From assembly GCA_048938445.1 (NCBI GenBank), contig JBHLME010000089.1:1-18421 (forward strand): DNA of 18,421 bases, in the 5' to 3' direction. The notes beneath the pieces are model-generated. The model was not told where the DNA came from. It ran no database searches and was given only the letters and a program-made list of their open reading frames with translations. The position numbers were made by a program, and so were the translations under genes. Positions 1-18,421 of the stretch are shown piece after piece. The stretch is from Promethearchaeota archaeon. Its GTDB lineage: Archaea > Asgardarchaeota > Lokiarchaeia > Sigyniarchaeales > SOKP01. Each line of letters begins with the position of its first letter. Within the stretch, counting starts at the first letter, position 1.

Positions 1-20
1 TACATTGGAGAAAAAAATGT

Positions 21-78
21 AAATTTTCTTTTCAATTATTTAGATTAATAGTATAATTTTTTAATATTTTTTTATTGA
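21..78. repeat. Direct repeat copy 1 (58 bp), probable duplicated minus-strand promoter
   Basis: Matches 884..941 at 57/58 positions; 30..78 is identical to 893..941 over 49 bp (TTTCAATTATTTAGATTAATAGTATAATTTTTTAATATTTTTTTATTGA), including homopolymer lengths. Confidence 0.9.
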
Positions 79-165
79 TTAATACTCTTATTTTTTATTT
101 AATTTGAATTAAATTTTAAAATTCCTTATTAATTTTTAAAAAGGATTAATTCATTTCGAATATCT

Positions 166-795
166 TTATTTATATATATTATCGAGACCATTAATCATGT
201 TTATGCGAGTCTGGTTGAATCCTTTTCTTAATGTCCTCATCAAAATTGTTTTACCCGTAGGAATTTTTAAAACTGATAAATCTTCTTCAATAATTTTTAT
301 ACTCTCATCTGTAAATTCTAACTGTCTAAGTAATACTTCATATGCTTCTTCTTTAGTTTTAAAAGCCGCTCTGATTAAGCTATCATAATCCTCGATATGA
401 TCTCGAACATTTAATAATAATATTGATTCTTCTATTTGTGAGATAAATGCTAATTTCACGATATTTTTTAATCTCTTAAAATTTTTATGGGTTTGCTTAC
501 ATTGTCGATATACTTGATCCCCTTTTAAATAATTATTAAAATTTTGCTCCACGACTTCATTAAATTTTACTTTTGAACCATTGCCATTGAGGCACAAATA
601 TTTTCCACAATCTAAAGTAGTTTTGATCTGCAAGAGAGTTCCTTGTCTTGCATCATTATTTTTCCAATAGTTATAGAAAGATTTTATCACTGGTTTCACG
701 ATAACATCAAGGACTCCTAAATTTAATTCAGTATCGATTAATTCATTCCCAAATTCAAAAGCATTTTCCATTACATCAATCATTTTTTGTTCCAA
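166..795 (-). CDS. Hypothetical, predicted alpha-helical soluble protein; start uncertain
   Basis: 209-codon ORF with normal protein composition and no recognised motif. The frame stays open upstream to 840, and an out-of-frame ATG lies at 844-842. Confidence 0.8.
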   Translation of the reverse strand: MEQKMIDVMENAFEFGNELIDTELNLGVLDVIVKPVIKSFYNYWKNNDARQGTLLQIKTTLDCGKYLCLNGNGSKVKFNEVVEQNFNNYLKGDQVYRQCKQTHKNFKRLKNIVKLAFISQIEESILLLNVRDHIEDYDSLIRAAFKTKEEAYEVLLRQLEFTDESIKIIEEDLSVLKIPTGKTILMRTLRKGFNQTRINMINGLDNIYK

Positions 796-883
796 GATAT
801 GAAAATTTCGTTCAATATGCTCCAGATTCGATTCCTCGATTCATTTGTTTTTTAAATTAAAAATGTAATGTAGAAAAAATTAA

Positions 884-941
884 AAATTTTCATTTCAATT
901 ATTTAGATTAATAGTATAATTTTTTAATATTTTTTTATTGA
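884..941. repeat. Direct repeat copy 2 (58 bp), in the divergent promoter region between 166..795 and 997..4221
   Basis: 57/58 identity to 21..78 at offset 863. The minus strand reads AAAAAATTATACTATT, an A-tract followed by a TATA-like element. Confidence 0.9.
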
Positions 942-996
942 AATATAAAATCCTTCTGACTAATCATTACCAAAGAAAATTTTAAAGGAATATAAA

Positions 997-3900
997 ATGC
1001 GTTATGTGTTTAAATTATTGTGTTTGGGAGATCCTGAAATTACTATACAATATGTGTCATCAGCTCTAGAGGAAATGGGTGACTCTAAAGAAACCCATAT
1101 TGAATGGTTCACGGAATTCAATGTTTTAGACAATGTGTGTGACTTAGAAATTGACATCATTACTGATCTTATTTCCGCGGAGTTTGACGAAATAATTCCT
1201 AGCGTAGATGGGATTATTTACTTTTTAAATCCTATAAATGAAGAAGAATTAACTTTCTTCAAAATTATCCTTCCAATTATAATGTCTGTAAAACGTGACA
1301 TTCCAACTATCATTTTATTCTATGATTCGGGAGGGATCATTCCTCATTCTACTAATAGATTATTGGAAGACATTTGGGTTAATTATCCCAATCTTGAGGC
1401 ATTTATCAATCTTGCTCCAAATCAATTTCATCAAGTTTTGCAGTGTATTTGTTTAGCAATGATAAATGGGGATACTCCATTAAATATTGAGAATGCTTGG
1501 ATGCGTTTTCCAATATTTATTCAACTAGCAAATTTTTATTTTGAGAATAAGAACTATTATTATGCTGCTCAAGCTATAAAAAATTTAGCAAATATAGCGG
1601 AAATATATGAAAAACAAGAATATTTTGTATATAGTGAACAAGCAGCATTTCTTTTTTCAAGATTAGGTCTATTTTTAGAAGCTAGTAAAGTAATTGAAAA
1701 GGTAGATCCAAAATTATCATACCTTTTTAAAAAAAGTTATGCTGAAACAATGATCGTTGAAGGAAATCAGCTTTTTAACAAAAATAAATATGAAAATGCC
1801 GCTATTCAATATGAAAGTGCTGGTCAATGGGCTTCAATTGAGTTAGGCGATAAAGAAATTATCAAAACCTCATTTGAATTAGCAATTAATTCTTGGATTT
1901 CTGCCTGTAAATGTGAGAAAGGTTTTTTAATTCTTGAAAGGCTACCGCATGAAAATATCAAAACTATATTGACAAGTCTCTCGGATAAAATAATTGCTGC
2001 TTCAGATTTTTTAATTTCTATTGGAAATTTATCTGCTGCTAAAGATCAATTATATTATTCCGTTTTTACTTATCAAAAAGAAAGTCTTTTTGAAGATTTA
2101 AAAAAAATTGTGTTAAAACTCTTAGAAGTTTTGAGTAAAATATTCGATATATCAATTCAAAAAAAAGAAATATATGAAGCAAAGTTTACCTATGACGAAA
2201 TAGAAAATATTTGGGAAACATTCAACATAGAAAAAACGAACCTAGACAGTAATTTAGAAATCTTGATTAAATTATTTGTAGATAAAATGAATCTTAGTAT
2301 GGCTTCAGCTCTGATTAATAAATTAAATTCTTTAGAATTAAAGAAAAAGTTAACGAAATACAGCTCAAAAATTGAAGAAAAAACGAAAAAAATTGAAAAA
2401 CAAGAAAAAGAAGATATAATAAAAAGAGGTATTGAAATTTTACAAGAATTCATCAAGGCAGAGCATGATATTATCGCTAAAATTAACATCCAAACCTTAA
2501 CAGAAGCAAATGGATTTATAGTACAAAATGATTGGTTAAAAGCTGCAACACATATTAAGCTACAGGCAGATTTTCTCCGGGAAATAGGAAAAGAGGATAT
2601 CGAAAATCAAATTTTAACAAAATCTTTAGATATATTGCTAGATGGTGAATTATTTGATAATTTTTTTAAATATTTTAAAAACTTAGATGAGAACATGAAA
2701 AAAAGTTATCTTACTCAAGTCTTTCCAGTCTACATTGAAAAACTAAAAACAATTAAAGAGAAGCAAGAACCTGAAAGTCCATTTAAAATTTTTGAAAATT
2801 CAATTTTAATATTTCGAAATCAAGAACTCTATGAGGAATCTAAGGAAATTGTTTCTTTATATATAGAAGTACTGAAGAAAGAAAGCATGAATATTATACG
2901 TGAAGAAGAAAACGAATATGGAATTGAAAAAGCAACAGATTTGATAAAAAAAATTTTAGACATTTCGTCCGCATATTTAGATAATATTACAATAAATTTT
3001 GATGAAATCTATAAAGCAATTTCGGAAATTTATCTTTATAAGATTGATGATCTTTCCTCAGCGCTCGCATATAACGATAAAATTGAAAATAAAGAAATTA
3101 AAATTGAGATTCATAAAAAAATTGCTAAAATTGAAGCCAAAAAAAGTGCTTCAATTATGAAAGCTGCAAGGAAATCTACAAGAGAAGCAATGTTAGAAGA
3201 AAGATTTTCAATTATAGAACAAAAAGCTGAAGATGCTTTGCGAGATCAAGAAAATGAACTAAAGCAAAGAATTGGTTTTAAACGTGCTTACTTTAATGAG
3301 CCTCTAATTTATTTAAAAATAAGAAAATTTGATGATGCAATTGATTTATATTTAGAAAGCATGATAAATTTAATAAATATAAAAAAGTATTATCTTTCAA
3401 GTGTATCATTTGCACTAGCCTGCCTATTACTTATAATTAAAGGTAATTTTGATAAAATTAACAGAATTTTGGAGGAAAGAGAAGCTTCTTCATCAAGTAA
3501 ATTATTTTTTGAAACATTTCCTGTAATATTAATTCAATTTCTCGTTGAGATTTATAATTTCAACGATAAATCTAAATTTCCTAAAGCATTAGCATTAATG
3601 AAAAATTTACCCTTATTCGAAGAAGAAAAAATGATTCTTGATGAATTCGTTAAAGAAGAGTTTGAAGGAGAAGATATGAAAAGGGAGGAAGGGATGATAA
3701 AAAAATCTAAAGGAAAAAGCGAAAAACCTCAAGATATAATGGAAAAAGTTGAGTTAGAACAGATCTTTAGTAAACTTCAGCAAAAAATGGTAGATACTCG
3801 CATAGATTCAGATAAAATTTTAAAAAAGCGAAAAGCAATGCGAAGACGTTATTATGATAATATTATTAATTCATTAGAAACGAATTCTTTTAATGAAGCT

Positions 3901-4221
3901 GCAGAAGAATATTATAATTTAGCTAACAACGCAGCAAAAAGGAAAGATTTCAATACTAGCGCTTTATCAATATTATTATATGGATTATCATTACTAAAAT
4001 CAAAAAGATCAATTATAGAGATTGAAAAAGATATTGAAAAATATTTAGATACTTTAGGTTTAAATAAGACCTTAGTCAGAGATACGTTTGAAATTAGTTT
4101 GATTCTATCTATTATTAGGGTAAAAAAAAAGGAAATCTTTGATTATGATTATAAAATAAAAGAAATGTTAAGCATCTTACCACTATTCGAGGAAGAAAAG
4201 AAACTTATTGTAAATTTTTAA
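997..4221 (+). CDS. Large protein: degenerate Ras/Rab-like N-terminal domain, TPR/SNAP-like alpha-solenoid, and duplicated C-terminal helical domain
   Basis: N-terminus YVFKLLCLGD...DGIIYFLNP...RDIPTIIL follows the small-GTPase strand pattern but lacks GKT/S, DxxG and NKxD. TPR-like helices occur downstream (KYENAAIQYESAGQWA, SFNEAAEEYYNLA). Two C-terminal segments both end in LPLFEEEK. Confidence 0.75.
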   Translation: MRYVFKLLCLGDPEITIQYVSSALEEMGDSKETHIEWFTEFNVLDNVCDLEIDIITDLISAEFDEIIPSVDGIIYFLNPINEEELTFFKIILPIIMSVKRDIPTIILFYDSGGIIPHSTNRLLEDIWVNYPNLEAFINLAPNQFHQVLQCICLAMINGDTPLNIENAWMRFPIFIQLANFYFENKNYYYAAQAIKNLANIAEIYEKQEYFVYSEQAAFLFSRLGLFLEASKVIEKVDPKLSYLFKKSYAETMIVEGNQLFNKNKYENAAIQYESAGQWASIELGDKEIIKTSFELAINSWISACKCEKGFLILERLPHENIKTILTSLSDKIIAASDFLISIGNLSAAKDQLYYSVFTYQKESLFEDLKKIVLKLLEVLSKIFDISIQKKEIYEAKFTYDEIENIWETFNIEKTNLDSNLEILIKLFVDKMNLSMASALINKLNSLELKKKLTKYSSKIEEKTKKIEKQEKEDIIKRGIEILQEFIKAEHDIIAKINIQTLTEANGFIVQNDWLKAATHIKLQADFLREIGKEDIENQILTKSLDILLDGELFDNFFKYFKNLDENMKKSYLTQVFPVYIEKLKTIKEKQEPESPFKIFENSILIFRNQELYEESKEIVSLYIEVLKKESMNIIREEENEYGIEKATDLIKKILDISSAYLDNITINFDEIYKAISEIYLYKIDDLSSALAYNDKIENKEIKIEIHKKIAKIEAKKSASIMKAARKSTREAMLEERFSIIEQKAEDALRDQENELKQRIGFKRAYFNEPLIYLKIRKFDDAIDLYLESMINLINIKKYYLSSVSFALACLLLIIKGNFDKINRILEEREASSSSKLFFETFPVILIQFLVEIYNFNDKSKFPKALALMKNLPLFEEEKMILDEFVKEEFEGEDMKREEGMIKKSKGKSEKPQDIMEKVELEQIFSKLQQKMVDTRIDSDKILKKRKAMRRRYYDNIINSLETNSFNEAAEEYYNLANNAAKRKDFNTSALSILLYGLSLLKSKRSIIEIEKDIEKYLDTLGLNKTLVRDTFEISLILSIIRVKKKEIFDYDYKIKEMLSILPLFEEEKKLIVNF

Positions 4222-4250
4222 TACCTTTAAACGCAACTTAACCATTAATC

Positions 4251-5174
4251 TTATTTTATCATGCTTGCATATTTACTTAGATCTTTAACACGCATGCGTA
4301 AGGTAACTTCAGTTACTTGTGCTAGCTTGCTTATTTCTTTTTGTGTTCTATTTTCGTTGCAGATTTTTGATGCAATATAAATGGCAGCAGCGGCAATTCC
4401 TTTTGGGTCCTTTCCTGCTGAATTAAAACCACTCTCACCAGCTTGTTGAATTAATTTTACCGCTATGTTTCTACATTGCATTGATAAATGCAATTCATCA
4501 TTAAACTTATCTACATACCTGTCAGCAGTAAAACGCTGAACTTTTAGATTTAAATTTGGCAAAACTTCTGTATATATAAGCCTGTAACTTTTAATTACTT
4601 TTTTTTTCGGTATTTGAGCAACTGCTGTTATTTCTTCAACAGTTCTGGGAATTCCGTGAACTCTCAATGCGCAAAAAATCGATGCTGCTAATAAAGTATC
4701 AATACTTCTACCCATGGTTAATTTCTTTTTCACGGTTTGGGTATAAATTCTTAAAGCGTCTTCAGCGACAATATCTGGAATCCCTAATCTTTTCTGTAGT
4801 CTTTGAAGGTTTGGAAGAGCAATCCATAAATTCCTTTCATAACTAGTTGTCAATGACCTGTGTATTTTTGCGAGTCTATTAAATTTTGATTTGTACTTTG
4901 GGCTCAAAAGCGTTCCTCGAGCATCTCGACTTCCTCTTATTATTGTTCGTGGACCAATAGGACTATAAACACGTTCATTACTTTTTCTTTTTTGAATTTC
5001 CTCTTGAGTAAATGCCCTCCTTGGTGAATCATCTAAAACTCTTGAATATACTGACCCACAGTTCAAACACGTATAATAACCATCCTCTTGAGATATTTTG
5101 GGACTGTCACAACAATCCTCATCGTCTTGCTGACTTTCAAAAAATATATCATTATCAGAATTAGGAGGTGACAT
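4251..5174 (-). CDS. tfb: Transcription initiation factor IIB (TFB) family protein
   Basis: N-terminal Zn ribbon (CC...CLNCG), RRAF B-reader remnant, ERNL linker, two cyclin repeats (GRSIDTLLAASIFCALR..PRT; GKDPKGIAAAAIYIA), and C-terminal HTH TQKEISKLAQVTEVTLRMR. Confidence 0.96.
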   Translation of the reverse strand: MSPPNSDNDIFFESQQDDEDCCDSPKISQEDGYYTCLNCGSVYSRVLDDSPRRAFTQEEIQKRKSNERVYSPIGPRTIIRGSRDARGTLLSPKYKSKFNRLAKIHRSLTTSYERNLWIALPNLQRLQKRLGIPDIVAEDALRIYTQTVKKKLTMGRSIDTLLAASIFCALRVHGIPRTVEEITAVAQIPKKKVIKSYRLIYTEVLPNLNLKVQRFTADRYVDKFNDELHLSMQCRNIAVKLIQQAGESGFNSAGKDPKGIAAAAIYIASKICNENRTQKEISKLAQVTEVTLRMRVKDLSKYASMIK

Positions 5175-5302
5175 AGTTAAAAGAGCGATCTTAAAAAGGA
5201 TATTATTATATTATTCTTCGGTACAGTATATATACATAATCATACGACTTTATAAAATTAATGGAATTTGACAAATGTATAAGACAATTTAATAAATTAG
5301 TG

Positions 5303-5310
5303 TTTATATA
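5303..5310 (+). promoter_or_regulatory. Putative archaeal TATA box for the 5344..6603 gene
   Basis: TTTATATA ends 33 nt before the ATG at 5344, consistent with a short-leader archaeal transcript. The AT-rich background weakens the call. Confidence 0.4.
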
Positions 5311-5343
5311 TTATATTTAACAAAAGTAAAAGGAATATGTTTC

Positions 5344-6603
5344 ATGTCAACCAAAATTGATAACGTTATTACTCAGTTTACCAAATTTTTAGATACTTCT
5401 TTGATGAAAGTTAAGAAGTCTAAAACTATTGAAGATCTTTTGAAGTTACCCATCTCATGCTTTTCATTTATGAATAAAAACGAGGTAAAGATCATTGAGG
5501 ATTTATTTGAAGTATTTGATATTAGTGAAGCTGCTAATTTAAATAAAATAAATCCATTCGAAAAATTTTTATCAGTAGATCAAACTGAAGATCCCATCAA
5601 AGACAGTCAAATGAGAGAACAACTTGAACAGAAAATTGAAGAACTAAAACATAAATACCCAAATTTAGAAAGAAATTTAAAAAAGATGGCTACGATAAGT
5701 TCAATTATTAATTCCGTTTCAAACATTCCTGAGGAAACAACCAAGTGTCAACAAAAAGTTGTAGTTGTGGGATTAGATAATGCTGGAAAGACAGCAATAT
5801 TAACTAAATTTGGAGGGCGGTTAGGAATTAATGATCTAGCCAAATTAAAACCAACTAAAGGTATTAGTCGCAAGAAATTTAAATCTGATGATTTAGAACT
5901 AGTTGTATGGGATTTTGGAGGTCAAGAACAGTATCGAAAAAAATATTTAGAAACACCTGAACAATATTTCCTCCAATTAAACTTATTAATTTATGTAGTT
6001 GATGTTCAAGATCCTGACAGATTTGAAGAATCCATGGAATATTTCGATAAAATTCTTGATACAATTTATTATTTAGAAGAAAAACCGTACATAATGATTT
6101 ACATTCATAAATATGATCCTGATTTAAAGACTGATCCCGAGATTTTACTTAATATTGAATTATTAAAAGATAAATTGAACGATATTATTCAAGAGAAACA
6201 TACAGAATTTCATTATGAAATTTATTTAACTTCAATATTTTCTCTTATATCTACGGAACCGAGATTTTCAAAGTATATAAAGGATATAATGAGTACAAAT
6301 ATATCTCTTTCTGATCCCGTGCTTAAAAAAGTAGAAGGTTTGGGTAAAATCTTAGAAGAAACAATGAATGCAATAATAAGATTATCAGAAAGCACCTCAT
6401 TACAAATTAGAGAGATAGATCATCGTTTAAGGGCAATAGAAAGCGGTGCCGTTCAAGTTGGACAAGTTAATCAAACAGGTGCACCAATGGGAATGAACTC
6501 TTCTATTCCGCAGCAATCTATTACAAGAGAAGATAATATGAGAGCAAATGTATTGGATGAGCTAAAAATATTGTTTAAAAAACAAAAAAGATTAGAACTT
6601 TAG
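5344..6603 (+). CDS. Multidomain small GTPase (Arf/Rag-like) with about 135-aa N-terminal extension and C-terminal coiled coil
   Basis: G1 GLDNAGKT, G2 PTKG, G3 WDFGGQ, G4 HKYD, G5 TSIF. The stop codon overlaps that of the convergent PAP2 gene by 4 bp. Confidence 0.92.
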   Translation: MSTKIDNVITQFTKFLDTSLMKVKKSKTIEDLLKLPISCFSFMNKNEVKIIEDLFEVFDISEAANLNKINPFEKFLSVDQTEDPIKDSQMREQLEQKIEELKHKYPNLERNLKKMATISSIINSVSNIPEETTKCQQKVVVVGLDNAGKTAILTKFGGRLGINDLAKLKPTKGISRKKFKSDDLELVVWDFGGQEQYRKKYLETPEQYFLQLNLLIYVVDVQDPDRFEESMEYFDKILDTIYYLEEKPYIMIYIHKYDPDLKTDPEILLNIELLKDKLNDIIQEKHTEFHYEIYLTSIFSLISTEPRFSKYIKDIMSTNISLSDPVLKKVEGLGKILEETMNAIIRLSESTSLQIREIDHRLRAIESGAVQVGQVNQTGAPMGMNSSIPQQSITREDNMRANVLDELKILFKKQKRLEL

Positions 6604-7322
6604 TCTGGTTTATTTTCTTTATTCTTCTTAATGTATTTGTAAGTAGCAGATAATAATATTAATCCAAATATTATAAAACATATAATCAAATACCAAGCAT
6701 TTCCTAACATTGGATTTAAAGTTCTATATTGAATATCAAATAAACTAAGTTGTTCTATATATTTTAAAAATGATAAAATAAGAGGTCCGAACAAAAATAT
6801 CGTCAATAAAGCGCCTATAATACCCAAGATAAATCCAAAAATTACATCACTAGGATAATGCATTCCTAAGTATATTCGAGAAAATCCAATTATTATCGCA
6901 AAGATCAAAAAAATTGTTAAAAATAAAGGAGAAATTAACATATATCCTAAAATAATTGCTTGAGCCGTTCCATTATAAGTATGCCATGAGGGGAAACTTC
7001 TCGAAGTAGGTTTTGGTTCTAAAATCGTGAGGTTTTTAAGTGCTTCATATGGTCTCTCACGATTAATGATGTTTTTTATTAAAACATTCAACCATATTCC
7101 ATTGATAAAAGTAGTTCCAATATAAGACAACAAGATAGGATCATACCATATAAATAAAAAAAGAAATATTAAGAATATCCATACTGTTTCGCGACCAAAA
7201 AAAGAGATAAATTTTAAAAAAATTTTAATTGATTTGTTATCTCTCTTATTTAATTTTAAAACTATTTTTTTATCCCATTGATTTATATGATTGATATAAT
7301 TATAATGATTATATTTTTTCAT
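6600..7322 (-). CDS. PAP2-family membrane lipid phosphatase (polyprenyl-pyrophosphate/phosphatidate phosphatase-like)
   Basis: C1 KNIINRERP, C2 SFPSWH, C3 SRIYLGMHYPSDV; multiple hydrophobic helices. Confidence 0.93.
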   Translation of the reverse strand: MKKYNHYNYINHINQWDKKIVLKLNKRDNKSIKIFLKFISFFGRETVWIFLIFLFLFIWYDPILLSYIGTTFINGIWLNVLIKNIINRERPYEALKNLTILEPKPTSRSFPSWHTYNGTAQAIILGYMLISPLFLTIFLIFAIIIGFSRIYLGMHYPSDVIFGFILGIIGALLTIFLFGPLILSFLKYIEQLSLFDIQYRTLNPMLGNAWYLIICFIIFGLILLSATYKYIKKNKENKPD

Positions 7323-7334
7323 GAGAAAGAAAAA

Positions 7335-7730
7335 TTAATAGACTTCCATGATTTTTTCAATGTAATTATTAATATTTTTAAATATCTCATCTACCTTGGA
7401 TTCATCACCAACAAAAAGTACTATAAAAGCATTTTTATGACAATCTAATATAATTACGGATTGATCCTCTAATTCAGTTATTATTTTGTCCAAATATGTT
7501 TCAGATACAGTGTTCATGAGGTCTTCAGCACTATCAATTACAGAAGCCGTCATAGCACTGAATTCATTTGCTTCAAAATTCTGGTCAAATACTTTCGAAA
7601 TTAAGTTTCCTTCGCGAGATGAGAGCAAAACTCCTTGTAAATTCCCACTTTCTTTAATTTCTGTTAAAATATATTCGATTTTTTTAAGATTAAATCTTTT
7701 ATTCGAGTTGCTACTATGCATTCTATTCAA
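7335..7730 (-). CDS. Roadblock/LC7 (MglB/LAMTOR-like) domain protein
   Basis: About 120-aa pattern: helix, GVLLSSREGNLI beta-hairpin, FSAMTASVIDSAEDL helix, three strands (KIITEL/SVIILD/AFIVLFV), final helix. Ends 12 bp before the PAP2 start, so a probable operon. Confidence 0.9.
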   Translation of the reverse strand: MNRMHSSNSNKRFNLKKIEYILTEIKESGNLQGVLLSSREGNLISKVFDQNFEANEFSAMTASVIDSAEDLMNTVSETYLDKIITELEDQSVIILDCHKNAFIVLFVGDESKVDEIFKNINNYIEKIMEVY

Positions 7731-7777
7731 TTATTTCAAATTAAAGATTATTAATCAAGCTTTCTATTATTTTAATT

Positions 7778-9175
7778 ATGAATAAAGAGAGATCCTCAAT
7801 AATGATAGAAGAAATTATAAAAAAAAGTAATGACCAATTTATAAATGATGAGTTGAGACCCTTTTTAAAAATTCCAAGTAATACCCTAAATAAAGATGGT
7901 ATATTAAAAGCTAAAGATTTTATTCTATCTTATATCTCAGATTTTTGTGAATCTATAGAAGAAATTGAGGGAGAAATTAATCCGTTATTCTTGGCTAGAG
8001 TAAATGGGAAGTTAAAAGAGACCATGCTCATATATATGATGTATGACACACAACCAATAAATAAAAAAAAAGAATGGATGAGTGATCCTTTTAGAGCAGA
8101 AATTTGTAAGCTTCCTCCTCCTCTAGATATATTAGGAAATTGTATAATAGCAAGAGGTGCCTATAATTCAAAAACTCCAATGCTTAGTTTTCTGAATGTA
8201 ATTAAGATTTTAAAAATGAATAATTTACTCCCTATATCGCTCTTACTACTAATCGATGGCGAAGAAGAGAAAGGTTCTCCTACATTGTTAAAAATATTAG
8301 AAAAAAACAAGGATAAATTCATTAATTGTATAGATGCATTCTATCCTTCTACAAAGCAGGATATAGATGGAAAAGCTGTTATAAAATTAGGATATAAGGG
8401 GATTCTGTCTTTTAATATAAGAATTTATACTAAAAATAAAGAACCACATTCAGCATTTAGTGCATTAATTCCTAATCCGGCATCAGAATTAATCTCATTA
8501 CTCAATTTATTCTATTCGAACTATAATTTTCAAATAAATTGTCTAAAAAAACCATATATCCTCACTCCAGAAGAAAAATCTATTATGGAGGAATTAGTTA
8601 AAGTTATTAATCTTGAGAAAATAATGAAAAAAGCAGGAATTACCAACATAATAGAAGATGATCCTGAAATAGCCATTTTTAGATATTTGTATGAATCAAC
8701 GTTTAATATTTCTACTTTAAAATCAGGATTTTTAAAAAAAGGCTCTAAAAATTACGTTCCTAATGAAGCTTCATGTAATGTTGATATTAGATTTGCACAT
8801 GATATTTCTATAGGGGAAATAATTAAAGAAATCAAAGAAATTGTTAATAGTTTTTCAAAAAGTTCAAAATCTACAGTAGAATTAACTTTAGATTTAGGAT
8901 ATAAAGGTTCTCGAGTCAATATCAACTCTAGATTAATTCAGAGCCTTATTAGTTGCTTAAATTCCCTAGATGTTGAGACTCAGATATGGCCACTAAGTCC
9001 TGCAGCTGCCCCACTAAGTAAAATTAATGAAGAATTAGGATTAAATTTTGTCGTAGGAGGTTTAGGGATTGGAGGCTTTGCACATTCTCCGAATGAGTTT
9101 ATTCAAGTAGATTCTATAATAAAAACTAGGTTATCATTTTACTACTTTTTGAGAAAATACTCTGAAATGATTTAA
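7778..9175 (+). CDS. M20/M25/M40 family metallo-hydrolase (ArgE/DapE/dipeptidase-like) with atypical metal ligands
   Basis: FLKIPS, YMMYDTQP, W.SDPF, ARGAYNSK, DGEEEKGS, LGYKG, KNYVP..A...DIR and AHSPNE motifs. True start may be 7802. Confidence 0.88.
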   Translation: MNKERSSIMIEEIIKKSNDQFINDELRPFLKIPSNTLNKDGILKAKDFILSYISDFCESIEEIEGEINPLFLARVNGKLKETMLIYMMYDTQPINKKKEWMSDPFRAEICKLPPPLDILGNCIIARGAYNSKTPMLSFLNVIKILKMNNLLPISLLLLIDGEEEKGSPTLLKILEKNKDKFINCIDAFYPSTKQDIDGKAVIKLGYKGILSFNIRIYTKNKEPHSAFSALIPNPASELISLLNLFYSNYNFQINCLKKPYILTPEEKSIMEELVKVINLEKIMKKAGITNIIEDDPEIAIFRYLYESTFNISTLKSGFLKKGSKNYVPNEASCNVDIRFAHDISIGEIIKEIKEIVNSFSKSSKSTVELTLDLGYKGSRVNINSRLIQSLISCLNSLDVETQIWPLSPAAAPLSKINEELGLNFVVGGLGIGGFAHSPNEFIQVDSIIKTRLSFYYFLRKYSEMI

Positions 9176-9328
9176 AGATTTATTATTTATAAAGATAAAT
9201 TCTAATAATATTCAAAATTATGTTTTTATAAAATATTTTATATTGTTGTTAGTATAATAATTATAAAAATATTTTTTTCTTATGTAAGTTTAAGATAAAA
9301 GTACGAGAAAATAATCATTCTTAACGAG

Positions 9329-9868
9329 TTGATTTACATTCAAGACGTTCTATTCAAGATTTGCATATTTGGAGATGGTGGTGTTGGTAAGACCACATTG
9401 TTGAATAGATATCTCACAGGATTATTCACAGAAGATTCTGGCATAACTATTGGAGTAGATTTTCACTTAAAAAAAATTACAATGGATGAGAGAAGAGTCT
9501 CATTACAAATTTGGGATTTTGCTGGAGAGGATAGATTTAGATTTCTTTTACCAAGTTATTTAATGGGTGCATCTGGAGGAATTTTTATGTTTGATATAAC
9601 GAGATATACAAGTTTAACGAATTTTAAAGATTGGTTAAAAGTTGTTGAACAAGGAACACAAAATCAAAGAGAAAGTATACCTATACTAATGGTTGGAAGC
9701 AAATTAGATTTAGAACATAAAAGAGCTGTTCCTATGGAGGATGCAATGGAAATAGCTAAACAAAATGGATTATATGGGTATGTAGAATGCTCCTCTAAAA
9801 CAGGTCAAAACGTAGAAGAAATTTTCATAGAATTAACCAAAGAAATGATCAGAAAAGCTAATCTTTAA
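9329..9868 (+). CDS. Rab-like small GTPase
   Basis: FKICIFGDGGVGKTT, TIGVDF (RabF1), LQIWDFAGEDRFR, GSKLDL, ECSSKTGQNVEEIF. TTG start; no C-terminal Cys tail. Confidence 0.95.
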   Translation: MIYIQDVLFKICIFGDGGVGKTTLLNRYLTGLFTEDSGITIGVDFHLKKITMDERRVSLQIWDFAGEDRFRFLLPSYLMGASGGIFMFDITRYTSLTNFKDWLKVVEQGTQNQRESIPILMVGSKLDLEHKRAVPMEDAMEIAKQNGLYGYVECSSKTGQNVEEIFIELTKEMIRKANL

Positions 9869-10803
9869 TATTAAGAAGACATATTAAAAAAATAAAATAT
9901 TCTTTAAATTTTTAGTTTGCTAATTCAAAATTAGTAATTATATTCTTTAATATAAGAAATTACTTATTTTTACATTAGTTTAATCATTATTATTTAAAAT
10001 TTTTATATCGAGAGGCAATATGGGCATAAAAATTTTTCTAATTTCATTATTATTAAAAAATTTTATGATTAAATTGACTCCAACAAATAAGATTTTTATT
10101 TTTTTTTTCTTAAGTAAATTAAACAACTATTCAAATAAAATGTACTAAATATCTTAACCAAATCAGGTAAAATATTAATTTAAGGCAATTTTAATAATTT
10201 CATCTTAAAAAAGAAAAATTTGATTTGTAAAAAAGTTACTTTTTTTTATCAAAGATCCTCGTAAATGTACAAATCAGTGTTCATTTATTAACAAGAAATA
10301 TCAATGGATTAATAATTTCTTTTTGACGATATTAACTCCTTAATAAATCAAAAAATTTGTTATTCTATTAATAATATCAACTACGTAGAATGTGCGTTAA
10401 TTGTTAATAATTTCGATATTTATAGACTATATTATTAATTTGATTATGGAAATTAAATTTTTCCTATTTAATATTTTATAATTTTAATTTATTAATTATT
10501 AAACTTTTAATTTTAGATTATTTTTTTCAATAAAAGGTCTTAAAGTCGCCGACGAAAACAATTTATTTATATTCCCCCAAAATTATTAAAATCTTTAATC
10601 AATACCAAGATATAATTATTTCGGAATAAAAATAAACTAATAATAATAAAACAAGTGCCTTGAAAATCGTTTAATAAGTTCTTAAGAATTATTGAAAATT
10701 GTTAGTTTTTAATATGATTTATAGAGATAATTTTCAAATCTATATGAAATAAAATAAAAAATAAATGAATTTTAGTAAAAAATACATGATATCGTCAATA
10801 ATT

Positions 10804-11286
10804 TTACGTTATGTAGTAAAATCTCCTTATCCAATCTCTAACTAAATGAACTTGTGTAAAAGCTCTTCTTTTCGATTTTTGATGCATTAATCTGCGTTTT
10901 AAATGAACCTTTTGCACGGATGCAACCCATTGACGGACATCCCAGATTTGTATGAACTTCATTAATGTAGCACTTTCCAAAGTAAAGATCCGATTATACT
11001 TTCTTTGGATTGGAATTCTAATTAAATTATTTACCACAACCAAACCCAATATGACATCAAGGATTAACACGATCCAATTTAAAATAATGCTCTGTAGAGC
11101 GAGGGTAATTGTTAAAAAGATACCAAGTCCAATTTTAACAACAGCTAATGAAAATGGGAATCCAGATCCATCTAAAGTTTTTTTAAGTAAAGGATTTGCT
11201 TCTTGACATCCGTTTTTAATGGCTACATTAGTAGTTATTAAATCTAAAAATTGAAATATAATAAATAAAATCCCCAAAAATATCAT
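10804..11286 (-). CDS. Small membrane protein, DUF5658-like, with basic C-terminal tail
   Basis: D-x-x-T-T...G-x-x-E-A-N-P motif (DLITT..NGCQEANPL), about 3 TM helices, and a Lys/Arg-rich C-terminus. Family call is from recalled motif only. Confidence 0.65.
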   Translation of the reverse strand: MIFLGILFIIFQFLDLITTNVAIKNGCQEANPLLKKTLDGSGFPFSLAVVKIGLGIFLTITLALQSIILNWIVLILDVILGLVVVNNLIRIPIQRKYNRIFTLESATLMKFIQIWDVRQWVASVQKVHLKRRLMHQKSKRRAFTQVHLVRDWIRRFYYIT

Positions 11287-11415
11287 TGAATTACCTTACA
11301 ATGTTATATTCTTATAAATTAATTATCTAAGTCTAACTTAAAAAAGATTTTTTAATTCCTAGATGTACGACGCAAAAGAAAGAAAATTTTTCATCAAAAA
11401 AATATAATATAAAAA

Positions 11416-12204
11416 TTAATTTGATAGACGACGATCTATAAATTCATCTATTAAACTCAAGTCATACTTACTTAATCTTGGAATTCTCAATTCTTTAGCT
11501 ATTAATTTTAACATGTCTTTTTTTGAGATACTATCATCGTGTTTCATTATATTATTTGCATTTTCTGCTCTAAGGATGAAATTTTTTATTTCTCTTTGAA
11601 TTAATTTTACCTGCTCTGTTGGATTAAATATCTCTAGAGCTTTTTTAATGAGATCCTCTTCAAACTTTACTTTGTTTTCCCAAGGAATATTTAGAATCTT
11701 TTTCTTAGCATCAATTAAAAATGTCTCATGATGATCTTCTGTTTTTAGTTCACTTCTTTTAATTGATTTAATAACCTGTTCGGAATCCCTATACTTGCTA
11801 GGAATTATTGCATCACCAATAGTTTTCAGAACCTGTACTATGTTTTCAGAAGCATCATCATAAACAAAACCTATTGGGTAATTGAATATTCTGGCATGCA
11901 TCAAATATGATGCACCATCAAAACCAACTAATTCCAAAGCATAATTTAAAGTAAGCTGCTCAGGTCTTTGAAATTTCTCTTGCTCTTGTCCATTAGAAGT
12001 TCCCATTAACAAATCAATTCTTTCATATCCTCTTACATGTCCTTGAGTATCTATGAATACGATGAATCGGTGTTTGTTGCATGCTGCTCCTGAAGGAACT
12101 TCAATTTTAAAAATACCGAATTTCTTTTGAGAGAGAATCTCATCTGGAATACTGATTTTGCTCTCACTTTCACAAAAGGGGCATTTAACATCAACGTCTC
12201 TCAT
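11416..12204 (-). CDS. Hypothetical protein with N-terminal Zn-ribbon-like domain (CxxC...CxxH)
   Basis: CPFC...CNKHRFIVFIDTQGHVRGYERID, a pattern I recall from Lokiarchaeia hypothetical proteins; helical C-terminus. Confidence 0.8.
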   Translation of the reverse strand: MRDVDVKCPFCESESKISIPDEILSQKKFGIFKIEVPSGAACNKHRFIVFIDTQGHVRGYERIDLLMGTSNGQEQEKFQRPEQLTLNYALELVGFDGASYLMHARIFNYPIGFVYDDASENIVQVLKTIGDAIIPSKYRDSEQVIKSIKRSELKTEDHHETFLIDAKKKILNIPWENKVKFEEDLIKKALEIFNPTEQVKLIQREIKNFILRAENANNIMKHDDSISKKDMLKLIAKELRIPRLSKYDLSLIDEFIDRRLSN

Positions 12205-12399
12205 TTTTTCTTCGAATTCCTAAATTATAGTTGGAATTATCTTCAATTACTTTAATTTCTACTGGTATAATATTTTTAATAGAACTGGTTTTACTATAAA
12301 TAAGTATCGTGTTTAGAATATAAAAATTTAATTTTCTTAGTATTTAAAGTTTTTTTATGGTTTTATTTATATAGATACGAAATTCAAGAGCTTCATGCG

Positions 12400-12412
12400 A
12401 AAAAAAAAAAAA
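12400..12412 (-). terminator. Oligo-T archaeal terminator candidate after the kinase-HAD pair
   Basis: A13 on + (T13 on -), about 30 nt downstream of the HAD stop at 12442. Confidence 0.5.
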
Positions 12413-12441
12413 TTTACAAAATATAAGAATAATTCGTTATT

Positions 12442-13284
12442 TTAATTAGAAAAAATCTCATCTAAGTTGTTATAAATAAAATCAGGAATTAAATCTTTAT
12501 CTAGTGAGTCGAAATTTAAATTTAAATCATCCATCATTGTTTTTGTAGTAACTCCCGTTAAAACTATAGCTGTATTAATTCCTGCACGGTTTCCTGCTAA
12601 AATATCTGTTTCAACTCGATCTCCAAAAATAATAGCTTGATTTGGTTTAATAGCTTCCTCTTTTATAATTAAATTAATTCCATGGGGTTGCGGTTTTCCA
12701 AAAATTTTAATGGGGGCTTTTCCCGTGCAAGTTGTCACTGCATTCACCATTACACCTGCTCCAGGCATTAATCCATCTGCAACAGGTAAGGTAGTATCTG
12801 CATTTGTAGCATAAAATTTAGCATTTCCCTCTAATATACATCGTTGAGCGATTGCAAGCGCATTATAATTAAAATGAATATCTAAACCAACTATTACAAA
12901 ATCAATTTCATTATATTTTGATTTTGTAGGTTTTGGTATAATTTTATGTCCTAACGCTTTTAATTCTTCTTTTAATCCATTTTCTCCAATCACGTAAATA
13001 TTAGCATTTTTCTTTATTTTAGTAATTTCCTGTGAAGTTATTGAAGCACTCGTGTAAAAATCTGAATATTCACATTCAATATTTAACCTTTTTAACCTTT
13101 CTACATACATTTGTCGTGTAATTGTTGAGTTATTCGAATTATAAACAACCCTAATGGATAAATCTTTTAAATCTTGAATTATATTGTCAACATTAGGAAT
13201 CAACACCTGTCCTCGGTAGACTACTCCATCTAAATCAAAAATCGCCACTTTAATGTGTTTTAATTCTTGGATCAATTCTCGCAT
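12442..13284 (-). CDS. HAD-IIA family phosphatase (NagD-like)
   Basis: Motif I DLDGVV, motif II SNNST, ATNAD, PGAG, motif III GKP, motif IV GDRVETDI. Start moved to the ATG at 13284 (MRELIQ), because the 18 upstream codons look intergenic and overlap the upstream gene. Confidence 0.93.
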   Translation of the reverse strand: MRELIQELKHIKVAIFDLDGVVYRGQVLIPNVDNIIQDLKDLSIRVVYNSNNSTITRQMYVERLKRLNIECEYSDFYTSASITSQEITKIKKNANIYVIGENGLKEELKALGHKIIPKPTKSKYNEIDFVIVGLDIHFNYNALAIAQRCILEGNAKFYATNADTTLPVADGLMPGAGVMVNAVTTCTGKAPIKIFGKPQPHGINLIIKEEAIKPNQAIIFGDRVETDILAGNRAGINTAIVLTGVTTKTMMDDLNLNFDSLDKDLIPDFIYNNLDEIFSN

Positions 13285-13331
13285 AATACTTTTAAATAAG
13301 AGAGTTAATATAATATTAATTTTAAAAAAAA

Positions 13332-14513
13332 TTACCATCCAATTGTTAATCCTGGAAGTAGTAAACTTACTAGCATTACTCCAACCGTGATCATTATGGG
13401 ATTTAAAAGATTATCTGCTATTGATAGAGGAAAATAATCTAATAGAAAGAATATCAATCCTGTGATTAAACCATATATTGGACCTAGAAACATTAGTCCG
13501 ATTATAAATGCGCTACCTGATCCTGCGATAAATCCTTCTAGGGATTTAATATCTCCATTTATGCATTTTATCTTATGAGTTCCGTATTTCCTCCCTATTA
13601 ATGCAGCTAAAGCATCAGAAATGCATGCGATAACTATTGATGCCATTACTACAGAATCGAGGACCAATCCCATGATAAAAAGTAAGTATGAAAAAATAAC
13701 ACCTGCCAAGAGATAAATCTGAGGTCCTATTGCATTATATTCTTTATTTCTTAGTATTGCCCGTGTGACTACATTAAATAAGGAATACTCTGGACCCCAA
13801 AGAACCCGAATTAATTCAGAAGTTATTGTAAAAATCAAAGCAGCAATTAAAGCAAAAAAGGTGAGATCGATTACCGCTTGAGGATCTAAAGGAACATAAG
13901 GATAATCACTAACTGATCCCCATAAAAGATTATAAGACCATTCAACTTGTTTTATAAAAATGATAATAGAGTCATTAACTAATGAAGTAAGTGGTGCTAG
14001 GAAAAAAAATCCATAATATGCAAGTAAAATTAATATACAACATAAATGAAATGCTTTTCGAATCGCTTCCATTTTAATTGAAATTTGTTCCTTGTAAGGA
14101 CTTTCATTTTTAATAAAAACTACATATTTCTGGAGAGGTTTTAATTTTACAATTCCTCCATCAAGTGGTAATCCATTAATTTTTATATTGTCTACTTTTT
14201 TAATATTTCTACGCATTATTAATGCAAATAGGTAATTAACAAGCAAAATGATACCTATCCACCATACCATGAAACCATTGAAAGGATAAGGTAATAATCC
14301 AAAATAACTACCATTCTCTCTGGGTAATATTAGATTAAAAACTCCAAAAATTATAAATATTATACCACATACTATCGTGGAACCTCCTCCATAACGATTA
14401 TTGGATTTGAAACCTCTTTTTGAAATTAAAAACATTAAACCAGCTATAATAAAGAAATATAAAGAAAATGTAACGTTATATATATTTGCTACAATATTCC
14501 AAACCAAGTCCAT
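13332..14513 (-). CDS. CTP-dependent diacylglycerol/polyprenol (dolichol/phytol) kinase family membrane protein with extra N-terminal TM region
   Basis: RKAFH, DALAALIGRKYG, KSLEG and DNL motifs of the Dgk1/Sec59/VTE5 superfamily; many TM helices. Confidence 0.88.
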   Translation of the reverse strand: MDLVWNIVANIYNVTFSLYFFIIAGLMFLISKRGFKSNNRYGGGSTIVCGIIFIIFGVFNLILPRENGSYFGLLPYPFNGFMVWWIGIILLVNYLFALIMRRNIKKVDNIKINGLPLDGGIVKLKPLQKYVVFIKNESPYKEQISIKMEAIRKAFHLCCILILLAYYGFFFLAPLTSLVNDSIIIFIKQVEWSYNLLWGSVSDYPYVPLDPQAVIDLTFFALIAALIFTITSELIRVLWGPEYSLFNVVTRAILRNKEYNAIGPQIYLLAGVIFSYLLFIMGLVLDSVVMASIVIACISDALAALIGRKYGTHKIKCINGDIKSLEGFIAGSGSAFIIGLMFLGPIYGLITGLIFFLLDYFPLSIADNLLNPIMITVGVMLVSLLLPGLTIGW

Positions 14514-14675
14514 AATAAATCGCTCTTTCTATTAAAGAATTTATCAACTAGTTTTTAATATAATCAAATAAATAGTTGATCTTTAAAATAAATAATGATT
14601 TAAATGTTTATAAAACTTTAACTCTTCATTTATTTGATTTTCAAACGTCTAAACCAAGAATGTCGTGAACATTGT

Positions 14676-15647
14676 TTAAAAATATAAATTTGAAGGCTCT
14701 AAGATCTTTGGAAAAAATGGACGGAGAAAATTCAATGCACTAAAACAAAGGTGACATTTATCAGCATATCCATCTTGTGGCTTATATCCTTTCTCGACTG
14801 CCATCTCAAGAAGATTTTGAGGTCCGCCCTTTGCAACTAACTTTCCGATTATTGGGTGTTTTCTATAGCTAAAATTACTGATGATTTCAGATAATGGTTT
14901 ATTCTTTGTATTTCCAATACAAATTCCATGACATAATTGATGAAAAACCCATCCGTTGGGATCAATCATGAACGCTGGTGTTTTAAAAAAAAGACACTTA
15001 TCTACGAGCGTTGTTGTCCTTGAATACTCCCTTGTAAGTTCTTTTACGGCTCTGCCTCTAACTTGTAAGTCTGTGGTAATTGTCTCCAAAAACTCAAATT
15101 CTTTTAAAAGCGTACTGGTAATTTCCTTTGTCCTCTTGTTAAAGGCATTCTTCTCATTTTTAATTCCCAGATTTTGTGCAATCAAATGAATCCATTCAAT
15201 TCCTGCTTCATAAGCGGCTCTTATTGCTTGCTTAACATCATCAATTGGTATAAATTCTTGATGGAAAGCATCAACACTAAAGCCAATATGATTTAATCCT
15301 GCTTCTTTTAATTGTAAAGCATATTCTTTAGCAATTTTCTTATTTTTCCCCCAAAATCCATTCGTAGGTAAGCCAATTTTTGGAATTTCATATCGTTTCA
15401 CTTCCTTGACGAGACTAACTAATAAATCAAAATTTAGGAATGGTTCACCTCCAAAAAAACCTACTTCCCCAATTTCATAATAAGAAGTGATATCTTCCAT
15501 ATATCTTTTAACATCTTCTAATTTTATTGAAAGATTGTCTTGTTTTGGGGAACCTTGTAATGCACAATGCTTGCATTCATTTGTACATCTATAAGACACA
15601 AGAAAAGTAAGAAAATAGATTTTTTTTTTAAAAGTCTCATTACACAT
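14676..15647 (-). CDS. Radical SAM protein with Cys-containing C-terminal (SPASM/twitch-like) region
   Basis: CTNECKHC (CxxxCxxC), GGEP, TNGFW, SVDAFHQ, GRA, IDPNG..CHGICIGN, CHLC. Confidence 0.93.
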   Translation of the reverse strand: MCNETFKKKIYFLTFLVSYRCTNECKHCALQGSPKQDNLSIKLEDVKRYMEDITSYYEIGEVGFFGGEPFLNFDLLVSLVKEVKRYEIPKIGLPTNGFWGKNKKIAKEYALQLKEAGLNHIGFSVDAFHQEFIPIDDVKQAIRAAYEAGIEWIHLIAQNLGIKNEKNAFNKRTKEITSTLLKEFEFLETITTDLQVRGRAVKELTREYSRTTTLVDKCLFFKTPAFMIDPNGWVFHQLCHGICIGNTKNKPLSEIISNFSYRKHPIIGKLVAKGGPQNLLEMAVEKGYKPQDGYADKCHLCFSALNFLRPFFPKILEPSNLYF

Positions 15648-15716
15648 GTATTATCAACTCTTTTTTTTTAAATTCAATATTTTTTATAAAATTTTACTTG
15701 ATTAATTTTGCTTAAA

Positions 15717-16301
15717 TTATTCATTCTCTTTATCCAATTTATTTCTAAGTTCTAAAATTGTTTCATCAAAGTCCTTGATATATTCATTCATGCGATCGCG
15801 ATTTTCTATAATCGAGGCTCTCATTGATTCTAATAGTTGGAGTCTTTCATTAAGATTTAAATCCCCGGTAAATTTATCTGGTTTTAGAGCAGTTGGTAAC
15901 ATCTGGATATTTGGAATCTCATCAAATTGTTCCAGCTCTTCTATATTAACTGAACTACCATTTATAATCGTTGTCATTAAAAAGCGACGATAAGATTTAC
16001 GTATCTTTCGCTGAGTTTGTTTCATTAATTTTAATGTTTCTCGACCTTTATCAGTAATTTCATAAACTTTCCTATTTTTAGCATCTTCGATAAGTCTAAT
16101 AAATCCTTTTTCTCTTTGGTTATTTAAAATCCAATATAGCGTTGATGCTCTAGGTTTCCACATTCCTAAAGTGCGTTTTTCTATTTCTCTCCCGATCTTG
16201 TAACCATGAGAAGGGTGTTTCTCAAGTATAGAAAGGACAAATATATTAATGAAGTTTTTTTTCAATACTTTTTCAAAATTTTTATGATAATTTTCAGACA
16301 A
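15717..16301 (-). CDS. PadR-family winged-helix transcriptional regulator
   Basis: VLSILEKHPSHGYKI, STLYWIL, RKVYEITDKGRETL; C-terminal coiled coil; TTG start. Confidence 0.92.
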   Translation of the reverse strand: MSENYHKNFEKVLKKNFINIFVLSILEKHPSHGYKIGREIEKRTLGMWKPRASTLYWILNNQREKGFIRLIEDAKNRKVYEITDKGRETLKLMKQTQRKIRKSYRRFLMTTIINGSSVNIEELEQFDEIPNIQMLPTALKPDKFTGDLNLNERLQLLESMRASIIENRDRMNEYIKDFDETILELRNKLDKENE

Positions 16302-16352
16302 GGTTAGCTTAACTCAGAATTTTGGATAATAAATTGTTTTTATGTTATTAAA

Positions 16353-16383
16353 TACCAGTTACTGGAACTACCAGTTACTGGTA
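16353..16383. promoter_or_regulatory. Tandem palindromic operator (2 x TACCAGT-T-ACTGG(A/T)A), probable PadR autoregulatory site
   Basis: 16353..16367 TACCAGTTACTGGAA and 16369..16383 TACCAGTTACTGGTA, 16-bp period, lying between a TATA-like box and the PadR start. Confidence 0.75.
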
Positions 16384-16401
16384 TAATAAAATAATAGAAT
16401 A

Positions 16402-16409
16402 TTTATATA
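16402..16409 (-). promoter_or_regulatory. Putative TATA box (with upstream A-rich BRE-like tract) for the PadR gene
   Basis: Minus strand reads AAAAAAACAAA-TATATAAA; the expected start site about 25-30 nt downstream falls inside the operator. Confidence 0.5.
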
Positions 16410-16794
16410 TTTGTTTTTTTAAAATTAAGAAATTAGTAATTTTAATCTACGATAGAAGTGATATTTAGCATTAACATCCCAATATTTATCTTAATTATAA
16501 CAATTCTTAGAAAGACTCTAATAATTTCTAGAATAAGAAAAGCTAAACACATTAATCTATTAAATCTCAAACCAAAAACACTTAAAAGAATACATTCTAA
16601 GAAAATCCCGCAATAATAATTATTTTCCTGTTTATTAGAATTAAAAAATTTTTAAGATATTATTTATTTTTAAATTTAACAATGGTTTAATAAATCTAGA
16701 ATGAAAAAATAGCCAAAAATATATCATTCAAAAGTATACATAATAAAAGATTTATAGCATTGAAAAATAACAAGGCAAGATTAAAAAAAGTCAT

Positions 16795-18357
16795 ATGAAT
16801 CAGACTATTAAATTTACGCTAAACAAATTTTTTCTAAGAGACATGAACATAACCACTAAAGGTTTTTTATTTTTTTTAGGTGGTTTTGTATATTATCTAA
16901 TCTCTCTTGAATATTTTATTCTATCAATTATTAAATATCTTGCAACACCTTACATATTAATTTTTATATTTTCTATTTTATTATCTTTTATTTTAGGAGG
17001 ATATATTGTTGATATTTATAAAAATAGGATGATCTTAATTTTAATTTCATCAATATTAGTTATATTTGGGATTATTTTTACATTTTCTGATACTGAATCG
17101 CTACAAATTGGCGGACTTATCATTATTTTCATGGCATCAACTGTTTTTATAATCGATTTGCACACAATACTCGTACATGAATCCACTATTCTTAATCGTG
17201 GTAGATTAACGAGTTATCTCTTATTCTTTTCAATAATTATCGCAACTAGCATACTTTTAACATCTATTTTGAATTTAATTGCAATTATAATTATTTTAAC
17301 CATAATTGTCTTCATTAATATATTCTATATTTTGAGGGAATATTCTTATATTGAGTCAAATGAACGTCTTTCTTCTGATTTATCCTTTAGGGTGTATCTA
17401 TCTCAAGATCCTATAAATGGATATTTATTTTTATTTTTAATATTAAGCATCATTGTAGGCTATTCATTTCCAAGTTCATTTAGTTTGGTTATTAATCCTT
17501 TTAGTTTGTTTATATTTATATTAGGCTTTTTGATATACATAGGAGTTTTATTAGATAATCAAGGAAGAAAATGGAGTTTCACAGCTACTTTATTTACATT
17601 TACATTGTTGTTTTTATTAGAAGATCTCAACTTTATCATTAATTTCTATAATGAAATTTTTTTTGGGCTCTCAATACCTCTGGTACTTGTATTAATTTTT
17701 ACATTTTCAGGAGATTTTTCAACAAAAAGAAATACCATTAAATATAGGGGAAGAATATTATCAATCTTTTTAATAATACTCCTTAGTGGAATAACTATGG
17801 GGGTGATTTTCAAGGTGTTTTTCAGTCTTTTGGTTACCATTTTTCCCGAAATTGTTTGGTTTTCAACTATCTCTAAAATCTTTGGTTTCTTTCTCGTTAT
17901 TATATCATTGGTCCGGATAATGCCTCTTCCAGAAATACTTTCTGCAAAGGAAGCAGATTGGGCAAAAACAATCCAAAGTATATATATCTTTAATAAAGAT
18001 TCTATTTGCCTCTTTAATAAAGACTATACTACCTCCTCCGAAGATTCAGAGGGGATATGTGAGGATTTAGTAACTAGTGGATTAACAGGCATTATGGGTT
18101 TGATTTCAGAAATTACTAATGAACAAAAAAACTTGAGGATAATTGATAAAGAACGTGTAAAAATATATTTCACTTATGGTAAATTTGTTAATATTGCATT
18201 AATCTCAACAAAGTTTTTACCAATTCTATTTAAAAAAATGGAAATTTTCATGAAAGCTTTTGAAAAACATTTTGAACAGGATTTAAAAGAATTTAATGGA
18301 AATATTAACGTTTTTTTAGAAGACACGGATGAAATTATTCAAAAATATTTTAAATAA
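16795..18357 (+). CDS. 12-TM MFS-fold membrane protein fused to a C-terminal longin-like domain
   Basis: Twelve hydrophobic segments in a 6+6 arrangement. MFS motif-A-like loops GGYIVDIYKNR and GVLLDNQGRKW; RGR loops (NRGRL, YRGRI). Soluble C-terminal 130 aa show a beta-beta-alpha-beta-beta-beta-alpha-alpha pattern (SIYIFNKDSICLF...DLVTSGLTGIMGLISEI...FEKHF...FNGN). Start may be 16843. Confidence 0.8.
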   Translation: MNQTIKFTLNKFFLRDMNITTKGFLFFLGGFVYYLISLEYFILSIIKYLATPYILIFIFSILLSFILGGYIVDIYKNRMILILISSILVIFGIIFTFSDTESLQIGGLIIIFMASTVFIIDLHTILVHESTILNRGRLTSYLLFFSIIIATSILLTSILNLIAIIIILTIIVFINIFYILREYSYIESNERLSSDLSFRVYLSQDPINGYLFLFLILSIIVGYSFPSSFSLVINPFSLFIFILGFLIYIGVLLDNQGRKWSFTATLFTFTLLFLLEDLNFIINFYNEIFFGLSIPLVLVLIFTFSGDFSTKRNTIKYRGRILSIFLIILLSGITMGVIFKVFFSLLVTIFPEIVWFSTISKIFGFFLVIISLVRIMPLPEILSAKEADWAKTIQSIYIFNKDSICLFNKDYTTSSEDSEGICEDLVTSGLTGIMGLISEITNEQKNLRIIDKERVKIYFTYGKFVNIALISTKFLPILFKKMEIFMKAFEKHFEQDLKEFNGNINVFLEDTDEIIQKYFK

Positions 18358-18421
18358 CTAAAAAATTATATTTATAAATTTGTATTGTCTATCATAATTT
18401 ACTTTAACAAAAAAAATATAA

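Follow-up and report, generated by a model that had tools for sequence, protein, structure and literature searches.

Longin domains act as platforms that bind Rab and Rag GTPases or serve as their GEFs or GAPs, as in Mon1-Ccz1, TRAPP, DENN, GATOR1 and FLCN. In the SLC38A9-Ragulator-Rag amino-acid transceptor, a transporter is coupled, at a membrane, to a longin/roadblock platform that serves a small GTPase. In Asgard archaea, genes for longins, roadblock proteins and small GTPases number in the dozens. Here we analyse a gene from one of these archaea (Promethearchaeota archaeon, contig JBHLME010000089.1; the window is the whole stretch of 18,421 nucleotides) which joins an MFS-fold transporter and a longin-type domain in one chain.

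The initial annotation suspected that this architecture might already have been catalogued, and so it has. Rows entitled "MFS family permease; Longin domain (TRAPPC1_Bet5)" are found in Supplementary Tables 2-3 of PMC9834061; they pair the same two domains, MFS_1 and a TRAPPC1/Bet5-like longin, and the tables mark them as putative eukaryotic signature proteins. The likeness is one of annotation only, and the homologue matches that carry names include none from the two species of these rows. Our literature search for the fusion returned supplementary annotation tables only and no running-text description. The MFS-longin architecture is, then, already known from annotation tables, whose rows do not give a function.

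A conserved fusion of an MFS fold and a longin domain

The gene occupies positions 16795..18357 of the forward strand, as do all features described below. Its frame is open without interruption from the ATG at 16795 to the TAA at 18355-18357 and encodes 520 amino acids. We prefer this start over that of the 504-residue database version P0002 because two residues upstream of the second ATG (16843), R15 and D16, are at least 90% conserved among 63 aligned sequences. This near-invariant pair follows a K/R-rich, cytoplasmic N-terminal helix (residues 2-14 by DSSP; 16798..16836), and across the family the first 20 residues contain on average 4.35 lysines and arginines. A database search recovered 69 MFS-longin homologues of about 500-560 amino acids, and 57 related genomic loci were found; since the frame is kept in both sets, a chance ORF is ruled out. 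Pfam has no family that matches the window protein at E ≤ 0.01, and neither the protein nor its longin domain alone matches an NCBIfam family at E ≤ 1.

The membrane domain spans residues 21-375 (16855..17919), with twelve transmembrane (TM) segments arranged 6+6 around a central cytoplasmic loop (residues 181-206). Family-averaged hydropathy peaks lie at residues 34, 63, 90, 117, 147 and 170 in the first half and at 216, 244, 270, 293, 330 and 375 in the second, and the full-length AlphaFold2 model (mean pLDDT 85.9, pTM 0.74) likewise has twelve long helices, so that peaks and helices both bear out the number of segments originally counted. A Foldseek search of this model against the PDB gave 195 matches at E ≤ 0.001. 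The best 50 of these 195 are all MFS carriers, led for the membrane part by VMAT2 (9kq8, E 4.6e-7), with a target-normalised TM-score of up to 0.72 among the matches listed; the MFS fold that had been read from the sequence is thereby borne out. Of 63 family members, 56 match Pfam MFS_1 (best E 1.2e-14).

MFS motif A, G-x3-D-R/K-x-G-R-R/K, lies in the loop between TM2 and TM3 and often recurs between TM8 and TM9. The duplicated loop motifs noted at the outset are indeed present here, with most of their residues invariant in 63/63 sequences. In the TM2-3 loop (16999..17028) the motif reads G69 YIV D73 IY K76 N R78 (D73 in 63/63, G69 in 62/63 and R78 in 55/63); this first copy is degenerate and lacks the G-R pair. 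The second copy, in the TM8-9 loop (17542..17571), reads G250 VLL D254 N Q G257 R258 K259, with G250, D254, G257 and K259 kept in 63/63. A further pair of loops shows the same symmetry: the TM4-5 loop (17176..17205), H128 E S T I L N R135 G R137, in which H128, L133, R135 and R137 are kept in 63/63, has as its symmetry mate the TM10-11 loop (17713..17754), D307 F S T310 K R312 ... Y R318 G R320, in which D307, T310 and R318 are invariant. The cytoplasmic helix ends thus hold invariant D73, R135, R137, D254, K259, D307 and R318. Polar positions within the membrane are moderately conserved (position 39, E in the window protein, is polar in 51/63 and position 121, D, in 46/63). Read by eye, the translation of the window protein shows no G-P sequence resembling motif C in TM5.

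A juxtamembrane linker (residues 376-392; 17920..17970) with the motif E-I-L-S-A-K-E-x-D-W connects the two domains. Its W389 is invariant in both the family and the domain alignments, and model confidence falls below pLDDT 50 at residues 384-386. The start first proposed for the soluble domain, about 17959, corresponds to this invariant tryptophan, and strand 1 begins at residue 393. The domain that follows (residues 393-520; 17971..18354) is of longin type, resembling sybindin and TRAPPC1, and runs b1 b2 a1 b3 b4 b5 a2 a3; DSSP of the full model assigns strands to 393-400, 405-410, 449-452, 455-461 and 465-471 and helices to 423-440, 476-498 and 505-519. A model of the domain alone (pLDDT 86.2, pTM 0.81) has the same strand and helix order, and both models agree with the order initially described.

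Structural comparison of the domain model points to the longins of GTPase regulators. The top 15 VIA-align rows are longin-fold chains without exception (15/15, Z 11.1-12.2), among them CPLANE (7q3d_C, Z 12.2), Bet5 (3cue_C, Z 12.0), TRAPPC1 (7b6d_C, Z 12.0) and Mon1-Ccz1 (Z 11.4-11.6), and Foldseek places TRAPPC1 at ranks 1-2 (E 6.9e-5). A profile of the domain searched against PDB sequences finds only Trs23 (E 0.0079) and TRAPPC1 (E 0.085), both TRAPP longins. Weak Pfam matches within the family are to Sybindin (7/63, best 1.8e-4) and Fuz_longin_1 (2/63). The ESM Atlas gave leads below 0.9 only, to archaeal clusters of about 140 amino acids, one of which bears the name Roadblock/LAMTOR2 and has Fuz_longin_1 on 22% of its members. 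The C-terminus is modelled as a longin of TRAPPC1/Bet5 type, and the structure matches uphold the longin fold claimed for it.

A canonical Roadblock identity of the domain was considered and rejected, given that a helix before b1 is missing, a third helix is present and Robl_LC7 is lacking. Only two short helical turns, and no long N-terminal helix, precede b1 (domain-model residues 5-13), and the list of 15 families matched by the 63 members does not include Robl_LC7. Roadblock structures align to domain-model residues 9-120 at most, with ends mostly at 108-116 and 91-109 aligned residues; longin matches cover residues 13-141 or wider (starting at 1-13), with 116-130 aligned residues. An hhalign comparison of the domain with the neighbouring Roadblock family gave a probability of 0.5%.

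The longin domain is better conserved than the transporter part, with a mean column identity of 59% in the domain alignment versus 47% in the family alignment. Conservation peaks in helix a1 and strand b3 (E-D-L-I-T-G-G-L-T-G-I ... S-E-I-T ... L-R-I-I-D-K). In roadblock proteins, the equivalent central helix is described in a passage of PMC10933270 as the dimerisation region.

Lysine and arginine counts set the orientation: 23.1 fall on the odd loops and termini versus 1.2 on the even loops, which by the positive-inside rule predicts that both ends of the protein are cytoplasmic, as had been claimed for the C-terminus. We checked the three points that the initial annotation had named as decisive (a longin or roadblock fold for the tail, an MFS fold for the membrane part and a domain facing the cell interior), and the architecture stands in all of them. 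The MFS-longin design is real and is conserved across the family.

Distribution and gene neighbourhood

In a GTDB-based sample of 201 Asgard genomes, 22 carry the MFS-longin gene, and it is confined to one GTDB family (21/45 there, 0/155 elsewhere). The longin-type domain as such is pan-Asgard (182/201 genomes of the same sample) and almost always lies behind 1, 2-3, 6-7 or 12 TM helices. We tallied TM peaks in 148 of the best 150 longin-domain representatives: proteins of 251-450 amino acids have 4-7 peaks in 45/50 cases, those of 451-650 amino acids have 9-12 in 52/56, and those above 650 amino acids have 1-2 in 9/10. What unites the carriers of this domain is membrane tethering, and the MFS fusion belongs to a pan-Asgard tethered set. 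The idea that the 6-7TM class represents a half-MFS was examined with hhalign, which aligns this class confidently with the MFS-longin family over the linker, including the E-x-x-W junction, and the longin domain only. Other carriers of the domain are single-pass proteins in which receptor-like ectodomains and the longin domain are followed by winged-helix wHTH-PRTase_assc (P0084, P0106, P0134 and P0151), and a PAS/HisKA/HATPase_c protein (P0295).

The GTPase genes 5344 and 9329 lie 10.2 and 6.9 kb away from the fusion gene, with several genes on both strands between. Genome-wide, 0 of the 21 longin-domain genes have one of the 97 small-GTPase ORFs within 5 kb, compared with a null mean of 3.3 (P(null = 0) = 0.028). 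Gene context gives no support to a link between the transporter-longin protein and a small GTPase.

Of the 57 loci, 15 have a Roadblock/LC7 gene directly after the transporter gene, and 4 more have one no further than four genes away. This genome encodes roughly 21 Roadblock proteins in all, and its neighbouring Roadblock gene is on contig C236, which overlaps the final 139 nt of the window at 138 positions. Reads of four sequencing runs at the start of C236 yielded two short contigs (from one run) and none that bridges to the transporter gene, so only the 138/139-nt overlap and synteny support the join. The genome encodes another longin-domain membrane protein (contig C113, 1487 aa) whose gene has a Roadblock paralogue 341 nt downstream. 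Proximity of Roadblock to longin-domain genes thus amounts to 1/21 within a contig and 2/21 including the contig join, a weak statistic (null mean 0.29, P(≥2) = 0.034). The adjacent Roadblock is moreover a core gene: 61/61 genomes of the same GTDB family carry it, whether or not they have the MFS-longin gene. The adjacency sits in a long syntenic block that includes Rpb7 and may for this reason be no more than inherited gene order.

In a distant clade of the MFS-longin family, the neighbours are not Roadblock but low-molecular-weight phosphatase genes. A reading of these as arsenate reductases, and hence of the carrier as an arsenic carrier, is unsupported: their NCBIfam matches fall far below the cut-offs and mix Wzb-type and ArsC families. 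The profile of the membrane protein encoded upstream of the transporter found no match among PDB sequences. A membrane enzyme resembling CTP_transf_1, encoded divergently, and a HAD phosphatase make polyprenyl-phosphate and lysolipid-type compounds candidate substrates.

Proposed function and competing readings

The reading we tentatively favour, at somewhat less than an even chance, is that of a conformation-cycling MFS carrier fitted with a longin docking platform for a partner protein and a Ras-superfamily GTPase at the membrane. A twelve-helix MFS-fold secondary carrier would be joined through a short conserved linker to a TRAPPC1/Bet5-type longin tail. Because the two motif-A-like gating networks at its cytoplasmic side are invariant, we infer that the MFS part still changes conformation. 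Next to this gate, the longin domain would serve as a docking platform and may pair with a second protein of longin or roadblock type; together the two would bind a Ras-superfamily GTPase at the membrane of the cell, by analogy with every longin/roadblock module that, to our knowledge, has been characterised. Transporter state and bound partner would be coupled, with sensor output and regulation of the transporter as the two possible directions.

The initial annotation proposed a single-chain sensor that couples membrane conformation to a small GTPase, a possible role that is drawn from analogy with other longin domains. In its full form, a transceptor whose MFS state is set by a solute or lipid and controls longin-Roadblock pairing and the loading or unloading of a GTPase at the membrane, we regard it as decidedly improbable. 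If true, the SLC38A9-Ragulator-Rag logic would have a prokaryotic counterpart in this protein, and the other membrane-tethered longins of Asgard archaea would be parallel inputs to the same GTPase network.

The longin domain might instead be a regulatory or dimerisation module of PAS/GAF type that works independently of GTPases, with a small ligand or self-binding controlling transport, oligomerisation or output. The single-pass receptor-like proteins with wHTH-PRTase_assc and the PAS/HisKA/HATPase_c protein described above are consistent with such a role, as is the count of 0/21 longin-domain genes near small-GTPase genes; longins fused to two-component signalling are among the fusions described by Liu et al., and a passage of PMC4917890 places longins in the PAS/GAF superfamily. 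The nearest structures are, however, longins of GTPase platforms (TRAPP, Mon1-Ccz1 and CPLANE), and we consider this alternative unlikely.

A pseudo-transporter, in which the MFS part is a scaffold that anchors the longin domain without transporting anything, would fit the great variety of anchors on which this domain is found (0-3, 4-7 and 9-12 TM, and single-pass), the variation of polar positions inside the membrane and the failure of the window protein to reach any Pfam threshold. Yet the twelve helices and both motif-A-like networks are invariant over 63 sequences and persist in another, paralogous family at just 27% identity, which would be costly for a mere anchor, and MFS_1 is still matched by 56/63 members; we think this reading quite unlikely. 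That the protein is an ordinary MFS carrier whose longin tail serves sorting, stability or membrane placement in the manner of an adaptor subunit, with no signalling, is very improbable: adaptor sigma, mu N-terminal domains and zeta-COP do occur among the structural matches (Z 9.3-11.2) and the family is accessory and patchy, but we identified no coat-like partners, and the higher conservation of the domain than of the transporter part argues for a specific interaction surface.

The favoured reading, of a carrier with a docking platform, bears on how GTPase regulators reach a membrane. According to a table in PMC4917890, Asgard GTPases are without eukaryotic-type lipid anchors. Membrane-tethered longins are a plausible route for bringing their regulators to the membrane, and the MFS fusion is one well-conserved example. 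It also provides a testable handle: a single polypeptide, a soluble domain of about 130 amino acids that is modelled with confidence, and a candidate neighbour in Roadblock. If a partner exists, it would show how GTPase-type regulation joined membranes before eukaryotic organelles; if there is none, the domain would be a general archaeal module for signalling or dimerisation, and its eukaryote-like label would be misleading.

Comparison with known systems

For the membrane part, the best fold matches are DHA1/SLC18-type MFS carriers (VMAT1/2, LmrP and NorA; E 4.6e-7 to 1e-5, target-normalised TM-score 0.55-0.72), which share 12-15% identity with it and, unlike the window protein, have no longin tail. 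The sybindin longins of the Rab-GEF TRAPP, TRAPPC1/Bet5 and TRAPPC4/Trs23, have the same fold and the same order of helices and strands as the tail (Z 12.0, 122-129 aligned residues) at 10-13% identity; they are soluble subunits of a multi-subunit complex, whereas here the domain ends a chain with 12 TM helices. The Rab GEFs Mon1-Ccz1 and CPLANE (Fuzzy/Inturned), which likewise rank high in the structural comparison (Z 11.4-12.2), form soluble heterodimers in which each subunit has three longins, in contrast to the one longin domain found here. Longin SNAREs (VAMP7, Sec22 and Ykt6; Z 7.9-11.7) combine, like our protein, a longin and a membrane anchor in one chain, but in reversed order, with an N-terminal longin, a SNARE motif and one C-terminal TM; DSSP of the window protein model shows no SNARE-like coiled coil. 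Finally, the SLC38A9 system would share its logic with the fusion only if the transceptor reading is true, and it is built differently: its transporter has another fold and binds through its N-terminal tail, and its platform proteins are separate polypeptides, while here transporter and longin domain form a single chain.

Architecture of the MFS-longin protein

The window is AT-rich, Asgard-type DNA that encodes TFIIB, an Arf/RagA-like GTPase of 419 aa (5344..6603, plus strand; G domain at residues 134-300 only), a PAP2 protein, a Roadblock/LC7 protein (7335..7730, minus strand), an M20 peptidase (plus strand), a Ras-like GTPase (9329..9868, plus strand), a HAD phosphatase (minus strand) and a radical-SAM protein with a PadR regulator (14676..16301, minus strand). 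The 5344..6603 GTPase carries 130-aa N-terminal and 120-aa C-terminal extensions without a Pfam match, which could be longin or roadblock flanks. A 1074-aa ORF at 997..4221 (plus strand) has no Pfam or NCBIfam match.

The MFS-longin ORF runs on the plus strand from an ATG at 16795 to a TAA at 18355-18357 and encodes 520 aa. An entry for the same protein in the protein collection (P0002) begins at the second ATG and is 504 aa long; because the family alignment shows at least 90% conservation of R15 and D16, upstream of this second ATG, 16795 is the better start. A word-seeded HMMER search recovered 69 homologues at E ≤ 1e-3, nearly all of 500-560 aa and with identities from 100% to 34%; the named ones come from Asgard metagenome bins labelled by submitters as Promethearchaeota, Lokiarchaeota or Thorarchaeota. 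We aligned the query with 62 of these, leaving out P0002 and six entries that are short or partial (P0005, P0006, P0025, P0058, P0060, P0062). For the window protein itself, neither Pfam (E ≤ 0.01) nor NCBIfam (E ≤ 1) gives a match. A precomputed MFS_1 match is attached to 38 of the 69 homologues, and among the 63 aligned sequences Pfam finds MFS_1 in 56 (best E 1.2e-14), Sybindin in seven (best E 1.8e-4) and Fuz_longin_1 in two.

The initial annotation had described an MFS-fold transporter fused to a longin-like domain, and this two-part architecture is confirmed, both folds and a cytoplasmic placement of the tail being supported by models, searches and charge counts. Family-averaged hydropathy gives 12 peaks in a 6+6 pattern, and an AlphaFold2 model built on the family alignment has 12 long helices (mean pLDDT 85.9, pTM 0.74). 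Foldseek finds at least 500 PDB structures that match the membrane part, 195 of them at E ≤ 0.001; all 50 matches listed are MFS carriers, headed by VMAT2 (9kq8, E 4.6e-7) and followed by VMAT1, LmrP, MelB, NorA, MCT8 and OCT/URAT. The internally duplicated loop motifs are likewise present, in two pairs with most residues invariant in 63/63 sequences: a motif-A-like sequence in the TM2-3 loop (G69, D73, K76, R78) recurs in fuller form in the TM8-9 loop (G250, D254, G257, R258, K259), and H128-E-S-T..N-R135-G-R137 after TM4 is paired with D307-F-S-T310..R318-G-R320 after TM10. Polar positions in the membrane are only moderately conserved: of the 63 sequences, 51 are polar at the E39 position and 46 at the D121 position. 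Over the family, the K+R count of the N-terminus, the odd loops and the segment after TM12 is 23.1, and that of the even loops 1.2; the protein is therefore predicted to be N-in and C-in, with its C-terminal domain facing the cytoplasm.

In the full-length model, TM12 is followed by strands (E) and helices (H) in the longin order: E393-400, E405-410, H423-440, E449-452, E455-461, E465-471, H476-498 and H505-519. A domain-only model (pLDDT 86.2, pTM 0.81) has the same order, and Foldseek places TRAPPC1 at its ranks 1 and 2 (7b6d_C at 6.9e-5, 2j3t_C at 8.3e-5), with adaptor small chains, zeta-COP, LAMTOR, MglB and Mon1-Ccz1 lower down. In a second, Foldseek-independent structure search over 48,161 chains, where rows within one Z unit count as tied, we found CPLANE (7q3d_C, Z 12.2), Bet5 (3cue_C, Z 12.0), TRAPPC1 (7b6d_C, Z 12.0), the VAMP7 longin (4afi_B, Z 11.7), Mon1-Ccz1 (5ldd_E and others, Z 11.4-11.6) and a solved Lokiarchaeota longin (8yqg_B, Z 10.7). 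The longin matches span model residues 13-141 with 116-130 residues aligned, whereas the Roadblock matches (MK-D1 Roadblock3, Z 10.8; MglB, Z 10.3) end at about residue 116-120 with 91-107 aligned. Z alone is insufficient to separate the two folds, and we chose longin over roadblock because both C-terminal helices are covered and because of the helix/strand order.

A domain alignment of 61 sequences, cut by DNA reference from 60 loci and the window, has a mean column identity of 59%. The only two believable PDB sequence matches of its profile are both TRAPP longins, Trs23 (E 0.0079) and TRAPPC1 (E 0.085), and both alignments begin at residue 2 of the matched protein. Profile-profile comparison of the longin domain with the neighbouring Roadblock family detected no similarity (probability 0.5%). 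Helix a1 and strand b3 of the domain are strongly conserved, as are the cytoplasmic loops of the transporter.

Membrane-tethered longins and their distribution

Scanning one genome per species yielded 57 distinct MFS-longin loci. At E ≤ 1e-30 the family is found in 22 of 201 sampled genomes of the phylum, all in one GTDB family (21 of its 45 genomes besides the window's own, and none of the 155 genomes in the 24 other families), the absences being soft since seven first-look candidates were scored per genome. Submitter labels on some loci (Thor-, Odin-, Hermod- and Hodarchaeota) disagree with this single-family picture. One typical member (L061) lies on a contig that was assigned to a bin named 'Candidatus Nanopelagicaceae bacterium', probably through a binning error. 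The longin-type domain as such occurs in 182 of the 201 genomes, with 1-17 matches per genome; 23 of the 25 GTDB families have it, and so do 87 of the 88 high-quality genomes.

A search of 1.84 billion cluster representatives with the domain profile gave 1680 matching proteins at E ≤ 1e-3, of which 560 also reach E ≤ 1e-10; nearly all carry the domain at the C-terminal end. Hydropathy peaks were counted in 148 of the best 150 matches, the remaining two being already in the full-length alignment. The 32 proteins of up to 250 aa have 0-3 TM peaks; 45 of the 50 proteins of 251-450 aa have 4-7; 52 of the 56 proteins of 451-650 aa have 9-12; and nine of the ten above 650 aa have 1-2 (a signal peptide plus one TM). 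The conserved juxtamembrane junction of the MFS-longin family, with its invariant Trp, is common to the 6-7TM class as well. Pfam, run on 31 of these proteins, gave no match for seven 6-7TM proteins, MFS_1 below its cut-off in three of four long 12-TM proteins, and wHTH-PRTase_assc, a winged-helix domain, C-terminal to the longin domain in four single-pass proteins.

Within the window's genome, longin-type domains were found at 17 places by genome search and in 21 ORFs by hmmsearch. They include a second MFS-longin paralogue (contig C243, 585 aa, 27% identical), which has a separate family of 53 homologues; directly 3' of it lies a gene for a 361-aa protein with only a weak DUF5814 match (L002 3155..4240, plus strand). 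A 1487-aa receptor-like protein (C113:19327-23790; L063 528..4991) starts with a signal peptide and a large ectodomain rich in Asn; one TM helix then leads to a longin-type domain and a tail that is long and charged. A 1264-aa soluble protein (contig C97; L064 481..4275) carries the domain C-terminally after a long, coiled-coil-like middle part.

The pairing of MFS and longin domains has been catalogued before, in Supplementary Tables 2-3 of PMC9834061, which annotate orthogroups ORTHOMCL313 and ORTHOMCL3043 as "MFS family permease; Longin domain" (cog.000057 and cog.005007, gene name TRAPPC1_Bet5). ORTHOMCL313 is present in L. ossiferum and P. syntrophicum, and Supplementary Table 3 flags its protein UYP44987.1 as a putative ESP. 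A search of the full-text literature found no running-text description or functional study of the fusion, nor is it described in passages of PMC10933270, PMC7997004, PMC4917890, 10.1101/2020.10.19.343400 and 10.64898/2026.10.28.762692. The observation in the initial annotation is real, and of a kind already catalogued but uncharacterised.

Gene neighbourhood and candidate partners

ORFs were called in all loci and clustered by BLASTP, and the clusters were named by Pfam. In the closest clade (41-66% identity) the order is Roadblock(-), M20(+), Ras-like(+), HAD(-), CTP_transf_1-like(-), MFS-longin(+), Roadblock(+ or -), Rpb7(+), DUF359(+) and further genes, with the orthologue of the 9329..9868 Ras-like gene in 11 loci and the CTP_transf_1-like gene in 19, besides the window. 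CTP_transf_1 is a cytidylyltransferase/dolichol-kinase family; its model PF01148 matches 12 of 16 aligned orthologues (best E 1e-6), and the window copy (13332..14513, minus strand) is a 393-aa multi-pass membrane protein without a Pfam match of its own. In 19 related loci this gene lies divergently beside MFS-longin, with the HAD phosphatase adjoining, which may hint at a lipid-phosphate theme. The radical-SAM/PadR pair (14676..16301) separates the CTP_transf_1-like and MFS-longin genes in the window only and looks like a local insertion, since the related loci lack both. In the distant clade (33 loci within L026-L062, 32-37% identity), genes of the low-molecular-weight phosphotyrosine-phosphatase family flank MFS-longin on both sides on the opposite strand, followed by L-aspartate oxidase; 14 loci hold two tandem MFS-longin copies.

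The downstream Roadblock gene is the next gene after MFS-longin at 15 of the 57 loci, five times on the minus strand, and is at most four genes away in four more. The window's contig stops 64 nt past the MFS-longin stop codon. Its most likely continuation is contig C236, from the same assembly, which matches the last 139 nt of the window (18283..18421) at 138 positions. A Roadblock/LC7 gene on C236 (178..579, or 211..576 from the ATG, plus strand; Pfam 5.8e-19) is MglB-like and highly conserved; its ATG would lie 135 nt after the MFS-longin stop, with Rpb7 next. A second, nearly identical copy is found at C164:4167-4532.

The gene context mostly does not support a GTPase or Roadblock partnership, including that with the 5344..6603 and 9329..9868 GTPases proposed initially. 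The Roadblock orthologue is a core gene, present in 61/61 genomes of the GTDB family at E ≤ 1e-25 (best E ≤ 1e-62 in 57) and also where the MFS-longin family was not found, and the adjacency sits within a long conserved block with housekeeping genes. None of the 21 longin-domain genes of the window's genome has a small-GTPase ORF (n=97; phmmer, then profile, E ≤ 1e-10) within 5 kb (null mean 3.3, P(null = 0) 0.028). Similarly, a passage of PMC10933270 states for MK-D1 that small-GTPase genes do not, in general, share operons with roadblock or longin genes. Within a contig, one of the 21 genes has a Roadblock within 1 kb, namely that of the C113 receptor-like protein, or two if the C236 join is accepted (null mean 0.29, P(≥2) 0.034), which is at best a weak hint of partnership. 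The C113 Roadblock paralogue (C113:24131-24496) lies 341 nt 3' of the receptor-like gene.

Possible roles of the longin tail

In the reading that we tentatively rate as most likely, the MFS part would still cycle, and the longin tail would form a docking platform at the transporter's cytoplasmic face, pairing with a longin/roadblock partner and a GTPase. The strict transceptor of the initial annotation, a single chain that couples membrane conformational change to a small GTPase, is a sub-case of this and by itself improbable. It is unlikely that the longin domain is instead a regulatory or dimerisation module that works independently of GTPases, and somewhat more unlikely that the MFS part is a pseudo-transporter serving as an anchor only. 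A role of the domain in sorting or stability is the least probable. The signalling interpretation remains an analogy. We rate pairing with a longin/roadblock partner and a GTPase first because every characterised longin/roadblock module, to our knowledge, is a dimer that engages small GTPases or coat/adaptor partners.
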